DNA from: Pragia fontium DSM 5563 = ATCC 49100
GTDB taxonomy: Bacteria > Pseudomonadota > Gammaproteobacteria > Enterobacterales > Enterobacteriaceae
Assembly (NCBI RefSeq): GCF_900112475.1
Contig: NZ_FOLW01000008.1
Coordinates: 146,535 to 210,534 of the forward strand
DNA length: 64,000 nt
Direction of reading: 5' to 3'
Shown: one piece after another, positions 1 to 64,000 of the stretch
Layout: the number at the start of each line of letters is the position of its first letter
Position numbering within the stretch: the first letter of the stretch is position 1
Made by a program: the position numbers and the translations under genes
Notes under the pieces: generated by a model
The model's input: the letters and a program-made list of their open reading frames with translations, nothing else
Told to the model about the DNA's origin: nothing
Databases searched by the model: none

Positions 1-406
<406 letters not shown>

Positions 407-704
407 CTAACCACATATTGAAAAGCCATGGTCAGCTCAAATAGGTCCTTACATTCCAATATCGTTAAATTTGATAGCTAATATCTAAACGGCATTATGG
501 TTAATTTATTAAATCCATCCCACGGATTTTTACTGACAATATAAAACTAACTGTATTATCAATAAGATTGATCTTTTTTCTGTGATGCCCCGCTAGAGAT
601 ACAACATTACTAGAGCTAAAGATAAAAACCCCGTATGATCTGTGATTCTAAAACCAGTCGGATACCAACCGTTAATCCATCAAACCCGAGAGCCTGAACA
701 TCAA

Positions 705-2468
705 ATGCAAACAACCAAGCAAACTTTTATTCCCGGTAAAGATGCGGCCCTGGAAGACTCCATCTCCCGTTTTCAACAAAAGCTCACTCAATTAGGATTT
801 AATATTGAAGAGGCTTCCTGGCTTAATCCTATCCCCAATGTTTGGTCGGTACACATTCGCGATAAGGATTGCCCTCTGTGTTTTACTAATGGCAAAGGCG
901 CAACCAAGAAAGCCGCTCTGGCCTCAGCTTTGGGTGAGTATTTCGAGCGGTTATCAACCAACTATTTCTTTGCTGACTTCTATTTGGGTAAAAACATTGC
1001 CGAGAGCGAATTTGTTCATTATCCCAATGAGAAGTGGTTTCCCCTGCCATCAGATAACAGCCTGCCTACGGGTATTCTGGATGAACAACTACATCAATTT
1101 TACGATCCAGACCAGAGTTTAGCCGCAAGCGACTTGGTTGATTTACAGTCAGGCAATGGTCAACGCGGTATTTGTGCCCTACCGTTTGTCCGTCAGTCGG
1201 ATCTTGAAACGGTTTATATTCCGATGAATATTATTGGCAACCTGTACGTTTCTAACGGTATGTCGGCCGGTAATAATCGCGATGAAGCCAGAGTTCAAGC
1301 GCTGTCAGAAATTTTTGAACGCTTTGTAAAAAACCGGATTATTGCCGAAGCCATCAGCCTGCCGGAAATTCCTAATGAAGTCATCAATCGTTATCCTCCG
1401 GTAACCGAAGCCATCGAAAAGCTGGAAGCAGAAGGCTTTCCTATCTATGCCTATGATGCATCATTAGGGGGACAATATCCGGTGATCTGTGTGGTGCTCT
1501 TTAATCCGGCTAACGGTACCTGTTTTGCCTCATTCGGCGCACACCCAGACTTTGGTGTTGCACTGGAACGTACAGTGACTGAACTCTTACAGGGTCGTAG
1601 TCTGAAAGATCTGGATGTGTTCAATGCCCCTACTTTTGATAATGAAGAAGTCGCTGAATACACCAATCTGGAAACACACTTTATCGATTCCAGCGGTTTA
1701 ATCTCGTGGGATCTGTTTAAGCAACAGCCAGACTATCCATTTGCAGATTGGAATTTCAGCGGAACCTCTGAACAAGAATTTGTTACGTTAATGCAAATTT
1801 TCCGCCAGCAACAAACCGACGTGTATATTGCAGATTATTGTCACCTTGGCGTTGATGCTTGCCGTATTATTGCTCCGGGCATGTCCGAAATCTATCCGGC
1901 AGAAGATCTGTTGATGGCCAATAACAATATGGGCCAGCATTTAAGGGATACCATTCTTAGCCTACCTTCCAGCCAATGGGAACCCGAAGCTTATCTGGCC
2001 TTGATTGAACAATTAGATCAGGAAGGCCTTGATGACTTTATTCGCATCAGAGAACTGTTAGGTATCGCTACGGGGTCTAATAACGTCTGGAGCAGTTTAC
2101 GTATTGGTGAATTGAAATCTATGCTGGCTCTGGCCGGTGGCGATCTGGATCAGGCCCTAAGCTGGGTGGAATGGACGCAGGAGTTCAATGCCTCTTTATT
2201 TACTGAAGAACGCCGTAATTATTATCGCTGCCTGCAAACCCTACTGTTGATGGTGTTGGATGCTGAAGACCGGGAACCTGAACAATTCAATCCAGCGTTC
2301 AATCGTATGTACGGGGCAGAAACCGTTACAACGGTTTGGAAAAACATTCATGGAGAACAGCGCTTTTACGGGCTTATTGATGTGGATCAAGATTTAACGG
2401 TTCTTCCTGCTCATCAATCATTGTTGCATGCTTATAATAAATTACAGATGGCTAAACGGCTGGCTTAG
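705..2468 (+). CDS. ycaO: YcaO-domain protein (ribosomal protein S12 methylthiolation accessory factor)
   Basis: 608-aa ORF. From MQTTKQTFIPGKDAALEDSI... onward it is collinear with E. coli YcaO (about 586 aa). I prefer the internal Met at 705 because the conserved N-terminus begins there. Lies upstream of focA-pflB as in E. coli. Confidence 0.85.
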   Translation: MQTTKQTFIPGKDAALEDSISRFQQKLTQLGFNIEEASWLNPIPNVWSVHIRDKDCPLCFTNGKGATKKAALASALGEYFERLSTNYFFADFYLGKNIAESEFVHYPNEKWFPLPSDNSLPTGILDEQLHQFYDPDQSLAASDLVDLQSGNGQRGICALPFVRQSDLETVYIPMNIIGNLYVSNGMSAGNNRDEARVQALSEIFERFVKNRIIAEAISLPEIPNEVINRYPPVTEAIEKLEAEGFPIYAYDASLGGQYPVICVVLFNPANGTCFASFGAHPDFGVALERTVTELLQGRSLKDLDVFNAPTFDNEEVAEYTNLETHFIDSSGLISWDLFKQQPDYPFADWNFSGTSEQEFVTLMQIFRQQQTDVYIADYCHLGVDACRIIAPGMSEIYPAEDLLMANNNMGQHLRDTILSLPSSQWEPEAYLALIEQLDQEGLDDFIRIRELLGIATGSNNVWSSLRIGELKSMLALAGGDLDQALSWVEWTQEFNASLFTEERRNYYRCLQTLLLMVLDAEDREPEQFNPAFNRMYGAETVTTVWKNIHGEQRFYGLIDVDQDLTVLPAHQSLLHAYNKLQMAKRLA

Positions 2469-2756
2469 ATAATTGATTAAATAACAAGACCCTTTATGAA
2501 AATAGAGGGTTTTGTTTTTTTATTTTTAAAAGTAAAATAAAAAGAACCAATGTTAAACATTAGTTAAATAATGCTTAATTACCCCCCATATTCAATACAA
2601 TATTTATAATTTATTAACAGTTCACAATATCATTTCACGCTCTTATTAAAATTAAATTGTAAATTTTAAAAAAAATTTTATTTAATAAATTCAATGTGAT
2701 ACGTGCAAAAATAGCATTATCCTTCCATATTCCATGGTTATAGATTTTACTCACAA

Positions 2757-2771
2757 TGATCGACATCAATT
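2757..2771. promoter_or_regulatory. Candidate FNR/CRP-family box (ATGAT-N4-ATCAA) in the focA-pfl anaerobic promoter region
   Basis: Sequence aATGATcgacATCAAt differs from the FNR consensus TTGAT-N4-ATCAA by one base. It lies about 75 bp upstream of the focA GTG, and focA-pflB is FNR-activated in enterics. Confidence 0.4.
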
Positions 2772-2842
2772 TTTACAGTATACTGCTTTGTTAATATCAC
2801 CGACGAAATTTAGTCTTTATTAGGCGCACGAGATTTTATTCA

Positions 2843-3694
2843 GTGAAAACAGAGAATCCTATTGCATCATTATCTCCAGCAGCGATGGCTCAAGTAGCCG
2901 AGAATGCCGGGATATATAAAGCAACGAAACGTCCAATCATTACATTCTGCTCAGCGATACTGGCTGGCGTCTTTATTTCTATCGCTTTTGTTTTTTATAT
3001 TACCGCAACAACCGGAACCGCCGCCGTCCCTTTCGGTATGGCAAAATTTTTGGGGGGCGTTTGCTTCTCTCTCGGTTTGATGCTGGTGGTTGCCTGTGGA
3101 ACCGACCTCTTTACCTCAACCGTCTTAACCTGCATTGCTAAAGCAACCAAACACATTACCTGGGGTCAAATGTTCCGTAACTGGACCAACGTTTACTTTG
3201 GCAACCTGGTCGGCGCATTATTATTCGTCGGAATCATCTTTCTTGCAGGTCAAATCACTGCCGCTAACGGATTATGGGGGCTAAATGTGCTGCAAACCGC
3301 CAACCATAAATTACATCATACCTTTGTAGAAGCGGTAGCTCTTGGTACACTGGCTAATCTGATGGTGTGCTTGGCCGTGTGGATGAGCTACGCAGGACGT
3401 AGTCTGACGGATAAAATGTTTGTGATGATTCTGCCCGTGGCCATGTTTGTTGCCAGCGGCTTTGAACACAGTATTGCGAATATGTTTATGATTCCAATGG
3501 GGATCGTGATTAAGAATTTTGCTGCTCCTGAGTTCTGGCAGATGATTGGCGCAACGCCGGAGCAATTTTCAAGCCTAACAGTAAGTAACTTTGTTTTCGA
3601 TAACCTTATCCCCGTCACGATTGGCAATATTATCGGTGGGTTGATGGTAGGTTTGCCTTACTGGGCAATGTATTTACGTGGTGAGAAGCACTAG
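2843..3694 (+). CDS. focA: Formate channel FocA (FNT family)
   Basis: 283 aa with GTG start. Near-collinear with E. coli FocA (…YKATKRP…FVFYITATTG…GFEHSIANMFMIPMGIV…). Confidence 0.93.
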   Translation: MKTENPIASLSPAAMAQVAENAGIYKATKRPIITFCSAILAGVFISIAFVFYITATTGTAAVPFGMAKFLGGVCFSLGLMLVVACGTDLFTSTVLTCIAKATKHITWGQMFRNWTNVYFGNLVGALLFVGIIFLAGQITAANGLWGLNVLQTANHKLHHTFVEAVALGTLANLMVCLAVWMSYAGRSLTDKMFVMILPVAMFVASGFEHSIANMFMIPMGIVIKNFAAPEFWQMIGATPEQFSSLTVSNFVFDNLIPVTIGNIIGGLMVGLPYWAMYLRGEKH

Positions 3695-3758
3695 TCCAAC
3701 GCTTCTTATCAATCAAGGTTAATTCTATTTCCTTAGTATATGAAAGGTAGGTGAAAAA

Positions 3759-6041
3759 ATGACCGAGCTTAATCAAAAGTTTGTCAAAGCATGGGAAGGA
3801 TTTAAAGACGGCGACTGGCAGAACAAAGTTGACGTTCGTGACTTCATCCAGAAAAACTACACCCCTTATGAAGGCGACGAATCTTTCTTAGCCGGTTCCA
3901 CTGAAGCAACCGATAAGCTTTGGGACAAAGTGATGGATGGCATCAAAATCGAAAACCGCACTCATGCACCGGTTGATTTTGATACTGATGTTGCTTCGAC
4001 TATTACCTCTCACGATGCTGGTTACATCACCAAAGAGCTGGAAACCATCGTTGGTTTACAGACTGATGCACCATTAAAGCGCGCCATTATCCCGTTCGGC
4101 GGCATCAAAATGGTTGAAGGTTCATGTAAAGTTTACGGTCGTGAACTGGATCCTCAACTGAAAAAAATCTTCACTGAATATCGTAAAACCCACAACCAAG
4201 GCGTTTTCGATGTTTACACTAAAGACATTCTGAACTGTCGTAAGTCTGGTATTCTGACCGGTCTGCCTGACGCTTATGGCCGTGGTCGTATCATTGGTGA
4301 CTATCGTCGTGTTGCCGTATACGGTATTGACTACCTGATGGCTGATAAATATGCCCAATTCAACTCTCTGCAAGATAAGTTGGAAAACGGCGAAGATTTA
4401 GAAATGACCATCCAACTGCGCGAAGAGATTTCTGAACAGCATCGTGCTTTGGGTCAAATGAAAGAAATGGCTGCAAAATATGGTTTCGATATTTCTGCAC
4501 CAGCAACTAACGCACGTGAAGCCGTTCAGTGGACTTACTTTGCTTATTTAGCCGCGGTTAAGTCTCAAAACGGTGCAGCAATGTCGTTTGGTCGTGTATC
4601 TACATTCCTTGACGTTTATATCGAACGCGATATTAAAAACGGTTTAATCACTGAAACCGAAGCTCAAGAACTGATCGACCACCTAGTTATGAAGCTGCGT
4701 ATGGTTCGTTTCCTACGTACTCCTGAATATGATGAGCTGTTCTCTGGTGACCCAATCTGGGCAACGGAATCTCTAGCAGGTATGGGTGTTGATGGTCGTA
4801 CTCTGGTTTCTAAAACCAGCTTCCGTTTCCTGAACACGCTATACACCATGGGTCCATCTCCGGAACCAAACATGACCATCCTGTGGTCAGAAAAACTGCC
4901 TTTAGCATTCAAAAAATATGCGGCTAAAGTGTCTATCGATACCTCATCTGTACAGTATGAGAACGATGACCTGATGCGCCCTGACTTCAACAACGATGAC
5001 TATGCTATCGCGTGTTGTGTAAGTCCAATGATCGTTGGTAAGCAAATGCAGTTCTTCGGTGCTCGTGCAAACTTGGCCAAGACCATGCTTTATGCTATCA
5101 ACGGCGGTGTGGATGAGAAGTTAAAAATGCAGGTTGGCCCTAAAGAAGCGCCAATGATGGACGACGTTCTGGAATACAACAAAGTCATGGAGCGTTTAGA
5201 CCACTTCATGGACTGGTTAGCAAAACAGTATGTGACTTCACTCAACATCATCCACTATATGCATGATAAATACAGCTATGAAGCTGCTTTGATGGCGCTT
5301 CACGATCGTGATGTTGTGCGTACTATGGCGTGTGGTATTGCCGGTCTGTCTGTTGCTGCTGACTCACTGTCTGCAATCAAGTACGCTAAAGTTAAACCTG
5401 TTCGTGATGAAGACGGCTTAGCGGTTGACTTTGAAATTGAAGGTGAGTATCCACAGTTCGGTAACAACGACTCTCGCGTTGATGATATCGCCTGTGATCT
5501 GGTTGAACGTTTCATGAAGAAAATTCAGAAACTGCGTACCTATCGCCACTCGATCCCAACTCAGTCAGTTCTGACCATCACTTCTAACGTTGTTTATGGT
5601 AAGAAAACCGGTAATACGCCTGATGGACGTCGTGCTGGCGCACCATTCGGACCAGGTGCTAACCCAATGCACGGCCGTGACCAGAAAGGTGCAGTTGCCT
5701 CTCTGACTTCCGTTGCTAAACTACCGTTTGCTTACGCCAAAGATGGTATTTCTTATACCTTCTCTATCGTACCAAACGCACTGGGTAAAGATGATGACGT
5801 TCGTAAAGCTAACCTTGCCGGCCTGATGGATGGATATTTCCACCATGAAGCGAGCATCGAAGGTGGTCAGCATCTAAACGTTAACGTTATGAACCGTGAA
5901 ATGCTGTTAGATGCAATGGAAAATCCTGAGAAGTATCCTCAGTTAACCATCCGCGTATCTGGTTATGCTGTACGTTTTAACTCGCTGACTAAAGAGCAGC
6001 AACAAGACGTTATCACTCGTACATTTACTCAAACCATCTAA
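3759..6041 (+). CDS. pflB: Pyruvate formate-lyase (formate C-acetyltransferase)
   Basis: 760 aa. Glycyl-radical motif RVSGYAVRF near the C-terminus. Start [15 protein letters not shown] is preceded by a GGTAGGTGA SD. Confidence 0.97.
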
Positions 6042-6080
6042 CTGGTGATATTGATTTAGACGGTGATAGTAACGTTAAAA

Positions 6081-6106
6081 GCCCCACTTTCTAGTGGGGC
6101 TTTTTT
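6081..6106 (+). terminator. Rho-independent terminator of pflB
   Basis: gccccact-ttct-agtggggc followed by TTTTTT. Confidence 0.85.
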
Positions 6107-6339
6107 ATTCCCTATTCCGCCCAACATGTGTTTATACATAAAAGATATTTATCACGCATTTTATAGCGAATAAAGGTAAGATCGTGACTGCGGATATCGA
6201 ACAATTACGCCAACAATAAACGATGATTTAGCCATACTAAATACAAAATTTGACACCACATGAGTATGTTAAACTCATTAATGTCAACGCCCAGAGTAAT
6301 ATCTACTTTTCAGCACCATACAGAACTATTTGGAATTTT

Positions 6340-7137
6340 ATGAGCAACGTAACAGACCGTTTATCACCAGAACCTCTGATGCCTGATGAGCATAACCAAC
6401 CGGTACAAGGCCGCATTCACTCCTTTGAATCCTGCGGTACCGTTGATGGGCCGGGTATTCGCTTTATCGTTTTCTTTCAGGGTTGTCTGATGCGCTGTCT
6501 TTACTGCCATAACCGCGATACCTGGGATACACACGGTGGTAAAGAAGTGGCGGTTGACGATCTTATGAAAGAAATCGTTACCTATCGCCACTTTATGAAT
6601 GCCTCTGGTGGTGGCGTAACCGCTTCCGGCGGTGAAGCAGTTCTACAGGCTGAGTTTGTTCGCGATTGGTTCCGAGCCTGTAGAGCCGAAGGCATTCATA
6701 CCTGTCTGGACACTAACGGTTTTGTGCGCCGCTATGATGCGGTAATTGATGAATTACTGGACGTTACCGATCTGGTGATGCTGGACTTAAAACAATTAGA
6801 CGATAGCGTTCACCAGAATCTGGTGGGGGTATCCAACCATCGTACCCTCGAGTTTGCCCGCCATCTGGCCAAACGCGGTCAAAAAACCTGGATACGCTAT
6901 GTGGTGGTTCCGGGCTGGTCGGATGATGAGAAGTCTACCCGCATGTTAGGCGAATTCACCAAAGATATGACCAACATTGAAAAAATTGAGCTATTGCCTT
7001 ACCACGAGCTAGGTAAACATAAATGGATTGCTATGGGTGAGGAATATGGGTTAGAAGGCGTTAAACCCCCTACCAAAGAAATGATGGATCGGGTTAAATC
7101 CATTCTTGAAGAATATGGGCACAAAGTCATTTACTAA
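6340..7137 (+). CDS. pflA: Pyruvate formate-lyase activating enzyme (radical SAM)
   Basis: …[19 protein letters not shown]…[14 protein letters not shown]… is the radical-SAM CX3CX2C motif, collinear with E. coli PflA. The start is uncertain: candidates are 6250, 6340 and 6379, and none has a good SD. I chose 6340 (MSNVTDRL). Confidence 0.85.
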
Positions 7138-7161
7138 CGCAAATACCAGACAAGGATAGTT

Positions 7162-7803
7162 ATGCAAAACACATCAGGAAATGGGATAAGCACTCACGTT
7201 CCGCCAGAAGTTCAAGGTTGGAACTGGGGAGCATTCTTCCTTCATTTTATTTGGGGTATTGGCAACAATACCTTTATCGCATTCTTAATCTTCGTGCCGT
7301 TCGTCAATTTAGCCATGCCTTTTATACTTGGCGCTAAAGGTAATGAATGGGCGTGGCGCAATCGTCACTGGGCCAGTATTGAAGAATTCAAACGCGTCCA
7401 ACGCTTATGGTCCCGCTGGGCTATTGGCATCTTTATTACCATCACTCTATTTTTTGCCCTGCTCTTTACCACAATATATTGGGCGGTGACGTCCGCCTTA
7501 AAAAGCTCAGAGATTTATCAGCAAAGCGTGATTTTAGTAAAGTCTAATCCATCCGCTATGCAAGCCCTAGGCTCCCCGATTTCTACCGGTACTCCAAGAG
7601 GTAATATTTCGGTCAACGGAGACTTCGGTGAAGCAAAAATCAGCTTTAGTATTGAAGGGAGCAAAACCAGTGGTATTCTCTACGTCTCCGCAGAGAAAGA
7701 ATGGGGCACCTGGCAGATGCATTATAATAAACTCAGACTGGATAATTCCGGTGAAATTATCGATCTGCTAACGACAGAACAAGAATCCCAGCCTGACCTG
7801 TAA
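7162..7803 (+). CDS. Hypothetical inner-membrane protein with two predicted TM helices and a soluble C-terminal domain
   Basis: 213 aa. N-terminal GWNWGAFFLHFIWGIGNNTF / GAKGNEWAWRNRHW hydrophobic module. No equivalent in the E. coli pflA-ycaD interval. Confidence 0.5.
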   Translation: MQNTSGNGISTHVPPEVQGWNWGAFFLHFIWGIGNNTFIAFLIFVPFVNLAMPFILGAKGNEWAWRNRHWASIEEFKRVQRLWSRWAIGIFITITLFFALLFTTIYWAVTSALKSSEIYQQSVILVKSNPSAMQALGSPISTGTPRGNISVNGDFGEAKISFSIEGSKTSGILYVSAEKEWGTWQMHYNKLRLDNSGEIIDLLTTEQESQPDL

Positions 7804-7850
7804 ATAACGTTACTCAGAATCAACTCACCATCAGGAATAGGATTATCGCC

Positions 7851-8255
7851 ATGACTATTAGCTATAAAAACGATGCTCTCCTTACGCCAGAAATCGTGAT
7901 TGCTCTCTATCGTAAATGTTCCCTTGGTGAAAGACGCCCGGTTGATAAGCCTGAGGTGTTTAAAAAAATGATCGATAATTCCAACCTAATCATTACCGCT
8001 TGGGATGGCAGTAAATTGGTTGGCATTGCCCGCAGCCTGAGTGATTTTAGCTACGTAACCTATCTGGCTGATTTGGCGGTTGATGAAAGCTACCAGAAGC
8101 AAGGTATCGGGAAACAGTTAATGAGAGAAATGCAGAAATGCACACCGGCAGGCTGTAAAATTGTGTTACTGGCAGCACCAACGGCAAACGATTATTACCC
8201 TGCCCTTGGGTTTGAACATAATCCAAGAGCCTGGATATTAGATAGCCCCCTGTAA
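7851..8255 (+). CDS. GNAT-family N-acetyltransferase
   Basis: 134 aa. Q/RxxGxG/A-like acetyl-CoA motif QKQGIGKQLM, which is typical of the GNAT fold. Confidence 0.7.
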   Translation: MTISYKNDALLTPEIVIALYRKCSLGERRPVDKPEVFKKMIDNSNLIITAWDGSKLVGIARSLSDFSYVTYLADLAVDESYQKQGIGKQLMREMQKCTPAGCKIVLLAAPTANDYYPALGFEHNPRAWILDSPL

Positions 8256-8258
8256 TGA

Positions 8259-9404
8259 CTACTGCATTGCTAAAGGGTTGTGGTGGCGATCGGCCTTACT
8301 GAACAGCATCGCCATAAATATAACCGCAGCAACGGCAATAACGATAAACAATTGCCGATCTGAATAGTACTGCATTAAAGCAGCTGTTAGCGCAGGTCCC
8401 GCCAAGCTTCCTACCGTATAGCTTAGTAATAATGTTTGATTCATCGCAACCAGCTCATCCGGAGCGGCTTTTTCACAAGCCCATGCCATGGCTATCGGAT
8501 AAAGGGTAAAACCGGCTAATCCCAACATAAAGAGTGCTGGAGCCAACGAATAGCTATTCAATACCGCCAGTGAACTCATAATGATAGCGAACACCTGAAT
8601 ACGTAGAACAAATAACCGGCCATAGCGATCGGCCATGCGGCCCATTGGCAATTGTCCCATAATACCGGCGCAAACCATAAGTGCCATCCAATACCCTACA
8701 TCCGCATCCTGATATCCACTATGGGCAAGATATAACGGCAATAAACCGTACAGTGACCCCAGCACAACACCAGAAATCACACAGCCATTAATGCCCAACC
8801 GAGCATCACGACGCTTTAACATCCCCCAAATATGCTGCTGCTTACCTTCAGCCTTTGGCTTTTCGAAACGGGCAAATAATAACGGTAGAATGGCCGCCAG
8901 CAATATTGCAATAACCCAAGGTAAAACACTGCTCAGTAACGTAGGCACCACGCCCAACAACAGTTGACCGAACAGCGTTCCGGCGTAATAAACCACCATA
9001 TAAGCCGCCAGCAATTGTCCACGGACTTTAATGGTACCGCTGCGTAATAACGCACTTTCCACCACTACCCAGATAATTGCACAGGCGATACCGGCGATCA
9101 GACGCCATAACGTCCAGCTCATAAAGCTGACCGAGATACCCAGTAACAACGTGGCTACGGTAAATAAAATGCAGGCATAATGGTAAGTACGATTAAAACC
9201 AAATCTGTTAATACAAAAACCAGCAACTAATGTTCCCACCAAATTGCCAGTAAAATACGATGAGCTAACTACACCGATTTGCCAGGTAGACAAGGCGTCA
9301 TGAATTAACCAAAGGGGAACCAGCGTATTTAATACCGCCATTGATGTGGTAAATAACAGTAGCCCAGCCAACAGTAACAGCACAGGGCGAGTAAACGCAG
9401 ACAT
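8259..9404 (-). CDS. ycaD: MFS transporter
   Basis: 381 aa with 12 predicted TM helices. Position and orientation next to the pfl locus match E. coli ycaD. Confidence 0.8.
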
Positions 9405-9623
9405 TGTTTTGCCAAACGGGTGAGACCAATAATGATGCGCATCATCCCACTACGATATTAAAAGTCAATCTGCAAAATGACAGCAAATGAATTAATCATC
9501 ATGGTTTCATACTCGAACCATTTATTTCCATAAAATACAAATAGTTAAAATTTAATTGTTCATTTATTTTTTTAGTTTTTCTGGTTATAAAAAAACGATT
9601 AACGCTATACAAACAATATAAAA

Positions 9624-9650
9624 GCGGTACCAATAATATATTGGTACCGC
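9624..9650 (-). terminator. Perfect 11-bp stem-loop (gcggtaccaat / attggtaccgc) about 130 bp downstream of the usher-like gene; likely a bidirectional terminator
   Basis: Stem 9624-9634 and 9640-9650 with loop aatat. A-rich on the plus strand to the left, giving a U-tract for the minus-strand transcript. Confidence 0.6.
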
Positions 9651-9779
9651 ATCATAATAACTCGCGAAATAACCCTATAATAACGACAGGTTATATTTTT
9701 CTTTCTATAGTCAGGCTGATTCTAAAGTTAATCATCATTCTAACTCCCCCCTGTTTTCAGACCACAGTCATTCAAATAG

Positions 9780-12095
9780 CTATTGTCCAAAATTGAGTGC
9801 TGCATCAATAGCCGCTCTTCGGTTAGATTGTTGCTGATGGTTTTCCTTAGATTCACGTTCAGAGCCGTTGTTTATCGCCTCCTGTACCTGGCTATCAAAA
9901 TTAATCGCTTCATCAATGGCTGACTGTCTGATGAGTTGCTGTTGCTTGTTATCCGGCGTGAATTTCGCAAAAACAACAGCACCGCGAGTGGGAATCACAC
10001 TCGTGGACGACTCTGTCATGGTCATGCCTTCAGGTAAATCAAAGTCATCAACGCTAAGCGTATTTTCCCGATAAGGTGTCAGATAGCTCACCAACGCATA
10101 ACCCCGGCTATCCGTCGTCACACCAAACTGATTATTGACGCCAACATCTTTGGTAGAGGTAACCTCAACCAATCCCATGGTTTCTCCCAGACTTTGCCCC
10201 AACGTAATACCACCGGCATGAGCCATTAAACTTCCTTCAATATCGGCATTATATTGGGTTACTGCACTGCCTTTAGTCGCCCCTAAACTCAATTGACCCG
10301 CATTATGTTGATATTGAATGCTGCCATTCACATTATCACCGTAGCGCGAATCATGCTGGGTGCCTAGCTGATAGCCAAGACTATAATTCTCCAGGGCGTA
10401 ACCACTTATGCCTATGTCACGGTTCTGTGAGCCATTATGGGCAGCCGTTTGCGAATAGTTCAGCTTCATGTTGCTTGAATCAAATATATTCAATGGAATA
10501 CTGACTCTCACATTAATTTCAGATGTCGTGTCCTGATCGGGATAGCGGTTATAGCTCGCATATACGTTATAATTGATATCATTAATCTCATCTGAAAAAC
10601 CAAACGAAATGCTGGTTTCTTTATTATGATCTTGTTTCCGATAGGTCTCCTGATAAAGCGTGAGGTAAACGTTAGCTTTTTCAGTTAAATTTCGGTTTAA
10701 GTTAACTTCCCAGCGATAGCGTTTTTCAGCCTCTTCCTCACCATCCCACACCCCGTCATCCCAATCCCACCACCAGGTTTTTTGCTGAGTAATGGCCCGA
10801 TCAAAATCCCGATAACGTTGCCCGGCAGGATAATAACGAAACTGCGTCATTAAACTGGTTTCAGCACTAAAGAAGGCTTTAGCATAGCGAAGCCGATACA
10901 TACCGCCCTTATCGTCTTCTGCTCGCCGAGGCTGCTGGGCTTTACTCTGACTATAGTCAATGGAAATCGCTCCCCATTGATTCAGATTTTTACCCAAGCC
11001 TATCGCATGGTTTTGGTAAATATCAGATTTAATGCCACCGCCAAACAATGAAATATTACCGGGTAGTCCCCAGTTAGCGGCCACTTGAGTAAATCGGGGT
11101 TCTTCATCATCACTCCCCCGCCAGGGTTTATAAGTCCCGACAATAGTTTGATAGCTAAAATTTCCCGAGTGAACCAAATTCGGCAGCGCCGTATAAGGTA
11201 GAGAACGGACGGTTTCGGTCCCGTTACTCTCTTTAATGGTCATCTCCAAATCACCATCAACTTCTGGCGGAGAAACGTCACGAAGGATAAAAGCCCCAGG
11301 CGGAACAAAGGTTTGATAAATAACGGTGCCATTCTGCCTTACGGTTATCTCCGCATTACTGTTAGCAAAACCTTTTAACCATGGCGAAAAAGAACGCCAA
11401 CTGTCCGGCAGCATTTTTTCATCGGTTTTTAACATGATTCCGCGAAACGGCAGGCTTTTAAACAGGTTGGATGGCGTATTGGCATCGCCCAATACCAAAC
11501 TGCTGCCGATGCTTTTGATATCCCTGGCTAAATACATATCACGACTATAAGAGCCATGGTCACCATAGGCATCACGAAAAATGGTAGAATGATGGCGTAG
11601 TCGCCAAGCATCCAGATTTAAGCCAGACTCTAGTTCTACATAAGTGCTGCTGTTATTCTCCTGATACTGAAAAGCCTCCCCTTCATTAAAAGCATAGTTG
11701 AGATGATAATTAACAAATAAAGCATTAACTCCATCACTCCAGCTACTTATATCAATTTTATCTTTTTGTGACTCAATGAGCGTCTGGGGAATATCAACTA
11801 TCGTTAGTGAAACAGAGGCGTCGTTGAAATAAAAAATATTCAAACGATCCAGTTCATCCTTAGGCAGGCAGCCTGAAGGCGTAAAGTTAAATTTAGATGA
11901 GAATGCCGGTTTCACGCCCCAAGTCTCTAGCAATGAACGCTTCAGACAAGGAAGATCATCCGTAATCTCTAATTCTATTTGCCCCATATCAAGGTTATTG
12001 ACGATAACCCACTGATTATTCATTTGAGCCTTAACAGAACCCATAGAAATAGTGAGCCAACAACTGGCAAAAGCGATTGAACGAGTTAGCTGCAT
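9780..12095 (-). CDS. Fimbrial usher (PapC/FimD family) outer-membrane protein, orphan and lacking the second C-terminal domain
   Basis: 771 aa with a signal peptide. The N-terminal domain motif …DLPCLKRSLLETWGVKP…GCLPKDELDRL…LTIVDIPQ resembles the FimD NTD. The C-terminal region GYALVSYLTPYRENTLSVDDFDL…SVIPTRGAVVFAKF closely resembles FimD CTD1 (GYAVVPYATEYRENRVALD…VVPTRGAIVRAEF). The protein then ends in a Q-rich tail where CTD2 would be. Confidence 0.7.
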   Translation of the reverse strand: MQLTRSIAFASCWLTISMGSVKAQMNNQWVIVNNLDMGQIELEITDDLPCLKRSLLETWGVKPAFSSKFNFTPSGCLPKDELDRLNIFYFNDASVSLTIVDIPQTLIESQKDKIDISSWSDGVNALFVNYHLNYAFNEGEAFQYQENNSSTYVELESGLNLDAWRLRHHSTIFRDAYGDHGSYSRDMYLARDIKSIGSSLVLGDANTPSNLFKSLPFRGIMLKTDEKMLPDSWRSFSPWLKGFANSNAEITVRQNGTVIYQTFVPPGAFILRDVSPPEVDGDLEMTIKESNGTETVRSLPYTALPNLVHSGNFSYQTIVGTYKPWRGSDDEEPRFTQVAANWGLPGNISLFGGGIKSDIYQNHAIGLGKNLNQWGAISIDYSQSKAQQPRRAEDDKGGMYRLRYAKAFFSAETSLMTQFRYYPAGQRYRDFDRAITQQKTWWWDWDDGVWDGEEEAEKRYRWEVNLNRNLTEKANVYLTLYQETYRKQDHNKETSISFGFSDEINDINYNVYASYNRYPDQDTTSEINVRVSIPLNIFDSSNMKLNYSQTAAHNGSQNRDIGISGYALENYSLGYQLGTQHDSRYGDNVNGSIQYQHNAGQLSLGATKGSAVTQYNADIEGSLMAHAGGITLGQSLGETMGLVEVTSTKDVGVNNQFGVTTDSRGYALVSYLTPYRENTLSVDDFDLPEGMTMTESSTSVIPTRGAVVFAKFTPDNKQQQLIRQSAIDEAINFDSQVQEAINNGSERESKENHQQQSNRRAAIDAALNFGQ

Positions 12096-12107
12096 ACTGG
12101 ATACACA

Positions 12108-12141
12108 AATAGAGATACCGTCATAAATGACGGTATCTCTA
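12108..12141. promoter_or_regulatory. 34-bp perfect palindrome (atagagataccgtcat aa atgacggtatctctat) between the DUF1090 gene and the usher-like gene
   Basis: Exact dyad symmetry. It could act as a terminator or attenuator hairpin, or as an operator for a dimeric regulator. Confidence 0.5.
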
Positions 12142-12167
12142 TTATATTAAGTTAAAATATAAGCGAA

Positions 12168-12620
12168 TTAACGCTTAGATGCCGCTAACTCTGCACGAGC
12201 AGCTTTCAGCTCTTGCTGAACTGCCTGCACTTCAGCTTGTTTCTCTGCTAATTTAGCCTGGTACTTAGCCACTTTCTTAGCATCACCCTTCGCTTTAGCT
12301 TTGTTCAAATCAGCTTTAACTTCCGCTACATCGCTTTTCTTATCAGCCAATTTTTCCTCTAACTTTTGAACTTTCTTCTCTAAGCTTTGAGTTACATTGC
12401 CGCTGTTATTGTTATCAACACAGTAAGCATTCACGTTAGCCAATGCTCTTTTCAGAGAATTAACTTTATTGATATTACCGTATTGCTGAGCGATGCGAAT
12501 TTGGTTTTCAAGAGCAGCGCGCTTAGCATTACAATTTTCGTATGCGCTAGCCATTGTGGAGTAACCAGCAGTCAGTGCCAACACCAATGGAATTAAACTT
12601 AATTTCTTAATGCTCTTCAT
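12168..12620 (-). CDS. DUF1090 (YqjC-like) periplasmic coiled-coil protein
   Basis: 150 aa. Signal peptide MKSIKKLSLIPLVLALTAGYSTMASA, two Cys residues (ENCNAK… / AYCVDNN) and a K/A/E-rich coiled-coil tail, the pattern seen in E. coli YqjC. Confidence 0.65.
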   Translation of the reverse strand: MKSIKKLSLIPLVLALTAGYSTMASAYENCNAKRAALENQIRIAQQYGNINKVNSLKRALANVNAYCVDNNNSGNVTQSLEKKVQKLEEKLADKKSDVAEVKADLNKAKAKGDAKKVAKYQAKLAEKQAEVQAVQQELKAARAELAASKR

Positions 12621-12781
12621 AACAAACTCCTTGTTTTACATATTCAATTTATTGAATAAAAAGGTTTATTCCTCTCTATTCGTCTGAGACTTAACAATAC
12701 TGGTTATATGTCAGTCTCATCAACGCTCCGGCTTCCTAAAGGTCGTGTAGGAACGGATGATAAAGTTGTAGTCCCTGTCAT

Positions 12782-15700
12782 TTACAGCATCAAAAAACAT
12801 TCAAGCTCTTGTTTTAAAATAATTATCTCATTATAGACTTCAGAAACCCTAGCTGCGGTTAACGGTGCTTCCTGTTGTTCCAAGCGCTGACATTGACTAA
12901 TTAACGACTTTGCCCCAATTAACTGCAATCCACCTCGAATGCGATGTAAAGTTTGACGAACTAATTCATCATCTATCTGGGCACTCTGCTGAGCGGCGGA
13001 TAACGTGGCAATATCCTGAGATAACGTCTCTGTCAATAGCTGAATAAATTGCTGGCGAGTCTCCACATTACTTAATTCAATCAGTAATTCACTGGGATCA
13101 AAATGAGAAAAGGTAGGTTCTGGCTCCTGCGATAGCTCGCTCAATTTATCGGCCAGCGCATTCAGACTAATCGGTTTGAATAAGCAATCATTCATTCCAG
13201 ACGCCAGACAACTGTCATGGATGGTTTTTTGGGCGTTCGCCGTTAAACCCCATATTGTCAGCGCCTTAGTTTTCTGCTTTTCTTCCAACTGACGGATATA
13301 GCGAGTCAGGGTATAACCATCCATCTCTGGCATAGAACAGTCGGTAATTAATAAATCAACCTTATGGGTTTTTAACATCGCCAGCGCATTATGGCCATTT
13401 ACGGCGCACTCGACATGATGCCCTAAATATTGAAGCTGCTTCATCAGTAATAAACGGCTGGCTGGGTGATCTTCGGCAATAAGAATGTTCAGGCTGGCGA
13501 CAGGTAATTTACTTTTTTCAGAAGCCTGGCTAACCAGACCGGTATTTGCTAAACGCGATAAATATAGAATAACGCTGACTTCCGTACCGATACCAATCTG
13601 ACTGCTTAAAGTAATATCGCCCCCCATCATCTGTGCCAGACTTCGACAAATATACAGCCCTAATCCGGTTCCCTGATATGAACGCTCATCCCCTTGAACA
13701 AAAGGCTGAAATAATCGTGATTGGGTCTGTTCATCAATACCGCACCCCGTATCTTGAATCACAATATGCAGCTCAAGCTGTTCATGATTGCTATTGATTA
13801 AATGCGCCTGTAATACTATTCGCCCACGTTCAGTAAATTTAATGGCATTACTGAGTAAATTAGACAAGATTTGCTTAAAGCGCATAGGATCGATTAATAC
13901 ATTATCGATAATGTCAGCATCAATCTCTAACTGAAACTGCAACTCTTTCTGGCGAGCGACCCCTTCAAACATCATCGCAACGGATTCAATAAGCTGACGT
14001 ATATTGGCCCGTTCAGGACGCAGCATAAATTTATCCGATTCTATTTTTGATATATCTAATATGTCGCCAATTAATGTTAATAGCGATAGCGCTGAATCAT
14101 GAGCAATTCTGATCGAATCCCAATCGGCAGATTCATTGGTTTTTCGCCGTAATAACAGTTCAAGCATGCCGATAATCGCCCCTAACGGCGTACGAATCTC
14201 ATGACTCATGGTGGCTAAAAATGTACTTTTTGCCCGGCTCGCCTTATCGGCAATCTCTTTGGCATGCTTAAGTTCAATAATCAGCTTTTCTCTTTCCGTG
14301 ACATCAATCCAGCCACCGATATAACCCCAAACATCCCCGGAAGGTGATAAAAACAACTGGTTCCACTGATGGATAGTGTGAAGTTGATCATGCAGATTAA
14401 CCTGCTTAGTAATAAAAACGGGCTCTTGAAAATTAACCGAAAGAGGAACCGACTTCATTCCATCTAATCCGTCCGGCAATAGCGTAAAGTCCTGCCCAAT
14501 AGTCTGCTCTTTTGTCAAATTCAACTCGGTTAAGAAACGCTCGTTAACGTAAGTTAACCCTCCCTGATAATCCATAATATAAACAGGGAGAGGAATGGCA
14601 TCTAACAACGTTTGTCGAATATGATTGCCCTCCCTTTTAATCGCATGATACTGGCGATAGACATAAACGATGACGATAAATAACAGTATGATTAAAATAC
14701 CGTTAAGCACCGAAGATGCCAGATTAAATCTGGATGGGCTAACCGCAGAAGCCTCATTAATGGTGTTAAATAAATTGGTGTTGGTATACCAATTGCTGAT
14801 AACCGCATGTAAATCTTCTGGTGGAATATTTAAAATCGCTTTGTCTAAAATAGTGACCAAAGGATAATTCTTTGGTGATACTGCCAAAACAAAACTGGCA
14901 GGATCGCGGTCAAGGCTAGCAATAATCTCCAGACTATCGGCATAAAATCGCGGCAACATAAAGTCAGCGCTAATGAGAGGCAGAACCATCATATCCACCT
15001 TCTCATCTTTTACCCAATCTAGCCCAATACGCAACGTTGAAGCCCGTATAATCCGACTCCCTGGATAGGCATCGGTTAAGTCATTATCTAACGGATAGCC
15101 ATCCATAATGACAATAGTCTTAGGCACCGACTGTCGACTAAATCTATTCTTCTTCCCCACCAATACTCTGGAGTTAAGAAAAAATGATCGGGTTGCTAAT
15201 AAATCATTAGGCAGTGCAGAATCTAAGGTGATGCCACCAATAACAATATTGCTGCCGGTTCGTGCGTACTCCAATGCTTTCTGCGATGATTGGAGTTTAG
15301 TTACCTTGAACTTTAGTCCGGTACGGATAGTGATTGCTGTCAGTATATCGGCAACTACGCCATGAAGTTTCCCTTTAGCATCAAAGAAATAGAGGGGAGG
15401 TATCTCTTCACCAATAACAACCTGCACCTCTTTGTTTTCATCTATCCACTTGCGCTCAAGTGAGGTAACAAACGGATGGCTATCGCTTAAAGATAAAGGA
15501 ATGCCTCCATTCCAACGACGTTGAATATCCACCCGAATGTTTTCAGGAATAACGCTTAAGGTTTTATTAATAATATTGATTAGTTTTTTATTATCATTTA
15601 TCGCTGCAAATGATAATCCGGGCAAATTAAAATCCAGTAATGGATACATCGTCAGATTATTCAAATTAGATTGATTAATCAGATATTGCACCGAATTCTC

Positions 15701-16339
15701 TTCACCAATAAAAATATCAACATGTTTAAAAGAGAGTTCCTCTAATGCCCTACGATCGGAATTAAAGGTAATAAAATTAGCATTAGGATAATATTGCCGA
15801 ATTGCCTCTACGTTGGCATAGACAGGTGATAATACAACATTAACCTTTTCTCTATTTTCTCTGTCAGGATTTAAATTAACAACAATTGATGGCACATTAG
15901 TAATATAGGGACGACTTAATAGTAAGTTATACGTTTCTTTTTCGTCATAGCCTGCATTAATAATCAAATCAATTTTCCCACTATTTAAATCCGCTATCAT
16001 ATCTGCGTAATTTAAGTAATAGAAAATCTTTGGCTTAACGTTTAAATTCCAGGCTATTAACCCCAAATAGTCAGCACTGACACCGGTAAAATCCCGATGT
16101 TCAGTGGTAATATCATAAGGTGGGAAGTTATAAGCATAAACGCCGACCTTCATGATGCGTTTTTTATGTAACCAAGCCCATTCATCCGGCGTTAGCTCCA
16201 TATCAAACAAAGTGATTTGCGTTCGTCCCAACAGGCTTAACTCACTAAAAGCCGCCGTGGAACCTTGAGGTTTATCATTTGCCAGAACAACCAGCGAATT
16301 GATAAATATCAATAATAACAAAACGATACGATGCAGCAT
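12782..16339 (-). CDS. evgS: Hybrid sensor histidine kinase of the BvgS/EvgS type (two periplasmic solute-binding domains, TM, PAS, HisKA-HATPase, REC, HPt)
   Basis: 1185 aa. H-box SHEIRTPL, G-box IQDTGCGI…GTGLGL, receiver …LITDCSMPEMDG, and a C-terminal HPt with a His in TLHRIRGG. The large N-terminal periplasmic region ends at a TM segment (ILIILLFIVIVYVY). Confidence 0.85.
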   Translation of the reverse strand: MLHRIVLLLLIFINSLVVLANDKPQGSTAAFSELSLLGRTQITLFDMELTPDEWAWLHKKRIMKVGVYAYNFPPYDITTEHRDFTGVSADYLGLIAWNLNVKPKIFYYLNYADMIADLNSGKIDLIINAGYDEKETYNLLLSRPYITNVPSIVVNLNPDRENREKVNVVLSPVYANVEAIRQYYPNANFITFNSDRRALEELSFKHVDIFIGEENSVQYLINQSNLNNLTMYPLLDFNLPGLSFAAINDNKKLINIINKTLSVIPENIRVDIQRRWNGGIPLSLSDSHPFVTSLERKWIDENKEVQVVIGEEIPPLYFFDAKGKLHGVVADILTAITIRTGLKFKVTKLQSSQKALEYARTGSNIVIGGITLDSALPNDLLATRSFFLNSRVLVGKKNRFSRQSVPKTIVIMDGYPLDNDLTDAYPGSRIIRASTLRIGLDWVKDEKVDMMVLPLISADFMLPRFYADSLEIIASLDRDPASFVLAVSPKNYPLVTILDKAILNIPPEDLHAVISNWYTNTNLFNTINEASAVSPSRFNLASSVLNGILIILLFIVIVYVYRQYHAIKREGNHIRQTLLDAIPLPVYIMDYQGGLTYVNERFLTELNLTKEQTIGQDFTLLPDGLDGMKSVPLSVNFQEPVFITKQVNLHDQLHTIHQWNQLFLSPSGDVWGYIGGWIDVTEREKLIIELKHAKEIADKASRAKSTFLATMSHEIRTPLGAIIGMLELLLRRKTNESADWDSIRIAHDSALSLLTLIGDILDISKIESDKFMLRPERANIRQLIESVAMMFEGVARQKELQFQLEIDADIIDNVLIDPMRFKQILSNLLSNAIKFTERGRIVLQAHLINSNHEQLELHIVIQDTGCGIDEQTQSRLFQPFVQGDERSYQGTGLGLYICRSLAQMMGGDITLSSQIGIGTEVSVILYLSRLANTGLVSQASEKSKLPVASLNILIAEDHPASRLLLMKQLQYLGHHVECAVNGHNALAMLKTHKVDLLITDCSMPEMDGYTLTRYIRQLEEKQKTKALTIWGLTANAQKTIHDSCLASGMNDCLFKPISLNALADKLSELSQEPEPTFSHFDPSELLIELSNVETRQQFIQLLTETLSQDIATLSAAQQSAQIDDELVRQTLHRIRGGLQLIGAKSLISQCQRLEQQEAPLTAARVSEVYNEIIILKQELECFLML

Positions 16340-16344
16340 TAGTA

Positions 16345-16971
16345 CTATCCCTGATACTCATTTTCCATAATTTTTTTCAGTTCATTGAGATCTGTGGTAT
16401 TGGTTTTTTCAAACAACCTAGACTTATAAGTACTAATGGTTTTATTGCTTAATAAAAGTAGGTCACCAATCTCTTTATTGGTTTTCCCTTCAATTAAATA
16501 GCGTAGTACGGCGATTTCACGATCGGACAGCTTCTCCATCATACTGATATTATTATGGTGAGAGGCATAGTAAATCAGTCGCTTTAAACAAAAGGACGGA
16601 AAACAGCTATAGCCATCAATAACCTGCTGGCAAATTTGGCCTATCTGCTTTAAGTCATAATCTTTACTAACAAATCCATCAGCTCCTGCACGTAAAGCAC
16701 GTTCAGAATAAATCTCCGGATTTTGCCCGGTGAGAATAATCACCTTTATCTTTTCATTAAACTGTTTAATGCGGCTGAGAATTTCCATCCCATCCATAAC
16801 CGCCAAAGAAATGTCAAGAACAACAATTTCAACATCATGATCTTTAATAAAGCTCATTGCTTTAATACCATCAGTAACTGACTGAACAGAAAAATCATGA
16901 TTTGCTTCCAATACCGCTTTCAAGGCAAAACAAATCGCGGGATGGTCATCTACAATCAACACATTAACCAT
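16345..16971 (-). CDS. evgA: NarL/FixJ-family response regulator (REC + LuxR HTH), EvgA/BvgA-like
   Basis: MVNVLIVDDHP…VVLDISL receiver. C-terminal LSDREIAVLRYLIEGKTNKEIGDLLLLSNKTISTYKSRL helix-turn-helix. A GGAG SD sits before the second Met (16971). A 5-bp gap to the kinase gene suggests an operon. Confidence 0.85.
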   Translation of the reverse strand: MVNVLIVDDHPAICFALKAVLEANHDFSVQSVTDGIKAMSFIKDHDVEIVVLDISLAVMDGMEILSRIKQFNEKIKVIILTGQNPEIYSERALRAGADGFVSKDYDLKQIGQICQQVIDGYSCFPSFCLKRLIYYASHHNNISMMEKLSDREIAVLRYLIEGKTNKEIGDLLLLSNKTISTYKSRLFEKTNTTDLNELKKIMENEYQG

Positions 16972-17396
16972 CGCAATCTCCATATTATGCGCTGTTTATA
17001 ATAATAATGTTAATTGATGAAAAATAAATACTCAATAAGTAATTATTTATTTTACCCACCAGAAAAGACAAATAATGATAAATGAAATAAAAAGAGACTT
17101 TCAATGAAATAATGAAATCTAAATATCAAATTAAAGTAAAAAGCAACAAATTAAAAATGTTGCTTAGTTTTTTACCTATCATGGAAAAAGTGACATTAAA
17201 CAATTTCAAATAGTGAACGATTAAGCCCTATATCGGGCATCTGGAAAAATGATATTTAATACATTGAGTTAGCTAACAGTTCTTTGCCAAAACAGGATCA
17301 TGATAAGAATAATATGTTGCGGTTGAATATATAAAACCAAGTCAGCCAGTCGAAATTAACTCACATGAGAAGGCGAAATAATCAACCACCTAAACA

Positions 17397-18038
17397 CTAG
17401 AAAAAGATATCTTTATTGATAACGGTAGGATGCAGGCGAGCTTGCCAATCATTTAACGTCACTCGGGTTAATCGAGCTATCCCCTGATAAAACGGATGTT
17501 CAGTCTTTTCCTCCAACAGCGCCACAAAACGATGGCTCCACGGTAGCAAATGTTCACCCAGTAACGTCCCGATTTGCTCCGGCTGATTCTCAGCTAACCA
17601 TGCCGCCAACATCAACAATAAACCAATATGATCTTCCGGTTCACGATGTTGCTGTTGTACTTCAATCCCTAATGTTGACTGCCAGCGACGTAAATCAAGG
17701 GTAGAATCGCCAAAAATAACACTCTCACGATCTAAATAAACTGAGCCCCAAGGCGGTGCCGGTAACGAATCAGGGCCAATAAACAGACGCTGAAACTCTT
17801 CAGATAATAATGGGCGGCTTCCCTCGGCTAAACCTAAATTAATTAAAACCGCTGCCTGCTGAATATCAATCCTCGCTCCACAAGGCCACTCATCAACCCA
17901 GCCATCATGGTTCAACCATGCTAGCAAAGAAAGCACATCTTGCTGTTCAGGAGGATAATACAATAAAGCCCCCAACATCCGGCCAGTTAATGAAATATCA
18001 TCAATATCTGCCAAACTCGGCATAGGAAGAGAACGCAT
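17397..18038 (-). CDS. dmsD: Tat proofreading chaperone DmsD (TorD family)
   Basis: 213 aa. …PPWGSVYLDRESVIFGDSTLDLRRW…EPEDHIG… is collinear with E. coli DmsD. Confidence 0.85.
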   Translation of the reverse strand: MRSLPMPSLADIDDISLTGRMLGALLYYPPEQQDVLSLLAWLNHDGWVDEWPCGARIDIQQAAVLINLGLAEGSRPLLSEEFQRLFIGPDSLPAPPWGSVYLDRESVIFGDSTLDLRRWQSTLGIEVQQQHREPEDHIGLLLMLAAWLAENQPEQIGTLLGEHLLPWSHRFVALLEEKTEHPFYQGIARLTRVTLNDWQARLHPTVINKDIFF

Positions 18039-18109
18039 AAATAACCTTTGTCTTATTTAGAGAAAAAAGCGTGCGGCAGCCTATTTGCTACCGCACACAA
18101 TATCATTCG

Positions 18110-18964
18110 TTATCCACCAAAGGTAACGCCAACCGTCATATGTAAATTATAAAATACTGCCCGTCCAATAAGTTCACCGCAGACGACCAGAACAAATCCC
18201 AGCATCATAACTGCAGTTCCTGCCCGCTTTTCTGACAGCATAGGGACAATCCATAAGCTCAAGCCAGCAGCCACCATCACCAAACGTAGTGTCATTAACT
18301 GGCCATACTGTGGAACCAATACGGTGGCGGAGGTGACTGAACTGTGTAAACTCGCCAGTTCACTCCCCTGCATTAACCCTGAACAGGCACTGATGATTAA
18401 CGCAATAACGCCGATCGCCGCCAGCCCTTTACCACGACAATCGCCGTCACTATTTTTCAGTATACTCCCCAGCAGTGAGCCACCAATCAACATTGTCAGG
18501 AAAAAATTCAGCGTGGTATAGCCGTTATCCCAAGTTGGTACCGTTTCTATTTGATAGACCCGACACATAGCGTAAACAAACGCCACACCGGCAATCATGG
18601 CAATAACCAGCCATACTTTACCCAAGGCTTTAGGCATCTTGCCCAGTATGGCAACTAACCAATAAATACCACCAATGGCAAAAAATATCGAACCAAAGGC
18701 AATCTCATTACTTAATCCTGATTCGCCAATACGATTCAACGAGTTAAATGCTCGGCTCATGGTGCCTAAATGCATTACCGAGGCCAAAAAGGCGATGCCC
18801 ATCAGCACCCAGATAAAAAACATCCCCCGATGAATCGATTTCCTCTGGCGCTCATCGGTTTTACCGCATAATAACGCCAGCGCCAGTACAATGAATCCAC
18901 CGACAGCACACTGCCCCAGTACGGTAAATAACATTAACGGCCATTCATGCCATCCCAGTTCCAT
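18110..18964 (-). CDS. dmsC: Anaerobic DMSO reductase membrane anchor subunit
   Basis: Start MELGWHEWPLMLFTVLGQC matches E. coli DmsC; 8 TM helices. The ORF-track start at 19006 overlaps dmsB, so I prefer 18964. Confidence 0.85.
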   Translation of the reverse strand: MELGWHEWPLMLFTVLGQCAVGGFIVLALALLCGKTDERQRKSIHRGMFFIWVLMGIAFLASVMHLGTMSRAFNSLNRIGESGLSNEIAFGSIFFAIGGIYWLVAILGKMPKALGKVWLVIAMIAGVAFVYAMCRVYQIETVPTWDNGYTTLNFFLTMLIGGSLLGSILKNSDGDCRGKGLAAIGVIALIISACSGLMQGSELASLHSSVTSATVLVPQYGQLMTLRLVMVAAGLSLWIVPMLSEKRAGTAVMMLGFVLVVCGELIGRAVFYNLHMTVGVTFGG

Positions 18965-18965
18965 A

Positions 18966-19586
18966 TTAAACCTCCTTCGGATTGGATAAATGACCGGTAG
19001 TATCACCTACCGGGCGACTACAGGCGTTTGGTTTTAGAACAATATTCGGCTGAGTATATTTGGCTGCCGGGAGTGGTGCCACCGCCGCCAGATTGCCGTG
19101 TTTTGCCCGCAGTTCTTCAATTGGACCAAAATCCAAAGCTCGCAATGGACAAGACTCAACACAGATCGGTTTCTTGCCTTCATTAAGCACCCGCTCATGA
19201 CAACCATCGCACTTGGTCATATGACCTTTAGCCGCATTATATTGCGGCGCACCATATGGGCAGGCCATATGGCAATAGCGACAGCCAATACACACTTCTT
19301 CATTAACCAGTACAAAGCCATCTTCCCGCTTATACATCGCTCCGCTTGGGCAGACTTTGACGCAGGCCGGATCGTCACAGTGATTACAGGCAATAGATAG
19401 ATAGTAAGCAAATACGTTCTGATGCCACACATCACCGTCTTTCTGCCAGTCTCCGCCAGCATATTCGTAAATACGCCGAAAGCTAACGTCCGGCGTTAAA
19501 TCTTTATAGTCCTTGCAGGCCAGTTCGCAGGTTTTGCAGCCCGTGCAACGACTTGAATCGATATAAAAACCATATTGCGTTGTCAT
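18966..19586 (-). CDS. dmsB: Anaerobic DMSO reductase Fe-S subunit (four [4Fe-4S] clusters)
   Basis: MTTQYGFYIDSSRCTGCKTCELACKDY… with four Cys clusters. The conserved N-terminus begins at Met 12 of the ORF, and that start leaves a 10-bp gap after dmsA. Confidence 0.9.
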   Translation of the reverse strand: MTTQYGFYIDSSRCTGCKTCELACKDYKDLTPDVSFRRIYEYAGGDWQKDGDVWHQNVFAYYLSIACNHCDDPACVKVCPSGAMYKREDGFVLVNEEVCIGCRYCHMACPYGAPQYNAAKGHMTKCDGCHERVLNEGKKPICVESCPLRALDFGPIEELRAKHGNLAAVAPLPAAKYTQPNIVLKPNACSRPVGDTTGHLSNPKEV

Positions 19587-19596
19587 TGATGGCTCC

Positions 19597-22038
19597 TTAA
19601 ACTTTTGCGACTTCAACAAGGTTAGTGTGTTGCGGATTACCTTTCGCCAGAGGAGAAGGTCGTAACGTGGTTAGCACATTAATGCTACCGGCATGATCAA
19701 CGCCTTTTGCATCGGGTGAATACCAAGCCCCCTCGCCCAATGCCACTACTCCGGGCATCATGCGGGGAGTAACTTTGGCATTAATTTGCGTTTCACCACG
19801 ACCGTTATATATACGAATCATGTCACCGTTTTTGATACCGCGTTGTTGTGCATCGATTGGGTTCATCCAGATTTCCTGACGAGCCGCTGCTTTAAGGACA
19901 TCAATATTGCCGTAGGTTGAGTGACAACGAGCTTTATAATGAAAACCGATTAACTGGAGAGGATACTGCTTCCTCAGCGGATCATCTGAACCCTCAAAAG
20001 TAGACACATGAATAGGTAGAGGTGAAATAACATCCCCTTTAGGCAGCTCCCAGCTTTTTGCCATGTCAGCCAAACGCTCAGAATAAATTTCAATTTTTCC
20101 TGATGGTGTATTCAATGGATTAGCAACAGGATCTTCCCGGAAGGATTGATAAGCAATGAAATGACCATTCGGATCTTTACGCTTATATACCCCCATTTGA
20201 CGGAATTCTTCAAACGTTGGCAGTAGTGGATCTTTCTCACAGGATTGTTGATACAGATGACGTAACCATTCTTCCTGTGTACGCCCTTCAGTAAATTGCT
20301 GTTCAACGCCCATGCGTTTCGCAATCTCAGACGTCATTTCATAAATAGAGCGGCATTCAAACTGTGGTTCAATCGCTTTATCAGCAAAAATAACGTAGCC
20401 CATATTGCCGGATGAAGCATCCAGACAGAAGTCCATCTGCTCTGATGTCGTCAAATCTGGCAGCAAAATATCAGCACAGCGAGCGCTGGCGGTCATATGG
20501 TTTTCAATCACCACAATCATTTCACACTTGGTTTCATCTTCCAGAATTTTCAGCGTGCTGTTGATATCTGAATGCTGGTTAACCATGCTGTTACCGGCAT
20601 AGTTCCAGATAAACTTAATCGGTTGTTTCAGCTTATCAGTGCCTCGTACCCCGTCACGCGTAGCAGTCATCTCTGCGCCGCGCATAATGGCATCGGTCCA
20701 CAGGAAAAAAGAGATACTGTCTTTAACCGGGTTTTCTAAGGTTGGAAAACGAACAAATGGAATAGCATAAGAGCCTTCACGTGCTCCGGTATTACCGCCG
20801 CTGATCCCGATGTTACCGGTTAAGCAGGCTAAGGTGGCGATAGACCGAGCCACCATTTCACCATTAGCATGGCGCTGCGGCCCCCAGCCCTGACAAATAT
20901 AGGTCGGTTTCGCCGTCCCGATTTCACGCGCTAATTTGATAATTCGCTCGGCAGGAATAGCGGTAATTTTTGCCGCCCATTCAGGGGTCTTAGCAATACC
21001 ATCATCACCTTCACCCAAAATATAAGCTTTGTAGTGACCATTGCGCGGCGCACTTTCCGGTAGCGTTTTTTCATCAAAGCCAACGCAATATTTATCGAGG
21101 AATGGCTGGTCAATCAGGTTCTCAGTAATTAAGACGTAAGCCATACCGGCAACCAATGCCGCATCCGTTCCCGGCGTGATAGGAATCCACTCATCTTCTC
21201 GACCGGCAGCCGTATCGCAATAGCGGGGGTCAATAACGATCATTTTTGCATTGGAGCGTTCGCGTGCCTGCTCCAACAAATAGGTAATCCCACCGCCGCT
21301 CATCCGTGTTTCTGCCGGGTTATTACCAAACATCACCACCAGTTTGGTATTTTCAATATCAGAAATACTGTTACCGGAACCGCCACCGTAGGTATAGCTC
21401 AATCCCGTGGTAATTTGCGCCGTACTGTAAGTGTTATAGTGATTCAGATAACCACCACAGCAATTCATTAAGCGGGCAATCAGCGAGTTACCCGGTGGCC
21501 ATGAACGGGTAACCGTTCCACCCAGCGTGCCGGTGGCGTATTGTAGATAAACCGCTTCGTTACCATAATCCTTAATGATGCGCTTTAGATTATTGGCGAT
21601 TTCATCGTAGGCTTCTTCCCAAGTGATACGCTTAAATTTACCCTCACCGCGCTTGCCTACTCGTTTCATGGGGTATTTCAGGCGATCGGGATTGTATACC
21701 CGACGACGCATTGAACGACCGCGTAAACAGGCTCTAACCTGATGTAATTCCTGATAAACATCTTCACCAGTATTATCCGTTTCAACGTATTTAATTTCAC
21801 CGTTACTTACATGCATTCTCAATGGGCATCGGCTACCGCAGTTCACGGTACAGGCGCTCCAAACCAGCTTTTCGTCGGTTGCAGCATTTTTTCCATTCAT
21901 TTCTTCAGCATTAGCCGAACCAAAGGGTAAAGAAACACCACCGGCCACCGCGGCTAAACCACCCAGTGCGCTGGTTTGTACGAACTTACGTCGGCTTACT
22001 GGTATCAATACCGGGCTGTTCTGATCGTCAAGGCTCAT
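19597..22038 (-). CDS. dmsA: Anaerobic DMSO reductase catalytic subunit (molybdopterin, Tat-exported)
   Basis: 813 aa. Twin-arginine signal SRRKFVQTSALGGLAAVAGG. Cys-rich N-terminal Fe-S motif CTVNCGSRCPLRMH. Confidence 0.92.
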   Translation of the reverse strand: MSLDDQNSPVLIPVSRRKFVQTSALGGLAAVAGGVSLPFGSANAEEMNGKNAATDEKLVWSACTVNCGSRCPLRMHVSNGEIKYVETDNTGEDVYQELHQVRACLRGRSMRRRVYNPDRLKYPMKRVGKRGEGKFKRITWEEAYDEIANNLKRIIKDYGNEAVYLQYATGTLGGTVTRSWPPGNSLIARLMNCCGGYLNHYNTYSTAQITTGLSYTYGGGSGNSISDIENTKLVVMFGNNPAETRMSGGGITYLLEQARERSNAKMIVIDPRYCDTAAGREDEWIPITPGTDAALVAGMAYVLITENLIDQPFLDKYCVGFDEKTLPESAPRNGHYKAYILGEGDDGIAKTPEWAAKITAIPAERIIKLAREIGTAKPTYICQGWGPQRHANGEMVARSIATLACLTGNIGISGGNTGAREGSYAIPFVRFPTLENPVKDSISFFLWTDAIMRGAEMTATRDGVRGTDKLKQPIKFIWNYAGNSMVNQHSDINSTLKILEDETKCEMIVVIENHMTASARCADILLPDLTTSEQMDFCLDASSGNMGYVIFADKAIEPQFECRSIYEMTSEIAKRMGVEQQFTEGRTQEEWLRHLYQQSCEKDPLLPTFEEFRQMGVYKRKDPNGHFIAYQSFREDPVANPLNTPSGKIEIYSERLADMAKSWELPKGDVISPLPIHVSTFEGSDDPLRKQYPLQLIGFHYKARCHSTYGNIDVLKAAARQEIWMNPIDAQQRGIKNGDMIRIYNGRGETQINAKVTPRMMPGVVALGEGAWYSPDAKGVDHAGSINVLTTLRPSPLAKGNPQHTNLVEVAKV

Positions 22039-22529
22039 AAGTCACCTATTGCTTTATCATTAAAGAGTCAATTGAGTTAAATTATTTTTATTAAAATTTT
22101 GTCATTAGAAAAAACAGGTAATAGGAAAGTGATTAGTGCCGGAAGCTATCAAGCCAGATAAATACATCGCGTTTATCTGAGAAGGAATAAGAGTCGTTGT
22201 TATTAATCTTTCCTAATTTAGATTAATCATATTACTTAATCACCGAGCCTGAATATTGCTCTCAATCAATGATAGAGGGATTAGTAATGCCTTTAGCATC
22301 AGCGTAATGCATGCGGATCAATAGATAACATCACAGCTACAAAATTGATTACGCACGCTAACAATTTGTGTTATTAGTCTATTAATAAAAGATAATGAGT
22401 ACCGTTATCAAAATAAAAATATTTTAATATCAAATAAGAAATTGAATTCAATAAAATAACGATATTTTTTATATAGTAAATTTAGCGGCCAAAATTAAAA
22501 GGTACATGCTTAATATGCGGAAAATAAAA

Positions 22530-47627: not shown

Positions 47628-49079
47628 ATGACGCCACAACGCATATTAGTGCTCGGAGCCAGCGGTTATATCGGGCAAAATCTTATCCCTTATCTGAGTG
47701 CCCAAGGGCATCAAGTTACTGCGGCGGCCAGACGTATTGAATGGCTAAAAGAGCAGCAAATCCCCAATGTCACCTGCCGGTATATTGACCTATTTCAACC
47801 GTCAACGATCCCACCAGTACTGAACAATATTGATGTCGTCTATTATCTGGTTCACAGCATGGGGGAAAAGGCAGATTTCCTCCGCAAAGAAAAAGAAGCG
47901 GCTCAAAATTTACAGCAGGCTCTGCGCTTTTCAAACGTTAAACAGATTATTTTTCTGGGCGCAATTCAGCCTAAGGAAGGCAGTACAACACAACATCTGT
48001 TAGCGCGAAAATTAACCGGTGAAGCACTGCGTGCCAGCGGTATTCCTGTTACCGAATTGCGAGCTGGTATTATTATTGGTGCCGGTTCAGCGGCTTTCGA
48101 AGTGATGCGCGATATGGTTTATAGCCTACCTATCCTCACGCCACCACGCTGGGTTCGCTCCAAGTCTTCTCCTATTGCACTAGAGAACCTGCTGGTTTAT
48201 TTAACCGAAATTCTTAATCACCCATCCAATGAAAATCGCATATTTGACGTTGCTGGCCCGGAGTACATCAGTTATCAAAATATGTTTGAACGGTTTATTG
48301 CTATTACCGGAAAAAAGCGGCTGTTGATTCCGATTCCATTCCCAACACGGCTGATTTCCGTTTACTGGCTCAATATGATTACCACCGTGCCAACGACCAC
48401 GGCGAAGGCGTTAATTGAAGGGCTTAAGCATAATCTTCCCGCAGACTCCGAACCGTTACAGGCACTGATACCGCAAAAGTTGATCAACTACGAAGAAGCG
48501 GTATTAACCACCATGCATAAAGAGCAATCGGCGGTAAACTCTGCCGACTGGGGTTACGATCCTGAAGCCCGAGCCCGCTGGCGTCCCGGCTATGCTTTCT
48601 ATCCTAAACATGCTGGTTACACCCTGCGAACCACCGCCAGCGCCGAAAGTATTTGGCAGGTGATGCAGCAGATCGGCGGAGAGGAAGGTTATTTTTATGC
48701 TAACTATCTGTGGAATATCCGCGGCTGGATGGACGATATCATCGGCGGAGAAAACCACTATGGCAGACCGGATACGCAGGAATTAAAAGTCGGCGACCGC
48801 ATCGACTCATGGCGCGTTATCTCCATCAAACCACTGCGCCAATTAGCAATGCTGTTTGGTATGAAAGCGCCCGGACTTGGACGATTAACGCTGAACATCA
48901 ATGACACCGGCCAATATCGTGAAATTGACGTACGCGCCTGGTGGCACCCTGCCGGATTTGGTGGCCTGCTTTACTGGTTTATTATGATGCCAGCCCATCT
49001 GTTTATCTTTAAAGGCATGGCAAAGCGCATCGCCTTTTTGTCTGAGCAGCTAGACCGCCAAACTGCAAAAAAACCATAA
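47628..49079 (+). CDS. ybjT: NAD(P)-binding Rossmann protein with a C-terminal DUF2867 domain (YbjT)
   Basis: LVLGASGYIGQNL Rossmann motif. 483 aa versus 476 for E. coli YbjT. Confidence 0.8.
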   Translation: MTPQRILVLGASGYIGQNLIPYLSAQGHQVTAAARRIEWLKEQQIPNVTCRYIDLFQPSTIPPVLNNIDVVYYLVHSMGEKADFLRKEKEAAQNLQQALRFSNVKQIIFLGAIQPKEGSTTQHLLARKLTGEALRASGIPVTELRAGIIIGAGSAAFEVMRDMVYSLPILTPPRWVRSKSSPIALENLLVYLTEILNHPSNENRIFDVAGPEYISYQNMFERFIAITGKKRLLIPIPFPTRLISVYWLNMITTVPTTTAKALIEGLKHNLPADSEPLQALIPQKLINYEEAVLTTMHKEQSAVNSADWGYDPEARARWRPGYAFYPKHAGYTLRTTASAESIWQVMQQIGGEEGYFYANYLWNIRGWMDDIIGGENHYGRPDTQELKVGDRIDSWRVISIKPLRQLAMLFGMKAPGLGRLTLNINDTGQYREIDVRAWWHPAGFGGLLYWFIMMPAHLFIFKGMAKRIAFLSEQLDRQTAKKP

Positions 49080-49086
49080 TAAACGC

Positions 49087-49124
49087 ATCTGCCGCACCAT
49101 GAATTTGATGCGGCAGAATTTTAT
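49087..49124. terminator. Bidirectional terminator between the convergent ybjT and amiD genes
   Basis: tctgccgca-(12-nt loop)-tgcggcaga followed by attttat. Confidence 0.7.
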
Positions 49125-49981
49125 CACCGGCGATATTTCTCCAGCAAAGCGTCTAAAATAGCCAAGGTTTCAGCATCAGGATGACCGGAATATTTATCCT
49201 GACGAAAGTGCATTTGAAAGGCCTTAATCACCCGACGAGTTTCATCATCCAGTTGGCCAGTCTCGGGAACTTTATAGCCATATTTCTTTAAATTAACCTG
49301 TAATTCAGCGATATCAATGGATGTTTCTGCTTCGCGTAATCGCTGATAATACTGCACTCGCCCAACATCCGGCCAGGCACCGATTCCCACCTGAGCCAGC
49401 CTGTCCCATGGAAACAGTGGACCAGGATCAATCTTACGCTGAGGAGCAATATCGCTGTGCCCGACCACATTTGCCGGATCAATATGATGACGCTGAATAA
49501 TATCCCACGATAAAGCAATCAATAAATCAATTTGCCGCTCGTTGTAAGGCTCCCAACTGCGTTTATTGCCAACTTTATGATAGCCTGCATTGACTATCTC
49601 AACACCGATGGAAGTATCGTTTAGATTATTCCTGCCTCGCCAAAAACTCGCCCCTGCGTGCCACGCTCGCTGCGCTTCGGGAACCAACTGTAAAACCACC
49701 GGACGACCCGACATCTGTTCCGGTTGATGATTAATTAAATAATGAACGCTTACGTTATTACCGCTCAGAATTCTCAACGAATTCTCATCATTTTCTGCCG
49801 TATAGTGAAAAACCAGAAATTGAACGCGCGACTCCTGCCCTAAAGCAACATGGCTTTCATCAACCCAATAATCACCAGCATCGCGTAAGTTGCTACAGCC
49901 CGAGCAAGTCAGCACCAGCAAACAAAAACATGCCTGAAAGAAAAACTTAACCTGCTTCAATATAATTCCTATCATTAACAT
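49124..49981 (-). CDS. amiD: N-acetylmuramoyl-L-alanine amidase AmiD (zinc amidase_2 plus a C-terminal peptidoglycan-binding domain), lipoprotein
   Basis: …VLTCSGCS lipobox region. Amidase_2 motifs (…HYTAE… / …WHAGAS… / …HSDIAPQRKIDPGP…). Confidence 0.85.
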   Translation of the reverse strand: MLMIGIILKQVKFFFQACFCLLVLTCSGCSNLRDAGDYWVDESHVALGQESRVQFLVFHYTAENDENSLRILSGNNVSVHYLINHQPEQMSGRPVVLQLVPEAQRAWHAGASFWRGRNNLNDTSIGVEIVNAGYHKVGNKRSWEPYNERQIDLLIALSWDIIQRHHIDPANVVGHSDIAPQRKIDPGPLFPWDRLAQVGIGAWPDVGRVQYYQRLREAETSIDIAELQVNLKKYGYKVPETGQLDDETRRVIKAFQMHFRQDKYSGHPDAETLAILDALLEKYRR

Positions 49982-50243
49982 TGATATTATCTGCGTTATA
50001 ACCTAACACTGACTTATTACCAACATATATCAATAACATCCTGAGTTTAATTGGTTAACTTAATTAACATCGTACTCACCATTGATTCGTTTACTAATCA
50101 TACAGTTTGCATAAATTTAATACGCTTATCGATTACCTTTAGGATTAATATCAAATAGTGGTCTAATTTTGCTGTTAAAAGCACCCAAAAACTGATTTAC
50201 TTGAGTAACATTTGTAAAAACACCCGTTTAAGAAAGGACTCTG

Positions 50244-50888
50244 ATGACGCTCTTCTTACAAAACTGTTTATCTTACCCGGTCATTATTTTCAGTGGTTTG
50301 TTATTAATTGTCCTGTTTTATTGGGTCTGTGCCGCCTTTGGCCTGTTGGACATTGATATTCTCAACATTGACAGTCCGGATATGAATATTGACAGCCTTG
50401 ATGCCTCAGCCTTAGCGGGCTGGCTAACCAAGCTCGGCCTTGCCGGTATCCCCCTCACCGTTATTATTACCTTAGTGACGCTCATTGGCTGGCTACTCAG
50501 TTATTTTAGCGTACACCTGATGCTGCGCTGGATAGAGACTGACTTTATTCGCTACTTATTAGGCACAGCCGCTTTCCTACTGATTGCGTTTATCGCCCTC
50601 CTGCTGACTTCAATGTTATTGAAACCATTGCGACCGATACTGGCCAATCATAATAAATCTAAAAGCGTGACCGGACTTATTGGCAAAATCGCTGAAGTTC
50701 GCTCTTCCATTGTCACCCTTCAACGTGGTGAAGCACTGATGGAAGACGGCGGAGGTGGTTTAATCCTACAAATACGCGCCCCGGAAGATGCTGGTATTGT
50801 CAGAGGCGATCGCGTGGTATTAATCCGCTATGATGCGGCAACACATAGCTATGAAGTGGTGAGTGAAACCGAGTTTAATCGGCTATAA
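50244..50888 (+). CDS. YqiJ/NfeD-like inner-membrane protein: multiple TM helices plus a C-terminal OB-fold-like soluble domain. Partner of the flotillin gene
   Basis: 214 aa. Three or four hydrophobic helices, then …TGLIGKIAEVRSSIVTLQRGEALMEDGGGGLILQIRAPEDAGIVRGDRVVLIRYD…, a β-rich NfeD-type C-terminus. Lies immediately upstream of the SPFH gene. Confidence 0.6.
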   Translation: MTLFLQNCLSYPVIIFSGLLLIVLFYWVCAAFGLLDIDILNIDSPDMNIDSLDASALAGWLTKLGLAGIPLTVIITLVTLIGWLLSYFSVHLMLRWIETDFIRYLLGTAAFLLIAFIALLLTSMLLKPLRPILANHNKSKSVTGLIGKIAEVRSSIVTLQRGEALMEDGGGGLILQIRAPEDAGIVRGDRVVLIRYDAATHSYEVVSETEFNRL

Positions 50889-51012
50889 GTCACACCAAAC
50901 AATTTTATTTGTAAACCTAACTATCTGACGGCCCTAAAGTCATTTGGGCTTAGATGAATAGTCAATTAAGTCCTTGTGGGACTCAGGACCCTAACAACAT
51001 GGAGAAACACCT

Positions 51013-53196
51013 ATGGTCATGGCAGATATAATGCCGTTCTTAACCATTATTGCATCGGTCATCATTGTAATTTTGGGCCTTTTTGGATTGTTTAAAGCGT
51101 TTTATATCAAAGTACCACAAGGCACCGCCCTGATCGTCAACGATATGTCATCGCAACCTAAAGTCCATTTTACCGGTGCGTTGGTTTATCCGGTCATTTA
51201 CAAAAAAGAGTTTATGCGCATCTCTTTGCTGACGCTGGAAGTTGACCGTCGTAGTAAAGATGGCCTGATCTGTAAAGATAACCTGCGTGCTGACATCACC
51301 GTTGCCTTTTACCTACGCGTGAATGAAACCACCGAAGACGTGTTAAAAGTGGCCAAAAACATTGGCGTTGAACGCGCATCGGATCATCAGGCGGTTAGTG
51401 CCTTGTTTAGTGCTAAGTTCTCTGAAGCACTGAAAACGGTTGGTAAGCAATTTGAGCTGTACAAGCTGTTTGAAGATCGGCAGAACTTCCGCGATCGCAT
51501 CATCGATGTAATTGGTAAAGATCTGAACGGCTATGCGCTGGAAGATGTCGCGATTGACTACTTAGAGCAAACGCCAAAGAGCTCACTGGATCCGAATAAC
51601 ATCTTCGATTCCGAGGGTATCCGTAAGATCACCGAGATCACCGCGATTCATAATATCGAAACCAACCAGAAAGAGCGCGATCAGGAACTGGCGATTAAAA
51701 AGAAAAACGTGGAAACCCGCGAAGCCAGTCTGGCCCTGGAACGCCAACAGGCCGATGCTGAAGCACGTCAACAGCGTGAAATTGAAAGCATCAGAGCTCG
51801 TGAAGCTGCTGAAACACTGCGCGTTAAAGAAGAAGAACGCCTGAAAGCGGAACAAGCCCGAATTCAAACTCAGCAGGAAATCGAAATCCGCGAAGAAAAT
51901 CGCCTGCGTGAAGTTGAAGTTGCTCAGCAAAACCGTACTCGTGCAGTCACCATCGAAATCGAGAAAGTCACCCGGGCAAAAGATCTGGAAGTGGTTTCTC
52001 GTGAGCGTGAAGTAGAACTACAACGTATTGAAAAAGAAAAAGCGTTGGAAGAAGAGCGCAAAAACATTGCTAACGTTATTCGTGAACGCGTTGCGGTCGA
52101 AAAAACCGTTGCTCAGGAAGAAGAACGAATTAAAGAAGTACGCATGATATCTGACGCCGATCGCCAGAAACAAGTCACCATCATTCAAGCTCAGGCAGAA
52201 GCCGAGCAAGAGTTGGTGCGTCAGGTGAAGCAAGCCGAAGCCGATGAAAACAGTGCTAAACATAAAGCTCAGGAAATCAGCACCATGGCTCAGGCTGAGC
52301 TTGAGGCTGCCGCTAAACAATCCGAAGCCAAAAAACGCATGGCGGAAGGTATCGAGGCAGAGCAGGCCGCTCTGGGTCTGGCAGAAGCCCGAGTCCGTCA
52401 GGCTCAGGCCGAAGCGGAAGAAAAAGAAGGCTTAGTGCTGGCTAACGTCACCGCAGAGAAACTGCTAGCAGAAGCCCGCGGTTCTCAGGAAAAAGGCTTG
52501 GCCGAAGCGAGAGTGAAAGAAGCTCAGGCTGCTGCCGCAGAGAAACAAGGTCTGGCTGAAGCTAAAGTACTGGAAGAAAAACTCACTGCTCAAGCGCGCG
52601 GTGATGAACAACAAGCTCTGGCGAAAGAGAAACTGGGTCTGGTTGATGCCAAAGTATTGGAAGAAAAACTGGTAGCTCAGGCTCGCGGTGAAGGTCAGCT
52701 AGGTTCAGCCCAAGCGGAAGTTGTACGTCAGCGTCTTAAAGCTGAAGCGGATGGTTTAACCGATAAATTTACCGCTATGGGTAACCTGAATACCACGGCT
52801 CGCGAGCACGAAGAGTTCCGTATGCAGTTGGAAAAACACTTTGAGCAAAGCATGGCTTCTATCGCCGCCAATAAAGAAATTGCCAGAGAGCAAGCCGATG
52901 TTCTGGCGGCGGCACTCAGCAAAACCAACATCGATATTGTGGGTGGCGACGGCAGCTTCTTTAATACCTTCTCTAAAGCCCTTAGCGTTGGTAAAGCCAT
53001 TAATGGCGTAGTAGACAAGAGCCCACTGGTACAAGACGTTGTGCAGAAGCTGTTAACCAGCGATAAAGCGGGTCAGAAACTCGATCTGGACGCGTTATTA
53101 CAAAACCCGGAAGTTCAGGCGTTGATTCAGCAATTCACCGCTGCCAAAACGCTACCGGCTGCTGCACCAAAAAATAACTACGATTCACAAGAGTAA
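51013..53196 (+). CDS. Flotillin-like SPFH (band-7) domain protein with an extended EA-repeat coiled coil (YqiK/FloT-like)
   Basis: 727 aa. N-terminal TM anchor (FLTIIASVIIVILGLFGLF), SPFH core (…YIKVPQGTALIV…ISLLTLEVD…DNLRADITVAFYLRV…), then about 400 aa of E/A/K/Q-rich coiled coil. Confidence 0.8.
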   Translation: MVMADIMPFLTIIASVIIVILGLFGLFKAFYIKVPQGTALIVNDMSSQPKVHFTGALVYPVIYKKEFMRISLLTLEVDRRSKDGLICKDNLRADITVAFYLRVNETTEDVLKVAKNIGVERASDHQAVSALFSAKFSEALKTVGKQFELYKLFEDRQNFRDRIIDVIGKDLNGYALEDVAIDYLEQTPKSSLDPNNIFDSEGIRKITEITAIHNIETNQKERDQELAIKKKNVETREASLALERQQADAEARQQREIESIRAREAAETLRVKEEERLKAEQARIQTQQEIEIREENRLREVEVAQQNRTRAVTIEIEKVTRAKDLEVVSREREVELQRIEKEKALEEERKNIANVIRERVAVEKTVAQEEERIKEVRMISDADRQKQVTIIQAQAEAEQELVRQVKQAEADENSAKHKAQEISTMAQAELEAAAKQSEAKKRMAEGIEAEQAALGLAEARVRQAQAEAEEKEGLVLANVTAEKLLAEARGSQEKGLAEARVKEAQAAAAEKQGLAEAKVLEEKLTAQARGDEQQALAKEKLGLVDAKVLEEKLVAQARGEGQLGSAQAEVVRQRLKAEADGLTDKFTAMGNLNTTAREHEEFRMQLEKHFEQSMASIAANKEIAREQADVLAAALSKTNIDIVGGDGSFFNTFSKALSVGKAINGVVDKSPLVQDVVQKLLTSDKAGQKLDLDALLQNPEVQALIQQFTAAKTLPAAAPKNNYDSQE
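52366..52710 (+). repeat. In-frame tandem repeats of about 120 nt (40 aa) encoding alternating GLAEARV(K/R)xAQAxAAEK and GLxxAKVLEEKLxAQARGxxQ units inside the flotillin gene
   Basis: Near-identical nucleotide stretches, for example gctaaagtactggaagaaaaactcactgctcaagcgcgcggtga and gccaaagtattggaagaaaaactggtagctcaggctcgcggtga. EA repeats are a known flotillin feature. Confidence 0.6.
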
Positions 53197-53204
53197 TGAA
53201 TAAG

Positions 53205-53295
53205 CCAGACTACTGCGGTTCACCGCAGTAGTCTGGTCGCTTCATGGCATTAATTAAGATAAGCCTATTATTTCCATGGGCTTATCTTAGTTAAT
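53205..53295 (+). promoter_or_regulatory. Two long stem-loops in the 116-bp flotillin/giant-gene spacer: a 14-bp perfect stem at 53205-53236 and a 15-bp stem with one mismatch at 53251-53295
   Basis: ccagactactgcgg-ttca-ccgcagtagtctgg with no strong U-tract after it. taattaagataagcc-(13 nt)-ggcttatcttagtta ends 18 nt before the giant-gene ATG. Confidence 0.55.
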
Positions 53296-53312
53296 TTCTC
53301 CGTCAATACAGC

Positions 53313-56300
53313 ATGTCGCATGACCAGACAGGACGTTTGCGCCATGATACGGAACCCGAGTTAACGCTTATAAAGTCAACTTCGATCAAGGGAACGTTAA
53401 ACGCCATGTCAGATAGCCAAGTGAATAATCGCGAGCAAGAATTACTGGATAACGCCGTTGCTGAAGGCGGTGCCTATGATATTTTACGTAAGCGTTTATC
53501 TGAACAGGGTCAACAAATACACGACAAAGCGCACCAGCTAAACCAACGCCGTCTGGAAGAGTTTGGCAAAAGCCAGATGGATATCATTGGGCGTATGCGC
53601 ATCCGTACCGAAAATAACTGCGTCGCCCGGGATATTGTACGCGTTGGCGACTGGTTACTCTTCGGCTATAACGTTTTCATTGGACTCAAGAAAGAAACCC
53701 GCATTGAAGACGTATTTTCACTGTATCGACTAAAAGAAGAAAACGGTGAATATGATGTTGAGTCGGTTCCTTTAACCGGCACTTTCCTGAATATCACCAG
53801 CTTCGTTCAAGACTTTAATGAACTGTATACCTATTATAAAAACACCCAGTTACTGCAATTAGTTGAACGTGACGGCAAGCTGCTGGCCAGCTTTCAAATC
53901 GGTGAGCGCATTACCGATATTCGGGTGTTTCGCTGGTCCATTTCCAGTGATAAAACTGAAATAAAATATATTGATAACCGTGGTGAGCGAGATATCGCCC
54001 TGCCCCCGGCCTATGATTTTGAATGGCAAAAAACCACTCGCGAAAATGCGATTAACGGCCGCCATCCACACATGAACATTCTGGATACCGTCTTCGTTGA
54101 AACTATCGGTGGTGACCTGACCATCAAGTGTGAAAACAATACTGAAGATGGACTGGGAATTTACCGTGAGGCGGTGTTAGACAAAACCCAATCGCTGGAT
54201 GATGCACAGATTGAGTATGCCCAAACCGGTAGCCTGATTCTGCTAAAAATTCTGCCTTACCGAGAAGATACCTGGCGGTATCTGGTTTATAACACCATCA
54301 CTCAAACCGTACAGCGTATTGATGCGATTGGTTCTGCCTGTATTCAGCTTCCGGAAGATCACGGTATTATCTTCCCCGGTGGCTATTATCTACAAAGTGG
54401 TGAATACAAAACATTTGACCAGCCGATGGATGGAATGCGTTTCCGTCGTATTCGTCGATCGCCTAATGGCGAAGACGTGATGTATATTTTTTACGAACCC
54501 AATTTCGGTCGATTGGCGTTGTTTAACTACAACATGATTGAACGTAAATTGCAGAATCCGCTATTCGGCCATGGTTATGCCATGCTGGAAGATGGCCGTA
54601 TGGTTCTGTTTGAAGGTCAATCAGATGAGCCAACGCGTATTCACCCGATGCAGGTTTGGCAAACGCCATTCTATTCCGATGAATTTGCTGCGCTACAGCC
54701 GGCTAACAATAGCTTCTTTGGACGCATTGGCAACGCCGAGCTGGTACGCGGAATATCCGACCTCTACCATATTGCCAAAGAGATTGAACAGCAGCAGATA
54801 TCTTCACAGCTGTATGAAAAACTGTGCCAAGACGCTCGCCGACTGATCGATCTTTATTACTGGCTCAATGATGAACACAGCCTGAATGCCACTATTCTGC
54901 TGAAAGAAATCGCCAACACTGGCGAACTGGTACTGGATGAATACGAGAAAGTAGAAAGTATTCGTCGTCAGTCAACCAGAGCCATGAATGAGGCCACATC
55001 GCGTCAGAAACAGCTCTTGTCTCTGATGTTGCCTGACAGTTGGCATAACGCCCAGCAGTTTGTTGATGCGCTGAATGATCTCAGCGTGCAACGAGGTCAT
55101 CTGATTACCCTGCGCGACTACCGCTATATTGATTTGTCTCGTCTTGATGAGATGGAACAACAATTGGCTGAAAGTCAGGAACGCATCTCATTGGCTACGG
55201 CGGAGTTCCTTGCCAGCGAGCAAGCCCTGCAACCGTTCACCGATCAATTGCAGGCGTTAGATAAGCAAACTCAGGCCGCCGCCAACAGTTCACAACTGGT
55301 TGAGCCGATGGCCGGCATGGACAAGATGTCTGCTGATTTGGATATGCTCTCGAATTTGATGGCTTCACTAAAGTTCGAAGACACCACACAGCAAACCCAT
55401 ATCATCGAGGCGATTTCAGAAATCTATGCCCGCCTGAATCAGGCGCGAGCACGTTTACAGCAGCGCCGTAAAGAACAGAGTTCGGTGGAGTCTGTCGCCC
55501 AATTTGGCGCTCAATTTAAACTTTTCAGCCAGAGCATTACCAATGCGCTGACGCTGGCGACGGATCCTGAACGCTGTGACGAACAGCTCTCGCGTCTGCT
55601 GGTGCAGTTGGAAGAACTGGAAACCCAATTCAACGAACACGAAGAATTCCTCAATGACATTCTAAGCAAACGCGAAGAAATGCTGGAAACCTTCGAAACC
55701 CATAAGCAATCGCTACTGGATGAACGTCAACGCAAGTCACAGAATTTACAGGTTGCCGCTGAACGGCTGCTGGATAGCCTACAGCGCCGAACGGCCAAGT
55801 TCACTACTCTTGATGAGCTAAATGCGTTCTTTGCTTCCGACCCCCTGTCATTAAAAACCCGGGAAATTGTCGAGCGTTTACGCGCACTCAAAGACAGCGT
55901 TAAAGCTGACGATATTGATGCCAAATTTAAGGCTGCCCGCGATCAAGCGATTCGCAGCCTGCGCGATAAATCCGAAATATTTGAAGACGGTGGTAACGTA
56001 ATTAAACTGGGTCCGCGCCATCGTTTCAGTGTCAATACACAGGAACTGGATCTGACCATTTTGCCAAGAGGCGATCGACTATATCTGCACCTGACGGGTA
56101 CGGATTATCAAGAGCCTATTGATAGCCCTGAATTAGAAGCCCTGAAAGAGTACTGGCAAATATCGCTGGAGTCAGAATCGCCGGATATTTACCGGGCCGA
56201 GTATCTGGCCTACTCACTAATTTACGCCGCCAGCAAAGAATTGGATGGACTGAGCCTCGAGAACCTAAAAGCGCTGGTTAATAAACCAGAAGCGCTAGAA

Positions 56301-58343
56301 AAATTGGTCCGTGATTTTGCCTCACCACGCTATAAAGAAGGCTATGAGAAAGGCATCCACGATCACGATGCGGTAGCCATTTTACAGAAACTGATCCCCG
56401 TTAGGGAAAGTGCCGATCTGTTACGCTTTAATCCACATGCTCGCAGCATTGCCGTCCTTTTCTGGCAGCATGTTCATAGCCAAGAGTTACCCGCTCTTTG
56501 GCCAGAGCGAGCGCGTACCAGCATCAATATTCATCAGCTATTTCGTAACGATGCCGGTTTACTGGATCTTCAAGCTGAAATTGAAGCGGAACTCAGCCTA
56601 TTTCTTGAACAATACCCAATTGCCTGCCAGCCTTATCAACAATCACAGGCTGCTGAATACTTGAGCTTCGCATTAGGCCGAACACCGGTTGAATTCAGCT
56701 TTAGCAAATATGCTCGTACCCTGTCGGAAGGCTTACAGTCCCAGTTAGAAAAAGCCCATATGTGGGGCGACTTCAACCGCTCACAGCAGAATTTAGCCAA
56801 ACGCTGGTCACAACGTTGGTCATTGGCAGACAATTGGTTGCAAGGGCTTTGCTCTCTGCCAGAATATCAAAATCTAAAAAGCTATATTTCGGAAGCCATC
56901 GTCATCCTGCTGTTAGATAAAGGCATAAAGACCCGGTTTAGTGAAGTCGACTTGCACTTCACCGTGACAAACCTGATGGGTGAGCATCCTCTGATTCAAA
57001 ACCAATCCCTGACGCTTAGCCTGGATGATTATTTCAGCCGGATGCGTAAACAACGCAAGCAGTTCATTCCAGCCTACCATCGCTATCAGGAACTGCGTCA
57101 GGAAGTCTTAAGCCAGCAGAGAAATCAGCTGCGTCTGCATGAATTTAAGGCTCGCCCTCTCAGTTCATTCGTGCGTAATAAGCTGATCAATGACGTTTAT
57201 TTGCCGATCATCGGCGATAATCTAGCTAAACAAATTGGTGCGTTGGGTGAAGGAAAACGTACCGACCTGATGGGCTTACTATTAATGATCTCGCCGCCCG
57301 GCTACGGTAAAACCACACTGATGGAATATATCGCAAATCGCCTAGGCCTGATATTCATGAAGATTAATGGACCAGCCTTAGGTCACGATGTGTTGTCGCT
57401 GGATCCACAGCAAGCCCCGAATGCCACCGCCCGTCAGGAATTAGAGAAATTAAATCTGGCACTGGAAATGGGCAATAACGTTATGCTGTATGTCGATGAT
57501 ATCCAGCATACCAATGCCGAATTCCTGCAAAAATTCATCTCTCTTTGTGATGGTACCCGGCGAATTGAAGGGGTATGGAAAGGCAAGACCAAAACTTATG
57601 ATATGCGCGGGAAAAAATTCTGTGTCGTGATGGCGGGTAACCCTTATACCGAATCAGGCGAAGTGTTTAAAATTCCTGATATGCTGGCCAACCGCGCGGA
57701 TATTTATAATCTCGGCGAAGTTCTGGGTGGCATGGAAGAGGCATTTGCCCTGAGCTATATTGAAAACAGCTTAACCTCTAATCCGGTACTGGCACCGCTG
57801 GCACTGAGAAACATGAGCGATCTGTATTTATTTGTTGATAAAGCAATGGGTAAACCGTTCTCTAATAATGCGCTGAGCTATCAATACAGTGAAGCGGAGA
57901 TCGCCGAAATTGTTGCCATTCTTGAACGATTAATCACGCTGCGAGACGTGGTGTTAAAAGTGAATCAGCAATATATCGCCAGTGCTGCACAGTCAGATAA
58001 ATACCGTACTGAACCGAGCTTTAAGCTTCAGGGTAGCTATCGTAATATGAATAAACTGACGGAGAAAATTTCGGCGGTGATGAATCCGGCCGAAGTTCGC
58101 CGCATTCTTGACGATCACTATTTAGGTGAAGCTCAACTGCTAACCAGTGGCGCAGAAGAAAACTTATTAAAGCTGGCTGAAATCCGCAATATCATGTCAC
58201 CTCAGGAAGAGCAACGCTGGGGACTGATAAAGCGTGACTTTATGAAGAATAAAGCACTGGGCGGAGATAATGCGGAAGTTGGCGATCGCGTCGTAGCTCA
58301 ACTGGCCGATCTGGTAGAAAGTGTACAAGCCCTGAGGAATTGA
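53313..58343 (+). CDS. Giant (1676-aa) uncharacterised protein: N-terminal β-rich region, central coiled coil, and a C-terminal MoxR-class AAA+ ATPase module
   Basis: Single uninterrupted ORF. Walker A LLMISPPGYGKTTLMEY (about aa 1325-1335, nt about 57298-57318). Walker B MLYVDDIQH (nt about 57487-57510). Sensor-1-like VVMAGNP and arginine-finger-like LANRADIYNL, as in the MoxR/RavA family (ATxNP … LLDRF). The central region is heptad-rich (…LDEMEQQLAESQERISLATAEFLASEQALQPF…). The start codon is uncertain: 53313 or 53406. Confidence 0.6.
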   Translation: MSHDQTGRLRHDTEPELTLIKSTSIKGTLNAMSDSQVNNREQELLDNAVAEGGAYDILRKRLSEQGQQIHDKAHQLNQRRLEEFGKSQMDIIGRMRIRTENNCVARDIVRVGDWLLFGYNVFIGLKKETRIEDVFSLYRLKEENGEYDVESVPLTGTFLNITSFVQDFNELYTYYKNTQLLQLVERDGKLLASFQIGERITDIRVFRWSISSDKTEIKYIDNRGERDIALPPAYDFEWQKTTRENAINGRHPHMNILDTVFVETIGGDLTIKCENNTEDGLGIYREAVLDKTQSLDDAQIEYAQTGSLILLKILPYREDTWRYLVYNTITQTVQRIDAIGSACIQLPEDHGIIFPGGYYLQSGEYKTFDQPMDGMRFRRIRRSPNGEDVMYIFYEPNFGRLALFNYNMIERKLQNPLFGHGYAMLEDGRMVLFEGQSDEPTRIHPMQVWQTPFYSDEFAALQPANNSFFGRIGNAELVRGISDLYHIAKEIEQQQISSQLYEKLCQDARRLIDLYYWLNDEHSLNATILLKEIANTGELVLDEYEKVESIRRQSTRAMNEATSRQKQLLSLMLPDSWHNAQQFVDALNDLSVQRGHLITLRDYRYIDLSRLDEMEQQLAESQERISLATAEFLASEQALQPFTDQLQALDKQTQAAANSSQLVEPMAGMDKMSADLDMLSNLMASLKFEDTTQQTHIIEAISEIYARLNQARARLQQRRKEQSSVESVAQFGAQFKLFSQSITNALTLATDPERCDEQLSRLLVQLEELETQFNEHEEFLNDILSKREEMLETFETHKQSLLDERQRKSQNLQVAAERLLDSLQRRTAKFTTLDELNAFFASDPLSLKTREIVERLRALKDSVKADDIDAKFKAARDQAIRSLRDKSEIFEDGGNVIKLGPRHRFSVNTQELDLTILPRGDRLYLHLTGTDYQEPIDSPELEALKEYWQISLESESPDIYRAEYLAYSLIYAASKELDGLSLENLKALVNKPEALEKLVRDFASPRYKEGYEKGIHDHDAVAILQKLIPVRESADLLRFNPHARSIAVLFWQHVHSQELPALWPERARTSINIHQLFRNDAGLLDLQAEIEAELSLFLEQYPIACQPYQQSQAAEYLSFALGRTPVEFSFSKYARTLSEGLQSQLEKAHMWGDFNRSQQNLAKRWSQRWSLADNWLQGLCSLPEYQNLKSYISEAIVILLLDKGIKTRFSEVDLHFTVTNLMGEHPLIQNQSLTLSLDDYFSRMRKQRKQFIPAYHRYQELRQEVLSQQRNQLRLHEFKARPLSSFVRNKLINDVYLPIIGDNLAKQIGALGEGKRTDLMGLLLMISPPGYGKTTLMEYIANRLGLIFMKINGPALGHDVLSLDPQQAPNATARQELEKLNLALEMGNNVMLYVDDIQHTNAEFLQKFISLCDGTRRIEGVWKGKTKTYDMRGKKFCVVMAGNPYTESGEVFKIPDMLANRADIYNLGEVLGGMEEAFALSYIENSLTSNPVLAPLALRNMSDLYLFVDKAMGKPFSNNALSYQYSEAEIAEIVAILERLITLRDVVLKVNQQYIASAAQSDKYRTEPSFKLQGSYRNMNKLTEKISAVMNPAEVRRILDDHYLGEAQLLTSGAEENLLKLAEIRNIMSPQEEQRWGLIKRDFMKNKALGGDNAEVGDRVVAQLADLVESVQALRN

Positions 58344-58350
58344 TTGACCA

Positions 58351-58923
58351 GTGAAGCAGTGGATAAAACAGCGCATTAAACTACTTGGCATATTGGCGAT
58401 CGTCTTGATCGCCATTCAGTGCCTGAATACGCTGACTAGTGGTTATTTAAACCAGTTTGGTATACTTCCTCGTACCAGCCAAGGGTTAGTGGGTATTCTA
58501 TTTTCTCCTTTTCTACACGGTGACTGGGGACATCTGCTTAGCAATCTTCCGGTGCTATTAATTTTAAGCGGATTATTACTCAGCAATTCTATTCGCTACT
58601 ATATTTCAGCCAGTGTTTTTATCATTTTACTGGAGGGATTATTAGTCTGGCTATTTGCGCGTTCGGCTATTCATATTGGTGCCAGCGGCTGGATTTTTGG
58701 CTTATGGTCGCTATTGTTAATCAATGCCTTCACTCAGCGCAGAATACGAGATTTTATTTTGGCGCTGCTTATTTTAGTTTATTTTGGTGGCATGGCGTCA
58801 GGACTACTCCCCAGTGAACCAGGCATATCAACAGAAGGCCATATTGCAGGCGCCATTGCTGGAGGTGCGTTTGCTTTTATTAGTAGAAAATTCATGAGAA
58901 AAAAAAGTCACCACACCCCTTAA
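58351..58923 (+). CDS. Rhomboid-family intramembrane serine protease, minimal 6-TM core
   Basis: 190 aa with a GTG start 8 bp after the giant gene's stop. TM2 motif HGDWGHLLSNL (H-x4-H-x3-N). Catalytic GASGWIFG (GxSG) in TM4. Catalytic His in EGHIAGAIAGG in TM6. Confidence 0.75.
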   Translation: MKQWIKQRIKLLGILAIVLIAIQCLNTLTSGYLNQFGILPRTSQGLVGILFSPFLHGDWGHLLSNLPVLLILSGLLLSNSIRYYISASVFIILLEGLLVWLFARSAIHIGASGWIFGLWSLLLINAFTQRRIRDFILALLILVYFGGMASGLLPSEPGISTEGHIAGAIAGGAFAFISRKFMRKKSHHTP

Positions 58924-59237
58924 TTTATTATTTCCCTCATTCCCTTTCCTATTATCGCTAAAGATTTTTATATTAAAAATTACCAAAGAAATGATCACCT
59001 GTTAAAAAATTGAGTTAATACCATCAAAAAAATGAAAAAAAATCCACTCATGTCAATTTTTGAGATCAAACTCTTTATTTTATTATCCAATTATCGCAAA
59101 CTACGGTTATAAGGCTTAATTAAATAAAAGATAAAATAATAGCAATAAAATAACGTGATCCAGTTCAAAAATATTTGGAATATCGCGTAATGAAAATTAA
59201 ATCTACTTGATTATTGTTTTATGGATAGAAACAGGTA

Positions 59238-59921
59238 ATGGAAAATAAAGAACTGGAGTTATATCTGAAGAGTACGCTGGCTGATTTAACATTAAGCCAC
59301 AGTGAACGTACTCAGTTAAGAGAATTAAGCCAATCCTTAAGTACTGAACAATCCGGCTTTATGCGTAATCTTGCCTTTGATTTAGTCAGAGAACAGCTTG
59401 ATACCGCACCTCAAAACCTCCTGCCAGTATTAAAATGGTTAGAAACCGTCATAAAGACCTTCGATATTGCCAACCAACAGAAGCAAAGCCACTCTACCGC
59501 CTACTTCTCACCAGGAGAAACCTGTCGGGAAAAAATTCGATCAATGCTTTCTCAGGCGACGAAAAAAGTCGATATATGCGTTTTTACTATTGCCGATGAC
59601 GCTATCACCGAATCTATCCTCAGTGCCCACCAGCGCCAGGTTCAGATACGTATTATCACTGATAATGATAAATCAGAAGATCAGGGAAGTGATATTGATT
59701 ACCTGCAACATAAAGGGATCTCCATCGTTACCGATAATAGTCCTTATCATATGCACCATAAATTCGCTATTTTCGATGATACTTACCTGCTAAACGGCAG
59801 TTTTAACTGGACCAGAAGCGCATCGCTGCACAACTGCGAAAATATTCTGATCACCGATTCCACTGAACTTTTAACCCGTTATCAACAAGAGTTTATTAAG
59901 CTGTGGCAGAGGTTTAGTTGA
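59238..59921 (+). CDS. Phospholipase-D superfamily protein with a single HKD motif (Nuc / MitoPLD-like), cytoplasmic, with an N-terminal helical extension of about 100 aa
   Basis: 227 aa. HKD signature HHKFAIFDDTYLLNGSFNWTRSA (H-x-K-x4-D … GSxN). No signal peptide. An A-GG-TA SD precedes the ATG. Confidence 0.7.
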   Translation: MENKELELYLKSTLADLTLSHSERTQLRELSQSLSTEQSGFMRNLAFDLVREQLDTAPQNLLPVLKWLETVIKTFDIANQQKQSHSTAYFSPGETCREKIRSMLSQATKKVDICVFTIADDAITESILSAHQRQVQIRIITDNDKSEDQGSDIDYLQHKGISIVTDNSPYHMHHKFAIFDDTYLLNGSFNWTRSASLHNCENILITDSTELLTRYQQEFIKLWQRFS

Positions 59922-60114
59922 TGAATAATCTGCTGAAAATAAAGCAAATGGAGGTAAAAAAATCAAAGACCGCTTTTCAGTTTACCCCTCAAAAAAAGGT
60001 AGATATACTCCCTCAAAAAGGAAGTGTCACTCTACGCAATGATTGCATAAAGTTCCCTCGGTTTGATGTCCCTTTATGTAATATCGTGACTTTCTATAAA
60101 AATAACAGAAACAC

Positions 60115-61486
60115 TATGAATAATAATATAAAACGTATAACGCTTTGCTGTGGTATTGCTCTCGTTCTGGCGGCTTGTTCTAATCCACCATCTCGAAAGA
60201 ACTTTGACTACGAAATTTCTCAAGGAAATCTGGAAGTAGCACAAAAGATCGCACTAACTGAAGGCGTCACCGCTGAGACTGATGCAACCACCGAGCTATT
60301 ATGGTCGCTGGAAGCAGGTGCTCTGCTACGTATGACTAATCAGCTTGATCGTTCAACCAAAGTATTTGATGGTGCAGAAAACCTGATCAAAGATAACGAA
60401 ACTCAGAATTTAGCCGCATCCGGTTTCAGCCAAGCTGCATCCATGGTAGTTAACGACAACATTATGGATTACACCCCGCGAGTTTATGACCGCGTGATGG
60501 TGAATACCTATAAAGCCCTTAACTTTTGGCAGCAGTCTGATTTCGCTAATGCCCGAGTAGAATGGAACCGCGTCGATGACCGTCAACGCCGTGCCGCAGA
60601 GTATTTCTCCAAAGAAATTAATGCACAAAAAAATGAAGTAAAAAGTAATAAGCTTGGGGAAAGCTACTCTAAATCCATGGAAACGCTTGAAGGATCGGGT
60701 ATCGATGTTTCAAAATGGGCGCCCTATGATGGTTATATTAACCCGGCCTCACTCTATCTGCATGGTCTCTACTTCCTGATTAACAATGAAAGTGCCGCTG
60801 ATTTAAATAAAGCCAAAGAGAGCCTAAAACGCGCCTATGCATTGACCAGAAGCAAGCAAATTCGCGCTGACCTTAATTTAGCCAACAAAGGTCGTAGCGT
60901 AGCACCCGGGGTTTGGGTTATTTTTGAAAATGGAACCTCGTCTAAAAAAGTAGAACGCCGCGTCGATTTACCATTAATTTTAGTCACGAGTCGTGTAGCT
61001 TATGCCGGTATTGCTTTACCGACCCTTGAGTCAGGTAGCCCGGCGTTTTCTAATCTTTCAGTCAATGGAGGAGGCAAAACGGAATCCTTCGCCAACATGG
61101 ATAAAATTATCCAGGGTGAATTTAAAACGGAATTTACCGGTATCCTTATCAAGGAATTAGCCAGAGCGGTGCTAAAAACTGCAGCACAAGCTTCGATGAT
61201 GAATTCCGACAACAGTACCGTAAGGATACTCGGCGCTATCACCGGTATCGCTCAAGCGGTAACCACGCAGGCTGATATTCGTAGCTGGCATACGCTGCCT
61301 TACGATTTTCAGGTGACCTACGTGAAGTGGCCAAAAAGCGGTCAAGTGCAATTAAGTCCGTCGGGCGGAGCGCCAATAACTGTCGATTTACCGGCAACGC
61401 CTCAACCCGTTGTTGTTTATGTGCGTGCTCTGAATGCGAGTACCACACCGCAGGTTAACGTGTTAACCAGTAAGAATGCGATGTAG
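60115..61486 (+). CDS. Predicted lipoprotein (about 457 aa), unknown family. An alternative upstream start at 59921 overlaps the PLD-like stop as TGATG
   Basis: From 60115: MNNNIKRITLCCGIALVLAACSNPP is a textbook lipoprotein signal peptide with an LAAC lipobox. The reading frame stays open 65 codons further upstream to an ATG that overlaps the preceding stop and has a GAGG SD. See findings. Confidence 0.55.
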
Positions 61487-61543
61487 ACCTATTCAGTTAG
61501 GCACCGTTATCGCACTGACCTTTAAACTGTATTGAGAACTTTG

Positions 61544-62161
61544 ATGATGAATATTTTAAACAAAAAAACGTTTCTTGCCGCGGCCTTTGCCCTTTCTTTA
61601 ACCGGCTGTGCTCAGGAAGGCGCTTACTATGTTGATAGTAAGAACGATAACGTTGCCGTGATGGGACTGGACTATAAAGATTTTGAAATGGCTGCCCAAA
61701 ATATGGTTGACGACATGTTAAGTTCAGACTTACTTGTTCATCCACAAGGCGGTCGTTATGTGCTAACCGTAACCGGCATTGTTAACGACACTGACCAACG
61801 TATCGATACCGATCAGTTAACCAAAAAAATCCGCTCTAGCCTGTTAAACTCAGGTCGTTTTGTGGTTACAACAGCGATTACCGCTAATGGACCAGAAGAT
61901 GAAATGACGCGTAAAGTACGTCAGCTGCGTAAATCTAAAATGGTTAACCAAAAAACCGTTAAGAAAGATGGCCGTGTAATCGCACCAGACTTCTCATTAA
62001 CCGGTAAAATCATTCAACAAAACCAACGTGTTAACTCTAAAACACAGCAAGTTGAATACTATTTCCAGCTAACGCTGACCAATCTGGACGATGGCTTAGC
62101 CTATTGGGAAAAAGAGTATCCAATCATCAAGCGTGGCGACAACCGCACCGCAAGCTGGTAA
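61544..62161 (+). CDS. Lipoprotein of the LpoB-like / DUF799 (Neisseria GNA1162-type) class
   Basis: MMNILNKKTFLAAAFALSLTGCAQ lipoprotein signal. Core …RYVLTVTGIVNDTDQRIDTDQLTKKIRSSLLNSGRFVVTT… resembles the LpoB / TolB-N-like fold motif (…VLLVDSVNNRTNGSLNAAEATETLRNALANNGKFTLVS… in E. coli LpoB). Confidence 0.5.
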   Translation: MMNILNKKTFLAAAFALSLTGCAQEGAYYVDSKNDNVAVMGLDYKDFEMAAQNMVDDMLSSDLLVHPQGGRYVLTVTGIVNDTDQRIDTDQLTKKIRSSLLNSGRFVVTTAITANGPEDEMTRKVRQLRKSKMVNQKTVKKDGRVIAPDFSLTGKIIQQNQRVNSKTQQVEYYFQLTLTNLDDGLAYWEKEYPIIKRGDNRTASW

Positions 62162-62185
62162 TCGGCTACTGTCACTATTCTGGCG

Positions 62186-62220
62186 TTATGCCGCAGAACC
62201 ACAATCGTTCTGCGGCATAA
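62186..62220 (+). other. 14-bp perfect stem-loop (ttatgccgcagaac-cacaatc-gttctgcggcataa) between the last two envelope genes, with no U-tract
   Basis: Seen directly in the sequence. It could be an intra-operon attenuator or mRNA-stability element that sets the stoichiometry of the two flanking products. Confidence 0.5.
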
Positions 62221-62253
62221 CATAAACGTGTTTAATCCATTAGGGCTTTCTTA

Positions 62254-63630
62254 ATGAAAAAATGGATCTTGGTACTGGTTGGTCTTTTGGCGTTTTCACC
62301 TGCAGTTTATGCAAAAATTGAAACCGTTGAAGCACAGGGATATGGTGAAACCTACGAAAAAGCGGTTGATTCGGCTTTAGCGGATGCCGTTCGTCAGGTT
62401 AACGGAATGACCGTAAGTACGCAGTCAGAACGCGCTGGTGATTTTGTTCGTGTCAAAGATAAAGTTGATGCCACTATCGAAGGAAAAGGCACCTACGTTC
62501 AGAACGAAAAGAACAAAGATGACTCTTTTTTGGGTAACAAAGGCGTAGACAGTACTTATACAGAAAATCTCGATGTTAACGTAGGCGGTAACGCTAATCG
62601 TGACTTAACCGTTAATACCGGCAAAAGTGCGCAAATCGATACGCGCAGCTCGGGTACCGTTAAAGGCTATAAAGTTAAAACTCGTGATTGTGATGCCAAA
62701 GGCTGTACCGTTGTTTTGACCGTTGAAATCGATAAAGTTGAACGTAAAACATCACAAGCTTCGTCCAAACGCGATCGTTTAGCCGTTATTACTACCGGTA
62801 ACCGTAGTCGTTCAGCATTTGCTAACACTCTACGTCAGGAAATCACTGACCGTATCGTGCAATCACAACGTTTTACCGTATTAGATCGTAGCTCGACGAA
62901 TGACAAAGCGTTTGAACAGGAAGAGAAATTTCTGGAAGGCCGTCTAAATAACTCTATTGATATTAAGCAAAGCGCCCTTCCCGCTGATTATATTCTGGTT
63001 ATTAACGTCACTGAAGCCGGTGTGAAAACCACCACTAAAGTAACCAGCGTTGATTTAACCGGTGAGTTTGATGTTAGCAGTTCGCACAAAACCAAAGTTA
63101 CCGTACGTTACTCGCTGCTTGAAGCGGCAACCCACGGTATCCAGTGGTCTGACTCCAGCGTATTTGAGCAAGGTGGCAGATACATTGAGACAGCGCGTAA
63201 GCAAATTAGCGACGTTATTGCTGATAAAATTGTCAACAAATTAACCCCCGCTAAAGTTGTCGCAGTAACCAACGGACAAGTGATTATCAACCGCGGTGAA
63301 GCCATGGTTTACGATGGCGATCGCTTTGATATCTTCTCTCAAGGCGAAGCTCTGGTCGATCCAGATACCGGTGAAGTACTCGGTGCGGCTGAAGAAAAAG
63401 TAGCAACTATTGTCATTAACTCGATTAAAGACAAAATTTCTTACGGCATCGTAGAAAGCGGTAAAATTGACGCCGTTGAGAAAGGGGCTATTGCCCGTCT
63501 GGCTGCCCCTCTTCCAGTAGAGAAGAAAGCAGCAGAGGCGAAAACGACTCAAGCTAAACCTAAAGCTAAGCCGAAACCAAAAGCTGATGCTCAAAGACTG
63601 GGTGACTCAGGTGGCGTCTTCCTGAAATAG
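62254..63630 (+). CDS. Secreted CsgG-like domain protein (CsgG/HfaB family core) with additional N- and C-terminal domains
   Basis: Signal peptide MKKWILVLVGLLAFSPAVYA. Core RLAVITTGNRSRSAFANTLRQEITDRIVQSQRFTVLDRS … ADYILVINVTEAG parallels CsgG (IAVxxFxNxTG … LxxSGRFxVVER … ADYLVTGSVTEFG). C-terminal β-rich module …VAVTNGQVIINRGEAMVYDGDRFDIFSQGEALVDPDTGEVLG…, and a K/P/A-rich tail. Confidence 0.6.
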   Translation: MKKWILVLVGLLAFSPAVYAKIETVEAQGYGETYEKAVDSALADAVRQVNGMTVSTQSERAGDFVRVKDKVDATIEGKGTYVQNEKNKDDSFLGNKGVDSTYTENLDVNVGGNANRDLTVNTGKSAQIDTRSSGTVKGYKVKTRDCDAKGCTVVLTVEIDKVERKTSQASSKRDRLAVITTGNRSRSAFANTLRQEITDRIVQSQRFTVLDRSSTNDKAFEQEEKFLEGRLNNSIDIKQSALPADYILVINVTEAGVKTTTKVTSVDLTGEFDVSSSHKTKVTVRYSLLEAATHGIQWSDSSVFEQGGRYIETARKQISDVIADKIVNKLTPAKVVAVTNGQVIINRGEAMVYDGDRFDIFSQGEALVDPDTGEVLGAAEEKVATIVINSIKDKISYGIVESGKIDAVEKGAIARLAAPLPVEKKAAEAKTTQAKPKAKPKPKADAQRLGDSGGVFLK

Positions 63631-63658
63631 TGGGATGACAAATCTGAAAAGTAAAAAT

Positions 63659-63677
63659 CCGCCTTCATAGAAGGCGG
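63659..63677 (+). terminator. Stem-loop ccgccttc-ata-gaaggcgg after the CsgG-like gene
   Basis: 8-bp GC-rich stem followed by cattgcttt. Lies between the gene's stop and the IS200 end. Confidence 0.55.
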
Positions 63678-63733
63678 CATTGCTTTGGCGCCCCTGAGGG
63701 GCGTACTAAGCTCGAACCCATAGGGCCCTCGCT

Positions 63734-64000
63734 TCACATCCCTTTTAAGCTTAATTGATTATCTTCAAGTTCATGTTTCTCTTGATACTTAACATACTTA
63801 CGAATCATTTCTGCATTTACACCTACGGTATCTACACAATAGCCCTTCGCCCAAAAATGGTTGCCCCACAGCTTTTTCTTTCTTAAATAGGGAAATTTAT
63901 TAAACAGCCTTATCGCTGTTCTTCCTTTCAAGTGCCCCATTACCTCTGACACTGAGAGCTTTGGTGGGATCTTGACTAATAAATGAACGTGATCTAATTG
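63734..64000 (-). mobile_element. tnpA: IS200/IS605-family transposase TnpA (Y1/HUH), C-terminal about 88 codons; the gene and the element continue beyond the window end
   Basis: Minus-strand translation …QLDHVHLLVKIPPKLSVSEVMGHLKGRTAIRLFNKFPYLRKKKLWGNHFWAKGYCVDTVGVNAEMIRKYVKYQEKHE… matches IS200 TnpA (…HIHMLLEIPPK.SVS.FMGYLKGKSS…FW.RGYYVDTVG…I..YI..Q…). A GC hairpin, cgcccc-tga-ggggcg, at 63690-63704 lies in the presumed element end. Confidence 0.85.

Follow-up and report, generated by a model that had tools for sequence, protein, structure and literature searches.

Here we describe a four-gene cassette from Pragia fontium in which the genes of a BvgS/EvgS-family phosphorelay are followed by one for a secreted DUF1090 protein and one for a short fimbrial usher. 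Textbooks describe ushers as working only together with PapD-like chaperones and Ig-like subunits; the cassette likely represents a chaperone-independent use of the usher pore that has not been described. We put at about even the chance that the DUF1090 protein is a chaperone-independent client of a gated, usher-derived pore encoded in a phosphorelay-controlled operon, a reading in which we infer regulator binding, attenuation, interaction and translocation. No description of this module was found in the literature on DUF1090, on YqjC and ushers, or on orphan and chaperone-independent ushers, nor does a survey across E. coli report any orphan usher (PMC3559732).

The cassette lies on the minus strand of the 64-kb stretch of DNA that was analysed (hereafter the window), between ycaD (9404..8259) and dmsD (18038..17397). 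Pfam and NCBIfam domain matches bear out the four co-directional genes first proposed from the sequence alone: a NarL/FixJ-type, FimZ/EvgA-like response regulator with Response_reg and GerE domains (212 residues; 16983..16345), a hybrid sensor kinase of the BvgS/EvgS family (1,185 residues; 16339..12782), the DUF1090 protein (150 residues; 12620..12168) and the usher (771 residues; 12095..9780). An intrinsic-terminator-like hairpin at 9624..9650 on the same strand (GCGGTACCAATA..TATTGGTACCGC followed by TTTTAT) marks the end of the operon. A search of the open reading frames of the whole window with filters off found no chaperone or pilin (best E value 0.19 or worse), as the sequence-only reading had claimed for the surroundings of the usher. 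Flanking direct repeats were limited to short, imperfect two-copy matches that are compatible with chance.

The usher covers the entire Pfam Usher profile (PF00577, positions 1–549 of 549; E = 6e-143), whereas its match to PapC_N is limited to profile positions 33–146. It consists of a signal peptide (residues 1–23), an NTD core (residues 24 to about 110; 12026–11766, minus strand here and below), a 24-strand barrel (residues 125–626; 11723–10218) interrupted by a plug that matches the Caf1A plug structure 3fcg (residues ~223–303; 11429–11187), a CTD1 aligning to FimD 666–746 (residues 629–716; 10211–9948) and a Pragia-specific helical tail (residues 717–771; 9947–9783). The FimD fold is confirmed at the level of a predicted structure: the best Foldseek match of an AF2 single-chain model (pLDDT 77) is FimD 3rfz (E = 8e-58).

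Two elements of canonical ushers are missing, CTD2 and an N-terminal tail of about 35 residues. Residues 46–713 align with mature FimD 59–746 and nothing aligns beyond FimD 746; mature FimD residues 1 to about 31 likewise have no counterpart, a loss that had escaped the sequence-only reading. PapC_C (PF13953, the CTD2 family) has no match in the protein. A custom CTD2 HMM detected both FimD and a canonical control usher (L017) but not the Pragia usher, and recovered no CTD2 remnant from any reading frame past the stop codon of the latter. Direct alignment with FimD and LpfC leaves gaps at the N-terminal tail and at CTD2. The proposed absence of CTD2 is thus upheld, and the alignment to FimD domain boundaries shows that the domain is truly missing and not merely divergent. 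We rejected the idea that an acidic C-terminal tail takes its place, as the tails of family members are 0–58 residues long, unconserved and mostly neutral (a motif-based cut gave up to 77 residues in Pseudomonas, where it is probably misplaced). Pilus assembly requires all soluble usher domains (PMC3394950) and is lost once the N- or C-terminal periplasmic domains are taken away. Lacking both the N-terminal tail and CTD2, the short usher would not assemble a pilus by donor-strand exchange and would therefore need no PapD-like chaperone.

Compared with FimD, PapC and LpfC (γ-fimbrial clade; 28–35% identity), the Pragia protein shares the 24-strand barrel with plug, the NTD core with its conserved Cys pair and CTD1, but is without the N-terminal tail and the CTD2 of about 85 residues. 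It also has no cognate PapD-like chaperone or Ig-like pilins, and the upstream gene, in the position of a subunit gene, encodes an all-helical DUF1090 protein. Ruer et al. reportedly described, in 2008, an extra POTRA-like domain at the N terminus of CupB3, the P-usher of Pseudomonas aeruginosa. The Pragia usher is shortened rather than extended, with an N terminus shorter than the canonical one and no chaperone gene in the window or adjacent in related loci, and its predicted domain content is not that of a CupB3-type P-usher. CupB3, described as a specialized P-usher, does set a precedent for an usher that handles a non-pilin, the TpsA-like CupB5; its operon is a full chaperone–usher (CU) operon that also encodes a pilin, an adhesin and two chaperones, one of which, CupB4, is required to secrete CupB5 (PMC3031594, citing Ruer et al. 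2008).

Shortness characterizes the whole family. When 1.84 billion representatives were searched with a profile, about 12 short-type clusters emerged, and a gap in score separated them from over 1,400 clusters of canonical ushers; aligned to the family profile, canonical ushers have ~36–50 extra N-terminal and ~80–100 extra C-terminal residues. All of 16 homologues (706–771 residues) stop 4–60 residues past the CTD1 motif, and the CTD2 HMM found no CTD2 in about 60 short ushers. The loci span Enterobacterales, Pseudomonadales, Xanthomonadales and Burkholderiales. Regulator and kinase genes lie upstream of the DUF1090–usher pair on the same strand in 53 of 60 genome loci from the family profile search, and six genomes besides Pragia were seen to have the four-gene order, each next to other genes. 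Neighbouring genes were examined for seven loci, and every one of these sits at a different chromosomal site. Judged by this synteny, the Pragia module is a copy of a conserved, horizontally scattered cassette. The DUF1090 gene directly precedes the usher gene in 56 of the 60 loci, and in Pseudomonas the pair stands by itself, without a cognate kinase. The pair holds together almost without exception, also where the two-component system is absent; of the options first raised, the comparative data favour the predicted export of a non-canonical substrate, for which the DUF1090 protein is the candidate.

The DUF1090 protein matches PF06476 with 72.2 bits (gathering cutoff 24.4) and carries a Sec signal peptide (residues 1–26). 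All 26 aligned sequences have the residues C30 and C67; the alignment also shows a YGN turn and a GD turn, and the isoelectric point is 9–9.8 across all orthologues. An AF2 single-chain model places helices at residues 24–46, 50–67, 74–111 and 114–149, with pLDDT above 90 in the long hairpin, and thus predicts a basic four-helix coiled coil of two hairpins. Searching the PDB with this model gave only generic helical matches (14-3-3 and BAR domains), none of them significant (E ≥ 0.65). E. coli YqjC belongs to the same Pfam family and is 35% identical (E = 2e-17), with a signal peptide, the Cys pair and the GD-turn hairpin in common; it is shorter (122 residues) and sits in the mzrA–yqjCDEK neighbourhood, which has no usher. 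Usher-linked DUF1090 proteins form a distinct subfamily of 139–153 residues. YqjC and one Pseudomonas cavernae protein stand alone without an usher, so the fold exists in the periplasm independently of one, which weighs against a client role.

The kinase contains two SBP_bac_3 stretches, a PAS domain (PAS_8), HisKA, HATPase_c, REC and Hpt. Its NCBIfam EvgS score (449.7 bits; cutoff 1,995) and those of the regulator for FimZ (161.4 bits; cutoff 271) and EvgA (131.4 bits; cutoff 251) fall far below the cutoffs, so the two proteins are not orthologues or equivalogs of EvgS, EvgA or FimZ; on these scores the kinase appears to bear only a family resemblance to EvgS. The system shares with BvgAS and EvgAS the two periplasmic VFT domains, the PAS, HisKA, HATPase, REC and Hpt modules and a NarL-type regulator. 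Its likely target operon is directly adjacent, as with bvgAS, which adjoins fhaB–fimBCD in Bordetella, and evgAS, which lies by emrKY in E. coli.

The DUF1090–usher promoter region holds a tandem direct repeat, GACTACA-N14-TCCTACA (12746..12773, minus strand), the only match to this pattern in the window. Paired CTACA cores exactly 21 bp apart, at about −140 and −119 from the DUF1090 start codon, occur in 42 of 64 loci, against a background of 0.12 CTACA per 200 nt. These boxes are a putative site for the adjacent response regulator. Their core resembles the TTCYTACA-like half-sites of the E. coli emrK–evgA intergenic region; the EvgA consensus is an 18-bp inverted repeat, whereas the Pragia-type boxes are direct repeats with 21-bp spacing.

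A stem-loop resembling a terminator or attenuator occupies the 72-nt gap between the DUF1090 and usher genes (folding energy −25.3 kcal/mol). The palindrome noticed at the outset is real, but measures 36 nt (12108..12143, minus strand) and not 34 bp (12108–12141): two perfect 17-nt arms (12108–12124 and 12127–12143) flank a 2-nt spacer, and its end lies 12 nt short of the usher start codon. Intact related loci have a strong stem-loop in the same gap, in most cases rich in GC and with a run of T behind it, although the sequences are unrelated. An Rfam scan of positions 9000–17600 matched neither hairpin nor leader to a known RNA family. In the arrangement of a stable stem-loop after the first, abundant gene and before an assembly gene, the hairpin recalls those that follow the major-subunit genes papA and fimA (at whose 3′ end the E. 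coli record annotates the sRNA FimR2). Here the upstream gene is not a pilin gene, and termination, mRNA stabilization or occlusion of the usher ribosome-binding site are possible roles.

In the mechanism that we propose, the phosphorelay would act through the tandem boxes and activate a promoter that directly follows the kinase gene, driving a two-gene operon of DUF1090 and short usher, and the intercistronic hairpin would make the DUF1090 protein much more abundant than the usher. The derived usher would keep the gated pore, plug and CTD1 and would have lost the elements that dock chaperone–subunit complexes. Its dedicated client would be the secreted, basic DUF1090 coiled coil, stapled by a disulfide, which would most likely pass through or lodge in the pore and be displayed at the cell surface upon activation of the sensor.

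Parts of the conservation pattern speak against the DUF1090 protein being a client. It varies least among the proteins of the module (mean Kimura distance 0.50, versus 0.83 for the usher), unlike the usual major fimbrial subunits, which are surface-exposed and tend to vary more than their usher. The NTD, canonically the substrate-recruiting domain, is the fastest-evolving part of the usher (1.27), and there is no evident energy source or polymerization mechanism by which a helical protein would be exported. Mirror-tree and partial-correlation analyses of pairwise distances, comparing the DUF1090 protein with the usher domains and controlled for regulator and kinase, gave no signal past shared ancestry.

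In the main rival reading, the DUF1090 protein would instead be an abundant periplasmic partner of the barrel (a gate-keeper, adaptor or tether), by a logic similar to that of CsgE on CsgG, LptE in LptD or helical accessory proteins of the CpxP/Spy type; in that case something else would be moved or sensed by the pore, or the BvgS-like kinase would receive envelope information back from the pair. We regard this alternative as rather unlikely, although the DUF1090 protein is the most conserved component and the barrel and NTD are the least, which suits a conserved periplasmic interaction better than a surface product. The paired helical hairpins of the DUF1090 protein without a significant structural relative, the periplasmic paralogues that stand alone and the association with a periplasm-sensing kinase in 53 of the 60 loci point the same way. 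Against it, the conserved hairpin implies a large excess of DUF1090 protein, for which a plug or cap acting 1:1 would have no use, no third conserved gene with a candidate cargo was found in any locus examined, and the pair survives without a cognate kinase in Pseudomonas.

It is improbable that the two proteins are independent and merely co-regulated, with the barrel serving as a porin or as a receptor-like protein for phages or colicins and the DUF1090 protein as a stress-induced periplasmic factor. Both are exported envelope proteins expressed from one promoter, their interaction is an inferred one, and YqjC functions in E. coli without an usher; yet the same-order adjacency holds across four orders despite repeated relocation of the cassette, and the periplasmic plug and CTD1 are the most conserved usher regions, of which a passive porin or receptor has no need. 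Of the receptor-like barrel under EvgAS control suggested by the sequence-only reading, control by the adjacent phosphorelay gains support from the conserved boxes upstream of the DUF1090 gene, whereas a passive receptor role is disfavoured because it leaves the obligate DUF1090 coupling and the conservation of plug and CTD1 unexplained.

We give very little credence to a split operon, in which the short usher would assemble a classical fimbria with a chaperone and pilins encoded elsewhere. In a Limnobaculum locus (L017) a complete canonical CU operon does lie 1.2 kb downstream of the short usher, and two more loci have one about 6 kb away, but these operons carry their own full-length, CTD2-bearing usher. 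They account for all the chaperone genes found (3 of 60 loci; none near the other 57), no chaperone–pilin pair adjoins the cassette, be it in the window or at related loci, and the docking elements are missing from every member. We reject the earlier suggestion of a degenerating fimbrial remnant, the least credible reading of all. Some assemblies do contain frameshifted or split copies (L043, L054, L055, L062, L065, L067 and L068, mainly in host-restricted or pseudogene-rich lineages), but 53 of 60 copies are intact and share one truncated architecture, and the form persists in over 50 genomes at 33–50% identity. The partner gene is conserved, as are the cis elements, no trace of CTD2 follows the gene, and the usher is under purifying selection (dN/dS 0.03–0.27, at most 0.16 except in one pair).

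The preferred reading, with the DUF1090 protein as client, extends to a broader claim that we hold only tentatively, at somewhat less than even chances: that an usher pore translocating an all-α-helical protein without chaperone or donor-strand exchange, switched by a phosphorelay, constitutes an unrecognized pathway of export or display. An usher that has shed its docking elements, yet is intact and selected in dozens of genera with one helical partner, would mean that the pore has been re-used beyond fimbriae. If true, this would give a first function to the uncharacterized DUF1090/YqjC family, which has a member in E. coli, and a second, non-fimbrial operating mode to ushers. Genes of this kind carry generic fimbrial usher labels in current annotation and would be counted as fimbrial loci. 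The module would also provide a handle on how a plug-gated usher barrel opens without a chaperone–adhesin complex, and on what is controlled by an orphan sensor of the BvgS/EvgS type that occurs in Serratia, Enterobacter, Pantoea, Erwinia, Pseudomonas and Stenotrophomonas.

The cassette comprises four co-directional genes, all on the minus strand, between ycaD (9404..8259) and dmsD (18038..17397), as the sequence-only reading had described. These encode a NarL/FixJ-type response regulator (16983..16345), a hybrid kinase of 1185 aa (16339..12782) with two periplasmic SBP_bac_3 (VFT) stretches, PAS, HisKA, HATPase_c, receiver and Hpt domains, a DUF1090 protein of 150 aa (12620..12168) and an usher of 771 aa (12095..9780). 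The proposed likeness of the kinase and regulator to EvgS/EvgA holds, and extends to FimZ. Both fall well short of the NCBIfam equivalog cutoffs for EvgS/EvgA and FimZ and, judged by sequence, are BvgS/EvgS-family proteins, not orthologues of these. At ~40%, the GC content of the whole cassette is lower than that of the neighbouring dms and ycaD genes (~46%), as would fit horizontal acquisition and possibly silencing by H-NS. Between pflA and ycaD, two small plus-strand genes encode a 213-aa predicted membrane protein (7162-7803) and a 134-aa ORF that is acetyltransferase-like by eye (7851-8255).

A Pragia fontium database entry matches the usher protein at 100% identity. It matches the Pfam Usher profile along its whole length (E 6e-143) and PapC_N from position 33 only, with no Pfam match to PapC_C (CTD2) in its 771 residues. 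In a phmmer comparison with solved structures, residues 46-713 correspond to mature FimD 59-746, which includes the NTD core, barrel, plug and CTD1; the last ~85 residues of FimD (CTD2) and its first ~31 have no counterpart. The first residues of FimD and PapC form the tail that contacts chaperone-subunit complexes. Aligned directly with FimD, LpfC and a Proteus usher, the protein clearly shows both gaps, confirming the suspected loss of CTD2. An HMM for CTD2, trained on 51 canonical ushers, detected its controls (FimD, 9e-29; a canonical control, 2e-15) and found no match in the short usher, nor in any frame 3' of its stop. The AF2 model (pLDDT 77; best fold match, FimD) shows the expected domain order plus a Pragia-specific C-terminal helical hairpin. 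This tail (residues 717-771; 9783-9947), predicted at pLDDT 57-74 and carrying an internal repeat (SAIDEAINFDSQ / AAIDAALNFGQ), is the longest among 16 aligned database homologues. Tails of other short ushers span 0-35 aa and some are strongly acidic (loci L001, L006 and L028 of the genome scan); those from Pseudomonas reach 77 aa by a motif-based cut that is probably misplaced there.

The short form defines a family. The 16 closest database proteins, from Pragia, Enterobacillus, Serratia, Enterobacter, Mixta and metagenomes, are all 706-771 aa long and all lack PF13953; the next matches are canonical ushers of 836-885 aa with PF13953. All 16 aligned ushers stop 4-60 residues past the CTD1 motif VVPTxGAIxFxRF, and their tails are not conserved. 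Among 1.84 billion cluster representatives, a profile search picked out roughly a dozen short-type clusters (549-1058 bits) and, below a gap in score, more than 1,400 clusters of canonical ushers, which carry additional residues at each end. NCBI labels the short-type proteins as generic fimbrial ushers. Across 16 close pairs, the usher and DUF1090 both give dN/dS values of 0.03-0.27, with only one pair exceeding 0.16.

The order regulator-kinase-DUF1090-usher is kept in the neighbourhoods of six homologues, and the genes on either side differ from genome to genome. A scan of a single genome for each species yielded 60 loci in Enterobacterales, Pseudomonas, Ventosimonas, Stenotrophomonas and Paraburkholderia; these were annotated with custom HMMs, for which the E. 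coli fim operon served as positive control. The short usher is intact in 53 of the 60, DUF1090 lies immediately upstream of it in 56, and regulator and kinase lie upstream on the same strand in 53; CTD2 is found in none (0/60). As the DUF1090-usher pair stands alone in Pseudomonas, it constitutes the core unit. Several individual loci depart from the common plan. Seven copies (L043, L054, L055, L062, L065, L067 and L068) are frameshifted, split or truncated as assembled; L054 and L055 have several frame breaks and need not be true pseudogenes, since errors in sequencing or assembly could explain the breaks. Host-restricted or pseudogene-rich lineages are represented among the broken copies (Apirhabdus, whose usher is interrupted internally by roughly 1.9 kb, Candidatus Pantoea bathycoeliae and Erwinia tracheiphila), and in their niches the module appears dispensable. 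In Tenebrionibacter intestinalis (L028, 6556-7918) the DUF1090 gene and its upstream region are tandemly duplicated before the usher; the first copy carries one N and a frameshift, so that either an error of assembly or a recent duplication could account for the arrangement. Enterobacter mori (L004/L005, 1-3179) has a second, divergent EvgS/EvgA-like pair directly upstream of the cassette, thus placing two paralogous BvgS-family phosphorelays side by side.

Every DUF1090 orthologue begins with a Sec-type signal peptide and is basic (pI 9-9.8); Cys30 and Cys67 are invariant, and two turns, YGN and GD, are shared by all. The AF2 model consists of two helical hairpins, the second long and with pLDDT above 90; a fold search with it found no significant structural relatives, and the literature treats the family as uncharacterised. 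In intact loci 53-126 nt separate DUF1090 from the usher. Between the two lies a strong stem-loop, in most cases GC-rich and with a T-run, whose sequence is unrelated from genus to genus. The Pragia version is the palindrome already noticed between the two genes; it measures 36 nt instead of the 34 first assigned, with perfect 17-nt arms at 12108-12124 and 12127-12143. The usher ATG follows 12 nt past its end, with no evident Shine-Dalgarno sequence between them. On the most economical reading, the hairpin would be an attenuator or 3'-stabiliser setting DUF1090 far above the usher, much as hairpins are positioned after the major-subunit genes of fimbrial operons. In L017 (Limnobaculum allomyrinae) the gap (7556-7980) is enlarged to 423 nt by inserted structured sequence.

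Upstream of DUF1090, just past the kinase stop codon, two CTACA cores lie exactly 21 bp apart in 42 of 64 loci (consensus GGACTACA-N13-TYCCTACA; CTACA background, 0.12 per 200 nt). The Pragia pair (12746-12773) is the single such site in the window, and the regulator's own upstream intergenic region (16984-17396; 413 bp, ~30% GC) contains none. The core resembles EvgA half-sites, and the E. coli emrK-evgA region contains TTCTTACG-nn-TGTAGGAT. We infer that the adjacent regulator binds these boxes and that DUF1090-usher is the phosphorelay output. The distant copies in Stenotrophomonas and Paraburkholderia (L049-L052, L059 and L063) lack the boxes, and their regulators may have diverged in DNA specificity; another motif, CTAGAATC/CTCGAATC, is common to them ~100 nt before DUF1090 and forms a palindrome (GATTCTAGAATC) in the Stenotrophomonas-type L049, L051 and L052. 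Serratia-type loci (L010, L012, L013, L016, L056 and others) have a conserved -10-like TATTCTTTG downstream of the boxes, ~60-90 nt upstream of the DUF1090 ATG, and beyond it a CAGGAAGGGG...CCCC stem-loop within what would be the 5' leader. In Pragia, an AT-rich palindrome, TATTCAAT-AA-ATTGAATA (12641-12658, minus strand), lies ~20 nt upstream of the DUF1090 ATG and directly precedes its ribosome-binding site; other genera show no obvious counterpart, and it may function as an operator or fold into an RNA hairpin.

NTD, plug and C-terminal domains are required for canonical pilus assembly (PMC3394950). The short ushers have lost the chaperone-subunit docking elements and have no chaperone, and therefore would not assemble a classical pilus, in support of the original proposal. 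Within the usher, the plug and CTD1 are the most conserved parts (mean Kimura distances 0.49 and 0.55, versus 0.95 for the barrel and 1.27 for the NTD), which argues for a gated pore that would still act on a periplasmic macromolecule. DUF1090 is the favoured client because it is the only candidate invariably co-encoded with the usher and, by inference, made in excess. We propose, with evenly balanced confidence, that DUF1090, expressed from the CTACA boxes by the phosphorelay regulator and outnumbering the usher, would be passed through or lodged in its pore without a chaperone. The P-usher CupB3 and CupB5 offer a partial precedent for such a non-pilin client (PMC3031594).

The main rival, somewhat doubtful in our view, is that DUF1090 serves as a periplasmic partner or gate and not as cargo: no other protein of the module is as conserved (mean Kimura distance of DUF1090, 0.50), and stand-alone, more distant DUF1090 proteins without usher linkage are known, such as E. 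coli YqjC (35% identity) and a Pseudomonas cavernae protein. It is unlikely that DUF1090 and usher, found as a pair even where the phosphorelay genes are missing, are independent proteins sharing only their regulation. Chaperone and pilins acting in trans on the short usher are very improbable: no chaperone- or pilin-like ORF occurs in the whole 64 kb, in line with the earlier reading, and chaperone genes occur in only 3 of the 60 loci, within separate complete CU operons that have their own full-length usher. One such operon (L017, 11363-16868), 1.2 kb downstream of the short usher, contains a pilin, a chaperone, a full-length usher with CTD2 and an adhesin-like gene. The degenerating remnant once considered is scarcely credible, the CTD2-less form being a family trait with the dN/dS values reported here.

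An E. coli-wide survey contained no orphan ushers (PMC3559732), and our literature searches found no paper linking DUF1090 to an usher. If translocation of DUF1090 by the short usher is shown, the module could prove to be a new export route.

What the first reader, a model, noticed from the sequence alone, without database searches (positions are those of the whole stretch)
50244..58923. SPFH/flotillin, NfeD-like protein, giant MoxR-type AAA+ protein and a coupled rhomboid protease: a candidate undescribed membrane-microdomain proteolysis module
Four co-directional genes sit in an insertion relative to the E. coli amiD-ybjQ junction. They are a YqiJ/NfeD-like membrane protein, a 727-aa flotillin with a long EA coiled coil, a 1676-aa protein whose only recognisable module is a C-terminal MoxR-class AAA+ ATPase, and a minimal rhomboid protease whose GTG start lies 8 bp after the giant gene's stop. 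SPFH proteins are known to scaffold AAA+ proteases, as in HflK/C-FtsH. Here the same three ingredients appear as separate polypeptides: an SPFH scaffold, an AAA+ unfoldase-like ATPase and an intramembrane protease. This suggests a quality-control or signalling-by-cleavage machine operating in a flotillin microdomain. I do not know of a described system with this composition.
Basis: partly seen in the sequence, partly recalled or inferred. Interest (0 to 1): 0.85.

Follow-up and report, generated by a model that had tools for sequence, protein, structure and literature searches.

The report
Flotillin stress operon with added rhomboid

Summary
The four ORFs exist at the stated coordinates in Pragia fontium. 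Three corrections apply. The giant gene most likely starts at 53406, giving 1645 aa. It carries an N-terminal beta-propeller (DUF3686) and DUF7902 as well as the AAA+ module. A cytoplasmic HKD phospholipase-D gene (59238-59921) also belongs to the system.

The rhomboid is facultative, following the giant gene in 14 of 76 species loci. A reverse survey shows its subfamily is not placed at random. Of 70 assessable metagenomic loci, 24 sit directly after the giant gene and 18 sit between yjfJ (PspA) and yjfK. Plasmid pQBR103 carries all these parts in one array. I found no paper describing this link.

Verdict: a new variant of a known system. The "split HflKC-FtsH proteolysis machine" reading is only partly supported. 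Function is inferred, not shown.

The parts
50244..50888 (+). YqiJ/YuaF-like (NfeD2-type) inner-membrane protein, 214 aa. It has N-terminal transmembrane segments and a C-terminal OB-like soluble domain. Orthologue of P. aeruginosa BacC (PA3730).
   Evidence: ORF. BLASTP to E. coli YqiJ gives 23% identity over 159 aa, E 4e-5, colinear. phmmer to P. aeruginosa BacC gives E 4e-53. It lies directly upstream of flotillin in 71 of 72 loci. No Pfam hit.
51013..53196 (+). Flotillin (SPFH2/YqiK type), 727 aa. Architecture: N-terminal transmembrane segment, Band-7 domain, long E/A-rich coiled coil, C-terminal tail. Orthologue of BacD (PA3729).
   Evidence: Band_7 PF01145 at E 3.9e-7 on residues 33-181 when the N-terminus is scanned alone. 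30% identity to E. coli YqiK over 444 aa, E 1e-48. phmmer to BacD gives E 3.7e-300.
53196..53295 (.). Two inverted repeats in the flotillin-to-giant intergenic region (53196-53245, containing a 14-bp perfect stem at 53205-53236, and 53249-53295). Possibly an mRNA hairpin, attenuator or operator. Role unknown.
   Evidence: The second repeat is conserved in sequence in Limnobaculum (L006 9849-9892).
53406..58343 (+). Giant ATPase, 1645 aa from the likely true start (the maximal ORF starts at 53313). Databases name it 'DNA repair ATPase'. Orthologue of BacE (PA3728). Order of modules: N-terminal helix, beta-propeller, long helical region, unannotated middle region, MoxR-like AAA+ module, C-terminal helical region.
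   Evidence: 100% identical to the 1645-aa Pragia fontium protein and 68% identical to P. aeruginosa P0082. Pfam hits. 961 clusters at 50% identity. Shine-Dalgarno sequence and start.
53520..54860 (+). DUF3686 region of the giant protein, a beta-propeller.
   Evidence: PF12458 at E 4.7e-206. AF2 model with pLDDT 87, beta-rich over model residues 59-419. All top Foldseek PDB hits are beta-propellers, including CyRPA, Elp1 and Ski8 WD40 domains, sialidase, PON1 and YncE.
55221..55475 (+). DUF7902 helical segment of the giant protein.
   Evidence: PF25472 at E 1.2e-26. Helical in the model.
57180..57989 (+). AAA+ module of the giant protein. Walker A GYGKT lies at 57300-57314 and Walker B DD at 57495-57500. 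The module includes a pre-sensor-1 beta-hairpin, the sensor-1 motif AGNP and the NRAD motif.
58351..58923 (+). Minimal six-transmembrane rhomboid intramembrane serine protease, 190 aa with a GTG start. The catalytic Ser112 codon is at 58684-58686 and the His164 codon at 58840-58842. Its position suggests translational coupling to the giant gene. It is an accessory part of the system.
   Evidence: PF01694 at E 3.4e-18. Invariant H61, N65, S112 and H164. 7-nt spacer and Shine-Dalgarno sequence. Linkage statistics.
59238..59921 (+). Cytoplasmic single-HKD phospholipase-D-superfamily protein, 227 aa. Orthologue of BacF (PA3727).
   Evidence: PLDc_2 at E 3.1e-30. No signal peptide or transmembrane segment in the translation; HKD motif HHKFAIFDD...GSFNWT. 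phmmer to P. aeruginosa BacF gives E 9e-75. The order Giant-Rhomboid-PLD recurs in L010, L011, L013, L026, L028, L057, L077, L082, L096, L097, L100, L105, L125 and L129.

Best explanation
This is the Pragia fontium copy of a widespread, chromosomally inherited inner-membrane stress and remodelling operon. The same operon is known as bacCDEF in Pseudomonas aeruginosa and as the 'band-7/flotillin + YqiJ + beta-propeller-AAA+ (+PLD)' PspA-associated operon of Ravi et al. 2024. Here it occurs in the short form that lacks the CesT(DUF2170)-PspA pair. It carries an accessory rhomboid protease inserted between the ATPase and the PLD.

Proposed mechanism (inferred, not shown):
- Flotillin and its NfeD-type partner YqiJ build an oligomeric scaffold on the cytoplasmic face of the inner membrane.
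- The giant protein uses its beta-propeller and helical arms to dock on that scaffold, or on a PspA polymer encoded elsewhere. Its MoxR-like AAA+ ring then assembles, remodels or disassembles the scaffold at the cost of ATP. It would act as a remodeller, not a threading unfoldase.
- The cytoplasmic HKD enzyme locally alters inner-leaflet phospholipids.
- Where present, the rhomboid cleaves a transmembrane segment inside or next to this domain. Candidates are the flotillin N-terminal anchor, a YqiJ helix or damaged membrane proteins. Cleavage would switch the response on or off, or clear damaged proteins.

Shown here: homology of all parts, gene order and its conservation, the folds, the intact catalytic residues and the non-random linkage of the rhomboid subfamily to PspA-type operons. 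Taken from the literature for the Pseudomonas orthologues: co-transcription, biofilm and virulence phenotypes, and induction on phage infection. Inferred: every protein-protein interaction and every substrate.
For: Orthology to bacCDEF:
- phmmer E-values against the P. aeruginosa proteins are 4e-53 (YqiJ-like), 3.7e-300 (flotillin) and 9e-75 (PLD). The giant protein is 68% identical to P0082.
- The P. aeruginosa locus reads DUF2170-PspA-213aa-688aa-giant-PLD.

Prior description:
- Ravi et al. 2024 describe the operon, including abbreviated forms without PspA and the HKD gene.
- bacABCDEF is co-transcribed and its proteins rise together in a bacA mutant.
- PA3728-PA3732 are up-regulated in phage-infected cells.
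- A B. subtilis SPFH protein links PspA to the membrane (PMC8581546, title and abstract).

Conservation:
- YqiJ and flotillin lie upstream in 71 of 72 loci, and PspA lies upstream in 41 of 71.
- The family has 961 clusters at 50% identity, reaching Deinococcus, Streptomyces and Hymenobacter.
- There are no phage hits. The 13 'plasmid' records are mostly megaplasmids, chromids or chromosomes filed as plasmids.

Folds: beta-propeller and MoxR-like AAA+.

Rhomboid linkage:
- 14 of 76 species loci have it directly after the giant gene, spread over Budviciaceae, Xenorhabdus, Providencia, several Pseudomonas, Entomomonas, Oleiphilaceae and Cellvibrionaceae.
- In the reverse survey, 24 of 70 assessable loci are after the giant gene and 18 of 70 are inside yjfIJ-[rhomboid]-KLMC.
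- One locus has the rhomboid divergent from DUF2170 (L036).
- pQBR103 carries YjfI-PspA-rhomboid-DUF2491-DUF350-DUF1190-GSP synthase-YqiJ-like-SPFH-giant as one co-directional array.
- On the rhomboid tree, the after-giant context is spread over the whole subfamily, and the PspA context forms one nested clade.
- The catalytic residues are invariant.
Against: - No experiment addresses any Pragia gene, and no substrate or interaction is known for any member.
- The window has no PspA or DUF2170 gene and no sigma-54 -24/-12 element upstream of the first gene. Regulation and the link to PspA in this organism are therefore assumed.
- The rhomboid is absent from about 80% of giant-gene loci.
- 28 of 70 rhomboid loci are in unrelated contexts. 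Examples are next to serS in Photorhabdus, next to a ROK kinase gene in Proteus, and next to groEL.
- P. mirabilis keeps the two genes about 520 kb apart.
- In Pragia a 314-nt AT-rich gap separates the rhomboid from the PLD gene, so co-transcription of the PLD is not assured.
- MoxR ATPases normally work with a VWA partner, and none was found.
- The Walker B motif is DD rather than DE.
Confidence: 0.6

Rival explanations
1. The module is a split version of HflK/C-FtsH. In this view the flotillin cage holds an AAA+ unfoldase that extracts or unfolds membrane proteins and hands them to the rhomboid, making a dedicated microdomain proteolysis machine.
For: All three ingredients are encoded together, and the rhomboid's position suggests translational coupling to the ATPase. 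The order Giant-Rhomboid recurs in distant lineages. Eukaryotes have SPFH-rhomboid-AAA+ assemblies, such as the SPY complex of STOML2, PARL and YME1L1 (PMC10818064).
Against: Proteolysis cannot be the core function, because 62 of 76 species loci have no adjacent rhomboid. P. aeruginosa bacABCDEF has none. The ATPase groups with MoxR, midasin and dynein rather than with the classical FtsH/Clp unfoldases. I saw no aromatic pore-loop motif after strand beta2 (sequence; my inference). The same rhomboid subfamily also sits in yjfIJKLMC operons that have no flotillin or giant gene within 8 kb.
Confidence: 0.12
2. The rhomboid is a bystander. It is a small housekeeping membrane protease that landed at the 3' end of the operon and was carried along, with no functional tie to it.
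For: Close orthologues lie in unrelated contexts in Photorhabdus and Proteus. 28 of 70 metagenomic loci are in other contexts. P. mirabilis has both genes unlinked. More distant relatives sit next to mer genes or mfd.
Against: Three different junction types all involve PspA-type operons: after the giant gene, between yjfJ and yjfK, and divergent from DUF2170. Together they account for 42 of 70 assessable loci. The pQBR103 array unites all parts. The after-giant context is spread across the whole subfamily tree. The rhomboid ORF abuts or overlaps the end of the giant gene in most after-giant loci (ORF boundaries).
Confidence: 0.2
3. The cluster is an anti-phage or abortive-infection defence system. 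In this view the giant ATPase senses infection and the HKD enzyme, helped by the rhomboid, is the toxic effector.
For: The PLD gene has weak similarity to DrmC, MkoB/C and DpdK. PA3728-PA3732 are induced by phage infection. The module carries large ATPase, membrane-protein and PLD genes.
Against: PADLOC gives no hit for the four genes. The system is core and highly conserved: 68% identity over 1645 aa between Pragia and Pseudomonas, and 3222 member sequences in the P. aeruginosa cluster. It is absent from phages and essentially absent from mobile plasmids. It is syntenic within Budviciaceae. Induction by phage is what a phage-shock-type membrane-stress response would also show.
Confidence: 0.06
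4. The database name is right: the giant protein is a DNA-repair ATPase, and the HKD protein is a nuclease.
For: The Pfam description of DUF3686 reads 'ATPase involved in DNA repair' and NCBI names the protein 'DNA repair ATPase'. The HKD protein scores weakly against NucT models.
Against: I found no literature under DUF3686. There is no DNA-binding or nuclease domain hit. The gene is invariably linked to membrane proteins YqiJ and flotillin, and often to PspA. The RuvB-type hits cover only the P-loop and fall far below cut-off, at 19.6 bits against 282.
Confidence: 0.02

Closest known systems
P. aeruginosa bacABCDEF operon (PA3732-PA3727; 'biofilm-associated cluster'). This is the PspA-associated band-7/flotillin + YqiJ + beta-propeller-AAA+ (+HKD) operon of Ravi et al. 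2024.
   Same: It has orthologous YqiJ-like, flotillin, giant ATPase and PLD genes in the same order. The published description also covers abbreviated forms without PspA.
   Different: The Pragia locus has no DUF2170-PspA pair and no sigma-54 element. It has a rhomboid gene between the ATPase and the PLD, which neither paper mentions: 'rhomboid' occurs 0 times in both main texts and in the one held supplement.
E. coli yqiJK and B. subtilis yuaFG (floT): the NfeD2-SPFH2 flotillin pair
   Same: It shows the same two-gene core and order, with detectable homology. The conserved NfeD-SPFH operon logic is described in PMC2636767.
   Different: E. coli has no giant ATPase, rhomboid or PLD next to yqiJK. 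No E. coli complete genome matched the giant gene's 3' region, 1644 nt covering the AAA+ module, in a blastn search.
E. coli-type yjfIJKLMC operon (CesT/DUF2170-PspA with polyamine-related genes)
   Same: The same rhomboid subfamily is inserted there, between yjfJ and yjfK, in 18 metagenomic loci and on pQBR103.
   Different: None of these genes is in the Pragia window. Most of those loci have no flotillin or giant ATPase within 8 kb.
Mitochondrial SPY complex (STOML2/SLP2-PARL-YME1L1). From my own knowledge, also RHBDL4 with erlin1/2 and p97.
   Same: An SPFH scaffold, a rhomboid protease and an AAA+ ATPase work together in one membrane domain (PMC10818064).
   Different: This is an analogy of composition only. 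YME1L is an FtsH-type AAA protease, whereas the AAA+ here is MoxR-like and fused to a beta-propeller. No physical complex has been shown. The rhomboid is optional here.
HflK/C-FtsH
   Same: An SPFH assembly is associated with an AAA+ machine.
   Different: FtsH carries its own protease domain and belongs to the classical AAA clade. By established knowledge, HflK/C face the periplasm whereas flotillin's SPFH domain is cytoplasmic. The ATPase here is MoxR-like and has no protease domain.
MoxR AAA+ ATPases (CbbQ, NorQ, RavA)
   Same: They are the best structural matches to the ATPase module, and the model has a pre-sensor-1 hairpin.
   Different: MoxR proteins are about 300 aa, stand alone and work with VWA-domain partners. 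This module is embedded in a 1645-aa protein, no VWA domain was detected, and the Walker B motif is DD.

Membership tests
Bac-type / PspA-associated flotillin-AAA+ operon (Ravi et al. 2024; P. aeruginosa bacABCDEF) | A YqiJ/YuaF-like multi-transmembrane protein encoded directly upstream of the flotillin | tested here: met
   Present in 71 of 72 loci.
Bac-type / PspA-associated flotillin-AAA+ operon (Ravi et al. 2024; P. aeruginosa bacABCDEF) | A membrane protein with a transmembrane segment, a band-7 domain, a coiled coil and a flotillin tail | tested here: met
Bac-type / PspA-associated flotillin-AAA+ operon (Ravi et al. 2024; P. aeruginosa bacABCDEF) | [quoted passage not shown] | tested here: met
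   Pfam; models and fold searches; 68% identity to PA3728.
Bac-type / PspA-associated flotillin-AAA+ operon (Ravi et al. 2024; P. aeruginosa bacABCDEF) | An HKD phospholipase-D-superfamily gene at the 3' end (present in some Proteobacteria) | tested here: met
   In Pragia it is separated from the rhomboid by a 314-nt gap.
Bac-type / PspA-associated flotillin-AAA+ operon (Ravi et al. 2024; P. aeruginosa bacABCDEF) | A CesT/DUF2170-PspA pair at the 5' end (full form only; abbreviated forms lack it) | tested here: not met
   There is no PspA or DUF2170 ORF anywhere in the 64-kb window. The locus is therefore the abbreviated form described.
Bac-type / PspA-associated flotillin-AAA+ operon (Ravi et al. 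2024; P. aeruginosa bacABCDEF) | Co-transcription, and induction by membrane stress or through sigma-54 | tested here: inconclusive
   No sigma-54 -24/-12 match was found upstream. The consensus scans gave fewer promoter- and terminator-like sites than expected from shuffles and do not settle the transcript structure. No expression data exist for Pragia.
Rhomboid intramembrane serine protease (Pfam PF01694, MEROPS S54) | Profile match above the curated threshold across the six-transmembrane core | tested here: met
   66.7 bits against a cut-off of 22.6, covering profile positions 4-141 of 143.
Rhomboid intramembrane serine protease (Pfam PF01694, MEROPS S54) | A catalytic Ser in GxSG (TM4), a His (TM6) and the TM2 HxxxN motif | tested here: met
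   S112 in GASG, H164, H61 and N65 are invariant in 19 subfamily members.
Rhomboid intramembrane serine protease (Pfam PF01694, MEROPS S54) | Proteolytic activity on a transmembrane substrate | not testable with these tools
   No substrate is known. This needs biochemistry or proteomics.
Rhombosortase (TIGR03902) | Score above the NCBIfam equivalog cut-off | tested here: not met
   30.3 bits against a cut-off of 84.
MoxR-class AAA+ ATPase | An AAA+ fold whose closest solved relatives are MoxR proteins | tested here: met
MoxR-class AAA+ ATPase | A pre-sensor-1 beta-hairpin and a helix-2 insert | tested here: inconclusive
   The model has a hairpin (strands 203-208 and 211-216) between the Walker B and sensor-1 strands. 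The helix-2 region (about 139-157) is modelled as a loop with short helices, not a clear hairpin.
MoxR-class AAA+ ATPase | A partner protein with a VWA/MIDAS domain encoded nearby | tested here: not met
   No VWA hit was found in any operon protein or in the giant protein's middle region.
HflK/C-FtsH-type SPFH-AAA protease complex | An AAA+ module fused to, or paired with, a soluble protease domain of the FtsH type | tested here: not met
   The giant protein has no peptidase domain. The ATPase is not of the classical AAA clade.
Known anti-phage defence systems (PADLOC-DB 2.0) | Profile hits to defence-system proteins | tested here: not met
   There were no hits for YqiJ-like, flotillin, giant or rhomboid. 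Only the PLD gene has weak hits to MkoC and DrmC.

The most novel reading that the evidence does not exclude
A dedicated subfamily of minimal rhomboid proteases is an integral, co-evolving component of bacterial PspA/flotillin membrane-repair systems. It would be a prokaryotic counterpart of the mitochondrial SLP2-PARL-YME1L arrangement. Its intramembrane cut, for example of the flotillin or YqiJ anchor or of a stress-sensing transmembrane protein, would gate assembly or disassembly of the repair scaffold that the giant MoxR-like ATPase remodels.
Probability: 0.3. Interest if true: 0.75.

Novelty: new variant of a known kind. Interest (0 to 1): 0.55.

Why it matters
The physiological roles and substrates of most bacterial rhomboids are still unknown. 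A rhomboid subfamily found in 60% of assessable loci inside two different PspA-type operons, and together with both on one megaplasmid array, gives a concrete and testable place to look. The candidate substrates are the few membrane proteins of the flotillin/PspA stress system. The finding also suggests that pairing an SPFH scaffold with a rhomboid and an AAA+ ATPase, known from mitochondria, has a bacterial counterpart or precedent.

The core operon matters in its own right. Its Pseudomonas version affects biofilm formation and virulence and is induced by phage infection. Yet the 1645-aa beta-propeller/MoxR-like ATPase, which is misnamed 'DNA repair ATPase' in databases, has no known activity.

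Tried and rejected
- PADLOC scan of the operon proteins gave no hit for the four genes, so I did not pursue the defence reading.
- A full-text search for DUF3686 found nothing.
- Searches pairing rhomboid with PspA, YjfI, YjfJ, DUF2170, SPFH or YqiJ found no paper describing the link. The one held supplement of Ravi et al. has no mention of rhomboid.
- phmmer of the flotillin against PDB and Pfam on the full-length flotillin gave nothing, probably because of coiled-coil bias. Scanning the N-terminus alone resolved this.
- Pfam on the giant protein's middle region (456 aa), on the trimmed lipoprotein and on the 458-aa protein gave no significant hit.
- A sigma-54 -24/-12 scan upstream of the first gene and in the two long intergenic gaps found nothing upstream of the first gene or in the rhomboid-PLD gap, and only a weak partial match (7 of 11 specified positions) in the flotillin-giant gap. 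The intrinsic-terminator scan gave no convincing terminator between the rhomboid and the PLD gene.
- A search for a third conserved rhomboid context found only heterogeneous housekeeping neighbours: groEL and a pseudouridine synthase gene, serS, a ROK kinase gene, mer genes and mfd.
- The giant gene was absent from phages, and its 3' region (1644 nt, AAA+ module) found no match in complete E. coli genomes by blastn.
- I could not identify the rhomboid substrate computationally.

Full report
**1. What is in the sequence**

The window comes from Pragia fontium (Budviciaceae). The giant protein is 100% identical to the annotated 1645-aa P. fontium protein, and the locus maps to LR134531.1.

Three corrections apply.

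- The giant gene almost certainly starts at 53406. That start has a GGGA Shine-Dalgarno sequence, whereas 53313 has none. Every homologue and the NCBI call begin there.
- The giant protein is not featureless outside its AAA+ module. PF12458 (DUF3686) matches at E 4.7e-206 and PF25472 (DUF7902) at E 1.2e-26.
- The next gene, 59238-59921, encodes a cytoplasmic single-HKD phospholipase-D-superfamily protein. It belongs to the same system in other genomes.

The claim of an insertion at the E. coli amiD-ybjQ junction cannot be checked. amiD is upstream, but no ybjQ lies in the window.

**2. Identity of the parts**

- *Flotillin.* Full-length Pfam and PDB sequence searches fail, probably because of coiled-coil bias. 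The N-terminal 232 aa hit Band_7 at E 3.9e-7. The protein is 30% identical to E. coli YqiK over 444 aa, E 1e-48.
- *YqiJ-like protein.* The 214-aa protein has no Pfam hit. It aligns colinearly with E. coli YqiJ at E 4e-5.
- *Rhomboid.* It matches PF01694 above threshold. The TM2 H61/N65, the GASG serine S112 and H164 are invariant across 19 subfamily members. It is not a rhombosortase, scoring 30 bits against a cut-off of 84. Its GTG lies 7 nt after the giant gene's stop codon, with a GAGGA Shine-Dalgarno sequence inside the giant gene.

**3. The giant protein**

An AlphaFold2 model of residues 1-729 (pLDDT 87) shows an N-terminal helix, a beta-rich domain at residues 59-419, and then long helices. 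All top Foldseek hits are beta-propellers.

A model of the last 462 residues (pLDDT 89.4) shows an AAA+ fold. It has a beta-hairpin between the Walker B and sensor-1 strands.

Three differences from canonical MoxR proteins remain.

- The module is embedded in a 1645-aa protein.
- No VWA partner was found.
- The Walker B motif is an invariant DD.

I also saw no aromatic pore-loop motif after strand beta2. This argues, by inference only, against a threading unfoldase.

**4. This is a known operon**

Ravi et al. [quoted passage not shown] Some Proteobacteria add an HKD phospholipase D. The paper notes that abbreviated operons without PspA are widespread.

In P. aeruginosa this is bacABCDEF (PA3732-PA3727).

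- It was first found as a biofilm- and virulence-associated cluster (PMC2587700).
- It was later shown to be a six-gene operon, with a proposed sigma-54 promoter, whose proteins rise together in a bacA mutant (PMC10948618).
- PA3728-PA3732 are among the genes induced in phage-infected cells (PMC12041424).

The P. aeruginosa locus I fetched reads DUF2170-PspA-213aa-688aa-giant-PLD. The Pragia proteins match the last four at E 4e-53, E 3.7e-300, 68% identity and E 9e-75 respectively.

The Pragia window has no PspA or DUF2170 gene and no sigma-54 element. It is therefore the abbreviated form.

**5. Forward survey (giant gene to neighbours)**

The N-terminal region defines 961 clusters at 50% identity. 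A scan of one genome per species found at least 596 relatives, of which I analysed the best 80 with 10-kb flanks.

- YqiJ-like and flotillin lie directly upstream in 71 of 72 assessable loci.
- DUF2170-PspA lies upstream in 41 of 71 loci.
- Of 76 loci with enough downstream sequence, 9 have rhomboid plus PLD, 5 have rhomboid only, at least 7 have PLD only, and 55 have neither.

Rhomboid-positive loci are spread over Budviciaceae, Xenorhabdus, Providencia, several Pseudomonas-group genera, Entomomonas, Oleiphilaceae, Cellvibrionaceae and uncultured Gammaproteobacteria. When both genes are present, the order is always Giant-Rhomboid-PLD.

Proteus mirabilis and P. aeruginosa lack the adjacent rhomboid.

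The giant family is absent from phages, and its 3' region found no match in complete E. coli genomes by blastn. It is present in only 13 'plasmid' records, mostly megaplasmids, chromids or mislabelled chromosomes. PADLOC has no model for it.

**6. Reverse survey (rhomboid subfamily to neighbours)**

This analysis adds something new. The subfamily has 1040 relatives at E 1e-5 or better. I fetched 80 metagenomic loci using an alignment of it.

Of the 70 loci with at least 600 nt of upstream sequence:

| Context of the rhomboid | Loci |
|---|---|
| Directly after the giant gene | 24 |
| Directly after a DUF2170-PspA pair | 18 |
| Elsewhere | 28 |

The DUF2170-PspA context is the other CesT-PspA operon type, yjfIJKLMC. 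There the rhomboid is inserted between yjfJ and yjfK. Locus L149 reads DUF2170, PspA, Rhomboid, DUF2491, DUF350, DUF1190, GSP_synth.

A third junction type occurs in L036, where the rhomboid is divergent from DUF2170.

The 425-kb plasmid pQBR103 of P. fluorescens SBW25 carries all parts in one co-directional array. The order is YjfI, PspA, rhomboid, DUF2491, DUF350, DUF1190, glutathionylspermidine-synthase family, a 217-aa YqiJ-position protein, SPFH, and 'DNA repair ATPase'.

On a neighbour-joining tree of 100 rhomboids, the after-giant context is spread across the whole subfamily. The PspA context forms one nested clade, and the other contexts form scattered subclades. The simplest reading is an ancestral link to the Bac operon with later relocations, though this is only a distance tree.

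Counter-evidence is real.

- Orthologues in Photorhabdus lie next to serS, and in Proteus next to a ROK kinase gene.
- One subclade lies next to groEL.
- More distant plasmid-borne relatives are in unrelated contexts.
- P. mirabilis has the giant gene at 3.516 Mb and the rhomboid orthologue at 4.039 Mb of the same record.

I found no paper linking a rhomboid to PspA, DUF2170, YqiJ or bacterial SPFH operons. The library is incomplete, so this is absence of evidence only.

**7. How it most likely works**

Shown here: homology, conserved gene order, folds, intact catalytic motifs and non-random linkage. Taken from the literature for the Pseudomonas orthologues: co-transcription, phenotypes and induction. 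Everything else below is inferred.

- Flotillin and its NfeD-type partner form an oligomeric scaffold on the cytoplasmic face of the inner membrane. Human flotillins form a 44-mer dome (PMC13000311). A B. subtilis SPFH protein tethers PspA to the membrane (PMC8581546). Both are cited from abstracts seen.
- The giant protein docks through its propeller and helical arms. Its MoxR-like ring remodels the scaffold, or a PspA polymer, in the way Vps4 acts on ESCRT-III.
- The cytoplasmic HKD enzyme edits inner-leaflet lipids.
- The optional rhomboid cleaves a transmembrane segment in or near the domain.

I put 0.6 on this overall reading. Orthology to the Bac operon is near-certain. A functional link of the rhomboid I put at about two in three. 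The specific mechanism is much less certain.

**8. Rivals**

It is weakened because most loci lack the rhomboid, the ATPase is of the MoxR type, and the rhomboid also sits in operons without flotillin or the giant gene.
- Bystander rhomboid (0.2). It is weakened by three junction types, by 42 of 70 loci lying in PspA-type operons, and by the pQBR103 array.
- Anti-phage defence (0.06). The system is core, highly conserved and not mobile, and it has no PADLOC hits.
- A literal DNA-repair function (0.02). Only database names support it.

**9. Comparison and novelty**

The locus is a member of the Bac/PspA-associated flotillin-AAA+ operon family in its abbreviated form.

The closest analogy for the three-part composition is the mitochondrial SPY complex of STOML2, PARL and YME1L1 (PMC10818064). 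From my own knowledge, RHBDL4 with erlins and p97 is a second example. Both are analogies of composition, not homology of the ATPase.

It still gives a useful lead on bacterial rhomboid function. Interest: 0.55.

Noticed in passing
window 53196-53295: Two inverted repeats lie in the 209-nt gap between the flotillin stop and the giant gene's likely start. One is at 53196-53245, with a 14-bp perfect stem at 53205-53236. The other is at 53249-53295. The second is conserved in sequence in Limnobaculum (L006 9849-9892). It could be an attenuator or stabiliser hairpin, or an operator for an internal promoter.
   Followed up: partly
window 59918-63630: Three further co-directional genes follow the PLD gene: a 522-aa ORF, an LpoB-family lipoprotein (61532-62161) and a 458-aa protein with no family hit. 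The 522-aa ORF has a lipoprotein signal and lipobox (MNNNIKRITLCCGIALVLAAC) that begins only at codon 67, so its real start is probably 60116 rather than the annotated start overlapping the PLD stop. This trio accompanies the operon only in Budviciaceae-like loci (L004-L006, L093).
   Followed up: partly
L170 (pQBR103, NC_009444.1 84437-97641): A ten-gene co-directional array on a Pseudomonas megaplasmid fuses the yjfIJKLMC-type and flotillin/giant-ATPase-type PspA operons, with the rhomboid between PspA and DUF2491. pQBR103 is a well-studied plasmid and would be a convenient experimental system.
   Followed up: partly
L149 6574-11678 and 17 similar metagenomic loci: A yjfI-yjfJ-[rhomboid]-yjfK-yjfL-yjfM-yjfC operon variant. 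The same rhomboid subfamily is inserted into the polyamine-linked PspA operon, with no flotillin or giant ATPase within 8 kb.
   Followed up: yes
window 57495-57500 and about 56350-56375: The giant ATPase has an invariant Walker B DD (DDIQH) instead of DE. It also has an invariant GIHDxDA motif in its unannotated middle region, around residues 983-989 of the 1645-aa protein. The middle 456 aa have no Pfam hit and were not modelled.
   Followed up: no
L056 15571-17034; L102 11541-12662: Larger ORFs with weak or second rhomboid-HMM hits lie downstream of the giant gene (L056) or of the PLD gene (L102). They may be divergent or fused rhomboid-like proteins.
   Followed up: no
L171 (Phaeobacter plasmid) and 20 or more similar Rhodobacterales plasmids; L172 (Legionella): More distant relatives of the rhomboid (40-43% identity) sit on conjugative Rhodobacterales plasmids beside a mer operon, an ATP-binding protein and an Abi-family protein. 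In Legionella one sits after an M23 peptidase gene. These contexts are unrelated to PspA or flotillin.
   Followed up: partly
Database annotation of P0001-P0120: The whole giant-ATPase family is named 'DNA repair ATPase' or 'DNA repair protein' in NCBI and UniRef, and the Pfam description of DUF3686 says the same. I found no supporting evidence. The gene context is uniformly membrane-related, so the name looks like a propagated misannotation.
   Followed up: partly

Follow-up and report, generated by a model that had tools for sequence, protein, structure and literature searches.

A minimal rhomboid protease as a recurrent but optional member of a BAC/Psp-type operon in Pragia fontium

What role could be played by a minimal rhomboid protease whose gene, in Pragia fontium, begins a few nucleotides behind that of a giant AAA+ protein and two genes downstream of a flotillin? 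The question arises from a stretch of 64,000 nucleotides, referred to here as the window, which carries the features collected in Table 1. We judge, with a probability of about 0.6, that the rhomboid is an active protease and an optional, probably co-transcribed part of a membrane-stress module, where co-transcription in Pragia is suggested by the spacing of the genes. Bacterial rhomboids with a known job are few, namely AarA (TatA processing), GlpG and YqgP (quality control), and rhombosortase. Even recent abstracts in this field describe the functions of bacterial rhomboids as largely elusive or sparsely known. The operon position of the present subfamily, among a flotillin, an NfeD-type partner, a giant AAA+ protein and often PspA, gives it a testable context in the envelope-stress response.

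Table 1. Features of the cassette, with positions counted from the first nucleotide of the window.
Feature	Position	Strand	Basis
BacC-like, 214-aa YqiJ/short-NfeD-type membrane protein	50244..50888	+	hydropathy, profile, P. aeruginosa identity
BacD-like flotillin, 727 aa	51013..53196	+	Band_7, YqiK, P. aeruginosa identity
Flotillin-AAA+ spacer, two strong hairpins	53197..53312	+	RNA fold
BacE-like giant ATPase, 1676 aa	53313..58343	+	Pfam DUF3686, DUF7902, AAA
Rhomboid, 190-aa minimal intramembrane serine protease, dyad S112/H164	58351..58923	+	Pfam, fold, motifs, homologues
Rhomboid-PLD spacer, AT-rich, 314 nt	58924..59237	.	sequence scans
BacF-like PLD, 227 aa	59238..59921	+	Pfam PLDc_2 E 3e-30, HKD motif

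The rhomboid ORF opens with a GTG codon located 7 nt beyond the stop codon of the AAA+ gene (TGA, 58341-58343). A reading made from the sequence alone (the sequence-only reading) had correctly placed this start close behind the preceding stop, and its figure of 8 bp for the spacer came from counting to the G of the GTG. A start further 5' is excluded by an in-frame TGA at 58345-58347, and the homologues have the N-terminus MKxW(I/L)KQR in common with the window protein. The P. fontium protein at NCBI, likewise 190 residues long, matches from end to end at 100% identity, the match to the Pfam Rhomboid family (PF01694; MEROPS S54) is strong (66.7 bits, cut-off 22.6; E 3.4e-18), and dN/dS values of 0.08-0.15 in each lineage tested indicate purifying selection.

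The protein carries the motifs H56-x4-H61-x3-N65 in TM2, G110-A-S112-G113 in TM4, and H164 with G167 and G171 in TM6. These residues, H56, H61, N65, S112 and H164 among them, are invariant in 43 homologues (43-71% identity) and 24 more from metagenomes, and thus the earlier claim of an intact catalytic apparatus stands, with Ser or His lost in none of these sequences. Its description as a minimal rhomboid devoid of soluble domains agrees with the AlphaFold model (AF2; pLDDT 90.8), which has six membrane helices and no added domain, with S112 opening helix 112-128 and H164 lying inside helix 161-186. The top Foldseek matches of this model are to E. coli GlpG, at a TM-score of 0.70-0.75 across roughly 176 columns; a subfamily profile matches H. 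influenzae GlpG with the motifs in register, and the sole sequence match in the PDB is a bacterial GlpG. Because 13 Lys or Arg residues lie at the two termini and in the TM2-3 and TM4-5 loops, compared with 2 in L1, L3 and L5, the protein is predicted to adopt an N-in/C-in topology with its active site open to the periplasm. On the basis of these sequence and model data, we consider the ORF to encode a minimal six-helix rhomboid serine protease that is predicted to be catalytically competent.

Like the GlpG proteins of E. coli and H. influenzae (2NR9), the window protein combines a six-helix core, HxxxxHxxxN in TM2, GxSG in TM4, and a TM6 His with GxxxG in an N-in/C-in arrangement, and the H. 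influenzae protein (196 aa) is equally minimal. However, identity to GlpG is only 17-19%, L1 is far shorter, and the subfamily has a signature of its own, HIGASGWIFGLW; E. coli GlpG also differs by an additional cytoplasmic domain and another gene context. The WR motif of L1 is missing from this short loop, which instead carries the conserved pair P40-R41 and so retains the Arg. Many rhomboids have this motif, though not all.

The genes around the rhomboid mark the cassette, as judged by homology, as a BAC/Psp-type membrane-stress operon that encodes a YqiJ-like BacC, the flotillin BacD, the AAA+ protein BacE and the PLD BacF. The cassette is therefore not the unrecognised 'island' of the sequence-only reading, but an operon of a previously described type (PMC10948618, PMC11237479). 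All four products are orthologous to those of the P. aeruginosa locus and are encoded in identical order, with identities of 43, 73, 68 and 50% to the proteins at the BacC, BacD/PaFlo3, BacE and BacF positions, respectively. In P. aeruginosa, these genes are part of the 'biofilm-associated cluster' (PMC2587700, PMC10948618), in which bacABCDEF was found by RT-PCR to be a six-gene operon (Wallart 2024, PMC10948618) and the flotillin is PaFlo3 (PMC13086221). The operon type has been described as a PspA-associated band-7/flotillin with YqiJ/YuaF and a beta-propeller-AAA+ protein, plus HKD PLD (Ravi 2024, PMC11237479), and its published phenotypes concern envelope stress and biofilm, with PspA as a partner (PMC10948618, PMC11237479). 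In the window, the flotillin gene has the YqiJ/YuaF-type gene immediately before it and the DUF3686 AAA+ gene immediately after it, and the HKD PLD gene stands in a distal position. The rhomboid gene is the fourth of a tight four-gene block, and the PLD gene starts 314 nt past the rhomboid stop.

The individual assignments vary in firmness. That the BacC-like protein is YqiJ/short-NfeD-like is held with moderate confidence from its sequence, given three to four hydrophobic segments, a small C-terminal beta domain and an hhalign probability of 73% (E 3e-5) between a profile of 15 orthologues and E. coli YqiJ; it has no match in Pfam or in the PDB, profile search included. Its P. aeruginosa counterpart has been termed a short NfeD (PMC13086221). 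A single-sequence AlphaFold model of the BacC-like protein was unusable (pLDDT 57.6). The BacD-like protein comprises an N-terminal membrane helix (residues 9-27), an SPFH domain and a long coiled coil, and it is probably owing to the latter that the full-length sequence returned nothing relevant in Pfam, NCBIfam or PDB sequence searches. Residues 1-230 match Pfam Band_7/SPFH (E 4.5e-7; 30.5 bits, cut-off 23.6), BLASTP aligns the protein to E. coli flotillin YqiK (30% identity over 444 aa, E 1e-48), and homologues are named either flotillin family protein or YqiK. The BacE-like ATPase consists of DUF3686 (E 5e-206), which is a beta-propeller region, followed by DUF7902, a coiled coil and a C-terminal AAA+ domain, with no membrane segment by hydropathy and no protease domain. 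Its NCBI homologue has 1645 residues and is annotated as a 'DNA repair ATPase'; the NCBI start of the gene is probably M32 (53406). Finally, the BacF-like PLD is a cytoplasmic protein with an N-terminal helical region, a single HKD motif (Nuc/NucT-like) and no membrane segment, which scores below the cut-offs of the NucT/DrmC/DpdK-like NCBIfam models. The SPFH protein and PLD that had been noted beside the rhomboid are thus borne out by the Band_7, YqiK and PLDc_2 matches.

The P. aeruginosa bac operon differs from the window in several respects. It has no rhomboid, its bacF starts 19 nt after bacE, and it is preceded by DUF2170 and PspA genes and a reported sigma54 site. By contrast, tblastn found neither a DUF2170 (CesT/Tir-like) nor a PspA gene in the whole 64-kb window, and no sigma54 site (TGGCAC-N5-TTGC-like, at most 2 mismatches) occurs in 49982-50243 upstream of the cassette, where an AmpD-like gene lies on the opposite strand. 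Around the rhomboid, there is likewise no sigma54 site, sigma70-like promoter or terminator. In the terms of Ravi et al. (PMC11237479), the window holds one of the 'abbreviated operons' that lack PspA, with PLD added. Rhomboids are mentioned in neither operon paper (PMC10948618, PMC11237479), and a count of the word in PMC11237479 gave 0. Also, among the papers searched, none ties a bacterial rhomboid to an SPFH protein, and none names DUF3686. The rhomboid is a new element of a known operon type, to which it adds a protease.

How regularly this addition is made was assessed from 77 usable species-level rhomboid loci, in which the cassette was sought within approximately 7-10 kb upstream. The rhomboid directly follows the AAA+ gene in 32 of these loci, and in 7 more the two genes are separated by insertions, whereas 34 have no cassette in that range. 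Budviciaceae, Cellvibrionaceae and Pseudomonas-like metagenome loci have it between bacE and bacF; in Providencia, Moellerella and Xenorhabdus, it comes after bacE and a PLD gene is missing. The gene order in Cellvibrionaceae is bacA-bacB-bacC-bacD-bacE-rhomboid-bacF, and most loci there leave 12-71 nt from the rhomboid to the PLD gene, while one leaves 528 nt. The tight coupling to the AAA+ gene that had been proposed for Pragia proves to be conserved, with 3-42 nt separating the two genes in Budviciaceae, Providencia and Moellerella, and a few nucleotides in Cellvibrionaceae once the longer AAA+ C-terminus of that family is counted. A small substrate ORF had been considered for the apparent Cellvibrionaceae gap of 360-480 nt and was rejected, since this interval is the longer C-terminus itself.

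Among 64 metagenomic AAA+ loci, the rhomboid is present in 21, or about one third of the sampled operons, and it is missing from the other two thirds, P. aeruginosa and Gilliamella included. In these metagenomic loci, the rhomboid and the PLD tend to occur together (15/6/3/40; Fisher p 2e-7, uncorrected for phylogeny). The rhomboid is thus a recurrent but optional extra member of the BAC/Psp-type operon family.

Such optional membership invites the view that the rhomboid is an independent housekeeping protease, engaged in GlpG-like general quality control of membrane proteins, which merely travels with the cassette. Intact solitary copies under purifying selection speak for this: the cassette-free loci take in all sampled Photorhabdus, Proteus and Morganella, of which Photorhabdus apparently has no AAA+ gene at all, and Proteus mirabilis and Morganella keep the cassette at another genome site without a rhomboid. 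In Limnobaculum eriocheiris and Budvicia diplopodorum, the rhomboid has outlived a deletion that reduced the cassette to an AAA+ stub of 40-75 aa. In Xenorhabdus, where the cassette is decaying in some species, the rhomboid and AAA+ genes are split apart by insertions of 0.7-3.8 kb, and the wider short-rhomboid family is large (1639 clusters at E<=1e-10).

Nevertheless, we regard this explanation as unlikely. In two bacterial orders, the gene lies inside the operon, between bacE and bacF, and the gaps measure from a few nucleotides to a few tens. Moreover, a distant clade, whose AAA+ protein is about 55% identical, carries the rhomboid at a second and different position in the operon, flanked by pspA and the yqiJ-like gene, where stop and start codons overlap. 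The divergence of the rhomboid tracks that of the AAA+ protein (r = 0.91, 59 loci), and solitary copies have no other recurrent neighbour, including the most distant ones, whose surroundings (GroEL, ECF sigma, GGDEF) show nothing recurrent.

If the rhomboid is instead an active member of the membrane-stress module, each time the operon is expressed it would be translated from one mRNA with the AAA+ protein, and it would work in or next to a patch of membrane that the flotillin/YqiJ scaffold organises. At this site, the rhomboid may clip membrane-spanning N-out/C-in proteins, with damaged or orphan proteins gathered in the patch, or the anchors at the N-termini of BacD or BacC, as candidate substrates. 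The BacD anchor is predicted to lie N-out/C-in, which is the orientation cut by a periplasm-facing rhomboid. The cytoplasmic AAA+ motor would next handle the cytoplasmic portions released or destabilised by the rhomboid, the same division of labour that has been put forward for PARL-SLP2-YME1L, for RHBDL4-erlin-p97 and, in B. subtilis, for YqgP-FtsH. Given that intact orthologues persist where the cassette is lacking, the protease must therefore have at least one substrate outside the cassette.

This last point bears on a narrower role, that of a dedicated maturation or regulatory protease that trims the N-out anchor of BacD or BacC to control the assembly or release of the scaffold, and thereby replaces the ClpP-type domain of long NfeD proteins. 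BacD has a single helix, predicted to lie N-out/C-in, with small residues close to its outer end; the first helix of BacC contains an invariant Pro12; and the NfeD-like partner is the short form that has no protease domain. There is also a precedent in Pyrococcus, where the long NfeD PH1510 cleaves its stomatin partner PH1511 (quoted in PMC13086221). As in the window, the Pyrococcus protease is encoded beside an SPFH protein and an NfeD-type partner, although it is a soluble ClpP-class domain fused to NfeD rather than an intramembrane rhomboid. However, a substrate signature sought in the N-terminal membrane segments of BacC and BacD revealed no difference between operons with and without a rhomboid, and these segments are equally conserved in P. 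aeruginosa, Gilliamella and Proteus, which lack it. The solitary rhomboids of cassette-free genomes would, in addition, need another substrate, and we find a dedicated role quite improbable. The flotillin and the NfeD-like protein had been put forward as natural substrate candidates, yet no sequence signal marks either one.

The sequence-only reading had likened the locus to the mitochondrial SLP2-PARL pair. The likeness holds as a functional analogy and fails as homology: PARL has a 1+6 helix form, whereas the window rhomboid has exactly six helices in 190 residues, the plain GlpG-like form, and SLP2 is stomatin-like, whereas its counterpart in the window, a flotillin of the YqiK type, has a cytoplasmic domain. 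We suggest that the analogy should extend to the AAA+ partner, which that reading had left out of it. PARL-SLP2-YME1L and RHBDL4-erlin-p97 are assemblies of a rhomboid, an SPFH protein and an AAA+ protein (PMC9437926), the same three kinds of component as in the window operon. Both are biochemically demonstrated complexes and not operons. Furthermore, SLP2 and the erlins (erlin1/2) belong to SPFH subfamilies other than that of the window flotillin, and YME1L has protease activity of its own and p97 acts as a segregase, in contrast to BacE, an unrelated beta-propeller/AAA+ protein. In B. subtilis, the rhomboid YqgP (GluP) cooperates with the AAA+ protein FtsH in membrane-protein quality control (PMC7231995); unlike the window rhomboid, YqgP has large extra domains and shares no operon with FtsH or a flotillin.

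The window operon offers a genetically linked bacterial case of the rhomboid-SPFH-AAA+ combination, which was seen earlier solely in eukaryotic organelle complexes. As a speculation that we rate as doubtful, bacteria may hard-wire a rhomboid, an SPFH scaffold and an AAA+ motor, together with a lipid- or nucleic-acid-cleaving PLD, in one operon, such that a flotillin/YqiJ cage confines the rhomboid and the AAA+ protein processes the cut products. If so, the module would be a prokaryotic functional counterpart of the PARL-SLP2-YME1L and RHBDL4-erlin-p97 assemblies, and a tractable model for the repeated pairing of rhomboids with SPFH cages.

The PLD raises another prospect, namely that the module is a conflict or anti-phage system in which the PLD is a nuclease effector and the rhomboid, through regulated intramembrane proteolysis, relays a signal of membrane damage. 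The PLD most resembles the NucT, DrmC, DpdK and Mokosh PLD nuclease domains, it co-occurs with the rhomboid, and the patchy distribution of the module suggests horizontal transfer (PMC13086221; sampled loci). We nonetheless consider this highly unlikely: PADLOC matches the PLD only and none of the four other cassette proteins, the published phenotypes with their PspA partner point to envelope stress and biofilm, and the operon encodes no anti-sigma or transcription factor that might serve as a substrate. The idea of a rhombosortase-type enzyme, or of a pseudoprotease without activity, raised by a weak NCBIfam match to rhombosortase TIGR03902, is refuted at the sequence level by a score of 30.3 bits against an equivalog cut-off of 84 and by the invariance of every catalytic residue among the homologues.

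Two spacers deserve brief description. The rhomboid-PLD spacer has no terminator-like or sigma70-like site, no Rfam match and no significant fold; its length is similar in other Budviciaceae (276-315 nt), and two short blocks are kept within this family. The flotillin-AAA+ spacer has a predicted RNA fold of -55.9 kcal/mol, compared with -21.7 for shuffled sequences (z -10.5), and the first of its stems was also detected by the terminator scan.

A rhomboid protease gene appears to be a recurrent, position-variable member of the BAC/Psp-type operon family, a role that seems to be undescribed, in contrast to the rhomboid family, the annotation of the 190-amino acid (aa) protein and the operon family, all of which are known already. 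Neither operon paper (PMC10948618, PMC11237479) mentions a rhomboid, and in the literature searched we found no paper that connects rhomboids of bacteria to SPFH proteins.

The protein is identical over 190/190 aa to an NCBI entry from P. fontium named 'rhomboid family intramembrane serine protease', and it matches the Pfam Rhomboid profile with 66.7 bits (cut-off 22.6). All of the catalytic motifs listed in the sequence-only reading are present (H56-x4-H61-x3-N65, G110-A-S112-G113 and H164-x2-G-x3-G). The GTG start proposed there also holds, although it lies 7 nt, not 8 bp, beyond the stop codon of the upstream 1676-aa ORF, and an in-frame TGA between the two excludes an earlier start. The N-terminal sequence MKxW(I/L)KQR is common to this protein and its homologues. 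A search of the PDB with a profile of 43 homologues retrieves H. influenzae GlpG, whose catalytic motifs line up with those of the profile, and an AlphaFold model made from the alignment behind that profile (pLDDT 90.8, pTM 0.87) has the expected six membrane helices and no further element, with E. coli GlpG entries as its closest structures (TM-score 0.70-0.75). Thirteen Lys/Arg residues lie on the N-terminus, the TM2-3 loop, the TM4-5 loop and the C-terminus, and two on the opposite loops; the protein is therefore predicted to be N-in/C-in as is GlpG, with its active site toward the periplasm. Loss of the catalytic Ser/His, which would indicate a pseudo-protease, is not observed: the catalytic residues are unchanged in 43/43 homologues (identity down to 43%) and in 24 more metagenomic copies (identity down to 35%). 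Pairwise dN/dS is 0.08-0.15 in all lineages examined. A rhombosortase identity was ruled out (30 bits, cut-off 84), and the wider family of ~190-aa rhomboids comprises 1639 clusters (50% identity, E<=1e-10). Judged by sequence and model, the product is a genuine rhomboid and probably an active protease.

Coordinates of the rhomboid gene, its surroundings and selected loci of relatives (window positions unless a locus handle precedes them)
Feature	Coordinates	Strand	Remarks
BacC-like protein	50244-50888	+	214 aa; orthologue profile vs E. coli YqiJ, hhalign probability 73%, E 3e-5
BacD-like flotillin	51013-53196	+	727 aa; SPFH domain in residues 1-230; YqiK relative
Flotillin-AAA+ intergenic region	53197-53312		two hairpins
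BacE-like protein	53313-58343	+	5' of rhomboid; DUF3686 (E 5e-206), DUF7902 and AAA+ (Pfam); stop codon 58341-58343
In-frame TGA	58345-58347		ahead of rhomboid GTG
Rhomboid	58351-58923	+	190 aa; GTG start
Rhomboid-PLD spacer	58924-59237		block 1 near 59087-59123; block 2 near 59218-59227
BacF-like PLD	59238-59921	+	227 aa; 3' of rhomboid; predicted cytoplasmic; single HKD motif, Nuc/NucT type
Listed ORF	59918-61486		522 aa; true start probably M66 (MNNNIKRITLCCGIALVLAACS, lipoprotein signal)
Distant operon clade	L139 931-11558; L166 1758-11629; L141		DUF2170-PspA-(106-aa ORF)-rhomboid-YqiJ-like-flotillin-AAA+
Operon remnant, Cellvibrionaceae MAG	L072 6548-8199		PspA fragment, rhomboid, PLD
Cassette deletion remnants	L006 9871-10573; L008 9826-10570		AAA+ C-terminal stub of 40-75 aa beside AmpD
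Solitary rhomboid, Oceanicoccus MAG	L080 3557-7174		YfbK-like VWA protein, ECF sigma factor, 229-aa ORF, rhomboid

The four neighbours of the rhomboid gene (YqiJ-like, flotillin, AAA+ and PLD) are orthologues of a P. aeruginosa locus, and their order is kept. That locus, the 'biofilm-associated cluster' bacABCDEF, encodes DUF2170, PspA, a short NfeD, the flotillin PaFlo3, PA14_16190 and PA14_16200, is a single operon by RT-PCR, and has been proposed by its authors to be an unconventional Psp system (PMC10948618; PMC13086221). Ravi et al. describe the same operon type in bacteria generally, with a beta-propeller/coiled-coil AAA+ protein and a YqiJ/YuaF partner, with an HKD PLD 'in some Proteobacteria', and in abbreviated versions without PspA (PMC11237479). 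The window operon is of the abbreviated form; DUF2170 and PspA genes were not found within the 64-kb window, nor was a sigma54-like site found 5' of the cassette.

The presence of an SPFH protein upstream and a PLD-family enzyme downstream was borne out. Residues 1-230 of the flotillin alone exceed the Band_7/SPFH threshold of Pfam, and the protein shares 30% identity with E. coli YqiK over 444 aa (E 1e-48). The full-length sequence gives no Pfam match at all, and PF01145 is assigned only to truncated fragments among its database homologues; the long coiled coil probably depresses the score. No membrane segment was found in the DUF3686/AAA+ protein by hydropathy, and NCBI places its start at what is probably M32 (53406), yielding 1645 aa. 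Its NCBI family name, 'DNA repair ATPase', apparently derives from a Pfam description and is probably misleading because all conserved neighbours are membrane-stress components. The ORF following the PLD gene is, like LpoB, part of the chromosomal backbone and is retained where the cassette is deleted.

A genome scan from the rhomboid kept 80 species-level loci, 77 with sufficient upstream sequence. The rhomboid is immediately 3' of the AAA+ gene in 32 of these (including Limnobaculum, Budvicia, Leminorella, Providencia, Moellerella, some Xenorhabdus and many Cellvibrionaceae), follows it after a 0.7-3.8 kb insertion in seven, all Xenorhabdus, and adjoins a partial AAA+ gene or short AAA+ stub in four. 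The other 34, including every sampled Photorhabdus, Proteus and Morganella, have no cassette in the available upstream flank (~7-10 kb). A gap of 360-480 nt in Cellvibrionaceae proved to be apparent only; the AAA+ C-terminus is longer there, and the rhomboid begins a few nt past the true stop. The complete order in this family is bacA-bacB-bacC-bacD-bacE-rhomboid-bacF. In the remnant at L072, where the rhomboid-PLD gap is 12 nt, this pair has outlived the remaining operon. One contig labelled Phytomonospora, an actinomycete (L038), carries AAA+ and rhomboid sequences 75% and 56% identical to those of the window, values typical of Morganellaceae loci, and is probably contamination of that assembly.

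A metagenome scan from the AAA+ gene gave 64 loci whose downstream sequence reached 1.5 kb or more; of these, 21 carry the rhomboid, 18 the PLD, 15 both and 40 neither (Fisher p 2e-7 for association of the two, kinship of loci ignored). In two of the 21, the rhomboid is located between pspA and the yqiJ-like gene with stop/start overlap; a third such locus had too short a downstream region and was excluded from the count. The AAA+ proteins of this distant clade are ~55% and the rhomboids 35-37% identical to those of the window, and the latter retain all catalytic residues, marking them by sequence as bona fide rhomboids. Chance proximity does not readily account for a second position within one operon type. 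Pairwise identities of rhomboid and AAA+ protein correlate across 59 loci (r = 0.91), which fits long co-inheritance, with shared phylogeny adding to the correlation. In the distant clade, the PLD is absent, and the gene that overlaps the AAA+ stop encodes a 92-aa PHA_gran_rgn protein.

The tie between rhomboid and operon is optional, not obligatory, and the many solitary orthologues temper the weight of the finding. The P. aeruginosa and Gilliamella operons lack a rhomboid, and Proteus mirabilis and Morganella carry the three-gene cassette without it at another genome site. The rhomboid of Proteus and Providencia rustigianii is directly 3' of a 303-aa gene whose homologue in Moellerella is upstream of the cassette, an arrangement that looks like the outcome of an excision of the three cassette genes. 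At L006 and L008, Limnobaculum eriocheiris and Budvicia diplopodorum have lost the yqiJ-like and flotillin genes and all but a 40-75-aa stub of the AAA+ gene, and have kept an intact rhomboid; a degraded PLD persists at L008. Photorhabdus is absent from the AAA+ homologues and from the Xenorhabdus AAA+ clusters, and its rhomboid is kept (dN/dS 0.15). The protease is thus of some use by itself. In Xenorhabdus, the cassette seems to be decaying with the rhomboid still intact. The loci concerned are L010, L015, L017, L020, L028, L033 and L042, and also L024 and L025; besides the insertions, the AAA+ gene is fragmented in several species, X. szentirmaii for example having a 710-aa piece. The context of the solitary, same-subfamily rhomboid at L080 offers a hint that it may take part in anti-sigma processing in that genome.

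Sequence and model point to an intact protease with a predicted periplasm-facing site, encoded 7 nt 3' of an AAA+ gene in an envelope-stress-linked operon type. The rhomboid is probably co-translated with BacE and would most likely work in or beside a membrane patch organised by the flotillin and the YqiJ-like protein, acting on proteins with N-out/C-in helices, the orientation of the flotillin's own anchor, and BacE would handle the cytoplasmic portions. The flotillin and the NfeD-like protein had been suggested as substrates, but no sequence feature was found that singles out BacD or BacC. Precedents include the RHBDL4-erlin1/2-p97 and PARL-SLP2-YME1L assemblies (PMC9437926), B. subtilis YqgP with FtsH (PMC7231995) and a stomatin partner cleaved by long NfeD proteases (cited in PMC13086221). 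As an analogy, the suggested SLP2-PARL parallel is fair and gains from adding the AAA+ partner, but instead of a PARL/stomatin pair the window encodes a plain 6-TM GlpG-type rhomboid and a YqiK-type flotillin, and nothing shows common descent. The sequence-only reading was thus confirmed in its observation and supported in part in its interpretation, but it missed the described operon type and the optional nature of the rhomboid, whose function is now made testable for workers on rhomboids, SPFH proteins and the Psp response.

The rhomboid-PLD spacer measures 276-315 nt across Budviciaceae, whereas most loci of Cellvibrionaceae have 12-71 nt. Scans of the window copy for Rfam families, for promoter- and terminator-like sites and for a fold signal were all negative. 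Two short blocks are conserved in Budviciaceae: CTTTATTTT..GATTA..CGCAAACTA, and TTTTATGGAT immediately 5' of the PLD start. Between the flotillin and AAA+ genes are two highly stable hairpins (RNA fold -55.9 kcal/mol, z -10.5), neither followed by a U-tract, which could serve as an intercistronic stabiliser or attenuator setting the ratio of flotillin to AAA+ protein and rhomboid.

Follow-up and report, generated by a model that had tools for sequence, protein, structure and literature searches.

The g1-g2-g3 locus of Pragia fontium as the three-gene form of a conserved envelope operon with a predicted FlgT-like periplasmic protein

Do three adjoining envelope genes of Pragia fontium (Budviciaceae), the last of which carries motifs read as those of the CsgG family, encode a secretion ring of the curli type or a different envelope assembly? 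Within the window, i.e., the whole 64-kb stretch of DNA that was analysed (64,000 nucleotides), the locus consists of three real, co-oriented ORFs on the plus strand, referred to here as g1 (60116..61486; a COG3014-family outer-membrane-type lipoprotein of 456 aa), g2 (61544..62161; a short-linker LpoB-family lipoprotein of 205 aa with lipobox LTGC) and g3 (62254..63630; 458 aa, predicted to be a FlgT-like, non-lipidated periplasmic protein). The original prediction had located the set correctly, at 60115-63630, but its start and its length for g1 (457 aa) were corrected to 60116 and 456 aa after the frame was checked. Its view that the genes together encode exported envelope proteins was borne out; all three products carry export signals and, judged from these, are predicted to be exported. 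The gap between g2 and g3 contains an intercistronic stem-loop (62185..62221, plus strand; 15-bp perfect stem, 7-nt loop), and the stretch 62160-62255 that includes this stem has a folding energy of -30.5 kcal/mol (z -4.6 vs shuffles). Strong stems (8-13 bp) of differing sequence but equal position were found in the g2/g3 gap of six Budviciaceae loci, the stem being weaker and interrupted in locus L013, and two Achromobacter loci have a hairpin and a T-run in this gap. A promoter/terminator scan identified a terminator-like hairpin at the end of the operon (63659..63677, plus strand), and a minus-strand gene for an IS200-type transposase follows it.

The motif strings that had suggested a CsgG-family protein are indeed present in g3 (RLAVITTGNRS, QSQRFTVLDRS and PADYILVINVTEAG), but they are common to the whole TolB-N/LpoB/CsgG superfamily, with g2 itself carrying 'SGRFVV', and are therefore not specific for CsgG. 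Several observations speak for g3 as a CsgG-like oligomer that forms a ring or pore for secretion at the outer membrane, with the lipoproteins g1 and g2 in an accessory role comparable to that in curli, holdfast or GNA1162-type loci. Of the relatives of g3, 9 of 16 match Pfam CsgG (some weakly; best 1.3e-23), a broad g3-family profile (A5) reaches CsgG chains in the PDB (E 4.4e-4) over CsgG mature residues 36-180, Foldseek gives a match to CsgG (1.7e-5), and one beta-hairpin of g3 (residues 246-290) lies where CsgG has TM1. However, g3 itself gave no Pfam CsgG match at E<=1, and hhalign assigned a probability of 1.8% to the comparison of the g3-family alignment A1 with E. coli CsgG. The A5 match ends before TM2, whose counterpart in g3 comprises 4 residues (GGRY) compared to ~30 in the verified CsgG sequence, the counterpart of the constriction loop comprises ~6 residues compared to ~20, and the single hairpin is polar and rich in Thr/Ser/Lys; g3 thus has neither the two amphipathic TM hairpins nor the Tyr/Asn/Phe constriction loop of CsgG. 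The lipobox Cys is likewise missing in g3 and in most orthologues, a lipobox-like string occurring in 3/78 (missing in the other 75), FlgT is the better fold match by ten orders of magnitude (see below), and amyloid- or holdfast-type substrate genes were not found in the loci inspected. We therefore regard such a pore as very improbable. Neisseria GNA1162-type loci are made up of DUF799, DUF4810 and CsgG-like genes; the Pfam DUF799 and DUF4810 searches of the three Pragia proteins returned no match, g2 being LpoB rather than DUF799 and g1 not DUF4810, so the predicted likeness to these loci was not upheld. Overall, the operon very probably does not encode a curli-type CsgG secretion pore, and it is not a GNA1162-type locus. 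What stands of the CsgG assignment is the superfamily of the core: by its sequence, the core of the g3 M domain is placed in the same superfamily as CsgG, LpoB and TolB-N.

The extra N- and C-terminal domains that had been proposed around this core were recovered in the AF2 model of g3, a model of moderate quality (mean pLDDT 61, domains ~70-87). The signal peptide (62254..62313, plus strand; residues 1-20), read directly from the sequence, is of the signal-peptidase-I type with cleavage between AVYA and K, and contains no lipobox. It is followed by an N domain (62314..62733, plus strand; residues 21-160, from the AF2 model and alignment) with a beta-alpha core and beta-hairpins, split by a disordered insert (~52-133) that is absent from the aligned orthologues in four-gene clusters. 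The M domain (62773..63243, plus strand; residues 174-330, from AF2 secondary structure) is an alpha/beta domain of the TolB-N/LpoB/CsgG/FlgT_M type, and its single long polar beta-hairpin bears a conserved TGE at the tip. The C domain (63250..63507, plus strand; residues 333-418, pLDDT ~80-87) is modelled as a small beta-barrel of the FlgT_C/TsaP type, and the tail (63508..63630, plus strand; residues 419-458, then the stop codon; pLDDT <50) is a disordered Lys/Pro/Ala-rich linker with the terminal motif GGVFL(K). A C-terminal GG[VI][IF]L or LPFD motif is kept across g3 orthologues.

Foldseek searches with this model returned FlgT as the best match (3w1e, 1.3e-15; 8z5n, 2.2e-15; both probability 1.00), with HpaA, GNA1162, CsgG, TolB and PelC following between 1e-6 and 1e-4 (GNA1162, 4hrv, 7.8e-6). 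Domain sizes are also similar in g3 and FlgT (M domain 157 vs 167 residues, C domain 86 vs 86), and the TM-scores to FlgT stay low (0.22-0.29) owing to differences in domain orientation. At the sequence level, g3-family profiles did not reach FlgT significantly (E 0.14) and reached CsgG weakly, while their C domain matched TsaP (6ve2) with E 1.6e-9 and 2.2e-12. No Pfam FlgT-domain match was obtained for g3 itself; its orthologues showed sub-threshold matches only (FlgT_N 1.1e-3, in the Oceanimonas orthologue; FlgT_M 7e-3; FlgT_C 0.017), tandem relatives exceed the Pfam FlgT_C cut-off, and other matches among the relatives were to the Pfam families CsgG, LpoB and GNA1162. Flagellar genes flank g1-g3 neither in the 64-kb window nor in the loci with annotated flanks. 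With its three-domain fold, Sec signal and lack of a lipid anchor, g3 is predicted to be a periplasmic protein without lipidation that follows the domain plan of FlgT: N domain, M domain of the TolB-N/CsgG-like type, FlgT_C beta-barrel.

The first product, g1, has the lipobox LAAC with Cys21, which is nearly invariant among homologues, followed by a TPR-like helical domain (residues 25-258) and an alpha/beta C-terminal domain (residues 265-451) in an AF2 model with pLDDT 83.9 and pTM 0.85. Profile searches gave no Pfam or NCBIfam match, DUF4810 included. Its homologues bear the name 'COG3014 family protein' (E down to 1e-248), 47 residues were invariant when 37 of them were compared, and the names, the lipobox, the TPR region and the adjoining LpoB-family gene place g1 in the COG3014 family. 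In two whole-model PDB fold searches, the matches were to TPR proteins only, with none to the C-terminal domain, and the TPR domain can be superposed on numerous TPR proteins, including the pilotins PilF, PilW and TadD. By COG3014 name and literature description, g1 groups with Campylobacter Cj0089 and Helicobacter HP0018. Lipoproteins are encoded by cj0089, cj0090 and cj0091, which are transcribed together, and the product of the last resides in the outer membrane (PMC3100323). In Helicobacter lacking HP0018, outer-membrane vesicles form chains; the protein co-purifies with AmiA and MltD, and other species of the genus show synteny of hp0018 with hp1457, which encodes an LpoB homologue (PMC11394524). 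As evidence for the role favoured below, these phenotypes are limited by their source in distant epsilonproteobacterial homologues.

For g2, the original prediction of an LpoB/DUF799-like lipoprotein was accurate for the LpoB/TolB-N fold and failed for DUF799. Together with its lipobox, g2 exceeds the curated cut-offs of both PF13036 (LpoB; 4e-42, 144 bits, cut-off 22.3) and the NCBIfam LpoB equivalog model TIGR02722 (160.7 bits, cut-off 110.55) and belongs to the LpoB profile family. The long linker of LpoB probably provides reach to PBP1B through the sacculus. The long disordered linker of a PBP1B activator (~55 residues between anchor and globular domain) is absent from g2, in which ~20 residues separate Cys 22 from the start of the Pfam domain at 46, compared to ~57 in E. 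coli LpoB (Cys 20, domain start ~78). An alternative explanation is that g2 is a working LpoB that activates PBP1B, with g1 and g3 as accessory regulators of class-A PBPs and the operon as a control module for peptidoglycan synthesis. Besides the score above the equivalog cut-off, this is consistent with the order in E. coli, where ycfL (DUF1425) lies directly upstream of lpoB, paralleled by a DUF1425-LpoB-like pair in 24/80 clusters, with the PBP1B-pathway genetics of a V. cholerae LpoB homologue (PMC4063736), possibly the same gene as in the cluster that Vibrionaceae carry, and with the proposed role of HP0018 in peptidoglycan remodelling (PMC11394524). However, g2 can hardly be aligned with verified E. 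coli LpoB (BLASTP E=1.8; 12.5 bits for E. coli LpoB with an HMM from cluster-type copies that gives g2 377 bits) despite both hosts being Enterobacterales, which points to a paralogue rather than an orthologue, and the linker is short. We consider a PBP1B activator an unlikely identity for g2.

We found the gene order g1-(YcfL)-g2-(DUF6844)-g3 in 75/80 genomes from several phyla, spanning gamma-, beta- and deltaproteobacteria as well as Planctomycetota with unrelated flanks, which is more than chance. An LpoB-family gene follows g1 in 77/80 loci (the 78th has one on the opposite strand), g3 is present in 77/80, and the divergence of g1, g2 and g3 is correlated (Spearman 0.80-0.89). The lipobox is found in 75/80 orthologues of g1 and 72/79 of g2. 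The Pragia genes are a three-gene version of an uncharacterised, widely conserved envelope operon with the general order COG3014 lipoprotein, optional YcfL/DUF1425, LpoB-family lipoprotein, optional DUF6844 and FlgT-like protein. The proposed tie to a PLD-like gene and a flotillin/rhomboid module did not hold beyond the family: this PLD/rhomboid/ATPase neighbourhood occurs in Budviciaceae only, is partly deleted in three of them with g1-g3 kept, and is absent from every other lineage examined, the PLD-like protein being a signal-less, nuclease-type PLD that resembles NucT, DrmC and MkoC. The g1-g3 operon itself encodes neither a partner machine nor a substrate. Accessory proteins of outer-membrane-spanning machines include FlgT, which surrounds the LP ring, TsaP, which surrounds PilQ, and the TPR pilotins PilF, PilW and TadD. 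In the same way, the operon might supply a trans-acting accessory ring for a machine encoded elsewhere (the flagellar LP ring, a type IV pilus, or a T2SS or Tad secretin), as g3 is matched best, in structure and in sequence, by FlgT and TsaP, the g1 TPR domain superposes on the pilotins, and the cluster abuts pilD-pilC in Oceanimonas and Oceanisphaera. We consider this improbable: the adjacency to pilus genes is limited to that one lineage with unrelated genes at the other annotated flanks, the TPR matches are generic, the hosts of the cluster differ widely in their surface machines, and flagellar genes do not adjoin the cluster in the window.

The likeliest role of the operon, which we favour with modest confidence and by analogy, would be that of an outer-membrane-tethered periplasmic scaffold for envelope or peptidoglycan maintenance. 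Both g1 and g2 are without Asp at +2, so we infer sorting to the outer membrane. CsgG, PelC and TsaP are ring-formers in the fold class of g3, and g3 may self-associate into a ring or arc just below the outer membrane, where it would be held by g1 and g2. A similar arrangement is known for FlgT, whose non-lipidated 26-mer ring is kept below the outer membrane by two lipoproteins, FlgP and FlgO (bioRxiv 10.64898/2025.12.02.691832). The TPR domain of g1 could serve as the adaptor, perhaps by binding the conserved peptide at the C terminus of g3. Rather than form a channel for secretion, the assembly would be a scaffold, structural or regulatory, for the upkeep of outer membrane and peptidoglycan.

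LpoB is commonly taken as an enterobacterial invention for PBP1B activation. Here, most LpoB-family genes lie in a conserved three- to five-gene operon together with genes for a COG3014 TPR lipoprotein and a FlgT-like protein, and ycfL-lpoB of E. coli appears to be what is left of such an operon. More speculatively, and as a possibility to which we give low odds, hundreds of Gram-negative species may have a hitherto unseen, non-flagellar, outer-membrane-tethered periplasmic FlgT-like ring held by LpoB-family and TPR lipoproteins, and the COG3014/YcfL/LpoB-like/DUF6844/FlgT-like module may be the ancestral home of enterobacterial LpoB and possibly of FlgT. The automatic names given to relatives of g3 ('CsgG', 'LptE', 'TolB-like') and to g2 ('LpoB') are likely misleading, and the operon offers a testable framework in which to place the adherence and vesiculation phenotypes of Cj0089-91 and HP0018, the emergence of LpoB and a possible new ring structure in the periplasm.

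Among known systems, CsgG (PF03783) shares with g3 the alpha/beta core of the M domain, weak profile matches, common motifs and a single hairpin placed like TM1, whereas g3 is without the lipid anchor, TM2 hairpin and constriction loop and has extra N and C domains. GNA1162-type loci resemble the Pragia operon in co-encoding small envelope lipoproteins and in the TolB-N-like fold, but the latter has no DUF799 or DUF4810 match. The E. coli YcfL-LpoB locus has in common with the clusters the DUF1425 gene directly before the LpoB-family gene (in 24/80) and a protein fitting the same Pfam and NCBIfam models as g2, although g2 is extremely diverged with a short linker and blastn detected neither g1 nor g3 in E. 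coli (0 matches in 5,426 genomes). TsaP of the type IV pilus secretin-associated ring (6ve2, 3jc8) has repeated beta-barrel domains homologous to the C domain of g3, which differs in the absence of LysM, the single copy of the barrel and its gene context. The cj0089-cj0090-cj0091 operon and Helicobacter HP0018/HP1457 offer a similar pairing, in which a ~450-aa TPR lipoprotein (Cj0089, 453 aa) and, downstream of it in one operon, a ~205-aa LpoB homologue (Cj0091, 207 aa) are encoded (PMC3100323, PMC11394524), the likeness of g1 to Cj0089 and HP0018 being drawn from the COG3014 name and literature descriptions. Many other clusters have a small lipoprotein between the two, as Cj0090, there of the DUF1425 type; the Pragia operon has no such middle lipoprotein and, compared to the operon descriptions in these papers, which include no g3-like gene, adds the 458-aa FlgT-like g3. 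FlgT of the Vibrio flagellar H-ring (3w1e, 8z5n) is the best fold match of g3, with equal N-M-C order, similar domain sizes and, in both proteins, Sec export without lipidation. However, g3 has a sequence-profile match that is not significant (E 0.14), no flagellar gene context, an N domain enlarged by an insert of ~80 residues and a Lys/Pro-rich tail bearing a conserved motif at the C terminus, and its operon partners are COG3014 and LpoB-like lipoproteins in place of FlgP and FlgO.

The interval named in the original prediction contains three ORFs in the same orientation, referred to here as g1, g2 and g3. The first (60116–61486, + strand) encodes a 456-aa COG3014-family TPR lipoprotein with the lipobox LAAC and Cys21, the second (61544–62161, + strand) a 205-aa LpoB-family lipoprotein with the lipobox LTGC, and the third (62254–63630, + strand) a 458-aa FlgT-like protein with a signal-peptidase-I type signal (AVYA followed by K) and no Cys. 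Database entries 100% identical to g1 and to g3 come from Pragia fontium (Budviciaceae, Enterobacterales), the species that the window matches. The start first given for g1, 60115, was one base out of frame; the correct start is 60116. The mechanical ORF extends upstream as far as a TTG (59918). Among 37 homologues, the Cys21 seen in the 456-aa form is almost invariant, so this form is the genuine lipoprotein precursor. Over the stretch just ahead of it (59918–60115), the public Pragia g1 entry (P0026) differs: it has 521 aa, from an upstream start abutting the PLD-like gene; this deposited model looks over-extended, as both the orthologues and the lipobox cysteine favour a start at 60116.

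A terminator-like hairpin lies downstream of g3 (63659–63677, + strand), followed on the opposite strand by the 3′ portion of a gene for an IS200-type Y1 transposase (63741–64000, − strand; PF01797, 1.1e-24), which continues past the window end; g3 is therefore the last gene of the operon. Another GC-rich palindrome, ggcgcccctgaggggcg, is found at 63685–63706, between the operon terminator and the transposase gene. A strong stem-loop with 15 bp in its stem lies in the g2–g3 spacer (62185–62221, + strand); the 96 nt around it have a z of −4.6. Because a stem of different sequence occupies the same position in six Budviciaceae loci (L007, L009–L012 and L071), conservation here extends to the structure but not to the sequence. 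Locus L013 has only a weak, interrupted stem, and the Achromobacter spacer has a canonical hairpin and T-run terminator (the spacers compared also included L018 and L040). The stem-loop may govern how strongly g3 is expressed relative to g2.

When genomes were scanned at species level with the g1 profile, 427 had a relative, and gene orders were derived from the best 80 of these loci, annotated with home-built HMMs. The order was g1-g2-DUF6844-g3 in 31 loci, g1-g2-g3 in 21, g1-YcfL-g2-DUF6844-g3 in 19 and g1-YcfL-g2-g3 in four, while the other five comprised one truncated contig, one split g3, one rearranged locus and two loci without g3. Overall, g3 was found in 77 of the 80, and the operon that includes the FlgT-like gene is the one commonly met in gamma- and betaproteobacteria. 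Budviciaceae and Alcaligenaceae have the three-gene form; Sedimentisphaerales (Planctomycetota) also lack DUF6844, but the small lipoprotein is present, and in all three groups g3 is larger (437–476 aa as called). The small lipoprotein encoded between g1 and g2 belongs to Pfam DUF1425, the YcfL family (3e-20, 8e-16), and DUF6844 is the counterpart of a solved, uncharacterised Francisella protein, FTT_1539c (4qvr, 3.6e-41). In E. coli K-12, ycfL lies directly upstream of lpoB; g1–g3 were not detected by blastn in 5,426 complete E. coli genomes. The three genes diverge in a correlated manner (Spearman 0.80–0.89), and the neighbours of the cluster are wholly different from lineage to lineage. We show a deeply conserved operon, predicted to encode two exported lipoproteins and one periplasmic protein. 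In Oceanimonas/Oceanisphaera (L003, L028, L030, L032, L034, L039), the cluster is convergent with the type IV pilus genes coaE-pilD-pilC; as a general feature, this adjacency was rejected, being limited to that lineage.

The operon had also been tied to a PLD-like gene and a flotillin/rhomboid module, a proposal that the comparison across genomes did not bear out. The order 1676-aa ATPase, rhomboid, PLD-like, g1 is common to Pragia, Budvicia aquatica, Leminorella grimontii and Limnobaculum allomyrinae. Only remnants of the ATPase are left in L. parvum, L. eriocheiris and B. diplopodorum, where the PLD gene is lost or degraded with g1–g3 intact (the loci where g1–g3 persisted after both genes went are L007, L012 and L071), and tblastn found these neighbours in no lineage other than Budviciaceae. 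A functional tie to the PLD-like, rhomboid and ATPase genes was rejected on these grounds: the neighbourhood is synteny by descent and not evidence of an envelope-spanning assembly. The character of the PLD-like protein, which has no signal peptide and resembles the nuclease-type PLDs NucT, DrmC and MkoC, counted against the tie as well; the protein has an additional N-terminal region of ~90 residues. From the rhomboid to the PLD-like gene (58500–60000), G+C is 0.36, markedly below the surroundings (0.43–0.50). The ATPase (DUF3686/DUF7902/AAA) forms an upstream three-gene block (50244–58343) with genes for a 214-aa and a 727-aa protein, neither of which has a Pfam match, so that the label 'flotillin' for the latter lacks Pfam support. 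The block is present in some Budviciaceae, left as short remnants in others, and gave no PADLOC match; a role of g1 or g3 in anti-phage defence was likewise dropped for want of a PADLOC match.

The g1 product has no Pfam or NCBIfam match and so is not a DUF4810 protein; its relatives (Budvicia, Achromobacter, Bordetella, Vibrio, Shewanella and others) carry the name 'COG3014 family protein'. Its structure model is confident (pLDDT 83.9, pTM 0.85) and consists of a TPR-like helical half (residues 25–258) and an alpha/beta C-terminal half (residues 265–451); two whole-model PDB fold searches gave TPR matches only and none for the C-terminal domain. There are 47 invariant residues, many of them charged, which suggests that they mark a specific binding or catalytic site. 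The g2 product, earlier likened to both LpoB and DUF799, matches the LpoB family (PF13036, 4e-42; TIGR02722, 160.7 bits vs a cut-off of 110.55) and not DUF799. A GNA1162-type locus was rejected, since g1–g3 gave neither a DUF799 nor a DUF4810 profile match. Of the three genes, g2 is the best conserved, with an identity to Pragia of 94% within the family, 68–78% in Alcaligenaceae (L014–L027, L040; g1 about 50%, g3 about 42%) and 44–53% in marine gammaproteobacteria. Pragia and Alcaligenaceae both have the three-gene form without DUF6844 and an insert in the g3 N domain. This common arrangement and the high g2 identity suggest that g2 is under very strong constraint, or that the variant moved laterally between the two lineages.

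Compared to the verified E. coli LpoB, g2 is barely alignable (BLASTP E=1.8): the cluster-type HMM scores E. coli LpoB at 12.5 bits vs 377 bits for g2, and the linker from anchor to domain has ~20 residues in g2 vs ~57 in E. coli LpoB. Family membership set beside this distance makes it unlikely, in our judgement, that g2 truly activates PBP1B, assisted by g1 and g3.

All three strings on which a CsgG core in g3 had been proposed are present, but they are common to the TolB-N/LpoB/CsgG superfamily core, and g2 also contains one such motif, 'SGRFVV'. A Pfam search of g3 (E<=1) returned no relevant match and none to CsgG, and hhalign of a close-family g3 profile against verified E. coli CsgG gave 1.8% probability over 65 columns. 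Word-indexed searches recovered only 25–26 relatives, in Budviciaceae, Castellaniella and Oceanisphaera, and gained almost nothing further with the g3 profile; exhaustive profile search reached 6,178 clusters (E<=1e-3), of which 804 had E<=1e-30; most members are 375–450 aa long. Among 16 aligned relatives, Pfam matched CsgG in 9, LpoB in 8 and GNA1162-like in 4. Searched against the PDB, a profile of 117 family sequences found TsaP at 2.2e-12 via its C-terminal domain and CsgG at 4.4e-4 over mature residues 36–180, ending before TM2. A sequence-profile link to FlgT was discarded, as this broad profile reached FlgT only at E 0.14. Database names of close relatives ('CsgG', 'LPS assembly lipoprotein LptE', 'TolB-like protein', 'CsgG/HfaB family') do not suit the three-domain, non-lipidated architecture of g3. 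Long relatives (700–960 aa), considered as DUF6844-g3 fusions, are actually tandem repeats of M and FlgT_C modules that exceed the FlgT_C cut-off (64–69 bits), and hhalign found no relation between g3 and DUF6844. Some deep-search matches (P0152–P0176, P0253) consist of two or three CsgG/LpoB-like plus FlgT_C modules in tandem, fused in P0253 (1303 aa) to an N-terminal caspase (Peptidase_C14) domain.

The g3 structure model (mean pLDDT 61; folded domains ~70–87) has an N domain (residues 22–160, with a disordered insert at 52–133), an alpha/beta M domain (174–330), a beta-barrel C domain (333–418) and a disordered tail, rich in Lys and Pro, with a conserved GGVFL motif at its end. Foldseek matched it to FlgT (3w1e, E 1.3e-15), FlgT in the LPHT ring (8z5n, 2.2e-15), HpaA (2.5e-6), GNA1162 (7.8e-6), CsgG (1.7e-5), and TolB and PelC (about 5e-5 and weaker). 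FlgT is non-lipidated, with N (24–109), M (121–287) and C (292–377) domains, and forms a 26-mer ring that two lipoproteins, FlgP and FlgO, keep under the outer membrane (bioRxiv 10.64898/2025.12.02.691832); g3 has the same domain order and matching domain sizes. In contrast to CsgG, a lipobox-like string occurs in just 3/78 g3 orthologues (vs 75/80 for g1 and 72/79 for g2), four residues, GGRY, separate the last strand from the last helix where CsgG has its TM2 hairpin, the constriction-loop counterpart has ~6 residues, and the sole hairpin, at the TM1 position, is polar with a conserved TGE at its tip. The CsgG pore features are thus absent from g3. Since fold and domain plan match FlgT, g3 is best described as a FlgT-like periplasmic protein with a middle domain of the CsgG/LpoB superfamily, and not as a CsgG channel. 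The CsgG-pore reading was rejected because g3 has no lipobox, TM2 hairpin or constriction loop and finds no backing from Pfam or hhalign; despite the common superfamily core, we consider a CsgG-like pore highly improbable. Only slightly less doubtful is a ring acting in trans for a flagellar or secretin machine, which the likeness to FlgT and TsaP would fit and the changing gene neighbours would not.

In the g3 family, a disordered basic linker leads to a C-terminus that reads GG[VI][IF]L or G-V-x-L-P-F-D, and DUF6844 proteins (L028–L088, alignment A4) have an invariant acidic '...D-F' C-terminus. Both look like candidate docking peptides, to which the TPR domain of g1 might bind.

In C. jejuni, the co-transcribed genes cj0089, cj0090 and cj0091 encode a 453-aa, Shewanella-like TPR lipoprotein, a 122-aa product and a 207-aa LpoB/COG3417-type lipoprotein; on fractionation, Cj0089 goes with the inner membrane and Cj0091 with the outer, and the latter has a part in adherence and in the colonisation of chicks (PMC3100323). 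H. pylori without HP0018, a Cj0089 homologue, forms outer-membrane vesicles in chains, AmiA and MltD co-purify with HP0018, and other Helicobacter species have the hp0018 homologue gene upstream of the LpoB homologue hp1457 (PMC11394524). As neither g1 nor g2 has Asp at +2, the outer membrane is the probable destination of both. Like FlgT, CsgG, PelC and TsaP, g3 would oligomerise into a ring or arc. It would also dock to the lipoproteins, possibly with its conserved C-terminal peptide in the g1 TPR groove. The HP0018 phenotypes and LpoB family membership suggest that the module would serve as a scaffold or regulator in maintaining the outer membrane and peptidoglycan. A g3 ring or arc docked to outer-membrane g1 and g2 and serving envelope maintenance is the reading towards which we lean, with modest confidence.

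The g1–g3 set is a widespread, uncharacterised envelope module, not categorically new and open to clear experiments. A full-text literature search on COG3014 and DUF6844 found no description of the extended module with the FlgT-like gene. The operon of a COG3014 and an LpoB-like lipoprotein is already known from epsilonproteobacteria; the Pragia variant differs in adding a FlgT-like protein.
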